From the NCBI GenBank assembly GCA_965205975.1, contig OZ242195.1, positions 5,495,253-5,559,252 on the forward strand: 64,000 bases of DNA, read 5' to 3'. This DNA comes from Candidatus Latescibacterota bacterium. GTDB lineage: Bacteria > Latescibacterota > UBA2968. The stretch's first letter is position 1. Every line of letters begins with the position of its first letter. The notes below the pieces were generated by a model that did no database searches, was not told the origin of the DNA, and was given only the letters and a program-made list of their open reading frames with translations. Positions 1 through 64,000 of this stretch are shown here, one piece after another. The translations under genes and the position numbers were made by a program.

Positions 1-1327
1 GTCTCGGGCGGCGATTTTTACGGGTATGTACCCGCATACGACGGGCGTTTATAGTTTTGATCACTGGGCGAATCACCGCAATTGGGTGCAGGATTTATCG
101 GATGCGGGCTACTATTGCGTGAATATTGGCAAGATGCACCTGACGCCGCGCGATGTTCCGGGTGGATTTCACGAGCGCGTTATTGTGGAAAATCCCACCA
201 ATAAGGCGCTGGACGGTGGCGGGGCAGATGACGATTGGGGCAGGTACATGACGTTTCACAATGTGAAGCGGCCCAATGATCGCAATAAGGCAGATCCCGA
301 GTGGCTCAGTAAGTGTCAGGGGGTTGTGTGGCACGAGGAGGAGCAGTTTCACAGCGATGTGTTTATCGGGAATTCCGCGTTGAACTGGATTCGCAATCAC
401 CAGGGCGATAATCCGCTGTTTCTGCAGGTTGGATTTACGGGACCTCACGAGCCATGGGATCCCTTGCCGCGACATCTGGATCTGTATCGCGACCGAGATA
501 TGCCGCCGTGTGTGAAGCGGGATGGGGAGTTGGAAGAGAAGCCACCGCAACATGCGGCGCATCTGGATATGCACGCGACGACCGATCACGAATCGCAAAT
601 CGATTTGCGCGGGCGCACAGATGATGAACTCGCACAGATGAAGCGGCATTATTACGGGAATATTTCGACGGTTGATGAAAAGCTGGGCGAGATTCTGGAT
701 GCGCTGCAAGCGCGGGGGTGGTTGGAGAATAGTTTGTTGATTTTTTGTTCCGATCACGGCGAGATGCTGGGCGATCACGGGTTGGCGTATAAGTGGTTGA
801 TGTACGATCCGATTGTGCATATTCCGCTGATGATTCGCACGCCGCAGTCTGTTGATCGTCCCGGCGAAACGCGCGATCTGGTTTCGCTTATGGATCTGGG
901 TCCTACGATCCTGAAGGCTGCGGGGGTAGCTGTTCCGACCTATTTGGAGGGGCGTTCTTTGATGCCGTATTTGAATGGGGAGACGCCTGAGCCTCGCAAA
1001 TACGTTTTTTGCGAGGATAATTATCAGGTTATGATGCGGTCACAGACCCATAAGATGGTGTATTATATCGGGCAATCAGAAGGCGAGTTGTACGATTTAA
1101 ACCGCGATCCCGGAGAGTTGTGGAATGTTTGGGATAGGTCTGAATACGCCGCTGTGAAAGGCGAGATGTTTGCGGATTTGCTCGGCTGGATGGCGACGAG
1201 CAATTATTACAATGCCGGATACAAGCGCCAGCGCAGCAAGCAATACGGCATGCGATGGCCCTCGGAAAACGACGCGTATTTGCACGGGCGCAAAGGGCAA
1301 CCAAAACCCCGAGTTGTCGATTTGTAG
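1..1327 (+). CDS. Sulfatase (choline-sulfatase-like), 5'-truncated by the window edge
   Basis: Frame is open from base 2: SRAAIFTGMYP is the tail of the CxPSR..TG sulfatase motif; also GKMH, PHEPW, SDHGEMLGDHG, ELYDL..DPGE. Confidence 0.9.
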   Translation, partial: SRAAIFTGMYPHTTGVYSFDHWANHRNWVQDLSDAGYYCVNIGKMHLTPRDVPGGFHERVIVENPTNKALDGGGADDDWGRYMTFHNVKRPNDRNKADPEWLSKCQGVVWHEEEQFHSDVFIGNSALNWIRNHQGDNPLFLQVGFTGPHEPWDPLPRHLDLYRDRDMPPCVKRDGELEEKPPQHAAHLDMHATTDHESQIDLRGRTDDELAQMKRHYYGNISTVDEKLGEILDALQARGWLENSLLIFCSDHGEMLGDHGLAYKWLMYDPIVHIPLMIRTPQSVDRPGETRDLVSLMDLGPTILKAAGVAVPTYLEGRSLMPYLNGETPEPRKYVFCEDNYQVMMRSQTHKMVYYIGQSEGELYDLNRDPGELWNVWDRSEYAAVKGEMFADLLGWMATSNYYNAGYKRQRSKQYGMRWPSENDAYLHGRKGQPKPRVVDL

Positions 1328-1366
1328 AGGTGGTTGCCCAGGAAATTGTCAGAAGTTATTGCAAAA

Positions 1367-2989
1367 TCAAAACTCGTCCAGCCGCTTCCGAAGTCTTGCT
1401 GTTTCAAGTGTGTTCTCTGATGCGACGGATGAGGGTATCATATTTAAAATTTGACGTGCTTTTTTCGGTTGGTTTCTGTCGAGTAACGCCGCCGCATACA
1501 CCAGGTATGGCTGGGCGGTTTCGGCTTTCATGGGCTGAGAATCAAACTGCGTAAAAACGCGTTCCGCTGTTGCGAGATCATCCAGCGTTATTAGATAGTC
1601 TATGAGTTGGCTTGCCAATGCGCCCGAACCCGGCTGGGCATCAAAGGCTCTTTTTAAGTGTGAAAGTGCCGCGTCACGCTCGCCTGTTGACCACAGCAAC
1701 GTACTTTCTCTCAAAGCATGAATAACCTTGTAACGCGGATGAGCAGGCAGGATAACGCGAAAATACGTCCGCCCTTCATCGTAGTCGAATAGCGGTTCTG
1801 GAGACCCATTTTCTGCCATTCGACGGCGAATTTTGGGCAGTCCTGTTCCCCGGCCTTCGGCCAGTCTCAATTCTTTTAAAAACTCACCTATTCGGCGATT
1901 TCGCGCAGGTACAGGAGGTACAACACCATCCCGAACGAGATGATGTGCCTCAATGCCTTGAAGCGGTCCTGGATAACTGATTATCTCTATGCGATCCGGG
2001 TATAGATATATCTTCGTGGGTTCGCGCAGGTTGTCATAAGAACGATGATATACGGCGTTGACGACTGCTTCCTCCATCGCTTCGTAGGGATATGTGACCG
2101 CGCGATCTACTTCGGCCTCTCGCGGTCGTTTTTTTAGCATAACGTCTGTGAGTGAATTGAGGTGGTCTAAAGTGAGTTTGATCTGTTCGTTGAGCGGTCC
2201 AGTAATTATTCTCTCTTCAATTAAATCGCCTCCCGTATCGTCACCAAACTGCACAATCTCGATTCGCGCACCGTCAAAGAAACTATCCGGGGTCTCGTTG
2301 AAGAACAGGATGGCTGCGTTGCGCGGCGCGTAGTGGTCATTGAGGCGGACGACGATTCGCATCCGCTGATACAGGTCGCTATCTGCGACATTTGTTCCGG
2401 TCTGTATCAAATCGCTTCGTACATCCGAAAGAAATCGGCGGACCAGCGTAGGAGATATGTCCTCGACTTTGGCGATTAGGCTACGCCGGTCGTCGAACGG
2501 TATCCGTGCTGTTTGCTCTATGAGCTGAGTGCGTATTTCACCCCTCGCTTCGACAGTGCTGGAGCCTTGCCGCACGTAGTATTCCCGTTCGCCACTGCGT
2601 CCGCGTTTCGGAGCTTGATAGGGCCGATTATCGCCGCCGGGTGCCCAAATAATCAGTATCGTCTCACCGTGGTATGTTTCGGGGAATACGAGTGGCTGGT
2701 ACATGGGATCAATGCGATTACACTGTCCGTATATCTCTCTTTGGATATGATCGAGATCGAGATGACCGAGACCACGCGGGGGCAATATGGGGAGGCCCTG
2801 TTCATCTGTGTCGATACCCAGGATGACATACCCGCCGTTTAGATTGAGCAAGTCATTCGCAAATGCACACACGCTCCGAACAACCGATTCCTTTACGGCG
2901 TCATTCCAGGTTGCTTTGAACTCTCTGCGGTTGTCTTCAACCGATCTGGCGTGGATCAGATTATCAATATTGATTGGCACACCTTGCAT
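1367..2989 (-). CDS. Schlafen/AlbA_2 DNA-binding domain + HATPase_c_4 (RecG-C-like) ATP-binding protein with C-terminal TPR-like helices
   Basis: E..RREFKA, VCAFAN...GGYVILGI (AlbA_2); EAVVNAVYHRSY, IEIISYPG, RNRRIGEFLKELRLAEGRGTG (HATPase_c_4); start moved to ATG 2989 (AAGGG upstream). Confidence 0.8.
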   Translation of the reverse strand: MQGVPINIDNLIHARSVEDNRREFKATWNDAVKESVVRSVCAFANDLLNLNGGYVILGIDTDEQGLPILPPRGLGHLDLDHIQREIYGQCNRIDPMYQPLVFPETYHGETILIIWAPGGDNRPYQAPKRGRSGEREYYVRQGSSTVEARGEIRTQLIEQTARIPFDDRRSLIAKVEDISPTLVRRFLSDVRSDLIQTGTNVADSDLYQRMRIVVRLNDHYAPRNAAILFFNETPDSFFDGARIEIVQFGDDTGGDLIEERIITGPLNEQIKLTLDHLNSLTDVMLKKRPREAEVDRAVTYPYEAMEEAVVNAVYHRSYDNLREPTKIYLYPDRIEIISYPGPLQGIEAHHLVRDGVVPPVPARNRRIGEFLKELRLAEGRGTGLPKIRRRMAENGSPEPLFDYDEGRTYFRVILPAHPRYKVIHALRESTLLWSTGERDAALSHLKRAFDAQPGSGALASQLIDYLITLDDLATAERVFTQFDSQPMKAETAQPYLVYAAALLDRNQPKKARQILNMIPSSVASENTLETARLRKRLDEF

Positions 2990-3099
2990 GGAGCCCTTAC
3001 CCGATCTGTGATACTGCGAGAAGTTTTGTGAAGGCGAACGCTTGTCGTGAACAAAATATGCGATCACAGCAAAAAGTCAATGGCCTCCTGAATATAATT

Positions 3100-3208
3100 G
3101 GACAATGAGAGGGTCAGTGGCGTATTCGGCATGGCGACTATCGTCTGCGTTACATTCGGCCAGAAAGTTGTTTTGTACTCGTTTCGTCATCGTAGAGAAG
3201 TATATTGA
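3100..3208 (+). pseudogene. Remnant C-terminal half of a RelE/ParE-family toxin
   Basis: Reads GQ*EGQWRIRHGDYRLRY, frameshift near 3154, then FGQKVVLYSFRHRREVY*, matching the RelE pattern RxRxGDYRxxY...HRxEVY. Confidence 0.65.
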
Positions 3209-3223
3209 CCGTTCAGCGAGAAC

Positions 3224-3260
3224 AAAAGAAGCCCTCCTGTGGGAATAGGAGGGCTTTTCT
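3224..3260 (-). terminator. Intrinsic terminator hairpin, probably bidirectional
   Basis: AAGCCCTCCT-N8-AGGAGGGCTT with A/T tracts on both sides, just downstream of the gene ending at 3281. Confidence 0.75.
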
Positions 3261-3280
3261 ATTTAATATTTCCTTTTTAT

Positions 3281-4477
3281 TTATACAGAGACGACTTGTC
3301 GCGCGTCTTCGATCTCGGCGTCGAGATTGCCCGATAGGTCGTTGTTGTTGAGGTGTATGCGGTCGGCTTTTTCGCCGATGTGAACGCCTATGCGTTGTGT
3401 TGCAGTTTCGTCGTTGCCAATGCGATTATTTGTGAAGGTGAGGTCGTGGGTTTCGCCCAGGATGCGTATGCCATAGCCTTTGTTTTTGTCGCCGTTGTCG
3501 AGGATCTGATTGTTCTCAAAGGTGTTGCGGTGTCCGCCCATGGGTTCGGATTCGTTGCGGAAGAGTATGCCTTCACAGCCGTTGCGCAATGATCGGTTGT
3601 TGGAAAACACATTGTCGGTGTCTTTGTGACCAATGGAGATGCCCGTGTCGCCGTTGCCGATGAGGGCGTTGTTTTCAAAGATGCCGTGTTTTACGCGCCA
3701 GCACAGGAAGAGACCAATGCGCCCGTTGTTTTCCGAGCGGCAGTTGCGGATCACAGGATGCTGGCTGCCGCTGCCCGGGTGCAGGCCCAGGTGGGTGTTG
3801 TCCGTGCAGGTGCAGTTTTCAACTGTGACGTGCTGGCTCTGCTGGAAGCTGATGCCGTCGCCGTGATAATTTTTGATCGCGCAGTTTTGCAGAACGGTAT
3901 AGTGCCCGCGGTAGAGGAATATGCCGGCACCGCGGCAACCGTTGAGGTGCGGATTGTTTTCGCGGTTGCCATCTACAGTCAGATTTTCGATCCGGGCATT
4001 TTCGATGTGGTAGCCGCTGATGACCGGGAAGGTGGTTGCAGCGCGCGCATTGCGAGAGACGAGGTAGTCGCCTCCCATGGGTACATTGACGCCAAAGGTG
4101 TTGTCCTTTTGCCAGAGGATGGTGCCGACGGCGGTGTGAAATCCACCGCCCTGATCATCCGTGATGCTGACGCCATAGCCCACTTTGAATCCATCGGGAT
4201 TTTCAAGGGTGATTTGTTCTTCGCCAAAATCTCCGTCGAGGAGAAGCGAGGTCTCAACGCCATCTGACTTCCGCAATGTGGTATTTTCTCCCTGTCCTCT
4301 GACTGTGATATTGCTGCGAAGATGGAGCGCGTCGCGCATGATGTACGTGCCGGATAGGATTTCAACCGTGCCTCCGCCGAGTGTGGCGATGTAATCGACA
4401 GCAGCTTGCAACGCGCGATTGTCATTGCCGATAATGTCGGCGTTTTTTTGTCCGACGGTGATGTGTAAGCCAGTCAT
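3281..4477 (-). CDS. Right-handed parallel beta-helix (pectin lyase-like fold) protein
   Basis: N-terminal DNRALQAAVD..GGGTVEILSGTY and many PbH1-type repeats (IENLTVDGN, VENCTCTDN, FENNALIGN); no signal peptide. Confidence 0.8.
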   Translation of the reverse strand: MTGLHITVGQKNADIIGNDNRALQAAVDYIATLGGGTVEILSGTYIMRDALHLRSNITVRGQGENTTLRKSDGVETSLLLDGDFGEEQITLENPDGFKVGYGVSITDDQGGGFHTAVGTILWQKDNTFGVNVPMGGDYLVSRNARAATTFPVISGYHIENARIENLTVDGNRENNPHLNGCRGAGIFLYRGHYTVLQNCAIKNYHGDGISFQQSQHVTVENCTCTDNTHLGLHPGSGSQHPVIRNCRSENNGRIGLFLCWRVKHGIFENNALIGNGDTGISIGHKDTDNVFSNNRSLRNGCEGILFRNESEPMGGHRNTFENNQILDNGDKNKGYGIRILGETHDLTFTNNRIGNDETATQRIGVHIGEKADRIHLNNNDLSGNLDAEIEDARQVVSV

Positions 4478-4492
4478 GAGAATCTCCGTGGA

Positions 4493-5536
4493 TTAATCGA
4501 TGCGAATTTCTCGTCCGGTTTCGCCGCTTTCGAGCACGGCTTCCATCATTTGTTGCACTTGATATCCGTGGCGCAGGGGTGCTTCGCAGGTTTTACCGTC
4601 GAGGATGCAGTCTATAAAGTGGCCCGCAATGCGGTCCCATGCCTGGGTTGCAAGTGGAATATCTACGGCGATATCGTGTGGGACGCCGTCCTGTGTTTTG
4701 TAGATTTTGAGCGGACGGAATTGCGCGCCTGCTTCGTCGCCAAAGAGTTCGATCTGGAGTTCGTTGGGCTGGTGCGATGCCCAGAAGCTTTCGACCTGGA
4801 GACCCGCGCCGTTTTCAAAGCGGATGAATCCGCCGGCATAGTCGTCTGCGGCGTATTGTTCGTAGGTGCTGCGCGGGACTTGTCTAAAGCCCCAGTAGCC
4901 GCGTCCTCGCGGCCCAAATTTTGCGCCGCACACGCCTGTGACGGTGACGGGTTTGGGCATGCCGAGTAAGTACCACACGGCGTCGAGGACGTGGACGCCC
5001 ATGTCGCGGAATGCGCCGCCGCCTTTTTGGATGAATCCGAGGTTCCACGCAGGGATGCCGCTTCGGCGCACGCTGCGGGCGCGGGCGTAGTACAGGTCCC
5101 CAAAATAGCCTTCGCGTGCGAGGTTGCCCAGGTACTGGCACTGGTCGGAAAATCGGGTGGAGAGCGACATCATGTTGACGACGCCAGATGCTTCGGCGGC
5201 TTCGACGAGTTTTTGTGCTGCCTGCTCAGAGTCCGAGAGCGGTTTGGTGACCATGACGTGTTTGTCGTTTTTGACGGCTTCGAGTGCGACGGGCACATGC
5301 CACTGGTTTGGGGTGCCTACAAATACCGCGTCAATGTCGGGGGCTTTGCACATTTCTTTGTAATCGGTGTAGAATTTTTGTTCGCCGGGCAGTTCGCTGG
5401 CAAATTCTTCCATTCTTTCGGGTATGAGGTCGCATAGTGCGACGACTTCGCCGCGATCATTTTTCGCAAGGGCGCGGCCATTGGGTTTTCCAATGCCCAT
5501 ACCGACGACGCATACGCGGACTTTTTTTTCTGGCAT
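4493..5536 (-). CDS. Gfo/Idh/MocA family oxidoreductase
   Basis: VCVVGMG Rossmann start, GTPNQWH, KHVMVTKP, GGGAFRDMGVH. Confidence 0.9.
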   Translation of the reverse strand: MPEKKVRVCVVGMGIGKPNGRALAKNDRGEVVALCDLIPERMEEFASELPGEQKFYTDYKEMCKAPDIDAVFVGTPNQWHVPVALEAVKNDKHVMVTKPLSDSEQAAQKLVEAAEASGVVNMMSLSTRFSDQCQYLGNLAREGYFGDLYYARARSVRRSGIPAWNLGFIQKGGGAFRDMGVHVLDAVWYLLGMPKPVTVTGVCGAKFGPRGRGYWGFRQVPRSTYEQYAADDYAGGFIRFENGAGLQVESFWASHQPNELQIELFGDEAGAQFRPLKIYKTQDGVPHDIAVDIPLATQAWDRIAGHFIDCILDGKTCEAPLRHGYQVQQMMEAVLESGETGREIRID

Positions 5537-5636
5537 GATGCACTCCTGTTGTTAAATTGGGTTGATTTTAAAAATGCGCCCTGTATTATGCGAACAAAGC
5601 GGGAGAATTACCAACAAAATTTTAGAGAAGAGGGAG

Positions 5637-5795
5637 CGAATAGACGAATAGACGAATAGACGAATAGACGAATAGACGAATAGACGAATAGACGAATAGA
5701 CGAACCCCGCTCAACCACCCAAAGCATGTGCTGACATGATGTAAGTCAGTATCGTTACAAACTCCGTCGTTGATTCGTTGATTCGTTGATTCGCG
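5637..5795 (+). repeat. Miniature element: (CGAATAGA)x8.5, conserved core, (TTGATTCG)x3
   Basis: Perfect octamer array 5637-5704; core GTTACAAACTCCGTCG shared with the copy at 59530-59622. Confidence 0.85.
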
Positions 5796-5818
5796 CTTTT
5801 TTTGAAAGGATATGTGTT

Positions 5819-6943
5819 ATGCTCACTCTGGAAGGTTGTCGTAGCAGGCAGCAGCGATTTCGCGCGCGTCTCTCCGAGGAGGGGATTGACGCGGTTATTA
5901 TTTCAGATTATCGGGATATCTATTATTTGACCGGCGCGCTCTTGGGGGCATATCCCTCATTTTCTTTTCCCGCGCTTCTGTATTTGGAGACCGAGGGGGG
6001 ATCGTGGCTGGCGTCAACGACTGACGAAGGGGATATGGCTGTGGATGAGCGCGTGGTTTACGATTCGCATGTGCTTTATACGATGAATCCCGATCCGATG
6101 CGCTTGCTGAATGCGGCGGTGGCGCAAAAGCTCCGCGATTGTCGGGGTGTTTCTCGTTTGGGCTGGCAGCAGGAAGGCACCCCCAGGTTGCTCGCCGATA
6201 CGGTGGCCGATGCTCTGGGTGGCGAATGGGTGGGGATAGACGATTTGTTGATTGCACAGCAGATGAGTAAGGATGCCGATGAAGTTGCGATGTTGCAAAA
6301 GGCGATTGATATTAATCTGCGGGCTTATGACCGCGTGCAAGAGGTGATTGCGCCAGGTGTAAATGAGCTGGATGTGCTCGCGGCGGGGCAACAAGTGGCG
6401 CTGCATGCGGCAGGTGAGGTGCTGCACCACGGGGGGGATTATCAATGCGGGCAGTTGGGTGGGCCTGCCAGAGACCGGATTATTGAAGATGGGGAGTTGT
6501 ATGTTATCGACGCGCAGACAGAATATCACGGGTACTGGTCCGATTTGTGCCGCACCTTTGCCGTAGGCGATCCCACAGATTTGCAGGCGTCGGTGTACGA
6601 TCTTTTGAAAGCTATTTTAGAGGATGTTCCCAATCTGGTAAGACCCGGTGGACGGGGAACTGCGCTGTGGCACGCGATTGATGAGAGAATCCGAGAGCAT
6701 CCCCATTTGTCCGATATTGGGCTGATTCATCACGCGGGGCACGGCGTGGGGATTCGCGCGCACGAACCGCCCGATTTGAACCGGGACCGAGAGGGTATTT
6801 TTGAGGTGGGTACGGTTTTTTCCTGTGAACCGGGTGCGTATAGCGAGGCATTGAATGGGGGTATCCGTTTGGAGAATACGTTTTTGGTGACGGAAGACGG
6901 GGTGCAGAATCTGACGGATTATCCGTTGGTTTTGAAGCGGTGA
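5819..6943 (+). CDS. M24 family metallopeptidase (Xaa-Pro aminopeptidase-like)
   Basis: D..TEYHGYWSD, HHAGHGVG..HE, FSCEPG.Y, GIRLEN; GAAAGGA upstream of ATG 5819. Confidence 0.9.
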   Translation: MLTLEGCRSRQQRFRARLSEEGIDAVIISDYRDIYYLTGALLGAYPSFSFPALLYLETEGGSWLASTTDEGDMAVDERVVYDSHVLYTMNPDPMRLLNAAVAQKLRDCRGVSRLGWQQEGTPRLLADTVADALGGEWVGIDDLLIAQQMSKDADEVAMLQKAIDINLRAYDRVQEVIAPGVNELDVLAAGQQVALHAAGEVLHHGGDYQCGQLGGPARDRIIEDGELYVIDAQTEYHGYWSDLCRTFAVGDPTDLQASVYDLLKAILEDVPNLVRPGGRGTALWHAIDERIREHPHLSDIGLIHHAGHGVGIRAHEPPDLNRDREGIFEVGTVFSCEPGAYSEALNGGIRLENTFLVTEDGVQNLTDYPLVLKR

Positions 6944-6945
6944 TG

Positions 6946-6978
6946 TATCCGCAGATGAGCGCAGATAGACGCAGATAA
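6946..6978 (+). repeat. 10-bp tandem repeat (CGCAGATNNN)x3
   Basis: TATCCGCAGATGAGCGCAGATAGACGCAGATAA; same family at 12911, 18771 and, in reverse, 21267. Confidence 0.8.
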
Positions 6979-7000
6979 TTGTAGAAATGTGAAGTGAGAT

Positions 7001-7026
7001 GTAGGGGCGAGGCATGCCTCGCCCGT
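7001..7026 (+). repeat. GTAG-type REP palindrome
   Basis: GTAG + perfect 20-bp palindrome GGGCGAGGCA/TGCCTCGCCC, between convergent genes. Confidence 0.8.
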
Positions 7027-7039
7027 TTGAAACCCGATC

Positions 7040-8029
7040 CTACAGCGCGACCACCTGACCCGTGTCCGCGGCTTCGCGTGAACGCAGGCACAGGCGCGTG
7101 ACTTTTATGGCTTCGTCGGGACCGATGATGTGGGGTGCTTTGCCCGTGCGTTCACCGTGGAGGTTGACGAGGAAATTCTCTTCGGGTGGCAGGGACAGGT
7201 CGCGTGGTGCTTCGTCCGAGCGAATCAGATGCGTGCGGTCGTCGATGACTTCGATGACGCCTTCTGATCCGGCGATTCGGAGGCGGTCGTCGCCGTGGGT
7301 GGGTGCTGTTGAGGGACGCAAATAATCGAGGTTGATCATTGCCGTGCCGCCATTGCTCAGGCGGAAGAGCATGCCGCCGTGGTCTTCACAGCCGGGATAG
7401 TCGGGATGGGCGAGGTTGCCGTGAAGGGCGGCGACTTGTGTGTATTCACGTCCGGTTGTCCAGCGCGTGTAATCGACGGCGTGGATTGCGACCCAGGGGA
7501 TTGTGCCGCCGTAAGTTTCTCGCTTTTTGAAAAAGTCTGGGCGCGTGCCAAAGTGATAGGATTTTTGCGCGGTTGCCAGAATGGGTTCGCCGATGAGGCC
7601 GTTCTGAACTGCCTGGTGTGCAGCGCGGAATGCGGGGGATAGTCGCAGGCCAAACATGGCGGTGAGGCGAATTCCGCTGTTTTTGACCGCTGTTTCAAGG
7701 GCGTCGAGATCTTTCAGGGTGGTTGCAACGGGTTTTTCACTGACGATGTCGATTCCCCGGTTTGCCGCGGCTATTGAGGCTTCGGCGTTGAGGGAATACG
7801 GACGACAGATGCTGACGAGATCGATTTCTTCGGTGTCGAGCATGTGGCGATAGTCGTCATACAGGCGGGTGTGTGCGGTGAATGCGGTGTGCGCTTTGAC
7901 TTTGGCGAGGGTGTCGTCGGGATGCCCTTTGGCACAGGCGATGAGTTGTGCGTCGGGGATGTGTGCGATGCCGTCGAGTACCATGTTCTGATGTCCATCG
8001 CTGCCGATTTGTGCGATTTTGAGTGGCAT
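7040..8029 (-). CDS. Gfo/Idh/MocA family oxidoreductase
   Basis: LKIAQIG, IVSEKPVA, GGTIPWVAIH; start moved to ATG 8029. Confidence 0.85.
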   Translation of the reverse strand: MPLKIAQIGSDGHQNMVLDGIAHIPDAQLIACAKGHPDDTLAKVKAHTAFTAHTRLYDDYRHMLDTEEIDLVSICRPYSLNAEASIAAANRGIDIVSEKPVATTLKDLDALETAVKNSGIRLTAMFGLRLSPAFRAAHQAVQNGLIGEPILATAQKSYHFGTRPDFFKKRETYGGTIPWVAIHAVDYTRWTTGREYTQVAALHGNLAHPDYPGCEDHGGMLFRLSNGGTAMINLDYLRPSTAPTHGDDRLRIAGSEGVIEVIDDRTHLIRSDEAPRDLSLPPEENFLVNLHGERTGKAPHIIGPDEAIKVTRLCLRSREAADTGQVVAL

Positions 8030-8145
8030 TTTATTCCCTTCTATCAGATATTTAGATGAAAAGTGATTCAGGGGAAAATAAGTCACGAACAGGAAAAATG
8101 AACAGAGGAAAATGGATAGGGTCTATTCACTAAATGGAGGAATAA

Positions 8146-10064
8146 ATGCTTTCGCAAAAGTATTCGGAAGATGTGTTAAAAGATATTTTGATTTCGCGGG
8201 ATGACTGGCGGCCTTTTCCCACGTCGTTGACGCGCTATGCCTGGGATGCGTTGCCAGAGCGCGTTCGGCAGGCGCAAATTGCGCGGGGGAAGAACGCCTG
8301 AATTTTGACTGGCCGGGCGTGCCTGCGGTGCGGTTTTTGGATTATGCGCGCAATGGGAATCGCTCGCGATACGAGAGCCTGAGTTTTGGGCGGCGCACGG
8401 CGCTGTCCGATCTGGTTGTGGCAGAGTGTGTAGAGGGTAAAGGCCGATTTTTGGATGATATTACCAATGGTATCTGGTGTATTTGCGAGGAGTCTTTTTG
8501 GGGTGTGCCCGCGCATATTGGCGTGCAAAAGGCGGGTAGTGGTCTGCCGGATACGGCTGAGCCGATTGTCGATTTGTTTGCCGCAGAGACGTCGGAATTG
8601 CTGGCGTGGACGGTGTATTTGCTGGGCGCGCAACTCGACGCGGTTTCGCCTTTGATTGTGCCGCGTATTGCGCGTGAGATGCAATATCGCATTTTGACGC
8701 CTTTGTTGGAGCGCGAGGATTTTGGCTGGATGGGATATTCGGGTGCGCGCGTGAACAATTGGAATCCGTGGATTGTGTCGAATTGGTTGACTTCTACTTT
8801 GTTGATGGAGACCGATGAGGCGCGTCGGGTTGCTTCGGTGTTTAAGGCGATGCAGACGGTGGATCATTTTATCGATCCGTATCCGAAGGACGGGGGGTGT
8901 GACGAGGGACCGGGGTATTGGGGACGTGCGGGGGCATCGCTTTACGATTGTTTGGAGTGGCTTTACAGTGCAACGGGTGGGGCGATTGATGTGTACGATG
9001 AGCCGCTCGTTCAGAATATTGGCAAGTTTATCTATCGGGTGCAGATTGCGGATCGATATTTTATCAATTTTGCCGATGCATCGCCTGTGGTGATGCCAGC
9101 TTTTGCGGTGGTCTATGGCTATGGCAAGCGCATTGGGGATGACGCGATGGTGGCTCTCGGCGCGTGGGCTGTAAAACAACAGGGCGTTGCCGAGAAGGGT
9201 ATTTCGGAGTCTTTTGGGAGCATGGGTCGGGCTTTACCCGCGCTGTTTTCACTGAATGAGATTCTCGATGCAGATGCTGCGCCGCCGTTGCCGCGCGATG
9301 TATTTTTGGATGAGATTGAGGTGTTTGTCGCACGCGATCAAGGGGGATCGACAGATGGATTTTTTGTGGGGGCAAAGGGCGGGCACAATGCCGAGAGTCA
9401 CAATCACAATGATATCGGGCATGTGGTGGTTTATCTGGATGGTAAGCCCGTGCTTGTGGATGCGGGTGTTGAGACTTATACGGCAAAGACGTTTAGTAGT
9501 GAGCGGTATGATATTTGGACGATGCAATCCCAATATCATACGTTGCCGACGGTGAATGGACAGATGCAGATTCCCGGGCGGGTTTATTCCGAGGCGGGGA
9601 TTGATTATCACTACGATATTGCGGCTCGGGATGTGTCATACACGGCGAGTGAGACAGATGCGACGTTTGCACTGGATCTGGCGCAAGCCTATCCGCCAGA
9701 GGCTCAGATTGATTCGTGGAAGAGGACGGTTGTTTTGCATCGCGGCGAGGGTGTGACGATTGCAGACCGATATGCGTTAAAAGCCGTGACGGGCGATGTT
9801 GTGATGAATGTGTTGACGGCGTGTGGTGCCGAAGATCGCGGCGATGGGACAATTGCGTTGAAGGAGGTTGAATTGGCGGATGGTCGCGTGTCGGGTGCGG
9901 CGCGTTTGCACTGCGATGCGGATGTGTTCGATGTGGCGATTGAGGATATTGCGATTGAAGATGCGCGATTGAAGACGGTTTGGGGCGATTTGTTGCGAAG
10001 AATCACGCTGACGGTTAAGAATCCCGAGCCGCAAGGCGGATGGACGATTCGAGTGACGCGGTGA
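8146..10064 (+). pseudogene. Heparinase II/III family protein with an apparent single-base frameshift in a G5 run (8285-8289); may be an assembly error
   Basis: GGAGG + ATG 8146 frame stops at 8301; one extra G joins it to the 8319 ORF (..ARGEERLNFDWPGVPAV..). Motifs NNWNPWI, DGGCDEGPGYW, KGGHNAESHNHND, VDAG. Confidence 0.75.
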
Positions 10065-10151
10065 GACGAATAGACGAATAGACGAATCAGCGGAATGGTA
10101 CAACTGTGCCAGCAGTTCATCGACCTGTAGGAGAGGCATCCCTGCCTCGAC
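10064..10151 (+). repeat. Octamer array remnant (AGACGAAT)x3 plus a GTAG REP-like hairpin
   Basis: Octamers at 10064-10087; GTAG-GA-GAGGCA-TCCC-TGCCTC at 10127-10151. Confidence 0.7.
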
Positions 10152-10184
10152 TTTACAGCTTTATAATACATTTCAGAAGTCAAG

Positions 10185-10219
10185 AAGGAGCAAGGTCATA
10201 AAAGCTTGCTCCTTTTTTT
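10185..10219 (+). terminator. Intrinsic terminator
   Basis: AAGGAGCAAG-N10-CTTGCTCCTT followed by a T run, between convergent genes. Confidence 0.75.
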
Positions 10220-10221
10220 GC

Positions 10222-11316
10222 TTATTCGATTAAGGCTTCGGAGATGGCGTCGTGGAATTCGGGGCGGAGATGGGCAATTTGGTTGTTTTCGCGGGTGGGG
10301 TGTACGCGGTTGGTGAGGAGGATGACGCCGAGGTCTCGTATGGGGTCTCCCCATACGGATGTGCCGGTGAATCCGAGGATGCCAAAGGATTTGTCGCTAA
10401 AGTAACGGCCGCTCGAACTTGCGCCGGGTGAGACTGTGTCCCAGCCGAGTGCCCAGGTGCTGTTGGGCGCGAGGTTGGCGCAGGTGGTGAATTGTGGAAT
10501 GCTCCGTTTGGGAAAGCTGCCTGCGCCGAGCCATGCGAGCAGGCATTTCGATAGGTCCTGCGCTGTGGAAAACAGACCGGCGTGGGGGGCGATACCACCC
10601 ATTGCGGCGGTGTTCTCATCGTGGACTTCACCGTGGACGAGGTGGTCGCGCAAGTCGGAGCCGTTTTCAGTGGGCGCAATGCGGTGTTTGAGATGGGGCG
10701 GTGGACAGTACAATGTGTCGTTCATTTTGAGCGGTTCGAATATGTGCTGTTTGACGAGGTGATCCAGACGGTGGCCGCCGATGGTTTCGAGGACTTTACC
10801 CAGGGTGAGAAAGCCCAGGTCGCTGTACACGGTGTCTGCGCCGGGTTCATAAGTTAAGGGGTGTTGGCACGCCGCGTTGAGCATGGCATCGCGGATGTCA
10901 ATATCGTGCGTTTTGCGTTGGTTTTCGTATAGGTGAACATGTGCGGGCAGGCCGCTGCAATGGGCGAGTAGGTGCCGGACTGTGACGCGATTTTTGTTCT
11001 TGCCGGTGAAGGAGGGTACATAATATTGCACGGGTGCGTCGAGGTCCAGACGATCTCGATCGACAAATAACATGCAGAGCGTTGTGGTGGCGATGACTTT
11101 GGTGACGGAAGCGAGGTCGTAGAGGGTGTTGATTTGCACGGGTGTGGCGTTGGGTTGATAGGTATGGTGGCCCACAGCCCAGCAGGTGACGATGCCCGCA
11201 CGGCGCAGGACGAGACCGACAGCACCGGGGGTGGTGCGGGTATGCACATGGTGTTGTAATACTTGACGGGCGCGGTCGAGTTTTTGAGAATCAAAACCGA
11301 GTTGTTCGGGTGTCAT
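10222..11316 (-). CDS. Serine hydrolase, beta-lactamase class C-like family
   Basis: YDLASVTK (SxxK), LLAHCSGL, YSDLGF, GEVHDEN, HAGLFS, GFTGTS, LLTNRVHP. Confidence 0.9.
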   Translation of the reverse strand: MTPEQLGFDSQKLDRARQVLQHHVHTRTTPGAVGLVLRRAGIVTCWAVGHHTYQPNATPVQINTLYDLASVTKVIATTTLCMLFVDRDRLDLDAPVQYYVPSFTGKNKNRVTVRHLLAHCSGLPAHVHLYENQRKTHDIDIRDAMLNAACQHPLTYEPGADTVYSDLGFLTLGKVLETIGGHRLDHLVKQHIFEPLKMNDTLYCPPPHLKHRIAPTENGSDLRDHLVHGEVHDENTAAMGGIAPHAGLFSTAQDLSKCLLAWLGAGSFPKRSIPQFTTCANLAPNSTWALGWDTVSPGASSSGRYFSDKSFGILGFTGTSVWGDPIRDLGVILLTNRVHPTRENNQIAHLRPEFHDAISEALIE

Positions 11317-11408
11317 TGTGAAGTGTGAAGGATGAAGTGTGAAGGGTGACGTAGGGACGAAAAATTTTTCGCCCGTCCATAATGTAGGGACGATCTCTCT
11401 TGGTCGCC
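11317..11408 (+). repeat. Heptamer array (TGTGAAG-like x4-5) followed by two GTAG REP-like hairpins
   Basis: Heptamers 11317-11350; GTAG-GGACGAAAAATTTTTCGCCC-GT at 11351-11376; weaker GTAG copy at 11384-11408. Confidence 0.7.
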
Positions 11409-11443
11409 TACTCCTAATTTTTAATTCTTAATGCACCAGCCTC

Positions 11444-11472
11444 TTGCACGTAGCATTTCTGTGTTCTATATT
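11444..11472 (+). promoter_or_regulatory. Candidate sigma-70 promoter for the CutA-fusion genes
   Basis: TTGCAC-17 bp-TATATT, about 50 bp upstream of ATG 11524. Confidence 0.5.
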
Positions 11473-11523
11473 GGTAAAATAAAAGATAAAAGCAAAGGAA
11501 AATTGACGGGGAAAGGTCGTTTT

Positions 11524-12171
11524 ATGAGATATCGACATATCTTTGGAGTAGGCGCATTTATCGCTTTGTTTTTTGCGATGTGTATGCCCGCTGAGGGACA
11601 GGTGAATGTGGAACGGCTCGAGAGCATTGCGCGACATGTGGCGCGGGCGGTTTTAGCTGAGGGGGATTCTCTGACGGCAGAGCAGGTTGCATGGGTCGAG
11701 CGCATGACCGCGCAATTGGCGGAGGATGCAGCATTTCTCGACGAACAAAAACAGCGGTTGGAAGAGATGCGCATGGAAAGAGATGCGTCGATTCGGAATA
11801 TCGCGAGTCAGATTGCCAAAGGGATCGGTGTTCTGATTGCTCTGCTGGTTTTGTGGGCGATTTTTCGTGTCTTTAGAAGGGGGTTGCGTGCCGAGTCGGG
11901 AGATGATCCTCTTGGGGTGTTGATTGCGATGCGCACAGAAGCGCGGGCGCAGAAACTCGGCGAGGTGCTTGTTGAAGAAAATTTGGCGACGGGGGGAACT
12001 GTTGCGCCGAGTATCCGTTCAATCTATCGCCGGGAGGATGGGGTGCGAGAAGCTGCGGAGGCGATGGTTTTTTTGAAGACGACGCGTGCACAATTAAGCA
12101 ATTTGATGGACCGAGCAGAGGAATTGGGTGGGGGCAAGACGCCAGAACTCGTTGTGATACGCGAGGTGTGA
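11524..12171 (+). CDS. Membrane protein: signal peptide, helical ectodomain, TM helix, degenerate CutA-like domain
   Basis: C-terminal AQKLGEVLVEENLA..SIY..E..FLKTT..TPELVVI matches the CutA pattern; TM GIGVLIALLVLWAIF followed by RR; GAAAGG upstream. Confidence 0.7.
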   Translation: MRYRHIFGVGAFIALFFAMCMPAEGQVNVERLESIARHVARAVLAEGDSLTAEQVAWVERMTAQLAEDAAFLDEQKQRLEEMRMERDASIRNIASQIAKGIGVLIALLVLWAIFRVFRRGLRAESGDDPLGVLIAMRTEARAQKLGEVLVEENLATGGTVAPSIRSIYRREDGVREAAEAMVFLKTTRAQLSNLMDRAEELGGGKTPELVVIREV

Positions 12172-12175
12172 GAGT

Positions 12176-12204
12176 ATAGGGGCGGTGCCCCAGTGCCCGC
12201 CCGT
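12176..12204 (+). repeat. REP copy (ATAG variant)
   Basis: ATAGGGGCGGTGCCCCAGTGCCCGCCCGT differs at two positions from the reverse complement of 20258-20286. Confidence 0.75.
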
Positions 12205-12221
12205 GAAAGGATACCCATAGT

Positions 12222-12899
12222 ATGTTAAGAGTATGGACCGTCATTCTGTTAGGGTTTTGTTTTGCTGTGTCCTCAGGCGCTGAGGAAGAGGATGCTTCGC
12301 GTATTGCGCGGGAGATGATTCGCTCTCTGTATGGCTCTGAGCGCGTGAAGCCGTTGCCACCCGTGGCGAATGCACAGGTGCGCGTTATTGCGAGAAGGTT
12401 GGTTGCGGAGTCAGACGAGCGTTTTCAGCACGCGTTTTTTCAGGCGGGGGATCGGGAGCAGGGCGCGTTTTTCAGCGGGCTAATGAAGCATATTGCTATC
12501 GGGGTGATGATTTGTCTGGTGTTTTTTGTGGTGCATACGGTTGTGCGAAAGCTCGATGCGGCGCGGCGTCTGGGGAAAACAGATCGCGATGTCGCAGTTC
12601 AAGGTGGGTTGCGAAATGCGCCTTGTATTCTGGCTCTTCCCATGCCATCTGAGGCGGAGGCAAGTCGCGTTGGGCACGCGCTTGTTGCCGAGCGATTGGC
12701 CGCGCGTGTGGATGTTTTTTCGCAGTATTTTTTGTCGCCGGATCGGGATGGAGGTACTGTGCTGTTTGTGATGACTGTAAAAGGCCGCTTGAGATCACTG
12801 AAAAAACGGTTGGGGAATGTGTCTATCTCATTTCCCGTGTCGCACGGTCACAGGTCCTATTTGACGTGGATTGCCGACGCGGCTGATGGGAGAGGGTGA
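12222..12899 (+). CDS. Membrane protein: signal peptide, helical ectodomain, TM helix, degenerate CutA-like domain
   Basis: EAEASRVGHALVAERLAA.V and the terminal FPVSHGHRSYLTWI match CutA; TM IAIGVMICLVFFVVHTVV followed by RK. Confidence 0.7.
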   Translation: MLRVWTVILLGFCFAVSSGAEEEDASRIAREMIRSLYGSERVKPLPPVANAQVRVIARRLVAESDERFQHAFFQAGDREQGAFFSGLMKHIAIGVMICLVFFVVHTVVRKLDAARRLGKTDRDVAVQGGLRNAPCILALPMPSEAEASRVGHALVAERLAARVDVFSQYFLSPDRDGGTVLFVMTVKGRLRSLKKRLGNVSISFPVSHGHRSYLTWIADAADGRG

Positions 12900-12950
12900 A
12901 AGGCGAAAGGTATCCGCAGATGGACGCAGATGGACGCAGATGAGAGGATG
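12893..12950 (+). repeat. Heptamer pair plus 10-bp tandem repeat (CGCAGATGGA)x3
   Basis: GGTGAAA GGCGAAA then TATCCGCAGATGGACGCAGATGGACGCAGATG. Confidence 0.75.
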
Positions 12951-12982
12951 AAGATCGGGAGGTATTCAGGACATTTTGGGAG

Positions 12983-13405
12983 TTGATCATGCGTGTATTC
13001 AGATATGTTCTCTTATTTTTTCTGGCAATAGTTATAATTATTCGATTTGAAACCTGGTTAGATACTTTTTTGCCTACCGAAATTAGCGACCTGTTCTCGA
13101 TATTTCTTGTAGTTGCTGTTATTTCTATATTTTGGGGTCGAAAAAATAAATTTCAACGTTGGTTTGACGATTTATTGCATCGCGTCAATAAAACGCGCGG
13201 TCCTCTTTTCCGAAAATTGCGTGTTGTGACCACTGTCATAGGCCATATTGTTATTCTGGGATATTTGGCTCCCTGGTATTTGCCTGTCTTATTTGGAAGT
13301 ACGACGCCGGGAAATTATACGGGTAAGGCTGGGATATATAGGGCTTTATGGCTGGGGTTTCGGACAATCTCAGGTGTTTGGGCTTGTATAAGTTTGAAAA
13401 TTTGA
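12983..13405 (+). CDS. Hypothetical AT-rich membrane protein
   Basis: 140-aa ORF with 3-4 hydrophobic segments; visibly lower GC than its neighbours. Confidence 0.5.
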   Translation: MIMRVFRYVLLFFLAIVIIIRFETWLDTFLPTEISDLFSIFLVVAVISIFWGRKNKFQRWFDDLLHRVNKTRGPLFRKLRVVTTVIGHIVILGYLAPWYLPVLFGSTTPGNYTGKAGIYRALWLGFRTISGVWACISLKI

Positions 13406-13439
13406 TATTTTAAAAAAGAAAACGGTCTGGCACTCTTCT

Positions 13440-13865
13440 ATGCGAATTATCTTGGATACCAATGTGCTTGTTTCTGCACTGCGATCAGACTTGGGGGCTT
13501 CATATAAGATTATATCTCAATTGCCTTCCGAGAATTTTCAGATCGCTCTGACGGTACCTTTGTATTTGGAGTATCAAGATGTTCTTACACGTCCAGAAAA
13601 CATGACTGGTGCGAGTAACCGAAATGACATTCTCAACTTTCTTCGTTATCTGTGCAGCATTGCACATCAACAAAAAGTGTTCTTTCTATGGCGTCCCAGG
13701 CTTGACGATCCAGAAGATGATATGGTGTTAGAAGCAGCTATAGCTTCTCAAAGTCTTTATATTGTCACTCACAATCTCCGTCATTTTTCTGACCGTGGTA
13801 TTGAGGAACAATTCGGTATTACGCCTGTCAGCCCTCGGACCTTTCTACATCTTATTGAGGATTAA
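13440..13865 (+). CDS. PIN-domain toxin (VapC-like)
   Basis: IILDTNVLVSAL, LYLEY, DDPEDDMVLEAA, IVTHNLRHF. Confidence 0.9.
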   Translation: MRIILDTNVLVSALRSDLGASYKIISQLPSENFQIALTVPLYLEYQDVLTRPENMTGASNRNDILNFLRYLCSIAHQQKVFFLWRPRLDDPEDDMVLEAAIASQSLYIVTHNLRHFSDRGIEEQFGITPVSPRTFLHLIED

Positions 13866-13870
13866 GAACG

Positions 13871-14107
13871 ATGGGTGCATTCACTATTCACTTGCCAAAT
13901 TCACTGCATGACAAAATCGAAGAACTGGCCAAAGCAGAAGGTTTATCGGTCAATCAGTTTATGGTGACCGCTGCTGCTGAAAAGATAGCTGCATTACTTC
14001 CAGAGGACTATCTAACTCAAGAGGCGAAACAAGGCAAACGTGCGGATTTTGAAAAAGTCTTAAAGGCCGTTCCCCACATTGAACCAGAAGAACACGACCG
14101 GCTCTGA
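13871..14107 (+). CDS. Ribbon-helix-helix (HicB-like) antitoxin
   Basis: FTIHLPNSLH..IEELAKAEGLSVNQF..AAAEKI; 5 bp downstream of the PIN gene. Confidence 0.85.
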   Translation: MGAFTIHLPNSLHDKIEELAKAEGLSVNQFMVTAAAEKIAALLPEDYLTQEAKQGKRADFEKVLKAVPHIEPEEHDRL

Positions 14108-14332
14108 ATATATGCCATCTTTCTGACTTGAACCATCCGTCCCTGTCTGGATCAGCATGGGCAAAATTCTTCTGTCGGAGCGGTGTACAACTTTAACAGA
14201 AGTTCACCATTATTTAGGATACCCCCCCCCACCTCCTGAGCCTCGTTGTTCTATCTATCCTCTCATCCTCACCCATCCTGTAATATCTCTGCTTGTCCTA
14301 AAACTTTTCAATGTTCATAAAGTGGGAAATCT

Positions 14333-15244
14333 ATGTACATTCCAGAAACCTTATCGTCTAACCCAAAATGGGCTGAATGGATCGAACAGTTGCCAGATAT
14401 CGTCGCTGCGTGTGCAAAGCGGTGGGATCTTCGCATTGAAGATCCTATGACAGAAGATTATGCCGAGATGTCCTATAGCTATATCGCACCGGCGACGGAT
14501 GCGAAGGGGACAGAGGTTGTTCTGAAAATTGGCTCGCCTCAGCAACTGGCGGAAATTTGGCAACAAGAGTGCCACGCGCTGCAACTTTGCAATGGTGATG
14601 GTACGGTTAAGTTGCTCGATTTTGACGAGGCGTTGGGCGTGCTGATGCTCGAGCGCATCCGTCCAGGTGTTCCTCTTGGTGTTTGCCCGGATGACGAGAA
14701 GAATACGCGCATTGCCGCTCGGCTGATGAAAAAGTTCTGGCGACCCGTTCCGAAAGTTCACAGTTTTCGACCGACGGCTTATGAGATAGATGGCTTTGAT
14801 AAGTTGCGCAAAAAATACAATGGCGGCACCGGACCGTTGCCCGAAAAATGGGTTGTGCGCGCCGAAACACTTTACGATGAGTTGATGAGTACCAGTACAG
14901 AAACGGTTGTTTTGCACGGCGATTTGCATCACTGGAATATCTTGAGTGCTGAGCGCGAACCCTATCTCGTTATTGATCCCAAAGGTTATTTTGGCGATCC
15001 GGGTTACGAGGTCGGTGCTTTTTTGGCGAATTATCCCGATGCTTCCTGTGATGGATGTGACCGGGGTGAAATTGATGTTCGCCGCGTGGAGATTATGGCG
15101 AAAGAATTGGATATTCCGTGCGAGCGAATTATCAAATGGGGTCTGGTTTTGGCTCTAATTTGGGCGAGATGGAGTGCGGATACGCCCGAAGAATTTTGGC
15201 GTACAAGTATTAATCGCGCCCAGACGTTGGATCAGTTGCTTTAG
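14333..15244 (+). CDS. Aminoglycoside/hydroxyurea kinase family (APH(6)-like) phosphotransferase
   Basis: VVLKI, LMLERI.PG, LHGDLHHWNIL, IDPKG. Confidence 0.85.
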   Translation: MYIPETLSSNPKWAEWIEQLPDIVAACAKRWDLRIEDPMTEDYAEMSYSYIAPATDAKGTEVVLKIGSPQQLAEIWQQECHALQLCNGDGTVKLLDFDEALGVLMLERIRPGVPLGVCPDDEKNTRIAARLMKKFWRPVPKVHSFRPTAYEIDGFDKLRKKYNGGTGPLPEKWVVRAETLYDELMSTSTETVVLHGDLHHWNILSAEREPYLVIDPKGYFGDPGYEVGAFLANYPDASCDGCDRGEIDVRRVEIMAKELDIPCERIIKWGLVLALIWARWSADTPEEFWRTSINRAQTLDQLL

Positions 15245-15281
15245 ATGATGTATCATATCACACGAACCGTAAGGAGATTTT

Positions 15282-16670
15282 ATGTCTGACCGTCCAAATA
15301 TTCTGGTGATTATGTCCGATGAGCACGACCCGGCAGTGATGGGGTGTTATGGCGATTCTATTGTGCAAACGCCGCATATGGATCGACTATCAGAAGAGGG
15401 TATTGTGTTTGATGCGGCTTATACGACTTCACCGCTTTGCGCGCCTGCGCGTGCGAGTTTTACGGCGGTGCAATACGTGAGTCGCTGTGGGGTGTGGACC
15501 AATGATTGTCAGTTGCCTTCTGACGATTATCCTTCGCTGCCTCACGCGCTGAATGCGGTGGGTTATGAATGCTGGCTGGGTGGCAAGATGCATTTTGCGG
15601 GGGCGCATCGCTATGGTTTTCGCGATGTTTATCCCGGTGCGAATCAGGGGGACAGGAGTGGGAAGGGCGGGCGGCGCGCGTTCGATGATATGCGGGAATC
15701 AGCACGCGGTTGGGAAGGGCGGGTGGCGGCTTTTAAGACGAGTGATACATCGCCCATTTTGGAGAAGGACCGAAAGGTGACGGCGGAGTGCAGTGCGTTT
15801 TTGCAGAATCGGTCGGCGGATGATAAGCCGTTCTTTTTGCTGGCAGGTTATCTGGCGCCGCATTTTCCCTTGACTATTCCAGAAGCGTATTACGCGCCTT
15901 ACAAAGACAAGGTGCCCATGCCCGAGATTCCCGAGGGGTTTTTGGAGACGTTGCCGACCAATTACAAGCATTTGCGAGCCGGGTTTGGCGTGACAAAGGC
16001 GACGCCCGAGCAGACGAAGTTAGGGCGAGAGCTTTACTGGGGCTTTGTGAATTGGCTGGACGACGAGATCGGCAAGTTGCTCGCCGCGCTCAATGATTCC
16101 GAAGTGGCGGATAATACAATTGTGATTTACTGCACGGATCACGGCGAGAACAAGGGCGATCACGGGTTGTGGTGGAAGAACAATATGTATGAGCACGCTT
16201 CGCGGACGCCGCTGATCGTGTCCTTTCCAAAACGCTGGGCAGGTGGGCAGCGGCGGATGGGTGTGTGTTCGCTTGTGGATCTGGCGCAGACAATAGCGGA
16301 GATCGGCGGGGCGGAACGGTCAGATGACTGGGATGGCGAGTCGCTGCTCAATTATCTGGACGATGGGAATAGCGATTGGCGGGATATTGCGGTGAGCGAA
16401 TACTACGCCCACAATATTGCGTCGGGCATGGCGATGATTCGGCAGGGGCCGTGGAAGTACGTGTATCACACGCGGTTTGACGAGGTACATGGACCCGAAC
16501 GCGAGTTGTACAATTTGGAAGAGGATGCCGGGGAATTTAACAATCTGGCAAATGATCCCGCGCAGGCAGATCGCATCGCGCAATTGCACGATTTGTTGAC
16601 GAGGGAGTTGAGACGCGATCCCGAAGAGGCCGAGGCGCAAAGCCGAGCGGATTTGGCGAAGGGGTATTGA
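15282..16670 (+). CDS. Cys-type sulfatase (choline-sulfatase-like)
   Basis: RPNILVIMSDEH, SPLCAPARAS, GKMHF, TDHGE..GDHG; AAGGAG upstream. Confidence 0.92.
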   Translation: MSDRPNILVIMSDEHDPAVMGCYGDSIVQTPHMDRLSEEGIVFDAAYTTSPLCAPARASFTAVQYVSRCGVWTNDCQLPSDDYPSLPHALNAVGYECWLGGKMHFAGAHRYGFRDVYPGANQGDRSGKGGRRAFDDMRESARGWEGRVAAFKTSDTSPILEKDRKVTAECSAFLQNRSADDKPFFLLAGYLAPHFPLTIPEAYYAPYKDKVPMPEIPEGFLETLPTNYKHLRAGFGVTKATPEQTKLGRELYWGFVNWLDDEIGKLLAALNDSEVADNTIVIYCTDHGENKGDHGLWWKNNMYEHASRTPLIVSFPKRWAGGQRRMGVCSLVDLAQTIAEIGGAERSDDWDGESLLNYLDDGNSDWRDIAVSEYYAHNIASGMAMIRQGPWKYVYHTRFDEVHGPERELYNLEEDAGEFNNLANDPAQADRIAQLHDLLTRELRRDPEEAEAQSRADLAKGY

Positions 16671-18763
16671 TGGACCTGTCGTTATACGAGACGATCTGGC
16701 TGGTCGGCGCGGCGATTGCCGCCGGGTTGCTCTGGGGCATTTTTGTTTCGGCGATAAAGCGGAAGGGTACGCCGTTGCCGCTGTTGTTGTTGATTTCGGC
16801 GGGGGCACTCTGGTACACTGGGGACGCGCTGCGCATTTTGATCGAGCAGACGGCCCCGGGCGCTGGTGCGGTGAATTATGCGGCGCATCTGGCGCGTTTT
16901 GGGCTGGATTTTTTGCCGTCTGCGCTGCTGGGAACCGTGCTGGCTTTTGCAGATGAGCACAAGGTGGCGCGTGGGTTGCGGCGGTATCTCATTCCTATCA
17001 CTTTTGTGCCGGGGGTGATCATTTTTTTGATTGGCATGTCTCAAGCGCCGATCAAGCGCGTGAGTTTTAGCCTGTATGCTATTGCTATGCTTCTGTTTTC
17101 GGCGTATCTCTGCCGGGGATTTGCGATGCGGTCGGAGACAGAGGTGCATAAGGTGTTTTGTCGGCTGATGGCATTTGCGCTGACGGGTATCGCGGTTTTG
17201 ACGGTTTTTGCGTATCCGATTGGGTTGCTTCAAAGTAATGTTGTGGGACCGGTGCTCGCGTTGGTGCTTTTTCTTTCGCCTATCGCGCCGGCGTATATTC
17301 TGGGCTATTTTATTTATCGGTACAGCTTTTTCCAGATTGTGGTGAATCCCGCGTTGTTTTATTCCGCGCTGACGGGTATTGTGTTGACGGTTTATTTGCT
17401 GGTGATCCGGCGCGTTGCAGAGGCATTGGGGCGTCTGGACAGTGGGTTCAGGGTAGAGGTGGTAGAGGCTATTTTGATTTCGCTGCTGATTTTTCTGTTT
17501 CAGCCGATTAAGAACAGGTTGCAGGGGATCATCAATCGTCTGTTTTTCAGGGCGCGATATGAGTACCAGCATTTGCTGGGTACGTTGAGTCAAACGCTGA
17601 ATGTGCCGCACGCGCTGGAGAGGCGGTTGGAGTCGGTGGTGGATGCGGTCGGTGCGGTGTTGAAAGTGCATGCTGTGTCGCTGGTGGTGTTTGAGTACGA
17701 GGATGGGGAGGTGAGTCAGGTGCAGGTGATCGCAAGCAGTGGTTTACCGGGGTTTGAGCCGCCTGTCACACCATTTGGGGATGGGGACGGGACGCAGATT
17801 GAAGCGGTGGTCGGCTGGTTGTTGACCCATCGCCGTCCGCTGGATGTGGGCGATTTGCACCATCCGGCACTTACTACAATACTCGCAAAGCAAGGGGTTG
17901 AGCTGTGTATTCCGGTGTTGCAAGAGGAAAAGCCGGTTGGTTTGCTCTGTCTGGGCGAGAAGAAGCGCGGGGGATCTTTTTCGTCTGAAGAATGGGATTT
18001 GCTGGGTACGCTTTGCAATCAGATTGCACTGGCGATTGAAAATACGCGTCTGGTGGAGCGGCGGTTGCAATTGGAGCGGCAGATGTACGAGGCGGAACGG
18101 CTTTCGGCGTTGGGGTTGCTTTCGGCGAGTATCGCGCACGAGGTGAAGAATCCCCTGAGTTCGATCAAGGCGATAGCGACTGTGTTGCGGGAGGATTTGC
18201 AGGGTGATCAGACAAAGGCGGGCGATTTGTCTGTGGTGTTGCGCGAGATTGATCGGCTAAACCGCGTGGTGGATCGCTTGCTCAGATTTGCCCAACCCAG
18301 GCAGGACAATGGGTTTCAGGTGTTGGATCTGAAGGCTGTGCTGGAAGATGTGGTGTTGATTTTGTTCCACGAGGCGGAGCGACAGAATGTGGAGATTTGT
18401 TTTGAGGTGGATGATGGTCTCGCGGTGAAGGGCGATCCAGAAGATTTAAAGGAAGTATTTTTCAATTTGATTTTGAACGGTATTCAGGCTATAGAAAGCG
18501 ATCAGGTAGAGCGGCGGTTGACGGTGCAGGCGCGGCGGTTGCACGGGGGTGTAGAGGTGCGGGTGTCGGATACGGGTCCGGGGATTTCAGTGGAGAATCA
18601 AGATCGCATTTTTGAGCCGTTTTTTACGACGAAGGCTTCGGGCACGGGGTTGGGGCTTGCGATTGTGAAGCGCGATGTGGCGCGCATGGGGGGCGCGGTT
18701 GAGGTGGCAAATGCAGATGGGGCAGGGGCGGTGTTTGCGGTTCAACTTCCCGGGGGGGGATGA
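16670..18763 (+). CDS. Multi-TM sensor histidine kinase with GAF domain
   Basis: About 8-9 N-terminal TM helices, GAF (LCIPV..VGLLCLG..F...E..LL..L.NQIALAIEN), H-box IAHEVKNPL, NLILNG, DTGPG, FFTTK, GTGLGL; TGATG overlap with the sulfatase stop. Confidence 0.92.
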   Translation: MDLSLYETIWLVGAAIAAGLLWGIFVSAIKRKGTPLPLLLLISAGALWYTGDALRILIEQTAPGAGAVNYAAHLARFGLDFLPSALLGTVLAFADEHKVARGLRRYLIPITFVPGVIIFLIGMSQAPIKRVSFSLYAIAMLLFSAYLCRGFAMRSETEVHKVFCRLMAFALTGIAVLTVFAYPIGLLQSNVVGPVLALVLFLSPIAPAYILGYFIYRYSFFQIVVNPALFYSALTGIVLTVYLLVIRRVAEALGRLDSGFRVEVVEAILISLLIFLFQPIKNRLQGIINRLFFRARYEYQHLLGTLSQTLNVPHALERRLESVVDAVGAVLKVHAVSLVVFEYEDGEVSQVQVIASSGLPGFEPPVTPFGDGDGTQIEAVVGWLLTHRRPLDVGDLHHPALTTILAKQGVELCIPVLQEEKPVGLLCLGEKKRGGSFSSEEWDLLGTLCNQIALAIENTRLVERRLQLERQMYEAERLSALGLLSASIAHEVKNPLSSIKAIATVLREDLQGDQTKAGDLSVVLREIDRLNRVVDRLLRFAQPRQDNGFQVLDLKAVLEDVVLILFHEAERQNVEICFEVDDGLAVKGDPEDLKEVFFNLILNGIQAIESDQVERRLTVQARRLHGGVEVRVSDTGPGISVENQDRIFEPFFTTKASGTGLGLAIVKRDVARMGGAVEVANADGAGAVFAVQLPGGG

Positions 18764-18770
18764 TGCAGTG

Positions 18771-18855
18771 TGATCCGCAGATGACGCAGATGGACGCAGA
18801 TAAAAGAGATGTTGGAGGGCTGACCGCTGACAGCCAAGATGTGTGAAGGATGAAG
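18771..18855 (+). repeat. Composite spacer: CGCAGAT repeats plus heptamer remnants
   Basis: TGATCCGCAGATGACGCAGATGGACGCAGATAA, then GCTGACC GCTGACA, then TGTGAAG GATGAAG overlapping the regulator start. Confidence 0.7.
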
Positions 18856-20250
18856 ACTATGCAGCATAAAATTCTGATTGTGGATGATGATCCTGCGGCG
18901 CGGTACGGGTTGAAGCGGGCACTCGCGGCGCTGGGGTGTGAGATTGTCGAGGCAGAGGACGGTGAGGCGGCACTGGTAGCTGTGGCGCAGAGCAATCCCG
19001 ATTTGCTGATTTGCGATATCCAGATGCCAAAGATGGATGGGTTGACGCTGGTGAAGCGGTTGGCTGATCAGGGGGATGCGCGGCCGGTTATTGTGATTAC
19101 AGCGTATGGGTCGGAGCGGGTTGCGGTGGAGGCGATGAAGGCGGGGGCGTACGATTATTTGAGCAAGCCCTACGATGTGGATGAGTTGCGCTGTCTGGTG
19201 GAGAATGTTCTGGAGACGGTGCGGTTGCGGCGGGAGAATGAGACGCTTCGCAATGAGATTCGGCAGCAGTCGGGGTTCGGGTTGTTGATTGGTCGCAGCC
19301 GCGCGATGAAGGGGGTTTACGATTTGATCGGCAAGGTGGCGAGGACCGATGCGGGGGTGCTGATTGGCGGGGAGAGCGGTACGGGAAAGGAGTTGGTCGC
19401 GCGGGCGATTCACGAGCAGAGCGGGCGAAAGGCGCGGACATTTGTGGCGGTGAATGCAGCGGCGTTGCCGACGGAGTTGATCGAGAGCGAGTTGTTCGGG
19501 CATGAGAGGGGCGCGTTTACCGGGGCGACTGCGCGGCGGCAGGGGAAGTTTGAGCTTGCGGATGGGGGGACGCTGTTTTTGGATGAGATCGGCGATATGC
19601 ATATCGAGACGCAGGCGAAGTTGTTGCGCGTGCTGGAAGAGAAACAGTTTGAGCGGCTGGGCGGTTCGGAGACGGTGACGGTGGATGTTCGGATTATCAG
19701 CGCGACGAATAAGGATTTGCCGGTGGAGATTGCAGAGGGGCGGTTTCGGGAGGATCTCTTTTATCGCTTGAAGGTGGTGGATATTTTTTTGCCGCCGTTG
19801 CGGGATCGGCGCGAGGATATTCCGCTGCTCATTCAGCATTTTTTGGCGCGTTTTAATGATCAGCACGGCAAGGCGATGACGGATGTGCCGCCGGGTGTGA
19901 TGAAGATGCTGATGGTGTATGCATGGCCGGGCAATATACGGGAGTTGATGCACGTGGTCGAGCGGGCGATTATTTTTTCGGATGGGTCCGAGTTGAGTCT
20001 CGATTTACTTCCTCAGGAGGTTCGGGGCGTTGAGTCTGTGGAGGGCACCGAATCTGTCTGGCGGGATGGGGTGTTTTTTCAAGATGCAAAGCAGGAGGTT
20101 GTGCAGTCTTTTGAGGTTGCGTTTATTCGGTCTGCATTGGAATACTACAACGGCAATATTAGCCGTACAGCACCGGCCATTGGCATGAAAAGGCAGGCGC
20201 TGCAACAAAAGTTGAAGGAGCACAGGATCGATCCTGGGATTTATCGTTAG
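18850..20250 (+). CDS. Sigma-54-dependent response regulator (NtrC family: REC, AAA+, HTH)
   Basis: ILIVDDD, CDIQMP, GESGTGKE, ESELFGHERGAFTGA, LFLDEIG, FREDLFYRL, WPGNIREL, Fis-type HTH. Confidence 0.95.
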   Translation: MKTMQHKILIVDDDPAARYGLKRALAALGCEIVEAEDGEAALVAVAQSNPDLLICDIQMPKMDGLTLVKRLADQGDARPVIVITAYGSERVAVEAMKAGAYDYLSKPYDVDELRCLVENVLETVRLRRENETLRNEIRQQSGFGLLIGRSRAMKGVYDLIGKVARTDAGVLIGGESGTGKELVARAIHEQSGRKARTFVAVNAAALPTELIESELFGHERGAFTGATARRQGKFELADGGTLFLDEIGDMHIETQAKLLRVLEEKQFERLGGSETVTVDVRIISATNKDLPVEIAEGRFREDLFYRLKVVDIFLPPLRDRREDIPLLIQHFLARFNDQHGKAMTDVPPGVMKMLMVYAWPGNIRELMHVVERAIIFSDGSELSLDLLPQEVRGVESVEGTESVWRDGVFFQDAKQEVVQSFEVAFIRSALEYYNGNISRTAPAIGMKRQALQQKLKEHRIDPGIYR

Positions 20251-20257
20251 GACGAAT

Positions 20258-20323
20258 ACGGGCGGGCACAGGGGCACCGCCCCTACAACTGAACTATGTA
20301 GGGACAACCCCCTGTGGTTGTCC
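20258..20323. repeat. Back-to-back REP doublet
   Basis: Reverse REP 20258-20286 ending CTAC, 11-bp spacer, forward GTAG-GGACAACC-N6-GGTTGTCC at 20298-20323. Confidence 0.75.
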
Positions 20324-20368
20324 TTGCGTCGATAAACTGCTGATAAAATTTACAATCTATTTGACAGG

Positions 20369-20402
20369 TCCGGAGATACACATTGTGTCTCCGGATTTTT
20401 TT
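20369..20402 (+). terminator. Intrinsic terminator after the response regulator
   Basis: TCCGGAGATAC-N5-GTGTCTCCGGA followed by T7. Confidence 0.8.
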
Positions 20403-20412
20403 GTGCCTGTTG

Positions 20413-20450
20413 TGCAATACTCAGTTTGCAGGTGCAATATTTAGTTTGCA
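20413..20450. promoter_or_regulatory. Tandem enhancer (UAS) sites TGCAA-N8-TTGCA x2
   Basis: TGCAATACTCAGTTTGCA (20413-20430) and TGCAATATTTAGTTTGCA (20433-20450), 20-bp period, upstream of the sigma-54 promoter. Confidence 0.75.
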
Positions 20451-20513
20451 CTGATTGGGCAATTTTTAGGGTGGATAACAGGGAAAATGGCCTTTTTCAG
20501 GGGTAAAATGGTT

Positions 20514-20530
20514 TTGGCACGGGATTTGCA
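20514..20530 (+). promoter_or_regulatory. Sigma-54 (-24/-12) promoter
   Basis: TTGGCACGGGATTTGCA matches YTGGCACG-N4-TTGCW. Confidence 0.88.
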
Positions 20531-20586
20531 TATGACGTGTTGTGACCGAGTAGTTTGAGATGTGAACCTTTGAGAAGGAGGCTGAG

Positions 20587-21234
20587 ATGTCAACGCTTAC
20601 ATCGACGTTTGTGACCGCGTTTCCAGGCCAGGTTGCCAATTTGATTACTGCGGGCAGAGTGGTTTTGCTGTTTCTGGCGACGGCTTTTGCCGTGTCTGGA
20701 GATGCGATGCTGGCCTGGGTTGCGGTGCCGCTCGCATTTGTTGCGCTGGTGATGGATTGGCTGGATGGGTATCTCGCGCGGCGATTGGGATGCGAGAGCA
20801 AGGTTGGGGGGTTGCTGGATATTGTGGGGGATCGGATTGCGGAGAATGTGTGGTGGGTGGTGTTTGCGTGGTTGCACGTCATTCCACTGTGGGTGCCGAT
20901 TGTGGTGCTCAGCAGGGGGTTTGTGACGGATGCAATTCGCAGTTGTGCGCTGACTAAGGGCTTCACAGCGTTTGGCGAGTCAACGATGATGAAGTCGCGG
21001 ATTGGGTTCGCGCTGGTTGCTTCGCGCGTGAGCCGGGCGACGTACGGGACTTCCAAGGTGGTCGCGTTTGTGCTGTTGTTCAGCCTGAATGCGGCGCAGG
21101 AGATGTCGGGTTTGGCGCCCGCATTTTTGTCCTATCTCGAATTGGTTGCCGTGGCGGCGACATATCTGACGGTCGCGCTTTGTGTTATTCGGGCGATTCC
21201 AGTGGTTACGGCTGCCAAACGGGTTGTTGTGTAA
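20587..21234 (+). CDS. CDP-alcohol phosphatidyltransferase family protein
   Basis: ANLITAGR, DWLDGYLARRLGCESKVGGLLDIVGD signature; AAGGAGG upstream. Confidence 0.92.
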   Translation: MSTLTSTFVTAFPGQVANLITAGRVVLLFLATAFAVSGDAMLAWVAVPLAFVALVMDWLDGYLARRLGCESKVGGLLDIVGDRIAENVWWVVFAWLHVIPLWVPIVVLSRGFVTDAIRSCALTKGFTAFGESTMMKSRIGFALVASRVSRATYGTSKVVAFVLLFSLNAAQEMSGLAPAFLSYLELVAVAATYLTVALCVIRAIPVVTAAKRVVV

Positions 21235-21266
21235 GGTAGTGGTTGAGTTACTACCCCTGACTCCCT

Positions 21267-21357
21267 CTGTGTTCATTCGTGTTCATCTGTGGTTGCATTT
21301 TGGGGGATGATGGAGCGGGGTTCGTCTATTCGTAGATTCGTCTATTCGTAGATTCGT
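21267..21357 (-). repeat. 10-bp repeat remnant plus left end of the octamer element
   Basis: Minus strand reads CGAATCTA CGAATAGA CGAATCTA CGAATAGA CGAACCCCGCTC..., as at 5693-5712, followed by CCACAGATGAACACGAATGAACACAG. Confidence 0.75.
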
Positions 21358-21374
21358 TTTTTCAGGAGAACGAC

Positions 21375-22385
21375 ATGAAACAGGGAACGCATATCGTGCT
21401 TTGTCTGATTGGGTTTGTCGGCCTGGGTGTGCTTTTGCATCAGCTCAGTGCCCCAGAGGTATTGCAACATGTTTTGATGATGGGTTGGGGGTATGTGCTG
21501 GTGATCGGTCTGTCGCTGGTGGTATCTGTTCATCATGCGTGGATGTGGCGGGCATGCTTTGATCGCGGGGCGAAAAGGCCGCGTTTGAGGCAGTTGCTGT
21601 GGGTGCAGTTGGTTGGCGAGGCGGTGGGCAATGTGGCACCGGCATCGCAGGTTGGTAAGGAGGTCGGCAAGGCGATTGTGCTGCGCGATAAGATGTGCGT
21701 TTCCCGCGGGGTGTCGTCGCTGGTGATCAATAAGACGGGTGAGATGATTGGCGGGGTGATTTTTGTGATCGGTGGTGTTGTGATAGGTTTGCAGCGGTTT
21801 TCGTGGCCGGCTGAGGTGCGGGGCGCTCTGGTCGCTGTTCTGGTGCTGTCTGTTCTGGGGGTTGTTTGGACGGTTTTCAGGCAGCGCCGGAGTCCCTTTG
21901 CACGGTTTTTGAATTTGATGCTGTGGTTGCGGCTTACGTTTTTGGAGCGGTTCCGCGACCACGCAGTGGAGATTGACGAGAATTTGGCGCAGTTTTATCG
22001 GTTGAATAGGTGGCGTTTGGTGGGGTTGTTGGGTTTACATCTGTTGGGCTGGAGCATGGGGACGCTGGAGATTTACGCGATTCTTTACGTGCTGGGTGAA
22101 CCGATGCCGTTTGTTTGGGTGTATCTGTTCCACGCGCTGATGATTGTGATTAATGCGGCGTTCTTTTTTGTTCCGCTCGGGATGGGCGTTTTTGAAGGTG
22201 GGCATGTGTTTCTGTTTCATTTGATGGGTTTGGATCCAAAGATGGGTTTGGCTGTGGGCATTATTCGGCGGGTTCGGAGGCTTTTCTGGATGCAGGTGGG
22301 GCTAACGCTGTTGCTGATCGGGTCGCGGGGTAAGCAGGCTGATGCGGTGTCGAAAAATGATAGCCTTCAGCAGGTGGAGATGTAG
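21375..22385 (+). CDS. LPG synthase TM / UPF0104 flippase-like membrane protein
   Basis: About 8 TM helices; W...F, GEAVGNVAP...G.E..K, PLGMGVFEGG, GLAVGIIRR. Confidence 0.85.
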   Translation: MKQGTHIVLCLIGFVGLGVLLHQLSAPEVLQHVLMMGWGYVLVIGLSLVVSVHHAWMWRACFDRGAKRPRLRQLLWVQLVGEAVGNVAPASQVGKEVGKAIVLRDKMCVSRGVSSLVINKTGEMIGGVIFVIGGVVIGLQRFSWPAEVRGALVAVLVLSVLGVVWTVFRQRRSPFARFLNLMLWLRLTFLERFRDHAVEIDENLAQFYRLNRWRLVGLLGLHLLGWSMGTLEIYAILYVLGEPMPFVWVYLFHALMIVINAAFFFVPLGMGVFEGGHVFLFHLMGLDPKMGLAVGIIRRVRRLFWMQVGLTLLLIGSRGKQADAVSKNDSLQQVEM

Positions 22386-22439
22386 TGCATCATGCATGAC
22401 AGAAGTTCGTCAACGAATAGCTAAAAAAAGGAGAAAATA

Positions 22440-22958
22440 ATGACACGTTCGATTTCTTATCTGATCTGTATCCTCTTGAGTGTAATCTTCAGTTTTCCAG
22501 TTCAGGCAAAAAAGACTGATCTCACCAAAAATTTCGGTATTGGTCTCCAGGGGGCTACACCCACATTTGGTGGCATTAGTTTTCGCTATAATGGACTGGC
22601 ACCCGTCTATCTTCAAACCGTTGGACGTTTTATTCTCAATGGCCAGGATAGTGACCATATGTTAGGTGCTGGCGTTTCGTATGCGATATTCGAGCATCAG
22701 AGCAGGTGGAACCTTGCCCGCCTTCATTTCACTCTCGAAGGTGGCTGGCAACAGAAAGAGGAGGGGCAGGAGACTGTCAAAACCACGACGCTGGCAACTG
22801 GACTTGCTTTTGGAGGCGAGCTTGTGTTTTCACTTGGGGGGATTCCTCTCGGTTTGAATGTGGAGATCGGTCAAGGGTTTGGTCGGGAAAAAAACGGCTC
22901 TCAATCTAAAGGGCTTGCTGGCGTTTATGCAGGAGGAGGGATACATGCCTATTTTTAG
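22440..22958 (+). CDS. Hypothetical small outer-membrane beta-barrel protein
   Basis: Signal peptide ending VQA, alternating Gly/hydrophobic strands, C-terminal GIHAYF. Confidence 0.6.
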   Translation: MTRSISYLICILLSVIFSFPVQAKKTDLTKNFGIGLQGATPTFGGISFRYNGLAPVYLQTVGRFILNGQDSDHMLGAGVSYAIFEHQSRWNLARLHFTLEGGWQQKEEGQETVKTTTLATGLAFGGELVFSLGGIPLGLNVEIGQGFGREKNGSQSKGLAGVYAGGGIHAYF

Positions 22959-23745
22959 GTCTCTTTCTATTGTTATGATGGTGGCAATCCTGATCAACGT
23001 GATGGCTCCCACTCTCGCACATGCAGCCACATACCTGCAAGGCGCAGAGGTCAATGTCAATACGTTGATCCAAGATGCTTATGTGCAAGTCACTTATTAC
23101 GATAACAAGAATAAACAGAAATTGGAGAAGGGGTGGGTTTACGCTATTGATGAGACCACATTTAAAATTCGAAGCAGAGCACTTTTCGGCAAGGAGATCA
23201 TTGCATATGACAAAGTCCTATCAGTGATCATGAGCGACGAATCTACCACACCAATAAAACAAATCAATGAGGTAGATCGGTTTATTCGAGAGAGACAAGA
23301 TGGACAGAGGATAGAGAGTAGATCCACGCGGATTGGTGACAAGTTGGCAGGTGGCCTTGTTTCAGGGATCCTTTTCGCAGTTGTGGGAGCAGGAGTAGGG
23401 CTGATCAACGGAGATAGCTGCAAAAATGCAGAATCAATATGTATAGATAATGAAGTCGCTCTGGGGCTGGTGGGTGGTTATGCACTCGGTGTGTCCGCTG
23501 GCGTAAGCCTGTTTGACCCTCACGATCAGTTTATAAGTGCATTGGGTGGTACGCTGGTAGGGGGCGCGGCAGGTATTGGATTGACCTTCGTTGATTACAA
23601 ACTTTGGCCATCTATTCTTATATGTCCGATTATCGGGGCCACGATTATGTCCGAGCTTACGCGTAAACCTCCTGATCGCCTCAATCTGAGCATAGCTCCC
23701 ACATCCGCAAAAGGGCTTCGCGCTGTGCTTACGTTTAATTTTTAA
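22945..23745 (+). CDS. Hypothetical exported/membrane protein
   Basis: AGGAGG + ATG 22945, signal peptide ending AHA, Gly-rich hydrophobic segments, C-terminal LTFNF. Confidence 0.6.
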   Translation: MPIFRSLSIVMMVAILINVMAPTLAHAATYLQGAEVNVNTLIQDAYVQVTYYDNKNKQKLEKGWVYAIDETTFKIRSRALFGKEIIAYDKVLSVIMSDESTTPIKQINEVDRFIRERQDGQRIESRSTRIGDKLAGGLVSGILFAVVGAGVGLINGDSCKNAESICIDNEVALGLVGGYALGVSAGVSLFDPHDQFISALGGTLVGGAAGIGLTFVDYKLWPSILICPIIGATIMSELTRKPPDRLNLSIAPTSAKGLRAVLTFNF

Positions 23746-23770
23746 TTGGGGTTGGAGAAGATAAATCTAT

Positions 23771-23795
23771 AAAAAAGGCGACTCTGACGGTCGCC
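23771..23795 (-). terminator. Intrinsic terminator
   Basis: Minus strand GGCGAC-N7-GTCGCC followed by T6, downstream of the DUF2442 gene. Confidence 0.65.
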
Positions 23796-23823
23796 AAGAA
23801 ATAATGTCTCAGTATCTCGCACT

Positions 23824-24090
23824 TTACACACGCTGTTTGGCGGGTCGTGCAGGTACGCCCATTAACATGCCTCCTGCACTGATGTCTTCATCAATATCCG
23901 GCCAGTGAACACCCTGACCGTCGCCGATAAATTCATAGTTTTCACGCTGAGCAGGCGTTGCGTCTGCAAGTCGCCAAGACCAGATGAGCGGTACACTGAT
24001 TGTTCGACCATCCACCAAATCCGCGATGATCAATTCCTCGGTGATCTCGATGGCTTTGATGCGGGGTTCCGTACTATTCGCAGTGTTCAC
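23824..24090 (-). CDS. DUF2442 family protein (putative antitoxin)
   Basis: LVDGRTISVPL.WSWRL..AT..QR.N...IG.G.GVHWPDIDEDIS. Confidence 0.88.
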   Translation of the reverse strand: MNTANSTEPRIKAIEITEELIIADLVDGRTISVPLIWSWRLADATPAQRENYEFIGDGQGVHWPDIDEDISAGGMLMGVPARPAKQRV

Positions 24091-24150
24091 GCCAGGGTCT
24101 CCAAAATTATTACGTAGTGCGATTGGATTAACCGCCGAATTTCATTTGGC
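24074..24150 (-). pseudogene. Remnant 3' end of a DUF4160-like partner gene
   Basis: NEIRRLIQSHYVIILET, then after removing one C, WREHCE*, overlapping the DUF2442 start; the 5' part is missing. Confidence 0.5.
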
Positions 24151-24179
24151 CCTTCTCAAGACATAGACATTGCCGATGT

Positions 24180-24467
24180 CTAATCCCCCGGTGGTTCGCT
24201 CTGAAAAATTATCATTTTCCCCTTCGCTGTGAGGCGGTATTTCTGTTTTGGACTTCTCGGCGATTCAGGCTGTGTCATTTCAACAAGTCCTGTTGTCATA
24301 ACGGGTTGCATATAATTGTAAAAAAACGTGGGACGGTGATGTAATCCAAGGGCTTTCATTGCCTCGCGTGCGCTCAAGGGTTCATTTTTTAAGCAGTTCA
24401 GGATGCGTTTTGCTTGTTCGGTTACTTGTTCGGTTACTTGTTCGGTTTCCTTCCTGCGTGACCGCAA
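24180..24467 (-). pseudogene. Isolated Fic-like C-terminal winged-helix fragment
   Basis: TEQV repeats (12-bp tandem at 24413-24447), LGLHHRPTF..NY..P....GLVEMT.P..PRSPKQKYRLT; no catalytic domain and no convincing start. Confidence 0.6.
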
Positions 24468-24479
24468 GCACCCGAATCG

Positions 24480-25259
24480 TTACCAATTTTTTTTCGATCC
24501 TGAATCCAACACCCGGAATCCATATCGCTGAAAGACCGCAGCCGCTGTGTCTGATTGAAAGAAGTGCATGGCGGCTGCGACTGTTGGTGTGTGTCGTCCT
24601 TTTACGATGGCGATTGGATAGACAATGGGTGTGTGCAATAGGGAATCGGGGAGTGTGGCAATTACTTCGACGCCATCGCTGATGGTCGCGTCTGTGGCAT
24701 AGACAATGCCGGCTGTACATTCTCCGCGGGCGACCAGTGTGAGTGCGCCGCGCACGTCCATTGCCGGGGCGATGCGGTTTTTGAGCAGGGGCCACCAGCC
24801 CAATTTTTTCAGGGCTTCTACGGCGTAGATGCCCGCAGGCACATGAGAGGGGTCGCCCAGGGCCAATTGTCCTTCGAATGCGCTGGGGAAGTCAAAGTCT
24901 GCGTGGGGTTCGACAGAGAATTTTTCATTTTTGGGGGAGATAATTACGAGGGCGTTGCCCAGTAGATCGATTCGGGTATTGGGTTCGAGCAATTTTTCCG
25001 TTGCCAAAAAATCCATCCATTTTACATTAGCTGAGAAATATATATCCGCAGGCGCGCCCTGGGCTATCTGTTTGGCGAGGATTGAAGAACCGGCAAAAGA
25101 CATTCGCAACGATATGCCCTGTTTTTCTGCGGTTTTGGAGAGGTCTTGCAAAGCGCTCGTCAAGCTGGCTGCTGCATATACGGTTACGGGTTCGGCAAGG
25201 GCGATTCCGCGCGTTGCGAGGCAGGTTGTGATGAAGATGTAGATGAATAGTTTTTTCAT
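24480..25259 (-). CDS. modA: Molybdate ABC transporter substrate-binding protein
   Basis: Signal peptide, VYAAASL, SFAGSSILAKQIAQGAPADIYFSAN, GDPSHVPAGIYA, GIVYATDA; real start ATG 25259. Confidence 0.92.
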   Translation of the reverse strand: MKKLFIYIFITTCLATRGIALAEPVTVYAAASLTSALQDLSKTAEKQGISLRMSFAGSSILAKQIAQGAPADIYFSANVKWMDFLATEKLLEPNTRIDLLGNALVIISPKNEKFSVEPHADFDFPSAFEGQLALGDPSHVPAGIYAVEALKKLGWWPLLKNRIAPAMDVRGALTLVARGECTAGIVYATDATISDGVEVIATLPDSLLHTPIVYPIAIVKGRHTPTVAAAMHFFQSDTAAAVFQRYGFRVLDSGSKKNW

Positions 25260-25277
25260 GGGATAAAGGAGAATAGT

Positions 25278-25925
25278 ATGTCCGATTTTTGGGTTCAAGA
25301 TGGCGAGACGATGTTGTTTATTGGCGATAGTATTACGGATTGTGGCCGGCGGGCGGCTGAGGCGCCGCTGGGCAATGGGTATGTGCGGGCGTTTACAGAG
25401 ATTGTGACGGCGCAGTTTCCCGAGCGAAAGATCAATTATATCAATAGGGGAATTGGTGGTAATCGCGTGACGCATTTGCACGAGCGCTGGCGAGAAGACG
25501 TGATTGATCACGCGCCGGATAAGTTGTCGATTAAGATCGGGATCAATGATTTGCACAGCCTTTTGCGACAGGCGGAGGATGCGGTTCCGCCCGCGCGATT
25601 TGAAGCGTTGTACGATGCGATTCTGGATGCGACGCAACGGGAGATTGGATGTCCTATTGTGCTGATTACGCCGTTTTATATTTCGACGGATACATCCGGG
25701 GAGACGTTCCAGAGCGAGGTTATGGCGTTGATTCCGGAGTATATCGGCATTGCGGAGAAGATGAGCGAGAAGTACGGGACAAAGCTGTTGCGGTTGCACG
25801 ATCTTTTCCAGGCGCATTTGAAATATAGAGGTTCAGAAACTTTTTGTCCAGAGCCTGTGCATCCCAATCGGACGGGGCACTTTATTATTGCGGATGCGTT
25901 GTTTAAGATGCTGTGTAAAGGGTGA
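25278..25925 (+). CDS. SGNH/GDSL hydrolase
   Basis: FIGDSITD, NRGIGG, IGIND, EPVHPN. Confidence 0.9.
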   Translation: MSDFWVQDGETMLFIGDSITDCGRRAAEAPLGNGYVRAFTEIVTAQFPERKINYINRGIGGNRVTHLHERWREDVIDHAPDKLSIKIGINDLHSLLRQAEDAVPPARFEALYDAILDATQREIGCPIVLITPFYISTDTSGETFQSEVMALIPEYIGIAEKMSEKYGTKLLRLHDLFQAHLKYRGSETFCPEPVHPNRTGHFIIADALFKMLCKG

Positions 25926-25972
25926 GACTGAGGGGCATACCATATCGGCTTTCTTCAATTGGAGGCACATCA

Positions 25973-27058
25973 ATGGACAAGCTCAAAATTGCACATATCG
26001 GCACGGGGAATCGTGGAACAGGGGTGTATCTTCCGCTCATCGCTAAGTTGAAGGACGATCTTGAACTGGTCGCTGTTTGCGATGTAAGCGAAGATTCCGT
26101 CGAAGCGCAGGGTGCAAAGTATAATGTTGCTGCATATACAGACACCGCTGAGATGCTGGAAAAAGAGAAGCCGGATATTTGTTCCATTGTTATTACCCCC
26201 AGCAATAATCATATCCCGGGGCTGTTGTGCTCTGAACACGGCGTGAGTTACTGCACCGAGACGCCGATTGATACAGACCTTGGCTGGGCGGACGAGATGA
26301 TCGCGTCCGCAAAGCAAAATGGGACGAAGATTGAGGTCAATGAAAACTATTATCGCGTGCCATCGGAACGGATTAAACGCGAGATGATTCTGGCGGGTGT
26401 ATTCGGCAAGATCAACGTTGCCTATAACGAATTTCGCGGACACGGGTATCACGGGGTCGGCTTGATTCGCAGTTACGTCGGTTTTGATAACGAACCTCTG
26501 CGCGTGTTCGGTGTTCGAAAGAGCTTTGCAGTGCAGGAGCACGTCTGGCGGCGAGGTCAGCCGACACGCGACTCAGAGGATTGGCAACAAGGCGTCATCG
26601 AATTTGCCGATGGTGCGGTCGGGGTATTCCATTTCAGCAGTTTGTCTTATGGTTCGCCGCTTCGCGGTTTCAACGGTACGAAGTTCTACGCCGAGCGTGG
26701 GATGTGCTTCCGCGATGAAGCGGTCATTCTGAATGATACCGCCGATGAGCAGCGCAAAATCACGATCATCCGCAAAACCAACGATGTCGATGGGTTTGAG
26801 ACCCTCGCCGCACTCGTGGCGGATACAACGCCGGAGGTGGTGTGGGAAAATCCGTTGCAAAATTATCCGCTCAGTGATGGCGAAATTACTGTCGCGTCAG
26901 AGCTGATGAGTATCGCAAATGCCGTTCGCAACGACACTGAGCCTGAATATGGGGCTTATAACGGTCGCAAGGACCGGGAGATTGACGTGGCGATGGCGAG
27001 ATCGTGGGCAAATGATGGTGAACCTGTGACGTTCCCATTTGAATACGAGCGGCGATAG
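25973..27058 (+). CDS. Gfo/Idh/MocA family oxidoreductase
   Basis: KIAHIGTGNRG, VAVCD, ETP; GGAGG upstream of ATG 25973. Confidence 0.85.
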   Translation: MDKLKIAHIGTGNRGTGVYLPLIAKLKDDLELVAVCDVSEDSVEAQGAKYNVAAYTDTAEMLEKEKPDICSIVITPSNNHIPGLLCSEHGVSYCTETPIDTDLGWADEMIASAKQNGTKIEVNENYYRVPSERIKREMILAGVFGKINVAYNEFRGHGYHGVGLIRSYVGFDNEPLRVFGVRKSFAVQEHVWRRGQPTRDSEDWQQGVIEFADGAVGVFHFSSLSYGSPLRGFNGTKFYAERGMCFRDEAVILNDTADEQRKITIIRKTNDVDGFETLAALVADTTPEVVWENPLQNYPLSDGEITVASELMSIANAVRNDTEPEYGAYNGRKDREIDVAMARSWANDGEPVTFPFEYERR

Positions 27059-27060
27059 AG

Positions 27061-28356
27061 TCAGGTCAGCTTTTTCAGCCGTTCTGCTGCTTCGTTCAGG
27101 CTGTCGAGGGTGCGGCAGAAGGCAAATCGCAAGTATCGGTTGCCTTCATTGCCCGTTGCGTAGAAGTTGTCGCCTGGTACAGGGGTGACGCCGATTTCCC
27201 GGGTCATGTACAGGGCGGCATCGGTTGGATTCATGTCGCATAAGGTGGGGACGGAGCGGTAATCGGCAAAGAGGTAGTAGGAGCCGTCGGGTGGGGTGAT
27301 TTTGAATCCGGTGGATTGGAGGGCTTTGAGGAGCAGGTTGCGTTTTTGCAAGAATGGTTTGTGAATATTTTTGAAGATGGCGTCGGGCAACCGCAACAGG
27401 TGCTCGGCGCCTTTTTGCAATGGGGTGGGGGCCTGTACGACGAGGGTATCGTGAACAGCGCGAATCCGCGGGGTGTGTTGTTCGGGCGATATGACCCAGC
27501 CGACGCGCCAGCCGCTGGCGTTGGCGGTTTTGGTGATGGCGTTGACGACGATGGTGCGCTCGGCCATGCCGGCGAGTGTTGCGGGGCAGATGTGGACGCA
27601 ATCGCCGTAGAGGATGTGTTCGTAGATTTCGTCGGTGATTAAAAATAGGTCGTGTTTGCAGCAGAGGTCTGCGATGAAGACGAGTTCTGATTCGGAGAAG
27701 ACTTTGCCCGTGGGGTTGTGTGGCGTGTTGAGGATGAGTGCGCGCGCGCGTTTTGCCGCGGTAGCCCATTCGTCTTTGTCGATTGCCCAGCCACCGCTTT
27801 TTTCGCGGAGGGTGACATATTCGCAATGTAGCCCAAAAAGGCTGGCCTGGTTGGGATACATTTCGTGAAAGGGTTGTAAGACGATGACGCTGTCGCCAGG
27901 ATTGCACAGGGCGCGAAGTGTTGAGGATAGTCCTTCGGTCGCGCCTGCGGTGACGGTGATTTGCGTCTCGGGGTTGGGGCGAAAGGCGTAGAATCGCCAG
28001 GTGTAGTCTGCGATGGCTTCCCGCAGTTCGGGCAATCCGTAGGGGAAGGAATACTGGTTGTAGCGGTCGTGCTCGGGACGGAGGATGGCGCAGAGGTCTT
28101 TGAGAGAATGGTTATCGTTGTCCGGGTTGCGCGAGAGGAGGTCGCGCAGGGTGAGCGCGTGCAATTGCTCTGCGCCTTCATCTGAGCCGCCCAGTATGGC
28201 GGCGATGCCCGCCCAGGCGAGGTCGTAGAGTACGGGTTCGTCTGTGATCCCTTGAGAGAGGTTTACGGCATTGTGCTCAAGGGATAGGCGGGTCATGCGC
28301 CGGATGACGGATTCTTGTGGGGAAGAATCTCTTATCCCAGCAGTCTCTGTTCCCAT
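27061..28356 (-). CDS. PLP-dependent aminotransferase class I/II
   Basis: VNLSQG, NQYS..YGLPELREAI, TAGATEG, NTPHNPTG, TDEIYE, TKT..SGWRVG, LRFAFC. Confidence 0.92.
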   Translation of the reverse strand: MGTETAGIRDSSPQESVIRRMTRLSLEHNAVNLSQGITDEPVLYDLAWAGIAAILGGSDEGAEQLHALTLRDLLSRNPDNDNHSLKDLCAILRPEHDRYNQYSFPYGLPELREAIADYTWRFYAFRPNPETQITVTAGATEGLSSTLRALCNPGDSVIVLQPFHEMYPNQASLFGLHCEYVTLREKSGGWAIDKDEWATAAKRARALILNTPHNPTGKVFSESELVFIADLCCKHDLFLITDEIYEHILYGDCVHICPATLAGMAERTIVVNAITKTANASGWRVGWVISPEQHTPRIRAVHDTLVVQAPTPLQKGAEHLLRLPDAIFKNIHKPFLQKRNLLLKALQSTGFKITPPDGSYYLFADYRSVPTLCDMNPTDAALYMTREIGVTPVPGDNFYATGNEGNRYLRFAFCRTLDSLNEAAERLKKLT

Positions 28357-29693
28357 GTTTTTATGTATTCTTCGGGCGATAGTTGGCTGTCCGGTGCGCT
28401 TTGATGTTTGTCGTACATGTCTTCTGCTTGTGCTGCGATGACCTCTGGATCTTCGGGGATTTCGCCCTGGTCGCCGTAGGTTTCGATCCAGTTGTCGAGG
28501 CGCGCGCTAAGGTCGTTGAGCACGTTCTGATGGTCTGGCGATTCTGCGAGGTTTTCGACTTCGTGGGGGTCGGCTTGCAGGTCGTAGAGTTCTTCGTAAG
28601 GGCGATAGGGCGCGAGGAATTTTGCCTGTGCTTCGGTGAGTTTGCCTTCTTTGCCGAGCAGGGGCAGGAGTGTCCAGAGGGGGTATTGCTGGTATTTGTA
28701 GCGGTTGAATTGCATGTAGGGGCGGTCGGGGTGATAGTTGCGTATGTATTTGTAGTTTTTGGTGCGTACGCAGCGGATGCGATCTACTGTGCCGTCACAT
28801 CGGTCGCGTGCTGAGAAGACTTCGGTGCGGGATTTTGCATCGGGACCGAGGAAGATGTTGCCTTCCATTTCCGGGGGGACTTCTAAACCCGCGAGCGAGA
28901 GTGCGGTGGGTGCGAGGTCTATGCCGCTGACGAGTTCGTCGCTTACGACGCCTGCGTCGATGTGCCCGGGCCAGCGCACAATGCAGGGTATGCGAATGCC
29001 GCCGTCGTACAGGAATTGTTTGTCGCGGATATGCGCGCGTCCGTGATCGGCGATGAGGAAGACAATAGTGTTGTCGGCTATGCCTTCGTCTTCAAGGCGC
29101 TGGAGTACCTGCCCGACTTTGTGGTCGAAGACCTGAGCACTTTCGAGATACATGGCCCAATCTTTTCTGATGAGGGGGTGATCGGGATAATAAGGCGGGA
29201 TCTCTACGGCGTCGGGATCGACGGGGTTTTGCGGGTCGGGCGTGAAGTTGCGATGGGTGTCTGTGATGTTGTTCTGGGCGTAAAAGGGCTGGTCCCCGGC
29301 GCGCTGAGTCCAGTCGATGCCGTCAAAGACGCCGTTGCGCTGGAAGTTGAAGTCGGTTTTGCCGGGTTTGTCAAAGGGCGGTCCCGGGCTGTTGCAGGTG
29401 TAATATCCCGCATCGCGGAAGTAGTCGGTGATGAGGCGAATGTGTTCGGGCAATGGGGTGTCGCGTTTGCTGCGGTGGTTGTGCGCGCCAAAGCTGGTTT
29501 GATAGCGGCCGGTGATGATGGCCGATCTGCTCGGGGAACACACCGGGCAGGTGACAAACGCATTTGTGAATAGTGTGCCTTCCGATGCGAGTTTGTCGAT
29601 GTTGGGTGTTTGCACGGCTGGCGTGCCATAGCAGGCGAGGTTGGGATAGAGGTCTTCGCCGTAGATCCAGAGGATATTGGGTTTATTGGGCAT
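28332..29693 (-). CDS. Cys-type sulfatase
   Basis: KPNILWIYGED, CPVCSPSRSAIITG, GKTDFN, ADHG, EELYDL.ADPHE. Confidence 0.93.
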   Translation of the reverse strand: MPNKPNILWIYGEDLYPNLACYGTPAVQTPNIDKLASEGTLFTNAFVTCPVCSPSRSAIITGRYQTSFGAHNHRSKRDTPLPEHIRLITDYFRDAGYYTCNSPGPPFDKPGKTDFNFQRNGVFDGIDWTQRAGDQPFYAQNNITDTHRNFTPDPQNPVDPDAVEIPPYYPDHPLIRKDWAMYLESAQVFDHKVGQVLQRLEDEGIADNTIVFLIADHGRAHIRDKQFLYDGGIRIPCIVRWPGHIDAGVVSDELVSGIDLAPTALSLAGLEVPPEMEGNIFLGPDAKSRTEVFSARDRCDGTVDRIRCVRTKNYKYIRNYHPDRPYMQFNRYKYQQYPLWTLLPLLGKEGKLTEAQAKFLAPYRPYEELYDLQADPHEVENLAESPDHQNVLNDLSARLDNWIETYGDQGEIPEDPEVIAAQAEDMYDKHQSAPDSQLSPEEYIKTWEQRLLG

Positions 29694-29713
29694 GGTGAAA
29701 AATCCATTCGTTT

Positions 29714-29740
29714 GTAGGGGCAGGTCTTGTGCCTGCCCGT
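29714..29740 (+). repeat. GTAG-type REP hairpin
   Basis: GTAG-GGGCAGG-TCTTGTG-CCTGCCC-GT. Confidence 0.75.
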
Positions 29741-29766
29741 TGGATGGTTGGTCTGATTAGTCCAGT

Positions 29767-30570
29767 TTATCGCGCGCCACATGCTTGCAAGGATGCTTGC
29801 ATGTGTCCGCGGGTTTCCGCGCCGATGATGCAACATTGTTCCAGGCTGTATCCTTGTGCTCTTGTGCCGATGACTTCGAGGTTGACGGGTCCGTCGTAAC
29901 CGTTTTCGTGGAGGACGCGGATATAACCGACGAGGTCGATGTCGCCGCGGCCATTGGCCTGGTTTGCAGGATCACCGGGACCGCGTTCTCGGCCTTTGCA
30001 GTCGCGGATGTGGACGTGTTTGACGCGCGAGACGACGGCTGCGATGGCTTCAACTGGATTTTCGTTTGCGCGGTGAATATGCGAGGGGTCCATGTCAATG
30101 CCAAAGGCGGGAGATGAGATGGCTTCCATCGCCCGCAGGGTGGTTGGGGTGTTGTAGATGGCTGCGCCCACATGGGCTTTGACGCAGAGGGTTACGCCGT
30201 ATGTTTCGGCTCTGTTGGCGAGGTTGCCGAGGGAGTCGATGCTTTGCTGGAAGGTTTCTTCGTCGTCTGATTTTCCACCCGGACCGCAATTGACGACGGG
30301 GATGCCGGCTTCGTTTGCAGCTTGAAATGCTTTTTCCATGGTGTCGGGATCTTGCCTGGGTTGTTCCATGGCGAGGAGTTCGAGGCCGTATTCACGTCCC
30401 AGACGCTTGGCTTCCCGGGCTGTTTCGCGCCAGTTGTCGAGGACGAGGTGCTGGCTCATGCCGCCAATTGCCGAGACTTCTATGCCGTCGTATCCTGCCA
30501 TGGCGGTGTACTTAAAAGCGGTTTCCATGTCCCACGCGCCAAAAAGAACAGAGTTGAGTCCGAGTTTCAT
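29767..30570 (-). CDS. Sugar phosphate isomerase/epimerase (xylose isomerase-like TIM barrel)
   Basis: AGYDGIEV, DMDPSH, HVHIRD, GRGDID, GYDGPVNLE. Confidence 0.85.
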   Translation of the reverse strand: MKLGLNSVLFGAWDMETAFKYTAMAGYDGIEVSAIGGMSQHLVLDNWRETAREAKRLGREYGLELLAMEQPRQDPDTMEKAFQAANEAGIPVVNCGPGGKSDDEETFQQSIDSLGNLANRAETYGVTLCVKAHVGAAIYNTPTTLRAMEAISSPAFGIDMDPSHIHRANENPVEAIAAVVSRVKHVHIRDCKGRERGPGDPANQANGRGDIDLVGYIRVLHENGYDGPVNLEVIGTRAQGYSLEQCCIIGAETRGHMQASLQACGAR

Positions 30571-30589
30571 GTTTCCTCCTGTAAGGGGT

Positions 30590-31645
30590 TTATTGATTCT
30601 GCATCGCTGGCAAGTCTGTGCGCGATCCTCGCACGTCTATCGCTGCTCTGGAGAGCCGAGCCTGGGGTGCTTCGCCTTTTAAGATTCGTTCAAAATCATC
30701 GCCGATGACTTCGGCGACTTGCAAGTTCGCGTCTCGCGTGCGCCCGGCAATGTGGGGTGTGTGTACCACATTGTTCCGATTGCGCAATAAGTCGTCTGTG
30801 GGCACTGGTTCGTTGTCATATACGTCAAATGCACCGGCGAGTTCGTTGGCGATGATGCGTTCCCGCAATGCGTCCATATCGACGGCATGTGCGCGGGTGG
30901 TGATTACGATTAGGCTGCCTTTGCGCAATCGATAGATGCGTTCCCGCGATAGGATTTTTCTGGCAGATGGCGTTGGTGGTATGGTGACGACGACTATCTC
31001 GCTTTCATCTACGAGGGTGTCCATTTCCACGCCTTCTACGCCGAGTTCATCCAATCGCGATTTTGGAATAAATGGATCGTAGCCGAGGACGCGCGAGCCG
31101 AGGGCGTTGCACCACGATGCCATCCGTCCGCCGATTTGTCCCAGTCCCATGACGCCGACGGTTTTTGTTCCCAATGTGCCGTTGACGAAATCTGGGTTGT
31201 CGCAAAATTGCACGTATTCAAAATTCCACAGACGTTCTCCCGATGCCATGCGCTTGTGCCATTGCGGTATCATGCGCAGGGCGTTTAATGTCAGGGCGAG
31301 TGTGATTTCTGCGACAGACGCCGCCCACGCACGCGTGCCATCAATGATGGGGATATCGCGTTCGAACAGGCCATTGACTGGAAGAGAGCGGTGGCCCCAA
31401 TTATCCAACACGCCCCCCACGGCTTTCAATTCGGGCGCGCGTGCCAAACACGCTTTTGTCAACTGTCCGCCGAATAGCGCGATGGCCGATACATGTGACA
31501 AATCCGTCAATTCCGAAAGAGGTACGCCGCGTTCTACCTGTACTATGCGCACTTCATCTATTTCATTTAGCCGCGCTATCAGTGCCTCTGGTACAAACGG
31601 CCATGATCGTTCCAGGTTTTCCGTCCGGGCAAACAAAATCGCCAT
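30590..31645 (-). CDS. D-isomer-specific 2-hydroxyacid dehydrogenase
   Basis: VGVMGLGQIG, YDP, TRA, DVYDNEP, TPHIAG. Confidence 0.9.
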   Translation of the reverse strand: MAILFARTENLERSWPFVPEALIARLNEIDEVRIVQVERGVPLSELTDLSHVSAIALFGGQLTKACLARAPELKAVGGVLDNWGHRSLPVNGLFERDIPIIDGTRAWAASVAEITLALTLNALRMIPQWHKRMASGERLWNFEYVQFCDNPDFVNGTLGTKTVGVMGLGQIGGRMASWCNALGSRVLGYDPFIPKSRLDELGVEGVEMDTLVDESEIVVVTIPPTPSARKILSRERIYRLRKGSLIVITTRAHAVDMDALRERIIANELAGAFDVYDNEPVPTDDLLRNRNNVVHTPHIAGRTRDANLQVAEVIGDDFERILKGEAPQARLSRAAIDVRGSRTDLPAMQNQ

Positions 31646-31862
31646 TATCCGTCCTTTCTAAAAAATAACTTTGTTCTTTTACATGAATTGCAAGATAATG
31701 CGTCTTGTCTGGACAAACAAGAACCAAAAAATGCGGATGTATTGTGAGGTGGGAAAGGAACTTGTACCTGTGCATTTGGCTGTATATAAATTTTTTGACT
31801 TATGCGTTCTGTATGTTATCATGCGTTTAGATATAAACCACAACTCATCAGGAGATTTGACT

Positions 31863-32615
31863 ATGAGTAGCAAAGTTGCAATTGTCACTGGCGCGGGCAG
31901 CGGGATTGGGAAATACACCACGCTTGCCTTTTTGGATGCGGGATATTCTGTTGCCCTGGCAGGACGACGCGAAGATCCCTTGAAAGCCACGGTAAGTGAA
32001 GCGGGTGTAGATGATTCGAAGACGCTTGTTGTACCGACAGATGTTGGCGATCCAGCATCTGTGGAAAATCTATTTGCACGGACAAAAGAGAAATTTGGAC
32101 GCCTGGATGTGGTTTTCAACAATGCGGGTGTGGGCGCGCCTGGTGTCAATATCGAGGATTTGACTTTTGAGCAATGGCAAACGGTCGTCAATACCAATTT
32201 AACGGGTGTCTTTTTGTGTATTCAGGAGGCATTTAAAATTATGAAAGATCAGACGCCTCGGGGTGGGAGGATCATCAATAACGGATCGATATCGGCGCAT
32301 GTCCCCCGTCCAAATTCTGCGCCTTATACGGCGACCAAACACGCAGTGTCCGGTCTGACCAAATCCGCTTCGCTCGATGGGCGCAAATACGATATCGCCT
32401 GCGGGCAAATCGATATTGGCAATGCAGCGACCGATATGACCGAGCGCATGAAAAACGGTGTTCCGCAAGCCAATGGATCTACCCTCGTAGAACCGACAAT
32501 GGATGTCAGAGGCGTTGCACAAGCGGTGCTCAATATGGCGAGTCTTCCGTTAGATGCAAATGTTCAGTTTATGACGATTATGGCGACTAAGATGCCTTAT
32601 ATTGGGCGCGGGTAA
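31863..32615 (+). CDS. Short-chain dehydrogenase/reductase (SDR)
   Basis: [28 protein letters not shown] upstream of ATG 31863. Confidence 0.93.
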
Positions 32616-32626
32616 GATAGATAAAT

Positions 32627-32658
32627 AAAAAAAGACCGGACGCTTTGTCCGGTCTTTT
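32627..32658. terminator. Bidirectional intrinsic terminator
   Basis: AAAAGACCGGAC-N5-GTCCGGTCTTTT between convergent genes. Confidence 0.85.
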
Positions 32659-32680
32659 GGTTTGTACTATGGGAGAGGGG

Positions 32681-35164
32681 TTACATTCCCAGCATGTATG
32701 AGACTTTTATGAGAACGGCCCGGTTTCTTTCGCCCCATTCGCGCAAGACATCCCGGTCGTCCAGGTTATGGTCATAAGTCACATCAAAGCCCTGGTCATA
32801 GACAAAGTAAATATCGCTGCCGGGGCGGAAACGGTAATTCAGCAATACGTTTACGCTGGCCTGTTCGCTGTCATTATTCCACTGGGCGAATAGTTTGACA
32901 TAAAAGTCCGTGGAAAATGAATAGATCAAGCGGTTGCTCAATACCTGTATATTGAAGTTGCCCTGGGGCAAGCGCAGCCAGTTGACTTCGTAATCTGTTT
33001 CAATCGAAAGTTTCCCAGAAGGTCTATAGCTGTTTTCGAGTGAAAGTTTATATCGCTTGCCCGTGTAATAGTTGCCGATTTCAATGTCGAACTCGGGGCG
33101 GACTTTCCGCGAGCGGCTCGGATAGGGACCGGTTCCGAATTTTGTAAAAGTGTATGTGCCGTGTGGGATAATTATATCTGGTCGCTTTTTAGATGGCTTG
33201 AATGTGCGTTCGACCACGTCGTGCGTTCGAGCAAATTCGACGCGATACCAGTCTCCGGCGTTGAATCGCGTGTAAGTAGATACCTGCAAATCCCAGAATT
33301 TGACTTTGTTTATTGGATCACTGGGATCTGTAAAGAGCCGAAACCTTGGTCCTGTGGATATATAGCGAATGAGATCCGTATTGGCGGGTATTCGCGCTCT
33401 GAATTGTGCCTCGTATCGCCGGAGTCTCTTCAATCCAGCGCGGCGGTTGACAAATCCGGCTTTGGGTAGAAAATGCTCTCCAATATCGACGTATTTTAGC
33501 GTACTGGAATAAATACCCCCCGAATAGGTGGCCTGTAAAAATCCCGCGGCCCCTGTCGGCGCATCTTCAGCAGAATCCCAGGTTTTCGCGTAAAATCCCT
33601 GAAAATTGAGGGCATTGGATGGCGAGAAACTAAAATCAAGGCCGGCAGCGCGGTTGTATTGATCCCAACCCGAGTCCGGAACAGGGGTTTGTTTGTTCAC
33701 GACAATGGCACCGATATTTGATCGCGCTATCACATCGTGCTTCAGGCGCAAGACCGAGAAATTGCTGCGCTGAACAAATGTATCATCGTGAAGCGTTTTG
33801 GAATCCGTCAACACATTCAATGCGCCAATGCTCGTTTTGCCGGCTTTGCCCGCCAGTTTGCTGCCCAAAAGAATGGGTACGGGTTCCCCCGATTCCAGGC
33901 CGATTCGGCGGCTGTAAAATAAAATAGTAGGTGGGCGGCTGTCCCCGCCGCGTCTCGTGGCGGCTTCGCCAAAGTCAAAGAGATTGGATCCCTCCAGGAA
34001 GAATTCGCGCTTTTCGGGAAAGAATTGCGAGAATTGCGTCAGGTTCACTTCCTCCTGGTCCCCTTCAACCTGGGCAAAATCGGTATTATAAGACAGGTCC
34101 AGTATCATATTGGGCGTGAGGCCATATCGCACATCTACACCCGATTCAAAGGTCTCTTGTACAGATGTATCATCCGCCTGCAAATCTTTTAGTGCGCCGG
34201 GCAAAATGTATGGCTTGATCTGAAAAACGCGGCGGGTCTTTAAGGATTTTAAGCCCCTGAGTTCTGCGAGGTCTGTGGTGCGATAGCGCTGCGTTGGTGA
34301 TGTCGATCTTTGTCCGATCATCAGTGCTGTCGATTCGGTTTTGCGGGCAATAAATCTCGCGAGGTTAATGCCCCATACCGAATCATCTTCGTCCTTAAAT
34401 CGCAGTTGGTCAAATGGAATCGCTACCTCAACCGACCACCCTTTATCGTGTCGGTGTCCTTTGGCTTCCCAGATACAATCCCAATCATCGTTGTAGGTGC
34501 GGCCTTCCCGCGATAGGATCAGATCGCGCTTTGCGCCGAGGGAGTTGACGAAGAAGAATGCGCCAGTTTGACGGTCGTTATAAGTGTCCAGAAGGATTTG
34601 CACATTGTCATCGCCCCATACTTCGGAATCGCGTCGCATGTTATTTGCCACGATTTTTTGTGGCTCAGAATCAAAACATTCAAATCCGAAATAGATTTTT
34701 GTCCGGTCGTAAACAATACGGGCTGTTGTGCGTTCGGTGCTCGGCACCCAGTAGCCCGGGTCGCGCTGGACAAATCCCTCGATGGGTTTTGCATTTTGCC
34801 ACGCAGGGTCGTCCAAACGCCCATCCATCTTGGGACCCTTATCGACGCGGGTGGCGTAAACCGCACGGGGTGCATCGTTAGAAGTCTGTGTGGTGACAAC
34901 GCGAATGCGATCCGATACCTTTACGGGTGAGCCGTTTTCTTCGACCACGCGCGCTACGAGTACGTCGTCGAGTTTTTTGATGACCTGAAGCGTTGACCCA
35001 TTATCCATCTGCAATTGACTGCCCAGGGATGCCGCCCCGTTGAGTCCAGATACATAAGCGAGATCGCCCGTGATTTCTTTGACAATGCCGGCTGTGTCTT
35101 CACTCTCAGCCGACGGCGCGCAAATCGCTATACAGATAAGCCCAAGCAAGCACGCTCTGATCAT
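32681..35164 (-). CDS. CBM9-like/DUF5916 exported, probably outer-membrane, protein
   Basis: Signal peptide, DGRLDD.AW, WSVEVAIPF.QLRF, NTDFAQVE.D, FPEKREFFLEG, FYSRRIG, beta-strand-rich C-terminus. Confidence 0.8.
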   Translation of the reverse strand: MIRACLLGLICIAICAPSAESEDTAGIVKEITGDLAYVSGLNGAASLGSQLQMDNGSTLQVIKKLDDVLVARVVEENGSPVKVSDRIRVVTTQTSNDAPRAVYATRVDKGPKMDGRLDDPAWQNAKPIEGFVQRDPGYWVPSTERTTARIVYDRTKIYFGFECFDSEPQKIVANNMRRDSEVWGDDNVQILLDTYNDRQTGAFFFVNSLGAKRDLILSREGRTYNDDWDCIWEAKGHRHDKGWSVEVAIPFDQLRFKDEDDSVWGINLARFIARKTESTALMIGQRSTSPTQRYRTTDLAELRGLKSLKTRRVFQIKPYILPGALKDLQADDTSVQETFESGVDVRYGLTPNMILDLSYNTDFAQVEGDQEEVNLTQFSQFFPEKREFFLEGSNLFDFGEAATRRGGDSRPPTILFYSRRIGLESGEPVPILLGSKLAGKAGKTSIGALNVLTDSKTLHDDTFVQRSNFSVLRLKHDVIARSNIGAIVVNKQTPVPDSGWDQYNRAAGLDFSFSPSNALNFQGFYAKTWDSAEDAPTGAAGFLQATYSGGIYSSTLKYVDIGEHFLPKAGFVNRRAGLKRLRRYEAQFRARIPANTDLIRYISTGPRFRLFTDPSDPINKVKFWDLQVSTYTRFNAGDWYRVEFARTHDVVERTFKPSKKRPDIIIPHGTYTFTKFGTGPYPSRSRKVRPEFDIEIGNYYTGKRYKLSLENSYRPSGKLSIETDYEVNWLRLPQGNFNIQVLSNRLIYSFSTDFYVKLFAQWNNDSEQASVNVLLNYRFRPGSDIYFVYDQGFDVTYDHNLDDRDVLREWGERNRAVLIKVSYMLGM

Positions 35165-35316
35165 ATTTTGCTCCTGAGAAAGTGGTCAGTAGCCTGTATT
35201 CACCGCCCAATCCCGGTAGGGCGGGATGGCTCTAAGTAAGTTTTTACTTACTTATATACATAATGTAACGAAAAATAAAATTTTCGCATTATTTTTTTCA
35301 AAAAATAGATGGGTGA

Positions 35317-36759
35317 TCAGTACATATTGTCTTTTGTCGTGACTGGACACCAGCGGGCATTGAATAGGGTGTGGAATAATATATCTCGTGCAGCAGGTGT
35401 GCCGATTTGCTGCAATACATAAGTAGCGTAAAAGCGGTTGTAGCGATTTTCGTCTTCGAGCATTTTTGCCAGTGCTTCAACTGCAGTATCGCCCGATTCT
35501 CCAAATTTTGCGAGGGTGAGGGCTGCGTTGCGGCGCACGCGATAGTCTTTATCACCGAGTGCTTCTGTCAGATCGGAGAGTAGATCTGAGGAGAAATCAC
35601 CGATTGCACCCAGTGCTTCGATCGCATTGCGGCGCACCCACCAGTGATTGTCTTTTATCGCGGTTCTCAAAGCGGGTTGAGATGCAATGGCGTTTGATCC
35701 GATATGTCCCAATATATTGGCAGCAACCGCTCGTATCCACCAGTGATTGTCTGATAATGTTTCTGTGAGGGCGGCGACTGCGGGTTTTCCTATGAATGAG
35801 AGGGATAGTGCCGCGCATCCGCTCGTGGGATTTGTTCCATGGGCATTGTCAGGCGTTTTTGCTTCTGTTTCTTCAATTGTTGCCAGTGTTTCTTCTCGCA
35901 TGGCGGCGATGAGTTCAGGTACGGCTGCCGCGCCAAACTCGGCGAGTTTATACGCTGCGTCCAATCGGTCACATTCCGATCCATTCTTTAAGATTGAAAT
36001 CCAATTTTTCAGATTGCTCTCTGGTGTTTCGCGTTCTTTTTGTGCGTTTCCGCACATCCAGTTCCATACGTCTTGTGATATGGCTGGATGCCGATCTTCA
36101 ATGCCCGGGGACCACGCGCGGCTCTGATGATTCCATGTGGGTTTTTGCGGTTCTTGTGTGCGCGCAAATTGGAATTTCAGCATGTACCGATTTTTAGTGC
36201 TTATATTTTCGGTTGCGCGGTGCCAGGAGTCGAAGTGGATTAGAGCTACGGTGCCCGCAGGCCCGCAAAATGCGCGTGCTTTTTCTTTTGTTTGTACGGG
36301 ATCTACATCGCTGATGGTTTTATATATTTGCATGCCGGGCAATACGCCCGAAGGTCCCATATCCTCAGTTGTGTTCTGTGGAAAATAAAAAGCGAGCACC
36401 CAGTAGAATCTCGGGTGCCGCAAATTGTGATCATATACATAACAGTCTTTATGCCATCGCTGTCCGTTTCGTCCCGGGGGATTCAGGTGGCAATGTCGAT
36501 GGGGGTTCAAGATGTATCCCGGCCCCAGTAAGCTGGTGAGTGCCCCTTTTACATTGGGGTGTTCAAACACCTGTCCGATTTGCGGTATGCGGGGCAAGAT
36601 GTTATTGCCGGGATTGCCTTCTTTTTTAAAGACGGTCTCGATTTGATCGTGGATATTCGCGTGGAAAGAGGATGGATAATCCGCGTGAACGGTCATGCAT
36701 CCATCTACGATAAATCGCTGTACCTCTTCATCGGTCAATAACCGCATTGGATCAGCCAT
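35317..36759 (-). CDS. Phytanoyl-CoA dioxygenase (PhyH)-like domain fused to HEAT/PBS-lyase repeats
   Basis: WHKD..WHR facial triad; C-terminal repeats D..WWIRAVAA..LG, D..WWVRRNA..ALG, D..YRVRRNAA. Confidence 0.85.
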   Translation of the reverse strand: MADPMRLLTDEEVQRFIVDGCMTVHADYPSSFHANIHDQIETVFKKEGNPGNNILPRIPQIGQVFEHPNVKGALTSLLGPGYILNPHRHCHLNPPGRNGQRWHKDCYVYDHNLRHPRFYWVLAFYFPQNTTEDMGPSGVLPGMQIYKTISDVDPVQTKEKARAFCGPAGTVALIHFDSWHRATENISTKNRYMLKFQFARTQEPQKPTWNHQSRAWSPGIEDRHPAISQDVWNWMCGNAQKERETPESNLKNWISILKNGSECDRLDAAYKLAEFGAAAVPELIAAMREETLATIEETEAKTPDNAHGTNPTSGCAALSLSFIGKPAVAALTETLSDNHWWIRAVAANILGHIGSNAIASQPALRTAIKDNHWWVRRNAIEALGAIGDFSSDLLSDLTEALGDKDYRVRRNAALTLAKFGESGDTAVEALAKMLEDENRYNRFYATYVLQQIGTPAARDILFHTLFNARWCPVTTKDNMY

Positions 36760-36768
36760 GGGGCCTCC

Positions 36769-37641
36769 TCAGCTAAAAATTTCCACAAATTTTGCAACGC
36801 TCGCCCTGAACCCGTCTTCAAAAGTGCCGCCTTCGGGGCGATAGACGCTTTCGTAAGAGATCGCGCCCGCATACCCGTCGCGTTTGAGCGCGTTTGCAAT
36901 GGGTTCCAGGTATGGCGCGACATCGCCTTCGCCCAGGGGATAGAATCCAACGGTGGCACGCGCAATATCGGTTTTTGCGTCTTTGATGTGAATATGGCCG
37001 ATATAATCGCGAATTTCGTTGTAGGCATCGGGGAAGGGGATATCCGTACAGTACATTGTGTTGGGAATATCCCATAGCAGTTTGAGGTGGGAGCTACCCA
37101 ATTCGTCGATCAACTTTCGCGCCAGATATCCCGATGTTATCATGGCATTATTACCCGTTTCAACGACGAGTGTCACGCCTTCTTCTTCGGCTATTTGAAC
37201 GGGTACGGCCATCAATTTCACCAGTTTATCCCACGCACCAGCCGTTACAATCCAATCTTCTGCGCCGTTGTACCCAAATAGTATCATTTCTTTTTTACAA
37301 CCCATAATTCTGACAATATTCGTGCCGAGGGTTTTTGCAAGGGCAATGCACCGCCGCAATCCCGATACATGATCTTCAAATACGGGATCTCCTATCTCGG
37401 TTTGCAATACGGGCAAGCCGCCAAAGTTGTGCCGCGAGATACAGGAGACTTCCATGTCGTGCTGATCCAGTAGTGCCTTTATGCGCGCCACTTGCTCGAA
37501 GTCGTGATCCCCTACTTCTCGATCCCATACAAACTGGAGTTCTGGATATTTCAGTTTGTATTCCGCCATGACATTCAATGCGTGTTCAAAATCCCTGCTG
37601 ATTCCATCTGTAATTACACCGAGTTTCACTGTAAGCTCCAA
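36769..37641 (-). CDS. Sugar phosphate isomerase/epimerase (TIM barrel)
   Basis: VVETG, LWDIPN, HIHIKD, LGEGDV, ISYES. Confidence 0.85.
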   Translation of the reverse strand: MELTVKLGVITDGISRDFEHALNVMAEYKLKYPELQFVWDREVGDHDFEQVARIKALLDQHDMEVSCISRHNFGGLPVLQTEIGDPVFEDHVSGLRRCIALAKTLGTNIVRIMGCKKEMILFGYNGAEDWIVTAGAWDKLVKLMAVPVQIAEEEGVTLVVETGNNAMITSGYLARKLIDELGSSHLKLLWDIPNTMYCTDIPFPDAYNEIRDYIGHIHIKDAKTDIARATVGFYPLGEGDVAPYLEPIANALKRDGYAGAISYESVYRPEGGTFEDGFRASVAKFVEIFS

Positions 37642-37648
37642 TCTCGTC

Positions 37649-38533
37649 TTACCGTTTTTTCACTTCAATACCCAGCATATCCTCAAAAATTTTGATGATG
37701 GCCCAGTTCGCTTCTTCGGGGTTTACGCTGATGCCCGCTTGAAACCACTCCGCAGCCGATGAGAGTGTGAAGAGGGGCACGCCACATTCTCGTCCCAGTG
37801 TTTTTGCGATTCCGAGGTCTTTGTGCATTGTGCCAATGCGGCTTTGGCCCGCGAAATTTCGTTCCATAATATTTTGCGTTGTGTCCCGAAATAAAAAGCT
37901 GCCGACCACACTCGTGTTGATGACTTCGTACAGGGTCTCGGGTTTTACGCCGGCTTTTACGCCCAGTGATAGGGTTTCGAAGATGCCCGCATAGGTGACG
38001 CCTGTCAAGACAGCCAGACACGCTTTCACGGTTTGTCCGGCTCCGATTTCTTCGCCGACGTGGTAGATGTTTTCTCCGACTGCGTTGAGAACTTCTGTCG
38101 CGTCCTCAAAAACATTCCGCTGTGCTGCTACCATCATTGTCAGTGTGCCAGCCGCTGCGCCAGGTGCGCCACCGCTTACCGGGGCGTCTATGACGCGAAT
38201 CTCTCTCTCTTTTAAGGATTGCGCGATTTCGACTAATTCCGACCGCAATATGGTTGCTGTACAGATAAATGTCGATCCCGGTTTCATGCCGTCCAACAAG
38301 CCACCGTTTAAGATCGCTTTAATTTGGTCGCCGTTCATGACCATGACGAACACGAAGTCCGCGTGTTCGCCTACTTCGCCCACATTTTTGGCCGCATAAG
38401 CTCCCCGCTCGACATAAGGTTCCAATTGTTCGGGGCGCAAGTCATACACGACAAGCTCATGGCCGTTCTTCAAGATGTTCGCAGCCATCCCACTGCCCAT
38501 ATCTCCGACACCGATCAACCCAACACGCGCCAT
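37649..38533 (-). CDS. 3-hydroxyisobutyrate/L-threonate dehydrogenase family NAD(P)-dependent oxidoreductase
   Basis: GLIGVGDMG, DAPVSGG, G.GQTVK, KDLGIA. Confidence 0.9.
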   Translation of the reverse strand: MARVGLIGVGDMGSGMAANILKNGHELVVYDLRPEQLEPYVERGAYAAKNVGEVGEHADFVFVMVMNGDQIKAILNGGLLDGMKPGSTFICTATILRSELVEIAQSLKEREIRVIDAPVSGGAPGAAAGTLTMMVAAQRNVFEDATEVLNAVGENIYHVGEEIGAGQTVKACLAVLTGVTYAGIFETLSLGVKAGVKPETLYEVINTSVVGSFLFRDTTQNIMERNFAGQSRIGTMHKDLGIAKTLGRECGVPLFTLSSAAEWFQAGISVNPEEANWAIIKIFEDMLGIEVKKR

Positions 38534-38561
38534 GTTTTTTTCCTTTCCTGTTACAAGCTAC

Positions 38562-39335
38562 TCAAGATTTTGAAACCCGATCTTTCAACTGATATGCAAT
38601 CGCGTAAAATGCCATTGAGTTACCCGTGCGATTTGGCTCGCTGCGATGCCAGGTGTAATTTGTGAAGAAGAGGCCGTCACCCGGTTTCATTTTGACCAGG
38701 ACTTCATCGGAATAATCGATCTGATTTAGCGGGATGCGGTGGCGCTTAAACGGTTCATAGATTTCATCGCCATTCACACGGGATTTTCTGAACATCGGCG
38801 GGTCGTCGTAATAAGATTCGTGCGGTACGAGTTCCCAGCCGATATGGCTACGCGGCATGACCGATAATGCGATGGCGTTTTTTCCCACTTCTTGCATCGG
38901 GATCCAGCAATTGCACCCCAATTCGGGATCGATTTTCCAGTACCACGAGTCCTGGTGAAAATAACTGCATCCACCTTGCTCAGTGTCAATCCATCCGTGT
39001 TTAACCCCTATCTGATCTGTGAAGAGTTCCACATCGCCGTCCAAAACTCCCGCCATTGCATTTGCCATATTGCTGTGTTCTGCGACCGTGGCAAATACCT
39101 GTTCTTCCAGGCCCGGCCGTTGTATGCCCTTGGGCACTGGATCACCTGATGTGGCGCGATATATTTCGGGATTGAGGACTTGAAATCTGCCCTTTTTCCA
39201 ATCTGGCGGATGATCTATGATTTCCCGTACTCGCGACCAGGCGTTTGCCATGATTTCAGGGGGGATTAAGCCTTCCACATGGCAGTATCCTTCTTCTCGA
39301 TACTGTTGGATATGTTGTTCGGTGACTGTGCTCAT
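38562..39335 (-). CDS. PhyH-family Fe(II)/2OG dioxygenase
   Basis: YREEGY, FHQDSWYW, CWIP, PGDGLFF..WHRS.PN. Confidence 0.9.
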   Translation of the reverse strand: MSTVTEQHIQQYREEGYCHVEGLIPPEIMANAWSRVREIIDHPPDWKKGRFQVLNPEIYRATSGDPVPKGIQRPGLEEQVFATVAEHSNMANAMAGVLDGDVELFTDQIGVKHGWIDTEQGGCSYFHQDSWYWKIDPELGCNCWIPMQEVGKNAIALSVMPRSHIGWELVPHESYYDDPPMFRKSRVNGDEIYEPFKRHRIPLNQIDYSDEVLVKMKPGDGLFFTNYTWHRSEPNRTGNSMAFYAIAYQLKDRVSKS

Positions 39336-39346
39336 TGTTTTTCCTT

Positions 39347-40141
39347 TTAATCGCTTATCCAGTGTCGGAACAGGGGTTTTGCGTTTTCTGGCAATTCCTC
39401 GTAAACCTGGCGGGGTACAGGTTCCTGATCGTTATCGGTCAAGCCGGTTTCATCCACCATCATTTTGCGCTCTTCAGACCCGGGCATCAATACGCGCGTG
39501 TTCAACCACCAGGGGGCATAGCGAACGACAACGGATACCCGATCTTCCTGGGATTGATTGGGGGCGGTTGCGTGCCATATCCGACTGTCCAGCACGAGGA
39601 CGCTTCCCGCCGGACCCGTTGCATTCATCTCGGTTGAATAAGGCGCGAGCGGATCCACGTCTATATTTCCGGTTGGATTATTCGACCATCGGTGGCTGCC
39701 CGGCACGATCAATGTGCCGCCATTCTCATGGGTAAAGGGAGATAACATCCACAGGGTTGTGATATGCATTACCGCATCTGGATAGGGTGCGAGCACATGC
39801 GCGGCGTTGATCTGATTAAACGGCCAGTCTGCATGCCATCTGCCCCGTGGGTTGTCCCGGCGATTGATGGTTGCTGAGACATAAGACACTTTGACAAAGG
39901 AGCCAAAAAGAGCTTCGAGGATAGCCATCAGCCTTGCGTCTGCGAGATAGGGCGCGAGGGTCTGGTCATAGCGTATAAATCCCGGCACGTGTCCGATGCC
40001 ATCTTTTGCGGCCTTCGCTCTGCCGTGTGTCCCGGTCGAATGCCATACGTGATCGCGTATTGCATCTACCTCATCTTCTGGGATTACGCCTTCTATTACG
40101 GTCCAGCCATCTCTTCGGATTCGGTTTAGATCGGTATTCAT
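39347..40141 (-). CDS. PhyH-family Fe(II)/2OG dioxygenase
   Basis: DGWTVIEG, WHADW, NGGTLIVPGSH, AGSVLVLDSRIWHA..N...R. Confidence 0.9.
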   Translation of the reverse strand: MNTDLNRIRRDGWTVIEGVIPEDEVDAIRDHVWHSTGTHGRAKAAKDGIGHVPGFIRYDQTLAPYLADARLMAILEALFGSFVKVSYVSATINRRDNPRGRWHADWPFNQINAAHVLAPYPDAVMHITTLWMLSPFTHENGGTLIVPGSHRWSNNPTGNIDVDPLAPYSTEMNATGPAGSVLVLDSRIWHATAPNQSQEDRVSVVVRYAPWWLNTRVLMPGSEERKMMVDETGLTDNDQEPVPRQVYEELPENAKPLFRHWISD

Positions 40142-40151
40142 TGCGTGTCCC

Positions 40152-41243
40152 TCAAACATCAAATATGATGATCTGCCGGGCGACTTCACCTGCGATCAGA
40201 GCCTTAAACGCATCGTCAATATCATCTAAGGAAATGTTATGTGAAATCATTTCGTCGATCTTGAGGTTGCCCATGAGATACATATCCACATACCGCGGCA
40301 TATCTACGCGAAAGCGATTGGATCCCATGCTCGATCCCTGAATTTTGCGCTCGCGCAAAAAGTTGTGTCCTGTAAGTTCAATTTTAACGCCCTGGGGAAT
40401 CATGCCAATTATCGTGGCGGTGCCGCCTTCTTCGAGCATGTAAAAACACTGTTCCGCAGTCTGCTTTAAGCCGACGGCTTCAAAAGAGTTGGCCACGCCT
40501 TTTCCGCCGGTCAGATCCATTATTTGCTCAACGGGATCGCCATCGTTGGCATTGACCAGGTCTGTTGCACCCAATTCTCGGGCCAGTTGCAGTTTGGAAG
40601 AGACGGTATCTACTGCAATAATACGCCCTGCGCCACCTATTCGCGCACCCTGTACAGCACTCAGGCCAATGCCACCACATCCGACAACGGCAACTGTGCT
40701 GCCCGGTTCTACTTTGGCGGTATTGAGCGCGGCGCCAACACCGGTTGTTACGCCACATCCGATCAGGGCAGCTTTGTCCAGCGGCATGTCTTCGCGGACT
40801 TTGCATACTGCATTTTCGTGTACCAATAGCTGTTCTGCATAAGAGGCGAGGTTTGCAAACTGAAAGAACGCTTGACCATCCTGGGATAGGCGCGGTTTAT
40901 CTGTCTCTTTGCGCTGTGTCGATTCTCTATCTTCACATAGATTTGGACGTCCGGTGGTGCAGTAGCGACAATGTCCACAAAAAACCGATAGACAGGTGAT
41001 TACATGGTCGCCGGGTTTTACATAGGTTACGTCTGGGCCGGTCGCCTCTACAATGCCCGCTGACTCGTGGCCGAGTACGGCAGGTAGCTCGCAGGTATAA
41101 TGCCCTTGCTGATAATGGACATCGCTGTGACAGACTCCCGCGGCGGCGGTACGAATCAATACTTCGCGCCCGATTGGGTCGGCAATTTCGACGTCTTCTA
41201 CGCTTATTGGCTGATGTGCTTCGCGCAAAACAGCAGCTTTCAT
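40152..41243 (-). CDS. Zn-dependent alcohol dehydrogenase (MDR family)
   Basis: GVCHSD, GHE.AG, CGHCRYC..C, IGCGVTTG, GCGGIG. Confidence 0.93.
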   Translation of the reverse strand: MKAAVLREAHQPISVEDVEIADPIGREVLIRTAAAGVCHSDVHYQQGHYTCELPAVLGHESAGIVEATGPDVTYVKPGDHVITCLSVFCGHCRYCTTGRPNLCEDRESTQRKETDKPRLSQDGQAFFQFANLASYAEQLLVHENAVCKVREDMPLDKAALIGCGVTTGVGAALNTAKVEPGSTVAVVGCGGIGLSAVQGARIGGAGRIIAVDTVSSKLQLARELGATDLVNANDGDPVEQIMDLTGGKGVANSFEAVGLKQTAEQCFYMLEEGGTATIIGMIPQGVKIELTGHNFLRERKIQGSSMGSNRFRVDMPRYVDMYLMGNLKIDEMISHNISLDDIDDAFKALIAGEVARQIIIFDV

Positions 41244-41260
41244 TGTAAACCTCCTGTTGT

Positions 41261-42781
41261 TTATCGACCTTCTTCTTCCCAGCGGCGAATCACAATTTTG
41301 GGATCAAAATAGGTGTTGTTCGGATAGAAGTCGGGTAGCGATGTGCGATTTCCCTGTCTCGCACCTTCCAGATGCAATAGTGCGAGTGGTAGCGCGGTAT
41401 CGATATTCGATTCGCCTTCCCGACTATCTGAAACAATCAAGCCATTTACCTGATATTGACGCAGCAATTGCTCTCCAAGAGAGGTGGCAGACTGCAATAT
41501 CGCATCATCACCCGTTGCCGAGTGGAGTTCTAATAAACCAAATAACGCGCATGCATCGTTCTGTCCTTTGTTTACCCACGCTTCATCACTTGCTGGCGAA
41601 CCGCCAGATCCAAAATCCACAGGCGCGTTTAAGTCGCCCCATCCCATCCCCTGGGCTGTGGAAAAGGCTATTTCTCGAAAACGATCAATGCCGGTCAGGT
41701 GATATGCCCGCGCGTAAGATAAGAACATCAGGCCATTTGCAGGGACTTTTCTCAGCTTTGTGGGCGGACAATAGCCGATTCCTTCATTGCTATTTTCTGG
41801 ATAGAGGCGGGTGCCGTCATTGATTGCGGGATAAAAGCTGTGGTCGTCGATATTATAACAGTGGGTTGCCAGGGCTTCTAAATCCGCGGTTACCACATCG
41901 AGAAATGCTTTGCCCTTTTCATTGCCCAGGACCTCCGCGGCGTTGAGAAAGGTGACGGCGGCTCGTCCGTATCGAGTTTGAATCACGTTATTGGTGATGA
42001 CTGTTACTTCGTTGATATCTGCCCGTTCGCTAAATGGTGGTTTGAATGATTCTCGGACCCGACAGGGATCGCGATGATTAAACTGATACCCCGCCAATCC
42101 CGCCTCAGGATGCCGGATCTGATCGTACCGGGAAAGCAGATGCTTTGCCCATCTCAAGGGCGTTTCATCGCCTGAGAGTGCGTGTAGCATTGCCCCGCTC
42201 AGGATTAAATCGCTTCCCGTGTTGACAAAGGAGAGCGCGGTGTTCTCCACAATTGGCAATGGGCCTCCTTCAAATTCTGCATCCCACTTTTCACGCCACG
42301 CTTCGTAAATTCCGTGCCGGTTAAAGAGCAAGGTGGGCCAATCCCAGATGTGCGCGTGCCAGATGGCTTTGACAAAGCGGCGCATGCGTTCGGGATGAAC
42401 TTTATAGAGGTACGCATAGTGCGGATAGACGCACTTCATTTCGTGATTGCCCAGTACTGGCGCATCTGTTAAGAGGTCGTAACTGGTATGGCCTCCCCAG
42501 TAGAACAGGTCAGATTCTATATCGTGAATTTTATCCAGCGCACAGCCAATCCATTCGTCTGCCTGATTATGGTATTTGTCGTTCCCTGTTAGTGTTCCCA
42601 ATGCATCCAGCACCCGCAAAAAATTCTGCTGACACGCGAGGTTGGATAGCATATTTTCCTCCCAAATCAGCGGCTGTGCGGTTGACAGGTCGAGTCCATC
42701 TGAGAGCATTGCACCGTTTTTGTGTGTACAATGCGCGAATATCTCCTGTACGTGCTTATCTATCGCATCGATAAATCCCAT
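41261..42781 (-). CDS. Polysaccharide lyase family 2-like (pectate lyase) protein, no signal peptide
   Basis: SNLACQQNFLR.L..L..LTG..KY, YWGGH, HEMK..YP.Y, FNRHG, LSFVNTGSDLI, RHP..GL.GYQF; AAGGAGG upstream of ATG 42781. Confidence 0.75.
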   Translation of the reverse strand: MGFIDAIDKHVQEIFAHCTHKNGAMLSDGLDLSTAQPLIWEENMLSNLACQQNFLRVLDALGTLTGNDKYHNQADEWIGCALDKIHDIESDLFYWGGHTSYDLLTDAPVLGNHEMKCVYPHYAYLYKVHPERMRRFVKAIWHAHIWDWPTLLFNRHGIYEAWREKWDAEFEGGPLPIVENTALSFVNTGSDLILSGAMLHALSGDETPLRWAKHLLSRYDQIRHPEAGLAGYQFNHRDPCRVRESFKPPFSERADINEVTVITNNVIQTRYGRAAVTFLNAAEVLGNEKGKAFLDVVTADLEALATHCYNIDDHSFYPAINDGTRLYPENSNEGIGYCPPTKLRKVPANGLMFLSYARAYHLTGIDRFREIAFSTAQGMGWGDLNAPVDFGSGGSPASDEAWVNKGQNDACALFGLLELHSATGDDAILQSATSLGEQLLRQYQVNGLIVSDSREGESNIDTALPLALLHLEGARQGNRTSLPDFYPNNTYFDPKIVIRRWEEEGR

Positions 42782-42938
42782 GATTGCCCTCCTTGTCTTG
42801 AACCAAACAATTATAGCTCCAATAGACGAAATATCAAAGTGTTCGTACATCCGCTCAACAATCGACTTGACATTGTTTGCGACAGCAAGCATAAATACGT
42901 TTCACTTCTTAGTTTACTAACTTCTTTTGGAGGATCAC

Positions 42939-43889
42939 ATGTTAAAAGCCGGATTTATCGGAGCTGGGGGGCGCAGTCAGGGCGCGCATTATCCAAATGT
43001 TCATCGCCTGGAGCGTGATGTCGAGATGTGCGCGGTTTGCGAACTCGATGAGGAACGCCTGGAGCAGGTAGCGAAAAAATACGAGTTTCCGCAAGTATAT
43101 ACAGATCACAAGAAGATGCTCGGCGAAGCCGACCTCGATGTCATCTATTGCGTTATGAATGAAAAATGGATTTTGCAGACGGCTATTGATTGTATGAATG
43201 CGGGCAAACACATTTTTATAGAAAAGCCTCCCGGTGCCAATCTCGAAGAAACCGAGCAATTGCTCGAAGCGGCAGTGTCCAACAGTGTGTTTGCCGCGGT
43301 CGGGTTTCAGCGTCGCTATACAGCGGTTACGCGCGAGGCCATGCGTGTCGTAGCAGAAAAAGGTCCCGTTTCATCTATTGTCACGACATTCAACAAGCAA
43401 ATGCTCGGTGGCGATGGCAAAGAATTTACTTCTACTCTGTGGAATGACGTCTGCCATATTGTCGATCTCACGCGCTATATGGCCGGGAGCGAACCCGTGG
43501 AAGTGACGGCCCATCAGGACAAATTTGGCGGGGAGAGCTATAATAATTATACGGCTCTCATACACTTCGAGAACAATGCAACCGGTGTCATTTTGGGCAA
43601 CCGAGCTTCAGGGGGGCGCGTGTTACGCTCTGAACTGCACGGCGTGGGTATTGGGTGTTATATGAAGATTCCCCAGGAGATCGAGATTCACGAAGACAAT
43701 CAGGTGCGTACCCTGGGGGGATGGGAAGTTGATGGCGTGGAAGAGGATGATGTCGCCAGTTACGAGGGTGTTTTGACGATGCACCAGCATTTTGTCGATT
43801 GTATCAATAAAAACGAGGTGCCTCACAACGACCTGCGAGATGTTATCCATTCCATCCGTCTGGTGGATCAACTCGAAGCCAAGGAGTAA
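42939..43889 (+). CDS. Gfo/Idh/MocA family oxidoreductase
   Basis: GFIGAGG, GKHIFIEKPP, VGFQRRY, D..H. Confidence 0.9.
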   Translation: MLKAGFIGAGGRSQGAHYPNVHRLERDVEMCAVCELDEERLEQVAKKYEFPQVYTDHKKMLGEADLDVIYCVMNEKWILQTAIDCMNAGKHIFIEKPPGANLEETEQLLEAAVSNSVFAAVGFQRRYTAVTREAMRVVAEKGPVSSIVTTFNKQMLGGDGKEFTSTLWNDVCHIVDLTRYMAGSEPVEVTAHQDKFGGESYNNYTALIHFENNATGVILGNRASGGRVLRSELHGVGIGCYMKIPQEIEIHEDNQVRTLGGWEVDGVEEDDVASYEGVLTMHQHFVDCINKNEVPHNDLRDVIHSIRLVDQLEAKE

Positions 43890-44878
43890 AAGCAACTTTT
43901 CTCGGGCGAAACAACCCGTTCGCTCGCAGCCTCTAATACCTCAATCCCCGCATCCTTTTTGTACGCATTTTCGCTTATATATCGCCGCCAGGTTTTTGCA
44001 CCTGGCACGCCGGCAAATAGCCCTATGAGATGTCGCGCTATGTGGTGCAATCGCGTACCGCGTTTGAGTTGGCGGGAAATGTATGGCAAATACGCGTGCA
44101 GGATTTCGTGTCGAGATGGTATTGAGCGTGTTTCACCAAAGAATCGATGGTCGGCATCGGATAAAAAATAGGGGTTTGAATAGGCTTCCCGTCCGACCAT
44201 CACACCATCGACATGCGCCAGATGTGCGGCGGCTTCGTCGAGCGATGTAATCCCCCCGTTGATCACGACATACAGGTCTGGAAAGTCGCGTTTGATGCGA
44301 TAGACTATGTCGTAAGATAATGGGGGAATTTCTCTGTTTTCTTTGGGACTCAGACCCTGAAGCCATGCTTTGCGCGCGTGAAATGCAAAGATATGGCATC
44401 CCGATTCGGCAACGGTCTGGACAAAATGCACCAGTTCTTCGTAAGAATCGCGATTGTCAACGCCAATTCGCGTTTTTACGGTTACGGGAATATTCACCGC
44501 GTTGCGCATTGCGCCTACACCATCGCGCACCCGTTCGGGTTCTTTCATCAAGTACGCCCCAAAAAGCCCTGATTGCACGCGGTCGCTCGGGCATCCCACA
44601 TTCAGATTGATCTCATCATATCCCCAGTTTTCTCCCACTTTGGCGCACATTGCGAGATCGGCGGGGTCGCTTCCGCCCAATTGCAGCGCTATGGGGTGCT
44701 CGATCGGATCAAATCCCAATAAACGCGTGCGGTCGCCGTGTATGATTGCGCCAGTGGCAACCATTTCGGTATATAGCAAAACCCGTTGGGAGATCAGGCG
44801 CAAAAAATACCGCTCGTGCCGATCTGTACAATCCATCATGGGCGCGATTGAAAATCGCCTGCTGTCTCCAATAGCCAT
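43868..44878 (-). CDS. dusA: tRNA-dihydrouridine synthase A
   Basis: FSIAPMMDCTDRH.R, LYTEM, LQLGGS, EINLNVGCPS.RV, HARKAWLQGLSPKENREIPPL. Confidence 0.93.
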   Translation of the reverse strand: MAIGDSRRFSIAPMMDCTDRHERYFLRLISQRVLLYTEMVATGAIIHGDRTRLLGFDPIEHPIALQLGGSDPADLAMCAKVGENWGYDEINLNVGCPSDRVQSGLFGAYLMKEPERVRDGVGAMRNAVNIPVTVKTRIGVDNRDSYEELVHFVQTVAESGCHIFAFHARKAWLQGLSPKENREIPPLSYDIVYRIKRDFPDLYVVINGGITSLDEAAAHLAHVDGVMVGREAYSNPYFLSDADHRFFGETRSIPSRHEILHAYLPYISRQLKRGTRLHHIARHLIGLFAGVPGAKTWRRYISENAYKKDAGIEVLEAASERVVSPEKSCFYSLASS

Positions 44879-44890
44879 ATAAAATTCCAC

Positions 44891-44929
44891 AAAAAAACGA
44901 GTCGATCACATGGGCAACCGACTCGTTTT
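44891..44929 (-). terminator. Intrinsic terminator
   Basis: Minus strand AAAACGAGTCG...CGACTCG followed by T7, downstream of the gene ending at 44949. Confidence 0.75.
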
Positions 44930-44948
44930 GGATTAACACCAGTGTTTG

Positions 44949-46094
44949 TTATGCATAAGCGGAAAGCCCGACTTCACTTGCATTGACAATACTGGGGGCT
45001 GCCTGTGGGGGATTGTCGCCGAGGAAGGGCAAGACATCATCCGGGTCTTGCCACGCGCCATACCCATTCAGAACACCAGCCACATTTGAGGCCGCCAAAG
45101 TGGCCATTCCCGAACGGGTCCATATTGTCGCCGATGCGATATGCGGTACAATGACCACATTGGGTAAATCTTTTAGCCCGGGTTTCATCAGGGGTTCGTC
45201 CTCAAACACATCGAGGCCGGCTTTGAAATCGGGATGGGTTTTGCAGTGTTCGACCAGGGCGACTTCGTCGATGACCGGGCCGCGGCTGGCGTTGATCAAA
45301 ATGGCATTGTCCTTCATAAGTGAAAGACGCTCGGTATTCATCAAGTGGAAGGTGGTGTCATCCAATAGCGGATGCAAGCTCACCACATCGGCAGTTTTCA
45401 ACACGTCTTCGACCGAGTCCAAACGCTGGCAGGTTACGGGTTCATCGCCCTGAGCTTTTAAGAATTCGCCATAAGCCGCGATATAATTTTCCATATATTC
45501 ATTGGGATACGGGTCAAAATAGACCACGTTCATCTTGAACCCTTCGGACATCATTTTGGCATAAGCACAGCCGATGCGACCGGCGCCAATTACGCCGACT
45601 GTTTTTCCGGTCATTAACTCGCCCAGATAAAGCGTGGGCAACCAGCCGTGATATTTTTCGGCGCGCATAAAAGCATCGGCTTCGATTACCCGCCGCGCGG
45701 CTGAAAAGGTGAGGGAGATGGCCATTTCCGCGGTGGTCTCGGTCAATACGCCCGGCGTATTGCCCACTGGAATGCCGTATTTTGTCGCTACGCCAACATC
45801 CACATTATTGTATCCCACAGCATAGTTGGAATACGCTTTTCCACCTGCATTTTTGAGGGAGGTAAACAGTTCTTCACCCCATTTTTCCGTCAACTGTCCG
45901 ATTACTCCGTCGCATTGATCTCCGATTTTGTCTCTGATTTCTTCGGCACTCAAAATTTCCGTTGATGTGCCAATCTCTATGCGGCAGTCAGCGGCCGTGA
46001 GAATCTCAAGCCAACGGTCGCCGGGCAATTCTTTGGTTACGACTACGCGCTTGCTGCCCGATTCGTTGTGTGTTCTCCAGTCATTGGTGCTCAA
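44949..46094 (-). CDS. Hydroxypyruvate reductase / D-glycerate dehydrogenase, plant HPR1-like
   Basis: CDGVIGQLTE.WG, AVGYNNVD, GNTPGVLTETTAE, GAGRIG, SRGPVIDE, DVFEDEP, PHIASA. Confidence 0.9.
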   Translation of the reverse strand: MSTNDWRTHNESGSKRVVVTKELPGDRWLEILTAADCRIEIGTSTEILSAEEIRDKIGDQCDGVIGQLTEKWGEELFTSLKNAGGKAYSNYAVGYNNVDVGVATKYGIPVGNTPGVLTETTAEMAISLTFSAARRVIEADAFMRAEKYHGWLPTLYLGELMTGKTVGVIGAGRIGCAYAKMMSEGFKMNVVYFDPYPNEYMENYIAAYGEFLKAQGDEPVTCQRLDSVEDVLKTADVVSLHPLLDDTTFHLMNTERLSLMKDNAILINASRGPVIDEVALVEHCKTHPDFKAGLDVFEDEPLMKPGLKDLPNVVIVPHIASATIWTRSGMATLAASNVAGVLNGYGAWQDPDDVLPFLGDNPPQAAPSIVNASEVGLSAYA

Positions 46095-46144
46095 AATACA
46101 TCCTCCTTAAAGTTTGCGTTTTATTCAGAAAATTGCGAATGTGG

Positions 46145-46173
46145 AATATAACCAACCAGAGCGTTTGTTTCAA
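46145..46173 (-). promoter_or_regulatory. Candidate sigma-70 promoter
   Basis: TTGAAA-17 bp-TATATT upstream of the HPR gene. Confidence 0.55.
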
Positions 46174-46210
46174 GAAAATCTCGTTTTGCGTTAGAGGCTG
46201 AGGGTTGGTA

Positions 46211-49200
46211 CTAAGCGTTTTCGACTATAGGCTCGATATCGAGAACCTCGCGGTCGAGTTTGGGGGGTGTTCCTTTGCCATTGAGCCAGTAGTTCGCCAT
46301 TTTTTTTGCGGCGGCCATTTTGGGCCAGATCACTTCGCGGTAGCCCCGCACGTCGTCGGGGAGGCGTAGCGCTTTCACATAAGTATCGTATCGCTCTGTA
46401 TTGTCAAAATCAAAATTATCTACGAGATCAATATACCAATCGCGATAGTTTTTTTCTTCGCGATGCCAGGCGGGAAGCCTGCGTAAAAAGCGCGCCCGTT
46501 TCATGATATTGAGCATCCAGTCGCGGGTTTGAATATCGAATCTGATGTCCAGTCCCAGGACGGTGAAATGCGGACGGGTTAAATGCCTGTAAGAAATCCG
46601 ATCACCGCGATCGGGATCGACATCATAACGCGCGCGGTCTCGGCGGTACTTTTCTTCGCTCGTCAATAGATGGGCAACATAGATTTCGTCTTTATAGGCC
46701 ATCACGCGGGCGAGAAAGCGTATCACAGTATCGGTTGCGCGATACTGATATTGGGCATTATCGCGGTCGTAAATCCTTTTTACGCGGACGACATAAGACT
46801 GCGCGTATTCGATGCCGCCCCATTGAATGAGATCGTAAACGCCGAGGGCAAATTGCAATTTTGTCGCGTCGGCAAGTGACCAGTTGGCGACTGTCTCTGA
46901 GAGGACGCGATAGGTCTCGGCCAATTTGTCGCTCCGCGTTTTGGCCAGAATTTCCGCTTTGTCGTCAATGAGGCCCCTGTATGTGGTTACGAGTTTGGGT
47001 TTGAAAAATGCATCGGGATCCAATGCGGCTTTGCGCCCCATCTCAAATGCTTTGAGATTGGCTTCGAGTTCATTCGATTTGATATTTTGCTTCATCGCCC
47101 ACCGGATATTTTCCAGCGTGAGGGGCAGTGCCCCCCGTTGAAATGCCGCGCCCAGCAAGATGCTATTGGCATAGATTTTATTGCCCAGATATCGTTCGGA
47201 TATTTCGCCGAGGTCCATCCCAAAATACGTGTCGGAATTGGTATAACGCCGCAACATATCCTCCAGATGATCTGTATCAAAATCGTCTCGTCCAATCATC
47301 GACAAAATGGTTTCGCGTTTGCCGGTTTCCACGACGGCTGTGGTGCGCTGTGGGCTGCCCACGCGGCCGGTTCCATTTGGATCTAATCCGCGTATGGCCT
47401 CCAAAATGTCCAATCCCAACAGCAAGTCTGCATGCCCGTAGGGTGTCAATTGCGAAATCACCCGCTCGTCTTTGGTAAAACTGACGTGCGAATACACGCC
47501 GCCGTTGCGGATAGCCAGTCCTTTTTTGTTGGTGAATCGAACGGTATATCCCTGTTTCGCGCCTGCAACGGCGATAATCGCAGAAATGGTATTGATGCCC
47601 ATGCCGCCTACGCCAGCTACATAAGCGTACCAGGCCGTATCAAAGTCGCGGGATTTGGGTTCGGGAATATTCGAGAGGTCGATTGATTCAGTTTGCACCT
47701 CGGGCGCGCGCGACCGGTGAACGGTCAGGCGTTCAAAAGAGGGACACGTTTTATCGCCATTTGCTACTTCGACTTTTGTACACGCCCCATCTGCAACGCA
47801 CAAAGATAAATCGGTCGCGACTTTTGGGCCGTGAAGCGATTCTTCTACGGTCAAGCCGCTGCATCCAGTTGCCTGCGTGCATTCCAGACAATATTCACAG
47901 ACTTCTGGCGTGATGTTGATGTGGGTTTCTTTCGACAGAAATCCCTTTTCTCGAACGGTCTGGATCTGCTCTGCGCGTACGCGGCGGTGATATGTGATGC
48001 CGCACTCTTTGTCGGCAATGACAATTTTGACGCCGTCTTTTAGAAGTGCTCGTTCCAGGACATCGCGATACGCCTCCCGATTTGCCGGGTTCATGCGGGC
48101 GACCATCACCGGACCATTTGTGCCGCCCCCCAAACCGCTCACGACCTGTTCGATATCCTGAGCAAAGGTCGGACGTCCCATCAGGTCAATATCTACTCCT
48201 GGCGTGGGCTGATGCCCCGTCATTGCCGTGGTTTTATTGTCTAAAATGACATAGGTAATATCTTGCCCGTGTTTAATCGAATCGGAAATCGCCGCCATTC
48301 CACTGTGGAAAAATGTCGAATCGCCCATGAACACGAGTTGTTTGTTGTCGATAAAAGGATCGATACCGGCACCCGTGCCACCACCGAGTCCCATTCCCGA
48401 CAAATTGTGCATCAGCCGGTTAAATGGCTCGTATTTCAACAGGGAATAACATCCGATATCCCCGTGAAAAATCAGATCCATCGAATCTGTGCCGTGCTTG
48501 CGCTGCATGTAATCGCCATCTTGAAAATCGTCGATCATCTTGTCCAGTACGCTGGCCGAATCTCGGTGCGGGCAGCCCGGGCAAAACGAGGGTGTGCGAA
48601 CAGATGCGCTCAGGTCATAAGTTTCTGTCTGTGCCATCAGGGCGACAACAGTATCGATGCGCCTGGCATCCACGGGTACTGTGGGGTCGTCGAGCGTTTT
48701 CAACATTGGAGCCAACACATTGAGTGTGATGCTCGGATTCAGGCCACAACTGTCGGGAAAACCGCGTCCATGGGGAAAGCGTTTGCCCCATATCCGAAAT
48801 GCCTTTGTTTTGCCGGCCTGATACAGGTTTTGCAAGGCAGTGGCAATTTGTTCTTCCAGAAAACCGCGTTTTTCTTCCACCACATAAATTTCATCGACCA
48901 GATTTGTAAATTCGCGCAAAATTTCCGAATCAATCGGATAGGTAATCCCGTATTTCAAAATGGGAATGCTGCCCCCCAACCCAACCATATTGAGCGCGTG
49001 TTCCAAATAACAATAGGCCAAACTGCTGGTGACAAAGCCGATCCGCTTTTTGCCAGAGTCTGGCCGATATAAAATCCGATTCAGCCCGTATTCTTTTGCG
49101 AGGGTGAGCAGCTTGGGAAAACGCTGCTCGAGGACCTCCTGTTCTTTTATCACAGTATGTGGCGGAATGATTACCCGATCATCTGGAGAAATCGTCTGTG

Positions 49201-49819
49201 GATCCAGGCGGATGGGGTGGTTAAATGTTTTTTCGGGAAACTGGTTTGCGTGTACCTCAACTGTGCCCCCGCCATCTGCCTGATTGGATGTCACGAGGTA
49301 GGCGATATAAAGCCGGGTTTTTTCCGACAACTCAAAGGCTACTTTGATCCAGTCTTTCATTTCCTGAAAGGTGCTGGGTTCGAATACGGGCATGTACAAA
49401 TGTTTGGCGATAAAGCGAGAATCCGCGGGCACTTGTGTACCCTCAGACCACGTATCATCGCCAAATACAGCAACCGCAGCAGCCCCCTCACCTGTTCCGG
49501 CCATATTGCCCAGTGCCAGCGCGTCTGAAGCGACATGCGCGCCCACGCTTTTCATCACTGCGATGGCGCGAATAGATTCCATCTGTGCACCGTTGAGACG
49601 CGCAGCCCCCAGAGCCTCGTTGTTGGCAATTTGCACCATCACGCCTTTTTCCACCAACAACTCGCGGATGCGCTCTGCTGCATCAAATACTTCTGCCACA
49701 GGTGAGCCGGGATATCCCGTCATCAATCCCATGCCGCCTTCGAGGCTACCCTTGACAATCAATTCATTGCCCGTAAAAATGCCCGTGCCTTTTTCAAATG
49801 TAAATCGAGGATCCATCAA
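46211..49819 (-). CDS. Indolepyruvate:ferredoxin oxidoreductase family, fused alpha/beta protein
   Basis: GYPGSP, NEALG, RTPSFCPGCPH, GDIGC, GDSTFFHSG..N.TTAMTG.QP, ferredoxin CEYCLEC..C, AGVGGMG, MAYKDE, VRGY. Confidence 0.9.
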   Translation of the reverse strand: MMDPRFTFEKGTGIFTGNELIVKGSLEGGMGLMTGYPGSPVAEVFDAAERIRELLVEKGVMVQIANNEALGAARLNGAQMESIRAIAVMKSVGAHVASDALALGNMAGTGEGAAAVAVFGDDTWSEGTQVPADSRFIAKHLYMPVFEPSTFQEMKDWIKVAFELSEKTRLYIAYLVTSNQADGGGTVEVHANQFPEKTFNHPIRLDPQTISPDDRVIIPPHTVIKEQEVLEQRFPKLLTLAKEYGLNRILYRPDSGKKRIGFVTSSLAYCYLEHALNMVGLGGSIPILKYGITYPIDSEILREFTNLVDEIYVVEEKRGFLEEQIATALQNLYQAGKTKAFRIWGKRFPHGRGFPDSCGLNPSITLNVLAPMLKTLDDPTVPVDARRIDTVVALMAQTETYDLSASVRTPSFCPGCPHRDSASVLDKMIDDFQDGDYMQRKHGTDSMDLIFHGDIGCYSLLKYEPFNRLMHNLSGMGLGGGTGAGIDPFIDNKQLVFMGDSTFFHSGMAAISDSIKHGQDITYVILDNKTTAMTGHQPTPGVDIDLMGRPTFAQDIEQVVSGLGGGTNGPVMVARMNPANREAYRDVLERALLKDGVKIVIADKECGITYHRRVRAEQIQTVREKGFLSKETHINITPEVCEYCLECTQATGCSGLTVEESLHGPKVATDLSLCVADGACTKVEVANGDKTCPSFERLTVHRSRAPEVQTESIDLSNIPEPKSRDFDTAWYAYVAGVGGMGINTISAIIAVAGAKQGYTVRFTNKKGLAIRNGGVYSHVSFTKDERVISQLTPYGHADLLLGLDILEAIRGLDPNGTGRVGSPQRTTAVVETGKRETILSMIGRDDFDTDHLEDMLRRYTNSDTYFGMDLGEISERYLGNKIYANSILLGAAFQRGALPLTLENIRWAMKQNIKSNELEANLKAFEMGRKAALDPDAFFKPKLVTTYRGLIDDKAEILAKTRSDKLAETYRVLSETVANWSLADATKLQFALGVYDLIQWGGIEYAQSYVVRVKRIYDRDNAQYQYRATDTVIRFLARVMAYKDEIYVAHLLTSEEKYRRDRARYDVDPDRGDRISYRHLTRPHFTVLGLDIRFDIQTRDWMLNIMKRARFLRRLPAWHREEKNYRDWYIDLVDNFDFDNTERYDTYVKALRLPDDVRGYREVIWPKMAAAKKMANYWLNGKGTPPKLDREVLDIEPIVENA

Positions 49820-49825
49820 TATCCT

Positions 49826-51199
49826 TTAAAATGCTGTGTTTCGCCATTCGGGATTGTAGATTTCACCCGACATGGTAGAATGTACCAATTCGTAAACGCC
49901 GGTTCCGCGGCGATCAAAAAATTCAAAAAGATACCGTCCCGACTTTTCGTAAATCCAGGTATCTATGGCTTTTCCCATAGCGACCGATGTGGTATAGTCG
50001 CGCTCGTTGGGCGGCCCGTATTTGATATAAACGCGCCCTTGATCCGTATCCGATCCCCGCTTGCCCGGCTGCGATGTAAACGTATCATCGGAGTATTTCA
50101 TGCGATTTATATGGTCTTGAAGCCGTTCATTTAAGGGCGTACCCGGGGTTGGATCCAATTTCTTCCAAAATGCGTGGAGAAATTTCATTTTCGTCGCCTG
50201 TGTTGGCAAAGACTCGTACAGGGAGAGATCTTTTTCAGACGCAATGTGATGAATGGTTTGAAAATATCGCAATTGATCCTGTTGCGCTTCTGTTAATTGT
50301 GGATTTTCATTTTCATCTGAAAGGAGGAAGACTTTGCGTTTGTGCCGCACATGTTCGCGCGTGCCACGGTCAAATAACTCGACTTGCAAATCGTACGCGC
50401 CGCCAGATAGTCCTTCTGTTTCCAGAATTTCTGTTTTTACCACGCTTTCCCCGGGTTTGAGCAATCGCTTTGCCGGATACGATTTGACAACGACATCGGC
50501 GGTGTCGAGCAGACTGTATCCCAAGACAAATGAATCATTGGATTTGTTGGGCATGACCTTGAAGTTGTAAACCTCAAAGTAGATCTGTATCGGCTTACCT
50601 GTGCGAAAGAACCGCGTTGTATTGGGCACGACACGCCATCCATTTTTGACAAAACGTCCTGCAGATTCAGCTTTTTTTAATTCAGAAGCGAATATCACAT
50701 CGCTTACGACCAACTCTGTGCCCTCAAAACGACGCACGCGCATATTACCTTCACAGGTGCCTGAAATATCTCCGTAAATATCTTCGGCTGTCAGCGTCAT
50801 TTTGTAGGGGGCTGGCGCGATGTCCAGGGCGATGATATCGCGTACCAGCGCGCCATCCTGTTTCAATTCTCGGATATTTGCCACCGAAACATTTCGCGTC
50901 CACAATTCTTGTACTATGGGATTTCCCGCGGAATCTTGCATAGAAAGCTCAAAGTCAATTTGGGATACGTATTTGCCGTCTTCGGGTACAAACTGCAATT
51001 GTCGCGCATCGATTAAGGTATAGACTTCCAGACGCGTGAGGTTTTGGGGTCCCCGAAATGCGGCAGTTTCGGCAAAAACGCGCAACTCACCCTTTGAGTG
51101 CAAAGGCATATCTCGATATATTGGCATATCCTCTTGCCCGTATGCCGTTGCCCAAAAACAGGTGGCAACCAGCGCAACATACCATTTTATGGAACGCAT
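49826..51199 (-). CDS. GWxTD domain-containing exported protein (motif variant GSDTD)
   Basis: Signal peptide; FWKKLDPTPGTPLNE...R..Y....F....GSDTDQGRVYIKYGPP. Confidence 0.85.
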   Translation of the reverse strand: MRSIKWYVALVATCFWATAYGQEDMPIYRDMPLHSKGELRVFAETAAFRGPQNLTRLEVYTLIDARQLQFVPEDGKYVSQIDFELSMQDSAGNPIVQELWTRNVSVANIRELKQDGALVRDIIALDIAPAPYKMTLTAEDIYGDISGTCEGNMRVRRFEGTELVVSDVIFASELKKAESAGRFVKNGWRVVPNTTRFFRTGKPIQIYFEVYNFKVMPNKSNDSFVLGYSLLDTADVVVKSYPAKRLLKPGESVVKTEILETEGLSGGAYDLQVELFDRGTREHVRHKRKVFLLSDENENPQLTEAQQDQLRYFQTIHHIASEKDLSLYESLPTQATKMKFLHAFWKKLDPTPGTPLNERLQDHINRMKYSDDTFTSQPGKRGSDTDQGRVYIKYGPPNERDYTTSVAMGKAIDTWIYEKSGRYLFEFFDRRGTGVYELVHSTMSGEIYNPEWRNTAF

Positions 51200-51249
51200 G
51201 ACGATCCTCCAGGTGTATATAAAACAATTCCCCGGCTGGAATTTAAGAC

Positions 51250-51278
51250 AGTATAAAGAGTTGAGAGAATGGAATCAA
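51250..51278 (-). promoter_or_regulatory. Candidate sigma-70 promoter
   Basis: TTGATT-17 bp-TATACT upstream of the GWxTD gene. Confidence 0.5.
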
Positions 51279-51284
51279 GGATTA

Positions 51285-52169
51285 TCAAGTCACTTGATCG
51301 GCGGCATGGTAGGAACTGCGCACCAGTGGACCGGATTCGACATGCCGAAAATCCAGCGTGAGCGCGAATTGTTTGAGATCCCAAAATTCATCGGGATGGT
51401 AAAAGCGCGCCACAGGGACGTGTTGGGCAGACGGTTGTAGATATTGACCTATTGTGAGAATATCTGTTTTGCAATCTGCGATATCTCGTATCGTCTGGCG
51501 CACCTCGGCTGAGGTTTCACCCGCGCCGACCATAATACCCGATTTTGTGGGCATACCGCACCCCATTGTTTTGGCTCGTTTCAAAAGTGTTAGCGATCTG
51601 TCGTATTTTGCCTGGGGACGCATGGTTTTATACAGGCGCGGCACGGTTTCGACATTGTGGTTTAAGATATCGGGTGCTGCATCTATGACCACGCGCAATG
51701 CCTGCCAGTTGCCCTGAAAATCCGGGATCAAGACTTCGACCTTTGTGTGTCTGCACAACCGCCGAATCGCATATATCGTTTCGGCAAAAATGCGTGCGCC
51801 CCCGTCCGGGAGTTCATCGCGATTCACAGAGGTGACTACTGCATGCCGTAATCCCATCGTCTGCACGGCTTCGGCGACCCGTTCGGGTTCTTCGGTATCA
51901 AGGCTCTCAGGGCGGCCGGTTTTCACCGCGCAAAATCCACAACTCCGCGTACACACATCTCCCAAAATCATAAATGTCGCAGTACCCGAGTTCCAGCATT
52001 CGCCGATATTGGGACAGCGCGCACTTTCGCAGACTGTATGGAGATTTAACCCGCGCATTAAGTTTTTCAATGCGCGGTACCCCTCACTGCCTGGCGCTGG
52101 TACGCGAAACCATTCGGGCAGGTGCCTACGGCGTACAGAAGGTGCTTTTATGTCCATCAAACCATTCAT
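51285..52169 (-). CDS. lipA: Lipoyl synthase
   Basis: [26 protein letters not shown]. Confidence 0.97.
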
Positions 52170-53545
52170 TGCACCCTCCGCCCGGTCAGTGTGCGCAGGG
52201 TCGTTTGGGTAATTTCGACATCGGTTAGCGCGTTGTCTGCGACGCCCTCTCGGGGAAATACGACCGTTTTGAAACCATCGGATTTTCCCACGGCCAAACC
52301 CTCGCCTTTGCGGGCATCTCCCTGTACCAAGACCTCAAGGGTGCGACCGATATAAGTCGCATTGATTTCTTCAGAAATGCGATTTTGTTGTGCAATAATG
52401 GTTTCGAGCCTTTGCACCTTTTCCTCTTCTGATATCGTATCGGGCATCTCGCGGAAGGCGACTGTGCCTTTTCGAGCGGAATACTTAAACATAAATGCGG
52501 AATCATAACGCACCTGCGCCATCAGTGCCAGCGTAGCTTCGAAGTCGGTTTGTGTTTCGCCAGAAAAGCCAGCGATAATATCCGTACTCAAACACAGATC
52601 CGGCATTGCGTTGCGCAAATCATCGACCAGGGCGAGATATTCTTCGACCGTATAGCTGCGCTTCATCGCTTCTAAAACGCGGTTTGACCCGGATTGCACA
52701 GGCAAATGAATAAAGCGACAAATTTTCTTTTCACGCGCCATCGTTTCAATGAATTTCTCAGAGAAATCACTCGGGTGAGGCGAGGTAAAACGAATGCGGG
52801 AAATGCCGTCTATGCGCGCTATCATCGAAAGCAGATCGGCAAAATCACAGGTACTATCGCGATAAGAATTGACGGTTTGGCCCAATAAGGTGACTTCTCG
52901 AAAACCCGCATCGGCGGCGGCACGAGCTTGTCTGACAATTTCGCGTGCTGGCACACTGCGCTCTCTGCCGCGCACGTAGGGCACGATGCAGAATGTGCAA
53001 AACTTATCGCATCCGCGCATAATGGTGATCCAGGCATTGCTGCCCTTTTCGCGCAAAGGATCGATATCCATATAATATTCGCCGCGATCCAAACGCACAT
53101 CCAGAGCTGAATCGCCACGCGCTTCGGCAATGAGTTCGGGGAGTCGCCGATACGAATCTGGCCCCACGACGAGATCGACATAGGGCGCGTCGTTCATCAG
53201 GGATTCTGAAACGTGCTTGGCCATGCACCCCGATATCCCCATAATCAGGTCTGGACGCCGATACTTCAGCCTGCGCAATTGTCCCAATCTGCCCCTTATT
53301 CGCTCTTCGGCGTGTTCGCGTATCGCGCAGGTATTCAGCACAATGACGTCGGCATCTTCTGGACAATGGGCAGAGGTATAGCCCGATTGCTTCAAAATGC
53401 CCTGCATCAGTTCTGTATCCGATACATTCATCTGGCAACCGTACGTCTCGATAAAAACCTTTTGCCCAGACATGGGCGCGACAGGTATATCGGGCTCGGT
53501 TTGTACGGTGCGACCGTCTAATTCGATATCGAGCAATGCGCTCAC
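52166..53545 (-). CDS. miaB: tRNA-2-methylthio-N6-dimethylallyladenosine synthase
   Basis: [32 protein letters not shown]-terminal TRAM domain. Confidence 0.95.
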
Positions 53546-54669
53546 GTTCGTTTCCCTTTTATTTTTTTTCTTGCCAAACGCATCTCTTTGATTACTTCTA
53601 CATCGCGTTCATACATCAGTGCTTTGTCGAGTGTCCGTCCCGCCAGCACGCCTCCAATTTTGCCCAGTGCCCAGGCTGCGTGTTGTCGCACGAGCGGCTC
53701 GTCATCTTTCAGGGCATCTGTTAGGGCGGGAACTTCGGATTTGTCTCCCACATTGCCCAATGCCACGGCAACATTGCGCAATAATCCACGCCGTTTGGCG
53801 CGTTTTATCGGGCTGTTTTTGAATCGCTTTGAAAAACTCTCTTGGTCCATGTGCAGCAAGTCGGTCAATGCGGGCGCACTCAAACCCTCGCGCGCCTGAA
53901 AAGCATTTTCAGAAGTCGGCTTTGCGTGTTTGCGATTCCATGGGCATACTTCCTGACAGATATCGCATCCAAAAATCCAGTTGCCCACATCCGATCTCAA
54001 ATCCCGCGGAATAGCGCCTTTCAATTCAATAGTCAAATAGGAAATACACCGCCGAGAATCCACGACATAAGGTTCTGGAATAGCATCTGTTGGACACGCA
54101 TCCAGGCACTGTGTACAGGTGCCGCAGTGATCGGGTTGTGGACGATCGATTTCGAGATCGAGATTTAGAATAATCTCACCCAAAAAAAAATAGGACCCGC
54201 GGCTTTTGTCAATCAAGCAGGTGTTTTTACCAAACCAGCCCAGCCCGGCTCGGGCGGCGAAATCGCGCTCCAGTACAGGCCCGGTATCGACATAGACCCG
54301 CCCCTCAGCAGAGGGTTCTATTTTTTGGATTTCGGCCAGTAATTCAAATAAGCGATCTTTCATGACGGTGTGATAATCATCGCCACGCGCATAACGTGCA
54401 ATTTGCCCTTCAGGCGCACCGCCATTATCAGACCCATCGGAATGGGGCTGATAATTGAGACCCACGCACAGTACTGATTTTGCGTCTGGAAGGATTTGAC
54501 GAATATCTGACCGCCGATCCAGATTGCGTGCCAAATACCCCATTTCGCCTGCGTAGCCCATCCCCAACCACTTTTGATAAAATGCCCAGTGTTGCGGGGG
54601 ATCTGCAGATGCAATCCCTACGGGATTAAATCCCAAACGCCGCGCCGCGTCCTTAATCCGATGGGTCAT
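53542..54669 (-). CDS. queG: Epoxyqueuosine reductase
   Basis: YARGDDYH, VDTGPVLER, CGTCTQCLDACPT, CISYLTIE, GCDICQEVCPWN, HEAT tail. Confidence 0.95.
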   Translation of the reverse strand: MTHRIKDAARRLGFNPVGIASADPPQHWAFYQKWLGMGYAGEMGYLARNLDRRSDIRQILPDAKSVLCVGLNYQPHSDGSDNGGAPEGQIARYARGDDYHTVMKDRLFELLAEIQKIEPSAEGRVYVDTGPVLERDFAARAGLGWFGKNTCLIDKSRGSYFFLGEIILNLDLEIDRPQPDHCGTCTQCLDACPTDAIPEPYVVDSRRCISYLTIELKGAIPRDLRSDVGNWIFGCDICQEVCPWNRKHAKPTSENAFQAREGLSAPALTDLLHMDQESFSKRFKNSPIKRAKRRGLLRNVAVALGNVGDKSEVPALTDALKDDEPLVRQHAAWALGKIGGVLAGRTLDKALMYERDVEVIKEMRLARKKIKGKRT

Positions 54670-54723
54670 GCAGGTACTCCAAAAATAGAAGGCAGGACAC
54701 AACAATGCCCTGCCCCGCGATTC

Positions 54724-55098
54724 TCAGGTCTGACGAGCCAGTTTGCCAAGTGCATTGTGAACTGCATCTACCGCCAGATCAGCGGCGTGTTTTCGCGTCG
54801 GGGGCAAGCCGTCAAGCGCGGTCTCGATATCGGCACGAGCGATTTTGCAAGCTTGATGGGGCGTTTTGCCAATCACCCATTCCGTGAGTACAGATCCCGA
54901 AGCAATGGTTGCAGCACATCCCTGCGCGCGGAAAAGAGCGCGGTCAATAATGCCGTCTTTGATGGCAAGATGCAGGGATAAGGTTGTGCCTGAAGCTGGA
55001 TTTTCCGCAAATCCAATTGCATCGGGGGTGTCCAATGCGCCGACATTTCTGGGATGTTCAAAGTGATCCCGCACAACCCTGGAATAACCGTCAGACAT
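54724..55098 (-). CDS. IscU/NifU-N-like scaffold homolog retaining only one of three Cys
   Basis: YS..V.DHFEHPRNVG, NPASGT (normally NPxCGD), GCAATIAS.S, LDGLP..RKHAA (normally KxHC). Confidence 0.85.
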   Translation of the reverse strand: MSDGYSRVVRDHFEHPRNVGALDTPDAIGFAENPASGTTLSLHLAIKDGIIDRALFRAQGCAATIASGSVLTEWVIGKTPHQACKIARADIETALDGLPPTRKHAADLAVDAVHNALGKLARQT

Positions 55099-55102
55099 GG
55101 GA

Positions 55103-56791
55103 TTACGCGCTGGCCTGTGTAGAAGCTCCCGGGCGGTAATTGCTATTGCGCCCGCGCCGACCGTAGCGTCGGCCCCGACTACGCGGAATGCGTTTGCCAG
55201 AGCGGCCTGCCCAATCTGTGGCAATTGTTTGTCTAATTACCGTGATCTGAACCTCGCCCGGATAGGTCATTTCCTCGCGAATGCGCTCGGCAATTGCAAA
55301 GGACAGATCTTTAGCCTGTTCGTCGTTCACGTGCCCGGCATTGACCAGCACGCGCACTTCGCGTCCAGCATTGATGGCATAAGCATCGCGCACACCATCG
55401 AAAGATTGTGCCACCTCCTCTAAATCTCGCACCCGTTTGATATACCCTTCGGCATCGTCGCGCCGAGCGCCTGGCCGCGATGAAGAAATCGCATCGGCTG
55501 CTTTGACCAAAAACGAAAGTGGGGTGGTAGCCTCTGCCTCGCCATGGTGATAAAAAATGCCGTTGATAACCTCTTTGCCCTCGCCGTATTTGCCAGCCAG
55601 ATGCGCACCAATATCGGTGTGTTTGCCCTCGAGTTCCTGGTCCACGGCTTTGCCGATATCGTGCAATAACCCACATCGCCGCGCGAGTTTTTCATCCATG
55701 TCCAATTCTGATGCCATTGCACCAGCCAGAAAAGCCACTTCTTTAGAATGCCCCAAAACGCTTTGCCCATAACTCGTGCGGTACTTGAGCTTCCCGACCA
55801 GTTTGACCAGTTCTGGATGCAATGATTCAATACCCAATTCTCGCACTGCCTGACGGCCTTCTTCGGCAATGAGTGAGTAGATCTTTTTTTCGCAGTTGGC
55901 AACAACCGCTTCAACGCGGCTTGGATTGATGCGACCGTCGCGCACCAATTGCTCCATGGACAGGCGTGCCACATCGCGCTTGACCGGATCAAAGCTGGAT
56001 AAGACAACCGCCTCGGGTGTATCGTTTACAATGACTTTCACACCGGTGGCGGCTTCAAAAGCAATAATATTGCGTCCCTCTTTGCCGACAATCCGCCCCT
56101 TGATATGATCATCGGGCAATGTGACAACCGATATGGATGATTGAACGGTTTGGTCGGTGGAACAGCGTTCTATTGCCTGTGCCAGAATTTTCTTAGCCTC
56201 GCGATGGGATCGTTCTCTGGCGTGATCGATAATTTCTCGGCCGATATTTGCTGCTGTCTGCCGCAGTGAGTTTCGGATATTTTCGAGCAGCATCTCGCGG
56301 GCGCGATCTGCATTCATGCCCGAAATGCGCTCCAATTGCGCCCGTTGCTGATCGAGAATATCGGTCAGTTCAAGTTCTCGTTTTTCCAAACGGACGGCTT
56401 TTTGATTTCCTTCTTGTTCCCGCCGGGTTAAAGTTTTTTCGCGTTGGCTTGCGACCTCAGCCTGTTTTGTGAGGCGTGCCTCTTGTTCGTGTAATTCATC
56501 GTTTCGGCGATCCAAAGCACGCTGTTTTTCTTCAAAAGACTTTTCAATTTCTGCCTTTTCTTCATACCAGCTATTTTTAATTTCTAAAAAAGCTGTCTTG
56601 CGATCTCGGTCTTCCTGTTTCGCGAGTTTGATTGCGCGTTTCTCTGCTTGTTGCTCAATATCTCGCATTTTTCGATCTCTAATGCGGGTGCTAACAAACC
56701 ACCCGATTCCAAACGTAATAAGGGCAATGGCAACTGCCAGATAGATGATAATGTTCGTCGCCATTGAAGCTCCCTGAAATAGCATGTCCAT
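55103..56791 (-). CDS. rny: Ribonuclease Y
   Basis: N-terminal TM, coiled coil, KH domain KGRIVGKEGRNI, RTSYGQ, LLHDIGK, ADAISSSRPGAR; GGAGG upstream. Confidence 0.96.
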   Translation of the reverse strand: MDMLFQGASMATNIIIYLAVAIALITFGIGWFVSTRIRDRKMRDIEQQAEKRAIKLAKQEDRDRKTAFLEIKNSWYEEKAEIEKSFEEKQRALDRRNDELHEQEARLTKQAEVASQREKTLTRREQEGNQKAVRLEKRELELTDILDQQRAQLERISGMNADRAREMLLENIRNSLRQTAANIGREIIDHARERSHREAKKILAQAIERCSTDQTVQSSISVVTLPDDHIKGRIVGKEGRNIIAFEAATGVKVIVNDTPEAVVLSSFDPVKRDVARLSMEQLVRDGRINPSRVEAVVANCEKKIYSLIAEEGRQAVRELGIESLHPELVKLVGKLKYRTSYGQSVLGHSKEVAFLAGAMASELDMDEKLARRCGLLHDIGKAVDQELEGKHTDIGAHLAGKYGEGKEVINGIFYHHGEAEATTPLSFLVKAADAISSSRPGARRDDAEGYIKRVRDLEEVAQSFDGVRDAYAINAGREVRVLVNAGHVNDEQAKDLSFAIAERIREEMTYPGEVQITVIRQTIATDWAGRSGKRIPRSRGRRYGRRGRNSNYRPGASTQASA

Positions 56792-57008
56792 TGGAGCCTC
56801 CTGTCAAAATTCAAATCCGGTTTTATATCCATAGCGCAGGTGCGTTTGAAGATGTCTCCAAAACGTTTCTGCACAAACTGCGCCGATGCGTTATACGCAT
56901 CGCAAAGAAAAAAGAGTTTTAAAAAAATAAACGTCATGCGTTTTTATTCCTCAGAAGCTGTTACAAAGCGATATGATTCAGTTAATCCACCCAATATTTT
57001 AAAGGACC

Positions 57009-57043
57009 TAAAAGGGAGGAATCGCGAGACGACCCCTCCCTTC
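57009..57043 (-). terminator. Intrinsic terminator after erpA
   Basis: Minus strand AAGGGAGGGGTCG-N5-CGATTCCTCCCTTTT. Confidence 0.65.
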
Positions 57044-57072
57044 TGCACATTGGCATTTCTGCAAAACGATGT

Positions 57073-57399
57073 TCAAACGCTGAACGATTCCCCACATCCA
57101 CACTGATTTTTGGCATTGGGATTGTTAAATCGAAATCCCGTTCCCATCAGGCCATCGTCGTAATCCAGTTCCGTGCCTGTCAAAAAGAGCGCACTTTTCA
57201 TATCGACAAAAACTCGAATGCCATAGGCTTCGATTACGCTGTCATCTGTGCGGGTTGTCTCGTCGAAATCGAGCTGATATTGAAGGCCGGAACATCCGCC
57301 GCCGATCACTTTCAAGCGCAAACCGTGATCTTCAGGACGGCCGTCTCGGTCCCTGAGTTCTTTTATTTTGCCCGCTGCTGTTTCTGTGACGCGAACCAT
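57073..57399 (-). CDS. erpA: A-type Fe-S carrier (ErpA/IscA, HesB family)
   Basis: GGGCSGLQY, GFRFNNPNAKNQCGCGESF. Confidence 0.9.
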   Translation of the reverse strand: MVRVTETAAGKIKELRDRDGRPEDHGLRLKVIGGGCSGLQYQLDFDETTRTDDSVIEAYGIRVFVDMKSALFLTGTELDYDDGLMGTGFRFNNPNAKNQCGCGESFSV

Positions 57400-57410
57400 A
57401 ACTGCCTCCA

Positions 57411-57890
57411 TTAACTCAACGCTTGCAAACACGCTTTGATCGCATCAAAATCCGGCAACTCGGTTGGATCGTCGGACACAGAAGCAAAGCGCACCACACC
57501 GCTTTTATCTACGACAAAAGCCGAACGCTTTGCCACGCCCTTAAATCCAATCAAATCTTCGAATTGCGATCCATAAGCCGCGCTGACTTCTTTGTTGAAA
57601 TCGCTGAGCAGGGGAATGGTAATACCTTCTTTCTCTGCCCATGCTTCCTGGGCAAAGGGACTATCCACGCTGATGCCTAAAACCTGTGCATCGAGTGCGT
57701 CGTAATCGGCTAAACCAGCACTGACCGAACACATTTCATCGGTGCAGACACCGGTATAAGCGAGTGGAAAAAACAAGATTACGACGTTTTTGTTATCTCT
57801 GTAATCGCTCAGAGAAATATCGTTCATATCGTCACCAGATTTTGATTTCAACGTAAAATCTGGCGCCTGATCACCTACAGTAATACCCAT
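57411..57890 (-). CDS. Peroxiredoxin (AhpC/TSA family, AhpE-like)
   Basis: FFPLAYTGVCTDEMC (PxxxTxxC), GISVDS, LLSDFN, KRSAFVVD. Confidence 0.9.
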   Translation of the reverse strand: MGITVGDQAPDFTLKSKSGDDMNDISLSDYRDNKNVVILFFPLAYTGVCTDEMCSVSAGLADYDALDAQVLGISVDSPFAQEAWAEKEGITIPLLSDFNKEVSAAYGSQFEDLIGFKGVAKRSAFVVDKSGVVRFASVSDDPTELPDFDAIKACLQALS

Positions 57891-57912
57891 TTCTCATATC
57901 CTTTGGAAAAAC

Positions 57913-58524
57913 TTATAGCGCAGCTTCGTAACGGCGGTTGACTTCGTCCCAGTTAATTGTATTGGTCCAGGCTTCAATATAATCGGGACGCAAATTCTGA
58001 TACTTGAGATAATAAGCGTGTTCCCATACATCGAGGCCGAGAATGGGCGTTCCGTCACCTGTCATGATCGGATTATCTTGATTGGCAGTGCTCAAAATAT
58101 CGAGCTTGCCGTCTTTGACCACAAGCCAGGCCCACCCACTTCCAAAGCGCGTTGTTGCAGCGGTGACAAATGTTTCCTTCGCCGCTTCCATGCTGCCCAA
58201 ATCGGCCACAATAGCGTCGGCAACTGCACCTGTTGGTGAGCCACCGCCATTGGAGCCCATAATTGTCCAGAACAAACTGTGGTTGGCATGGCCGCCGCCG
58301 TTGTTTTGTACAGCCGTGCGGATATCTTCTGGCACGTTGTCCAGATTGGTGATCAAACTCTCAATAGACTGATTTGCCAGATCATCGTGCCCCTCAAGTG
58401 CGGCATTGAGATTAGTTACGTAGGCATTGTGGTGTTTGGAGTGGTGAATTTCCATTGTCCGCGCGTCAATATACGGCTCCAGTGCATCATAAGCATAGGG
58501 TAAGTCGGGCAATTCGTATGCCAT
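57913..58524 (-). CDS. sodA: Superoxide dismutase, Mn-type signature
   Basis: [34 protein letters not shown]. Confidence 0.95.
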
Positions 58525-58574
58525 TTTGAAACTCCTTGTTTAAAGATGAATAGCGTTACTGAGTCGGAAATAAA

Positions 58575-58603
58575 AATATAATGAACTCCCCTGAAGGCGT
58601 CAA
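58575..58603 (-). promoter_or_regulatory. Candidate sigma-70 promoter of sodA-prx-erpA
   Basis: TTGACG-17 bp-TATATT. Confidence 0.6.
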
Positions 58604-58672
58604 GTCCTTATACAAGTCATTTATTTTATATAACATAAATACTTACAATAACTTGATATATATCTGGAAAAA

Positions 58673-59527
58673 TCATTTGATGTGAACCAGTGCGTTGTCT
58701 ATCAGGCGTGCATTGCCGAAACGCACAGCCACGGCCAGCAAAATGGAATCTTTTAGCTCGGCAACGGGCGTGAGGTTTTTTGCATCGACGGCTTCGATAT
58801 AGTCGATTTCTGCACTGCGCTGTGGTTCAATGACATCGCGCATGGCTTCAATGACCCTTTGGGTACGCCTTTCGCCCTGATCAATCATTTTTTGCCCCAC
58901 CATCAATGCGCGGTAAAGCGCGGGGGCTTGCCCCCGTTCTTCAGCACTTAAATAAGCATTTCTCGAACTCATCGCCAATCCGTCCGCTTCGCGCACTGTG
59001 GGGGCCATCTGTATCTCCACATCCAGATTGAGATCGCGCACCATGCGTTGAATGACGATTGTTTGTTGTGCATCTTTTTGTCCAAAGACAGCTACATGGG
59101 GTTTTACCGCAGCAAATAGTTTGGTGACGATTGTCGTCACACCTTCAAAATGCCCTGGACGACTTGCGCCACAAAGTCTTTCGGTCAACTTTGCCACGCG
59201 CACCGATGTCGCAAAATCTCCGGGATATATTTCTTTTTTCTCGGGCAGGTATGCGAGATGCACGCCGTGCTGGTTGAGCAATTTCAGGTCCCGATCTATG
59301 TCTTTTGGATAGGCTGCGAGATCTTCGGCGGGACCAAATTGCAGCGGGTTGACAAAAATGCTCACCACAACCCGATCTGTCACTTTTAATGCCTGGCGCA
59401 CGAGGCTGAGATGTCCTTCGTGCAGATATCCCATTGTGGGTACAAGCCCGATGCGCAGGCCCGCCTGTCGGATACGGTCTGCTGCGCGGTGCATCTCGCG
59501 GACGGTTTTGATAATTTTTACGGGCAT
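58673..59527 (-). CDS. panC: Pantoate--beta-alanine ligase
   Basis: VPTMGYLHEGH, SIFVNPLQF, RPGHFEGV, FGQKDAQQ, AMSSRN, RLIDN. Confidence 0.97.
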   Translation of the reverse strand: MPVKIIKTVREMHRAADRIRQAGLRIGLVPTMGYLHEGHLSLVRQALKVTDRVVVSIFVNPLQFGPAEDLAAYPKDIDRDLKLLNQHGVHLAYLPEKKEIYPGDFATSVRVAKLTERLCGASRPGHFEGVTTIVTKLFAAVKPHVAVFGQKDAQQTIVIQRMVRDLNLDVEIQMAPTVREADGLAMSSRNAYLSAEERGQAPALYRALMVGQKMIDQGERRTQRVIEAMRDVIEPQRSAEIDYIEAVDAKNLTPVAELKDSILLAVAVRFGNARLIDNALVHIK

Positions 59528-59529
59528 AA

Positions 59530-59622
59530 CGAATTAGCGAATCAACGAATCAACGAATCAGCGACGGAGTTTGTAACAATTTGGGGTGGTGGGGTTCGTC
59601 TATTCGTCTATTCGTCTATTCG
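59530..59622 (-). repeat. Second full copy of the octamer-bounded miniature element
   Basis: Minus strand: (CGAATAGA)x3 CGAACCCCACCACCCCAAATTGTTACAAACTCCGTCG then four TTGATTCG-like units. Confidence 0.85.
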
Positions 59623-60441
59623 CGCCTTGAATCGGCGCAGTTCCGCGCTTTTTATCTTAAAACGGTGTTTGTCTTCTGGAAATCGACGCGACTTGATATC
59701 TGCGACATAGTCTGCAAATGCCTGATGCATCTCCCCTTTGAGGTCAGTGTATGTTTTGACAAACCGATAATGGCTTTTGTAAACGCCCAGCATATCGTGT
59801 GCAACCAGCACTTGTCCATCGCATACGCGCCCGGCACCAATTCCAATGGTTGGCATGGACAACCTTTTGGTCACGACTTCGGCGACGCGCTCGGGCACAC
59901 ATTCTAAGACTACGGCCAGCGCGCCGGCAGACGCCAATGCATCGGCATCATACAGGACATCGAGTGCTTCTTCGGCGCGATCGCCAAACACGGGACGCTT
60001 ACCCGTGCGCGTTTGGGGCGTGTAGCCCACATGCCCAACCACGGGAATGCCCTCGGCGACGAGTGCCTCGACCTGGGTCGTTATATTGCGCCCTCCTTCG
60101 AGTTTAACCACTTCGGTGCCAGCAGAAACCAATTGTCGCGCATTTTCTAATGCACGCTCTGGCGTTTCGTAAGCTCGATAGGGCAAATCTGCCATCAACA
60201 GGGCACTCACTACTCCGCGCCGCACCGCGCGCGTGTGGTGGAGCATATCATCCATTGTCACCTGCTGTGGGCTTTTATACCCCAACACATTGACGCCAAC
60301 CGAGTCTCCCACAAAGATGACATCGACACCCGCAGCATCCTGAAAAACAGCCGTTGGATGATCGTAACAGGTCAACATCGCAATGGGTTCGCCTCGTTGT
60401 TTCATCAGCGAGAGGGTTTCTGGTTGTATCCGCGATCCCAT
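59608..60441 (-). CDS. panB: 3-methyl-2-oxobutanoate hydroxymethyltransferase
   Basis: MLTCYD, VGDSVG, ADLP, KLEGG, GHVGYTPQ, IGIGAG..DGQVLV. Confidence 0.96.
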   Translation of the reverse strand: MGSRIQPETLSLMKQRGEPIAMLTCYDHPTAVFQDAAGVDVIFVGDSVGVNVLGYKSPQQVTMDDMLHHTRAVRRGVVSALLMADLPYRAYETPERALENARQLVSAGTEVVKLEGGRNITTQVEALVAEGIPVVGHVGYTPQTRTGKRPVFGDRAEEALDVLYDADALASAGALAVVLECVPERVAEVVTKRLSMPTIGIGAGRVCDGQVLVAHDMLGVYKSHYRFVKTYTDLKGEMHQAFADYVADIKSRRFPEDKHRFKIKSAELRRFKARIDE

Positions 60442-60444
60442 AAG

Positions 60445-61098
60445 TCAGGTCCGCCTCGTGTTGTCAGCTTCCATATGCGCTGGTCGATAATAACGGGTTC
60501 CAGATGGAGGCGATGTAATTTGTGCCAGTAAATCCTCCAGGTGTTCTGGGCGGTTTTCAAAATCGATCTCCGATACATTAACTGCGAGTAGCGGTGTTAC
60601 CGAATAATGAAAGAAAAACTGGTTATAAGCTTCCAGTAACTTCGAGACGTATGCTTTTGTTATCGCTCTTTCATATCCGCGTTCATGGCGTCTTATACCC
60701 CGCATCAGATGATTGACTGTGGTTTGCAAATAAATCACCAGATCTGGACGGGGAAGTTTTTCGCTCAATGTTTCGGACAGTCGCTCATAGAGGGCAAATT
60801 CCGTATCATTGAGTGTCACATTGGCGTAGATGCGATCTTTTTCAAAAATAAAATTGCTGACCACAGCTTCTTCAAACAAATCCATCTGGTGTAGTTCTTG
60901 TTGCTGTCGATAGCGGCTCAGCATAAAAAAGACCTGGGTTTGAAAGCCATATTGATCAGGGGCCTCGTAGAACAAAGGCAAAAAGGGATTTTCTTCGGGT
61001 TCTTCGAGCATCAGGCGGGCATTTAGACGACGCCTCAAAAGACGAGCCAAACGCCTTTTGCCCACACCTGTTACGCCTTCAATAGCTATATATCGCAA
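60445..61098 (-). CDS. Deoxynucleoside kinase family protein with degenerate P-loop
   Basis: IAIEG..GVGK, ENPFL..FY, Q.FF..SR..Q, PDLVIYLQ. Confidence 0.85.
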   Translation of the reverse strand: MRYIAIEGVTGVGKRRLARLLRRRLNARLMLEEPEENPFLPLFYEAPDQYGFQTQVFFMLSRYRQQQELHQMDLFEEAVVSNFIFEKDRIYANVTLNDTEFALYERLSETLSEKLPRPDLVIYLQTTVNHLMRGIRRHERGYERAITKAYVSKLLEAYNQFFFHYSVTPLLAVNVSEIDFENRPEHLEDLLAQITSPPSGTRYYRPAHMEADNTRRT

Positions 61099-61115
61099 CG
61101 CTAAATCCCCTGGCC

Positions 61116-61619
61116 TTATTTTTTGATCATTAAATTGAGACCTTCAATTTTTCGCACGGGCAAATCCATGCCCAGGGAGTCGGTCAAAAATTGAATCGAT
61201 TGATCTAAAACGGGATGTTTGAGATCGGGTTTGAGGTCGCAAAGCGGTACCAGGACGAATGCGCGCTCGTGCAAGTGTGGGTGTGGCACCTGCAAGCCCG
61301 GCTGGTTGATGACGGTATCGCCACAAAATAAAATATCGAGGTCCAGGGTGCGCGGTCCCCACCGCGTCTGGCGCACGCGACCAAATCCGCGCTCAATTGC
61401 CAGTAGGCAATTCAATAAACTTCGCGCGGAGAGACTGGTATGGATTTGCAGAACTGCGTTGAGAAAATACGGCTGATCAACCACTCCGATTGGGGCGGTC
61501 TCATAGACTGCAGAGGCAGCGACAACGGCGATTTCGGGTTTTGCATCCAGAATACCCGTCGCATCCAGGAGCGTTTTTTCTCGATTTCCCAAATTCGCGC
61601 CAATGCCAATGTAGGTCAC
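61116..61619 (-). CDS. folK: 2-amino-4-hydroxy-6-hydroxymethyldihydropteridine diphosphokinase
   Basis: IGIGANLG, YET.P, QP.FLNAV, RWGPRTLDLDIL, PHP...RAFVLVPL. Confidence 0.96.
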   Translation of the reverse strand: MTYIGIGANLGNREKTLLDATGILDAKPEIAVVAASAVYETAPIGVVDQPYFLNAVLQIHTSLSARSLLNCLLAIERGFGRVRQTRWGPRTLDLDILFCGDTVINQPGLQVPHPHLHERAFVLVPLCDLKPDLKHPVLDQSIQFLTDSLGMDLPVRKIEGLNLMIKK

Positions 61620-61975
61620 GTTTCGCGCCTCACTTCAACTTCAACGCCATCGAAATTGACGGAGACCGGTGGATTGGGTTTGCGCACTCGCACGAGGAGT
61701 TTTGTCAGTCCCAATTCCGACTGCAAAATGTCAGCTATGCGGTCTGCCAGGGCTTCGACAAGGCCGAATCGCTCGCCTGTCACCACTTGCTCGACTATTT
61801 TACAGACGCGCGGATAATCTACGGCCCGAGGTGTATTATTGCGTGCAAATCCTCTGAAATCGCCATAGATTTCTACGTCAACTTCAAATTTTTGACCGAG
61901 TTTGGCCTCTTCTTCAAACAGGCCATGGTAGCCGTAAAAAGCCATATTTTTTATTCTCAGTACGTCTTTTGTCAT
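61616..61975 (-). CDS. folB: Dihydroneopterin aldolase
   Basis: FYGYHG...EE..LGQKF.VD, VDY, LVEALA, VRKP; start ATG 61975. Confidence 0.93.
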   Translation of the reverse strand: MTKDVLRIKNMAFYGYHGLFEEEAKLGQKFEVDVEIYGDFRGFARNNTPRAVDYPRVCKIVEQVVTGERFGLVEALADRIADILQSELGLTKLLVRVRKPNPPVSVNFDGVEVEVRRET

Positions 61976-62001
61976 GGTGCTAATATTTACAATTCCATTT
62001 G

Positions 62002-62985
62002 TTAAGTCAAGGAGTTTGCTGTAAATGGCAAGTTGACTACTTCGGCCTCTGATCCGTCGTCCAAAATTACGCGTTGTCCTGCCTCGTGATAGCCCCGGCG
62101 GATTATGGCAAGGGCGATCACGCGATTGAGGTGGAGCGATTTTACGCATGTGGTTACTCGTCCGACGATTTTATCGTTGACTGTGATATTGCCACAAACA
62201 GGCGTATTGCCGATTAGGCCCATTAGATAGCGGCGAGGGCGTCCTCGAAAGTGCATTTTGGCGATTACTTCTTGCCCAATGTAGCAGCCCTTGTCAAAAT
62301 CGACGGCGTGATTTAAACCAGCTTCGAGGGGCACAACTGACTCATCGATTTCGGTGCCATAACGGGGAATACCAGCTTCGACCCGCAATATTTCTTCTAC
62401 TTGCCATCCGATTGGCGTTCCCCCCGCTGTAACGAGTGCCCGCCGCAATGAATCGGTGTGGTCTTGTGCAATGCGGAGATCTATGCCCGGTTCGCCCGTG
62501 TATGATCGCGCTGTGACCCAGGTTGGGATACCTTCAAATTCGCGTACAACCGTGTGGTGTTCGGGCAGGTCGGCAGGTATGTGTCCAACAACTCGACCAG
62601 CCAGTTCAAGGGCTGTGGGACCCTGTACGCCCCAAATGTCCCAGATATCGGATTCGTCCGATAGTGCGACATCATCGGCGATCAGATAGCGGTCCAAAGT
62701 TTCAATTAACTTTGTCGCAAGTCCCGGTTCTGTTTCCATATAGATACAATCTTGTAAGCGATGGACCCAAATATCTAATAGCGTTTGTCCTCTCGCCGAT
62801 GTGACTGCGGCATAATTGCCTTCATTTTCAGCGAGGGATTCAACGGTATTGGTCACCATGCCGTGCAAAAATCTCAGACAATCCGCGCCTTCTGCACGCA
62901 CTTTGCCCCGTTTGCTGCGGTTGAATATCCCCGCGTTTTCTCGAACGGCGCAGTACTGTATTTCCATATTTTGCTGTGATAACAT
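62002..62985 (-). CDS. YgfZ/GcvT-family folate-binding protein
   Basis: G.D..RFLHG..TN, LRVEAG.P, KGCYIGQE. Confidence 0.88.
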   Translation of the reverse strand: MLSQQNMEIQYCAVRENAGIFNRSKRGKVRAEGADCLRFLHGMVTNTVESLAENEGNYAAVTSARGQTLLDIWVHRLQDCIYMETEPGLATKLIETLDRYLIADDVALSDESDIWDIWGVQGPTALELAGRVVGHIPADLPEHHTVVREFEGIPTWVTARSYTGEPGIDLRIAQDHTDSLRRALVTAGGTPIGWQVEEILRVEAGIPRYGTEIDESVVPLEAGLNHAVDFDKGCYIGQEVIAKMHFRGRPRRYLMGLIGNTPVCGNITVNDKIVGRVTTCVKSLHLNRVIALAIIRRGYHEAGQRVILDDGSEAEVVNLPFTANSLT

Positions 62986-63085
62986 ATATTCTATCCTCCT
63001 ATTGCCTAATCAGGGTAATATCTATATACTTTGAAAATGCCGTTTTTGTCAAAGGATTCTCATTCTCATCATAAAGGAGATTCGA

Positions 63086-64000
63086 GTGAAAGCTATTCGC
63101 ATATCGCAATACGGTGGTGCAGAAGTTTTGAGTTTTGAGGATGTTGACGTAGCAGATCCGGGCGAGGGGCAGGTGCGGATTGCCATAGAAGCTGCGGGTG
63201 TCAACTTTATTGATACTTATCACCGCACGGGTCTCTATCCTCTGGATTTGCCGTTGACGTTGGGCCTGGAAGGCGCTGGTATCGTGAACGCGGTGGGCGC
63301 AGGGGTTTCGGATTTAGCCGAGGGCGACCGCGTGGCATGGAAAAGCGTGGCGGGTTCTTATGCCGAGCAAGTTGTCGCAGACGAAGTCGAGGTGGTCAAA
63401 ATTCCCTCAGGTGTCGCTACCAAAACCGCAGCCGCGGTGATGTTGCAAGGGCTGACCGCGCATTATCTGGTCAATAGTACCTATTCGGTTCGAGAAGGCG
63501 ATACCTGCCTTATCCACGCAGCGGCAGGGGGTGTTGGCCTTTTGCTCGTACAGATGGCAAAAATGCGCGGGGCACGGGTTATTGGCACCACATCTACCGA
63601 AGAAAAAGCGGCTCTGGCACGGGGGGCTGGTGCCGATGATATTATTCTTTATACCGAACGGGATTTCGAGACCGAAGTTTTGAATCTCACAGATAGCGAG
63701 GGCGTCGAGGTCGTTTACGATTCCGTTGCCAAAGCCACCTGGGAGAAGAGCATAAATTGTCTCAAACCACGCGGTTATATGGTCTTTTTTGGCAATGCCA
63801 GCGGGCCGGTTCCGCCAATTGATCCCCTGCTTCTGTCGCAAAAAGGGTCTATTTATCTCACGCGTCCAACGCTCAATAGCTACACGCAGACCCGCGAAGA
63901 ATATCTCCAGCGTACCCGCGAGGTTATGGGCTGGATTCAAGACGGCGAACTGGATGTGCGTATTGGCGAAGAGCATCCTCTTGAAAATACGGCTGAAGCA
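63086..64000 (+). CDS. qor: NADPH:quinone oxidoreductase (MDR family), 3'-truncated by the window edge; absent from the ORF track
   Basis: AAGGAG + GTG 63086: KAIRISQYGG, AAGVNFIDTY.RTGLY, GLEGAG, HAAAGGVG, VVYDSV, FGNASG. Confidence 0.92.
   Translation, partial: MKAIRISQYGGAEVLSFEDVDVADPGEGQVRIAIEAAGVNFIDTYHRTGLYPLDLPLTLGLEGAGIVNAVGAGVSDLAEGDRVAWKSVAGSYAEQVVADEVEVVKIPSGVATKTAAAVMLQGLTAHYLVNSTYSVREGDTCLIHAAAGGVGLLLVQMAKMRGARVIGTTSTEEKAALARGAGADDIILYTERDFETEVLNLTDSEGVEVVYDSVAKATWEKSINCLKPRGYMVFFGNASGPVPPIDPLLLSQKGSIYLTRPTLNSYTQTREEYLQRTREVMGWIQDGELDVRIGEEHPLENTAEA

Follow-up and report, generated by a model that had tools for sequence, protein, structure and literature searches.

Two adjacent genes from a bacterium of the Latescibacterota encode membrane-anchored members of the CutA family that have lost opposite faces of the CutA trimer interface. 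The best overall explanation, to which we give a probability of roughly 0.5, is that the two proteins form an anchored, face-complementary heteromer with a remodelled cleft. The genes (Table 1) lie in a window of 64,000 nucleotides, the whole stretch of DNA analysed; an original prediction, made from the letters of the window, had read them as a heterotrimeric transmembrane receptor or scaffold.

Table 1. Features of the anchored CutA pair and its upstream neighborhood in the window
Feature	Position	Strand	Basis
Divergent beta-lactamase-family (serine hydrolase) gene, marker of the cutA locus across the order	10222..11316	-	Pfam PF00144
Candidate sigma-70-type promoter, TTGCAC-N17-TATATT	11444..11472	+	Read by eye; putative function
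Gene 1, membrane-anchored CutA copy 1 (face-A copy), 215 aa	11524..12171	+	ORF
Gene 1 signal-peptide-like segment, residues 1-25	11524..11598	+	Hydrophobic peak 5-23
Gene 1 helical ectodomain, residues 26-91	11599..11796	+	Low-confidence model helices
Gene 1 membrane helix, residues 92-121, homologous to FliF TM2	11797..11886	+	Profile-profile comparison
Gene 1 CutA domain	11917..12159	+	Pfam; alignment to E. coli CutA
Gene 2, membrane-anchored CutA copy 2 (face-B copy), 225 aa	12222..12899	+	ORF
Gene 2 signal-peptide-like segment, residues 1-20	12222..12281	+	Hydrophobic peak 1-19; presumed cleavage
Gene 2 membrane helix, residues 90-108, far diverged from FliF TM2	12489..12545	+	Hydropathy scan
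Gene 2 CutA domain	12630..12878	+	Pfam; alignments

Two membrane-anchored CutA genes

Canonical CutA is a small soluble protein made of three identical subunits, whereas those encoded here, of 215 and 225 residues, carry membrane helices. The predicted order of parts (signal-peptide-like stretch, ectodomain, membrane helix, basic residues, CutA domain) holds for both genes: a hydropathy scan finds two hydrophobic peaks in each protein (residues 5-23 and 96-114 in protein 1, 1-19 and 90-108 in protein 2), the 15 residues past the second peak include 4 lysines or arginines in protein 1 and 6 in protein 2, and both C-terminal domains exceed the Pfam CutA1 (PF03091) cut-off of 22.4 bits, with 48.2 bits in protein 1 (residues 132-212) and 23.3 bits in protein 2 (137-219). 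The best Foldseek and VIA-align matches of the AlphaFold models of both proteins are CutA structures, with pLDDT mostly 60-90 in the CutA domains and lower in the hairpin and the final residues. Against the NCBIfam CutA equivalogs NF007930 and NF041095, protein 1 scores 31.1/145 and 28.3/120 bits, far below the cut-offs, and protein 2 has no match to either. The pair belongs to the CutA Pfam family, but falls outside canonical CutA.

A pattern of small residues ahead of residue 26 is common to gene 1 homologs. The predicted topology, like that of FliF TM2, has the N-terminus outside and the CutA domain in the cytoplasm, with presumed cleavage of the signal peptide. The ectodomain, about 60 residues of low-confidence helix in the models, was said to contain a recurring xRxIAxxxA helix, but it does not in fact repeat: the two proteins have just the first ectodomain helix in common, and the second instance of the motif marks the start of the FliF-like membrane segment in protein 1 while aligning with ectodomain helix 2 in protein 2. 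As for the promoter claimed for the pair, both hexamers are present, and recur together in 16 of 21 genus genomes (19 have the -10 hexamer; all are close kin), but they match the consensus weakly and a consensus scan did not list the site.

The alignments also bear out what had been read of the two CutA domains. Protein 1 aligns without gaps to residues 14-94 of E. coli CutA and stops ahead of the last helix, keeping S48, Y50, E61, K67, T68, P89, and E90 but not C39, W52, H84, or Y86 (E. coli numbers here are taken from this gap-free alignment and extended along the profile). Protein 2 keeps the last helix, with A37, A38, T68, G99, Y103, and W106, and has two deletions, one shortening the hairpin and one removing the HxY-PE segment; C39, W52, and the HxY motif are thus missing from both. 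Scored over nine canonical cleft and interface residues (C39, Y50, W52, E61, H84, Y86, E90, Y103, and W106), protein 1 retains three (Y50, E61, and E90) and protein 2 retains two (Y103 and W106), a further Tyr placed at position 50 lying in an unreliable gapped stretch; neither chain carries the full canonical set.

Complementary loss along the trimer interface

The published description of the Shewanella CutA1 interface assigns Y45, W47, Y81, strand 2b, and strand 4 to the side of subunit A, and Y98, W101, strand 2a, and strand 5 to the side of subunit B (Sato et al., PMC3004244). Adding 5 converts these to the E. coli positions Y50, W52, and Y86 on one side and Y103 and W106 on the other, all of them conserved columns among 104 canonical CutA sequences; the start of the last CutA helix is likewise described as contacting the neighboring subunit (PMC6823277). 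We call the Y50/W52/Y86 side face A and the C39/Y103/W106 side face B, and scored 9 conserved positions of face A and 8 of face B, in ranges that were drawn after the pattern had been seen, only the five aromatics and the strand pairs being taken from PMC3004244.

Copy 1 proteins score 5-9 on face A and 0-3 on face B; copy 2 proteins score 0-4 on face A and 2-8 on face B. All 29 copy 1 proteins score higher on face A than on face B, and all 29 copy 2 proteins the other way round, although these 29 pairs represent six genera and one duplication; the 104 canonical CutAs show a mean face difference of 0.05 (range -0.33 to 0.62). The complementary degeneration originally predicted from two proteins is therefore found in every pair, and runs along the published trimer interface.

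Since each copy retains one contact face, each is probably functional only as part of the pair, and the single surviving interface, joining face A of copy 1 to face B of copy 2, points to an obligate heteromer, most simply 1:1. The predicted heterotrimer accordingly survives in part: a heteromer is likely, but closing a trimer takes two faces on each of its chains and only one of its three interfaces, the copy 1-to-copy 2 contact, keeps both, so that a closed heterotrimer is unsupported and the sequence pattern argues against a homotrimer with three clefts. Between a 1:1 unit and a trimer with one intact interface, we lean modestly toward the former. Two qualifications apply: i) the surviving interface is weakened in this genus because copy 1 has lost two of the three face-A aromatics; and ii) in genomes G080, G081, and G082, copy 1 retains W106 and copy 2 retains E61 and H84, which would allow trimers.

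A different arrangement occurs in G077, a member of a third family, where one anchored protein (L094:4819-6482) contains two CutA domains and is followed by a second anchored CutA. The three domains have face A only, both faces, and a bias to face B, and could form an ordered three-domain chain, although a trimer would fit equally well. G077 also has a broken cutA-like sequence elsewhere (L124).

A probable composite cleft and its remodelling

In all four of G024, G080, G081, and G082, copy 1 has Y50, W52, H84, and Y86, and copy 2 has C39, G99, Y103, and W106, so that one complete cleft could be rebuilt between the copies; this composite cleft of the less-derived genera probably still binds a CutA-type ligand. 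Copy 1 of the genus under study and of two sister genera (g4 and g9) ends ahead of the last helix and lacks W52, H84, and Y86, and copy 2 of g1, g4, and g9 has Arg at position 39 and Asp at position 41 in 25 of 25 proteins (the Arg replacing C39 is residue 162 of protein 2). E61 is present in 29 of 29 copy 1 proteins and position 90 is Glu or Asp in 29 of 29, while E59 is Ala in protein 1 of this genus. CutA is PII-like, and is described as binding pteridines and, through a cited His2Cys site, copper; the same account finds E59, E61, and E90 necessary for full rescue of copper stress by E. coli CutA (PMC12685090). Given the replacement of E59 and the loss of both Cys and His, canonical copper or pterin binding appears unlikely in this genus. 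Our guess is that the copy 2 Arg, opposite the copy 1 glutamates, may fill the acidic pocket.

The pair at the cutA locus

The two genes belong together across the genus, as the prediction of a module presupposed: both are present in 21 of 21 genomes and adjacent in 20, with 4-174 bases between them, a length that varies through insertions such as the element at 12180-12205. In the remaining genome, G011, they are unlinked and lie 3.4 Mb apart (C1:230879 and C1:3670091), with both frames open. A six-frame search of the one-contig genome under study (98% complete) found no canonical cutA elsewhere, and none of the 21 genus genomes has one. In a set of 53 genomes from the order, the pair is carried by 29 (six genera) and a single soluble cutA by 24 (five genera); among the matches listed, no genome has both, and all 29 genomes with one copy type also have the other.

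The beta-lactamase-family gene adjoins the pair at 14 of 15 genus loci examined and 8 of 8 other pair loci, and adjoins the soluble cutA at 2 of 2 loci of the same family and 16 of 16 loci of the sister family. The copies of G024 sit on two contigs, each at a contig end, and their neighbors match both flanks of the soluble gene of G021. The pair thus occupies the ancestral cutA locus, replacing the soluble gene across the order; the beta-lactamase-family gene itself is a neighbor and at most a candidate part of the system. In a quick tree of 105 columns the two copy types form branches of their own (support 89 and 88), as a single old duplication would predict; the soluble forms of the order may be ancestral or reverted. 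The third family carries single anchored CutAs (G078 and G079) at loci other than that of the pair, and the G077 genes described above lie at another locus.

The pair is under purifying selection within the genus: dN/dS (pooled pairwise values among kin, hence not independent) is 0.19-0.26 in gene 1 outside the signal peptide, and 0.23-0.28 in the ectodomain, membrane helix, and CutA domain of gene 2, rising to 0.67 in the linker. In sponge metatranscriptomes, contigs of related strains cover parts of gene 2 in 4 of 4 libraries and long parts of gene 1 in 2 of 4; among the pieces listed, none bridges both genes with enough sequence, and such contigs cannot reveal strand, level, or co-transcription.

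Several features of the neighborhood are recorded here in their own right. The element at 12180-12205 is GC-rich, with 16 copies in the genome at no more than 2 mismatches. A short tandem-repeat element lies right behind gene 2 (12906-12947) and draws many contigs in the RNA libraries; a 30-base part of it has 26 genome copies at no more than 2 mismatches. The genes downstream (12986-15244) encode a small membrane protein, a PIN-domain and ribbon-helix-helix pair resembling a toxin-antitoxin module (13440-14107), and an APH-family kinase; they vary within the genus, an alpha-2-macroglobulin-family gene standing in their place at 9 of 15 loci examined. In several other genera, the beta-lactamase-family gene is separated from cutA by a Mut7-C RNase-domain gene (L033:799-1275, L038, L039, L088, and L097), and cupin and ROK genes follow downstream; no such Mut7-C gene was found in the genome under study.

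A membrane anchor homologous to FliF

Profile-profile comparison matches the copy 1 anchor to FliF, the flagellar MS-ring protein, with a probability of 98.8 and an E value of 9.6e-17 over 51 columns that span the pre-membrane helix and TM2. An exhaustive profile search with copy 1 also matched two FliF fragments through the membrane segment, and among 7999 candidates scored, all 18 homologs of the copy 1 profile with at least 497 residues are FliF. Counted over a window of 30 residues, the gene 1 helix is identical to FliFs of the order at 14-16 positions, and copy 1 helices match the FliF consensus at 20-27 positions in 8 flagellated pair genomes and at 13-19 in this genus. The proteins P0045-P0048 combine a CutA domain close to that of this genus with a helix that is FliF-like at 25-27 of 30 positions. 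The gene 2 helix matches FliFs at only 2-5 of 30 positions, compared with 12-20 for copy 2 of G024, G080, G081, and G082; the N-terminal profile of copy 2 nonetheless finds copy 1 in the genome (E 0.006). The homology is confined to the 51 columns, neither protein having a FliF ring-building domain or FliG-binding tail by Pfam or NCBIfam. Descent of the ectodomain from the last ring-domain helix of FliF was also considered, one HMMER alignment having reached that far, but was rejected when profile comparison gave no support; a genome-wide search with sub-profiles found no further paralog of the ectodomain or membrane helix in this genome.

Copy 1 and the FliF of the same genome, G080, share 27 of 30 residues but only 8 of 27 codons. 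Recent gene conversion from fliF was rejected on this ground: codon matches within genomes (8/20, 12/26, 8/24, 8/27, 11/23, 6/14, and 9/20) do not exceed the level between genomes, and the likeness to FliF is therefore maintained by selection on the protein rather than by recent copying. Comparing flagellated genera, identity in the copy 1 helix (0.44-0.78) mostly exceeds that in the CutA domain (0.29-0.58), whereas in the comparison of this genus with G023 the CutA domain is the better conserved of the two (0.55-0.59, against 0.35-0.44 in the helix). No FliF turned up in the 21 genus genomes, and the 4 of them tested for FlhA, FliG, and flagellin showed none of these either, whereas G087 has all four. 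Constraint on the helix was probably relaxed after the genus lost its flagellum, a contrast that amounts to a single event. A test for acceleration specific to the helix was significant at p<0.05 for just 5 of the 32 triplets, the genus being faster in both regions; a per-site contrast gave p values of 0.0007-0.21 in five chosen triplets. The flagellated G077 and G078 also have diverged helices (12-15/30), the FliG and flagellins of G078 ruling it out as a second flagellum loss, and the flagellated genera g2 and g3 have no anchored CutA.

FliF TM2 is itself highly conserved in the class (mean identity 0.83, versus 0.45 for TM1), so that an intrinsic constraint could act without any contact with the motor. 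The MS-ring structures described in PMC10198558 leave the FliF membrane helices, TM2 included, uninterpreted or unresolved.

Parts of FliF and FliG turn up in other settings in this class. FliG_C-domain genes number 8, 8, 10, 12, 13, and 3 in the flagellated members G087, G086, G021, G080, G079, and G078, which also have 5-9 flagellin-domain genes, while the 4 tested genomes of this genus have none of either kind. Among those of G087 (L125-L131) are several full-length FliG paralogs and a FliG_C membrane protein, as well as fusions: one links an FGE-sulfatase domain to a FliF-tail-like stretch and FliG, another an ECF sigma factor to FliG_C. Helices resembling FliF TM2 occur in proteins without CutA (L089:4939-5469, L090:4654-5295, L118:1096-1710, L132:2290-3300, and L135:4018-4806): in a FliF C-terminal half with its own signal-peptide-like start in G080, in small exported domains of G021 and G079, and in polytopic proteins of G077 (four copies in one protein) and G087 (one copy). 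Family f4 has mini-FliF genes (L092:4630-5232, L093:4316-4618, and L119:1501-2112) encoding a membrane helix, a partial PF01514 ring domain, and a TM2 that resembles the family's own FliF (20-25/30 to that of G105).

A proposed history and its alternatives

We propose that the ancestral cutA of the order gained an N-terminal anchor from the TM2-coding segment of fliF, together with a signal peptide, and would then have been duplicated in place; the homology is established, the order of events conjectural. Each copy next lost one contact face, as the sequence pattern shows, copy 1 keeping A and copy 2 keeping B. Both proteins would sit in the inner membrane with the N-terminus out and the CutA domain in the cytoplasm, and would bind through the one surviving interface to make one composite cleft rather than three. 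In the ancestor, the FliF-like helix probably served to bring the protein next to FliF or one of its partners. In this genus and two sister genera the cleft is remodelled, the invariant copy 2 Arg at the position of C39 facing the copy 1 glutamates and W52, H84, and Y86 gone; the remodelled unit may serve as a tethered docking site or scaffold, possibly with the Arg in an acidic pocket, rather than as a copper or pterin carrier or a receptor. After loss of the flagellum the constraint on the helix would have relaxed, and the pair would have kept a job independent of the flagellum.

Might the heteromer simply be the lineage's CutA, tethered to the membrane and still carrying a pterin-like molecule or a metal, with neutral complementary loss having made it dependent on two subunits? 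The one-for-one replacement of soluble cutA at the same locus speaks for this, as do the complete composite cleft of G024 and G080-G082 and the survival here of two of the three copper-rescue glutamates of PMC12685090 (E61 and E90); yet both copies in this genus lack C39, W52, H84, and Y86, E59 has become Ala, no His2Cys site of the kind cited in PMC12685090 is present in mature protein 1 or in the protein 2 cleft, and the invariant Arg suggests a new constraint, so that we consider continuity of function possible but somewhat unlikely. We find it rather improbable that the pair is a receptor, as originally predicted, whose ectodomains sense a periplasmic cue and switch a cytoplasmic CutA heterotrimer. 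The single-pass layout with a modelled continuous helix from ectodomain through membrane, an ectodomain dN/dS of 0.19-0.23 within the genus, and the PII-like nature of CutA (PMC12685090) would all suit a receptor, but the proposed periplasmic bundle is unsupported because the ectodomain, although conserved within the genus, is the least conserved region between genera (identity 0.00-0.50), and it is short or missing in P0152, P0156, P0160, P0162, G078, and G079. Nor does the ectodomain match any Pfam or NCBIfam family or ESM Atlas feature (a full-length relative likewise has no Atlas feature match, and its structure matches come from the CutA domain alone); the loci examined show no output partner and no signalling gene that regularly adjoins the pair; and two of the three interfaces of the trimer lack their conserved faces. 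We read the ectodomain as a spacer or helical contact rather than a sensor.

The remaining alternatives dispense with either the present function or the contact between the copies. Two membrane proteins that no longer touch, each homo-oligomeric or acting alone, would account for the unlinked genes of G011 and for the low identity between the copies (26% over 131 columns); but the two copy types always occur together (29 of 29 genomes), and a homo-oligomer requires both faces on a chain when each copy has lost one, which makes independence very improbable. Slightly harder still to credit is a flagellar accessory now decaying as a relic in a genus without flagella. The near-identity of the FliF-derived anchor in flagellated relatives, the wide reuse of FliF and FliG parts in the class, and the extra cleft losses in this clade are what a relic would lead one to expect, but both frames stay open throughout the 21 genus genomes and their dN/dS is well below 1, the extra cleft losses are shared with the flagellated g4 and g9 and are therefore older than loss of the flagellum, the pair is not beside flagellar genes at the loci examined, and the flagellated g2 and g3 have no pair. 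Returning to the anchored, face-complementary heteromer, a bolder version that we hold to be doubtful would make it a one-cleft tethered heterodimer addressed to the flagellar motor by a near-copy of the FliF helix, a tag also carried by several unrelated proteins of the class; in the flagellum-less genus, an arginine from the partner subunit would have closed the cleft, and the pair would have taken a new job.

Relation to known systems and significance

The pair resembles CutA/CutA1 (PF03091; E. coli 1NAQ, T. thermophilus 1NZA, Shewanella 3AHP, and Synechococcus 6GDU) in Pfam score, predicted fold, and genomic slot, but is anchored and duplicated, with one contact face per copy and with C39, W52, H84, and Y86 lost in the genus. 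FliF (PF01514 and PF08345) shares the homologous 51-column segment and, in all likelihood, its orientation in the membrane; it differs in having the ring-building domains and the FliG-binding tail, and is itself missing from the genus. CutA fusions of other kinds occur in unrelated bacteria, with TPR repeats, cobalamin adenosyltransferase, NUDIX, or thioredoxin/HEAT domains (P0185, P0288, and Atlas rows). In the proteolipid ring of the fungal V-ATPase (Vma3/Vma11), duplication and loss of opposite interfaces made both copies obligatory; there the ring stays closed and its function is unchanged, whereas here a closed trimer may have opened and its site been altered. The long form of mammalian CUTA has a hydrophobic N-terminus of its own, and we know of no FliF link or paralog pairing for mammalian CUTA. 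Its heavy form, although from one gene, offers a loose parallel for CutA action at membranes, and mammalian CUTA is reported in review to interact with the membrane region of BACE1 (PMC3891995). H. pylori FlgV, a small membrane protein modelled to contact the C-terminal membrane helix of FliF (PMC10655999), is a precedent for that helix as a binding site, but FlgV binds the helix rather than copying it, and has no CutA domain. The literature we searched, in which subscription journals are mostly outside coverage, contained no description of an anchored bacterial CutA pair or of a link between FliF and CutA.

We wish to stress that these organisms are uncultured and that any function of the pair is at this stage a proposal. 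The role of CutA, a protein found in every domain of life, is still under debate. At one locus or within one class, there is now a natural series of soluble CutA, anchored near-intact CutA, pairs with a complete cleft, and pairs with a remodelled cleft. With this series one can test directly if three sites, or a closed trimer, are indispensable to CutA, and can separate the residues that bind ligand from those that serve assembly. The pair is also a clean bacterial case of the passage from homomer to obligate heteromer through loss of opposite faces, and its anchor draws attention to FliF TM2, which is unusually conserved here. If the FliF-like helix did prove to be a motor tag, it would represent an undescribed way of targeting proteins to the flagellar motor, and would link the CutA ligand to motility.
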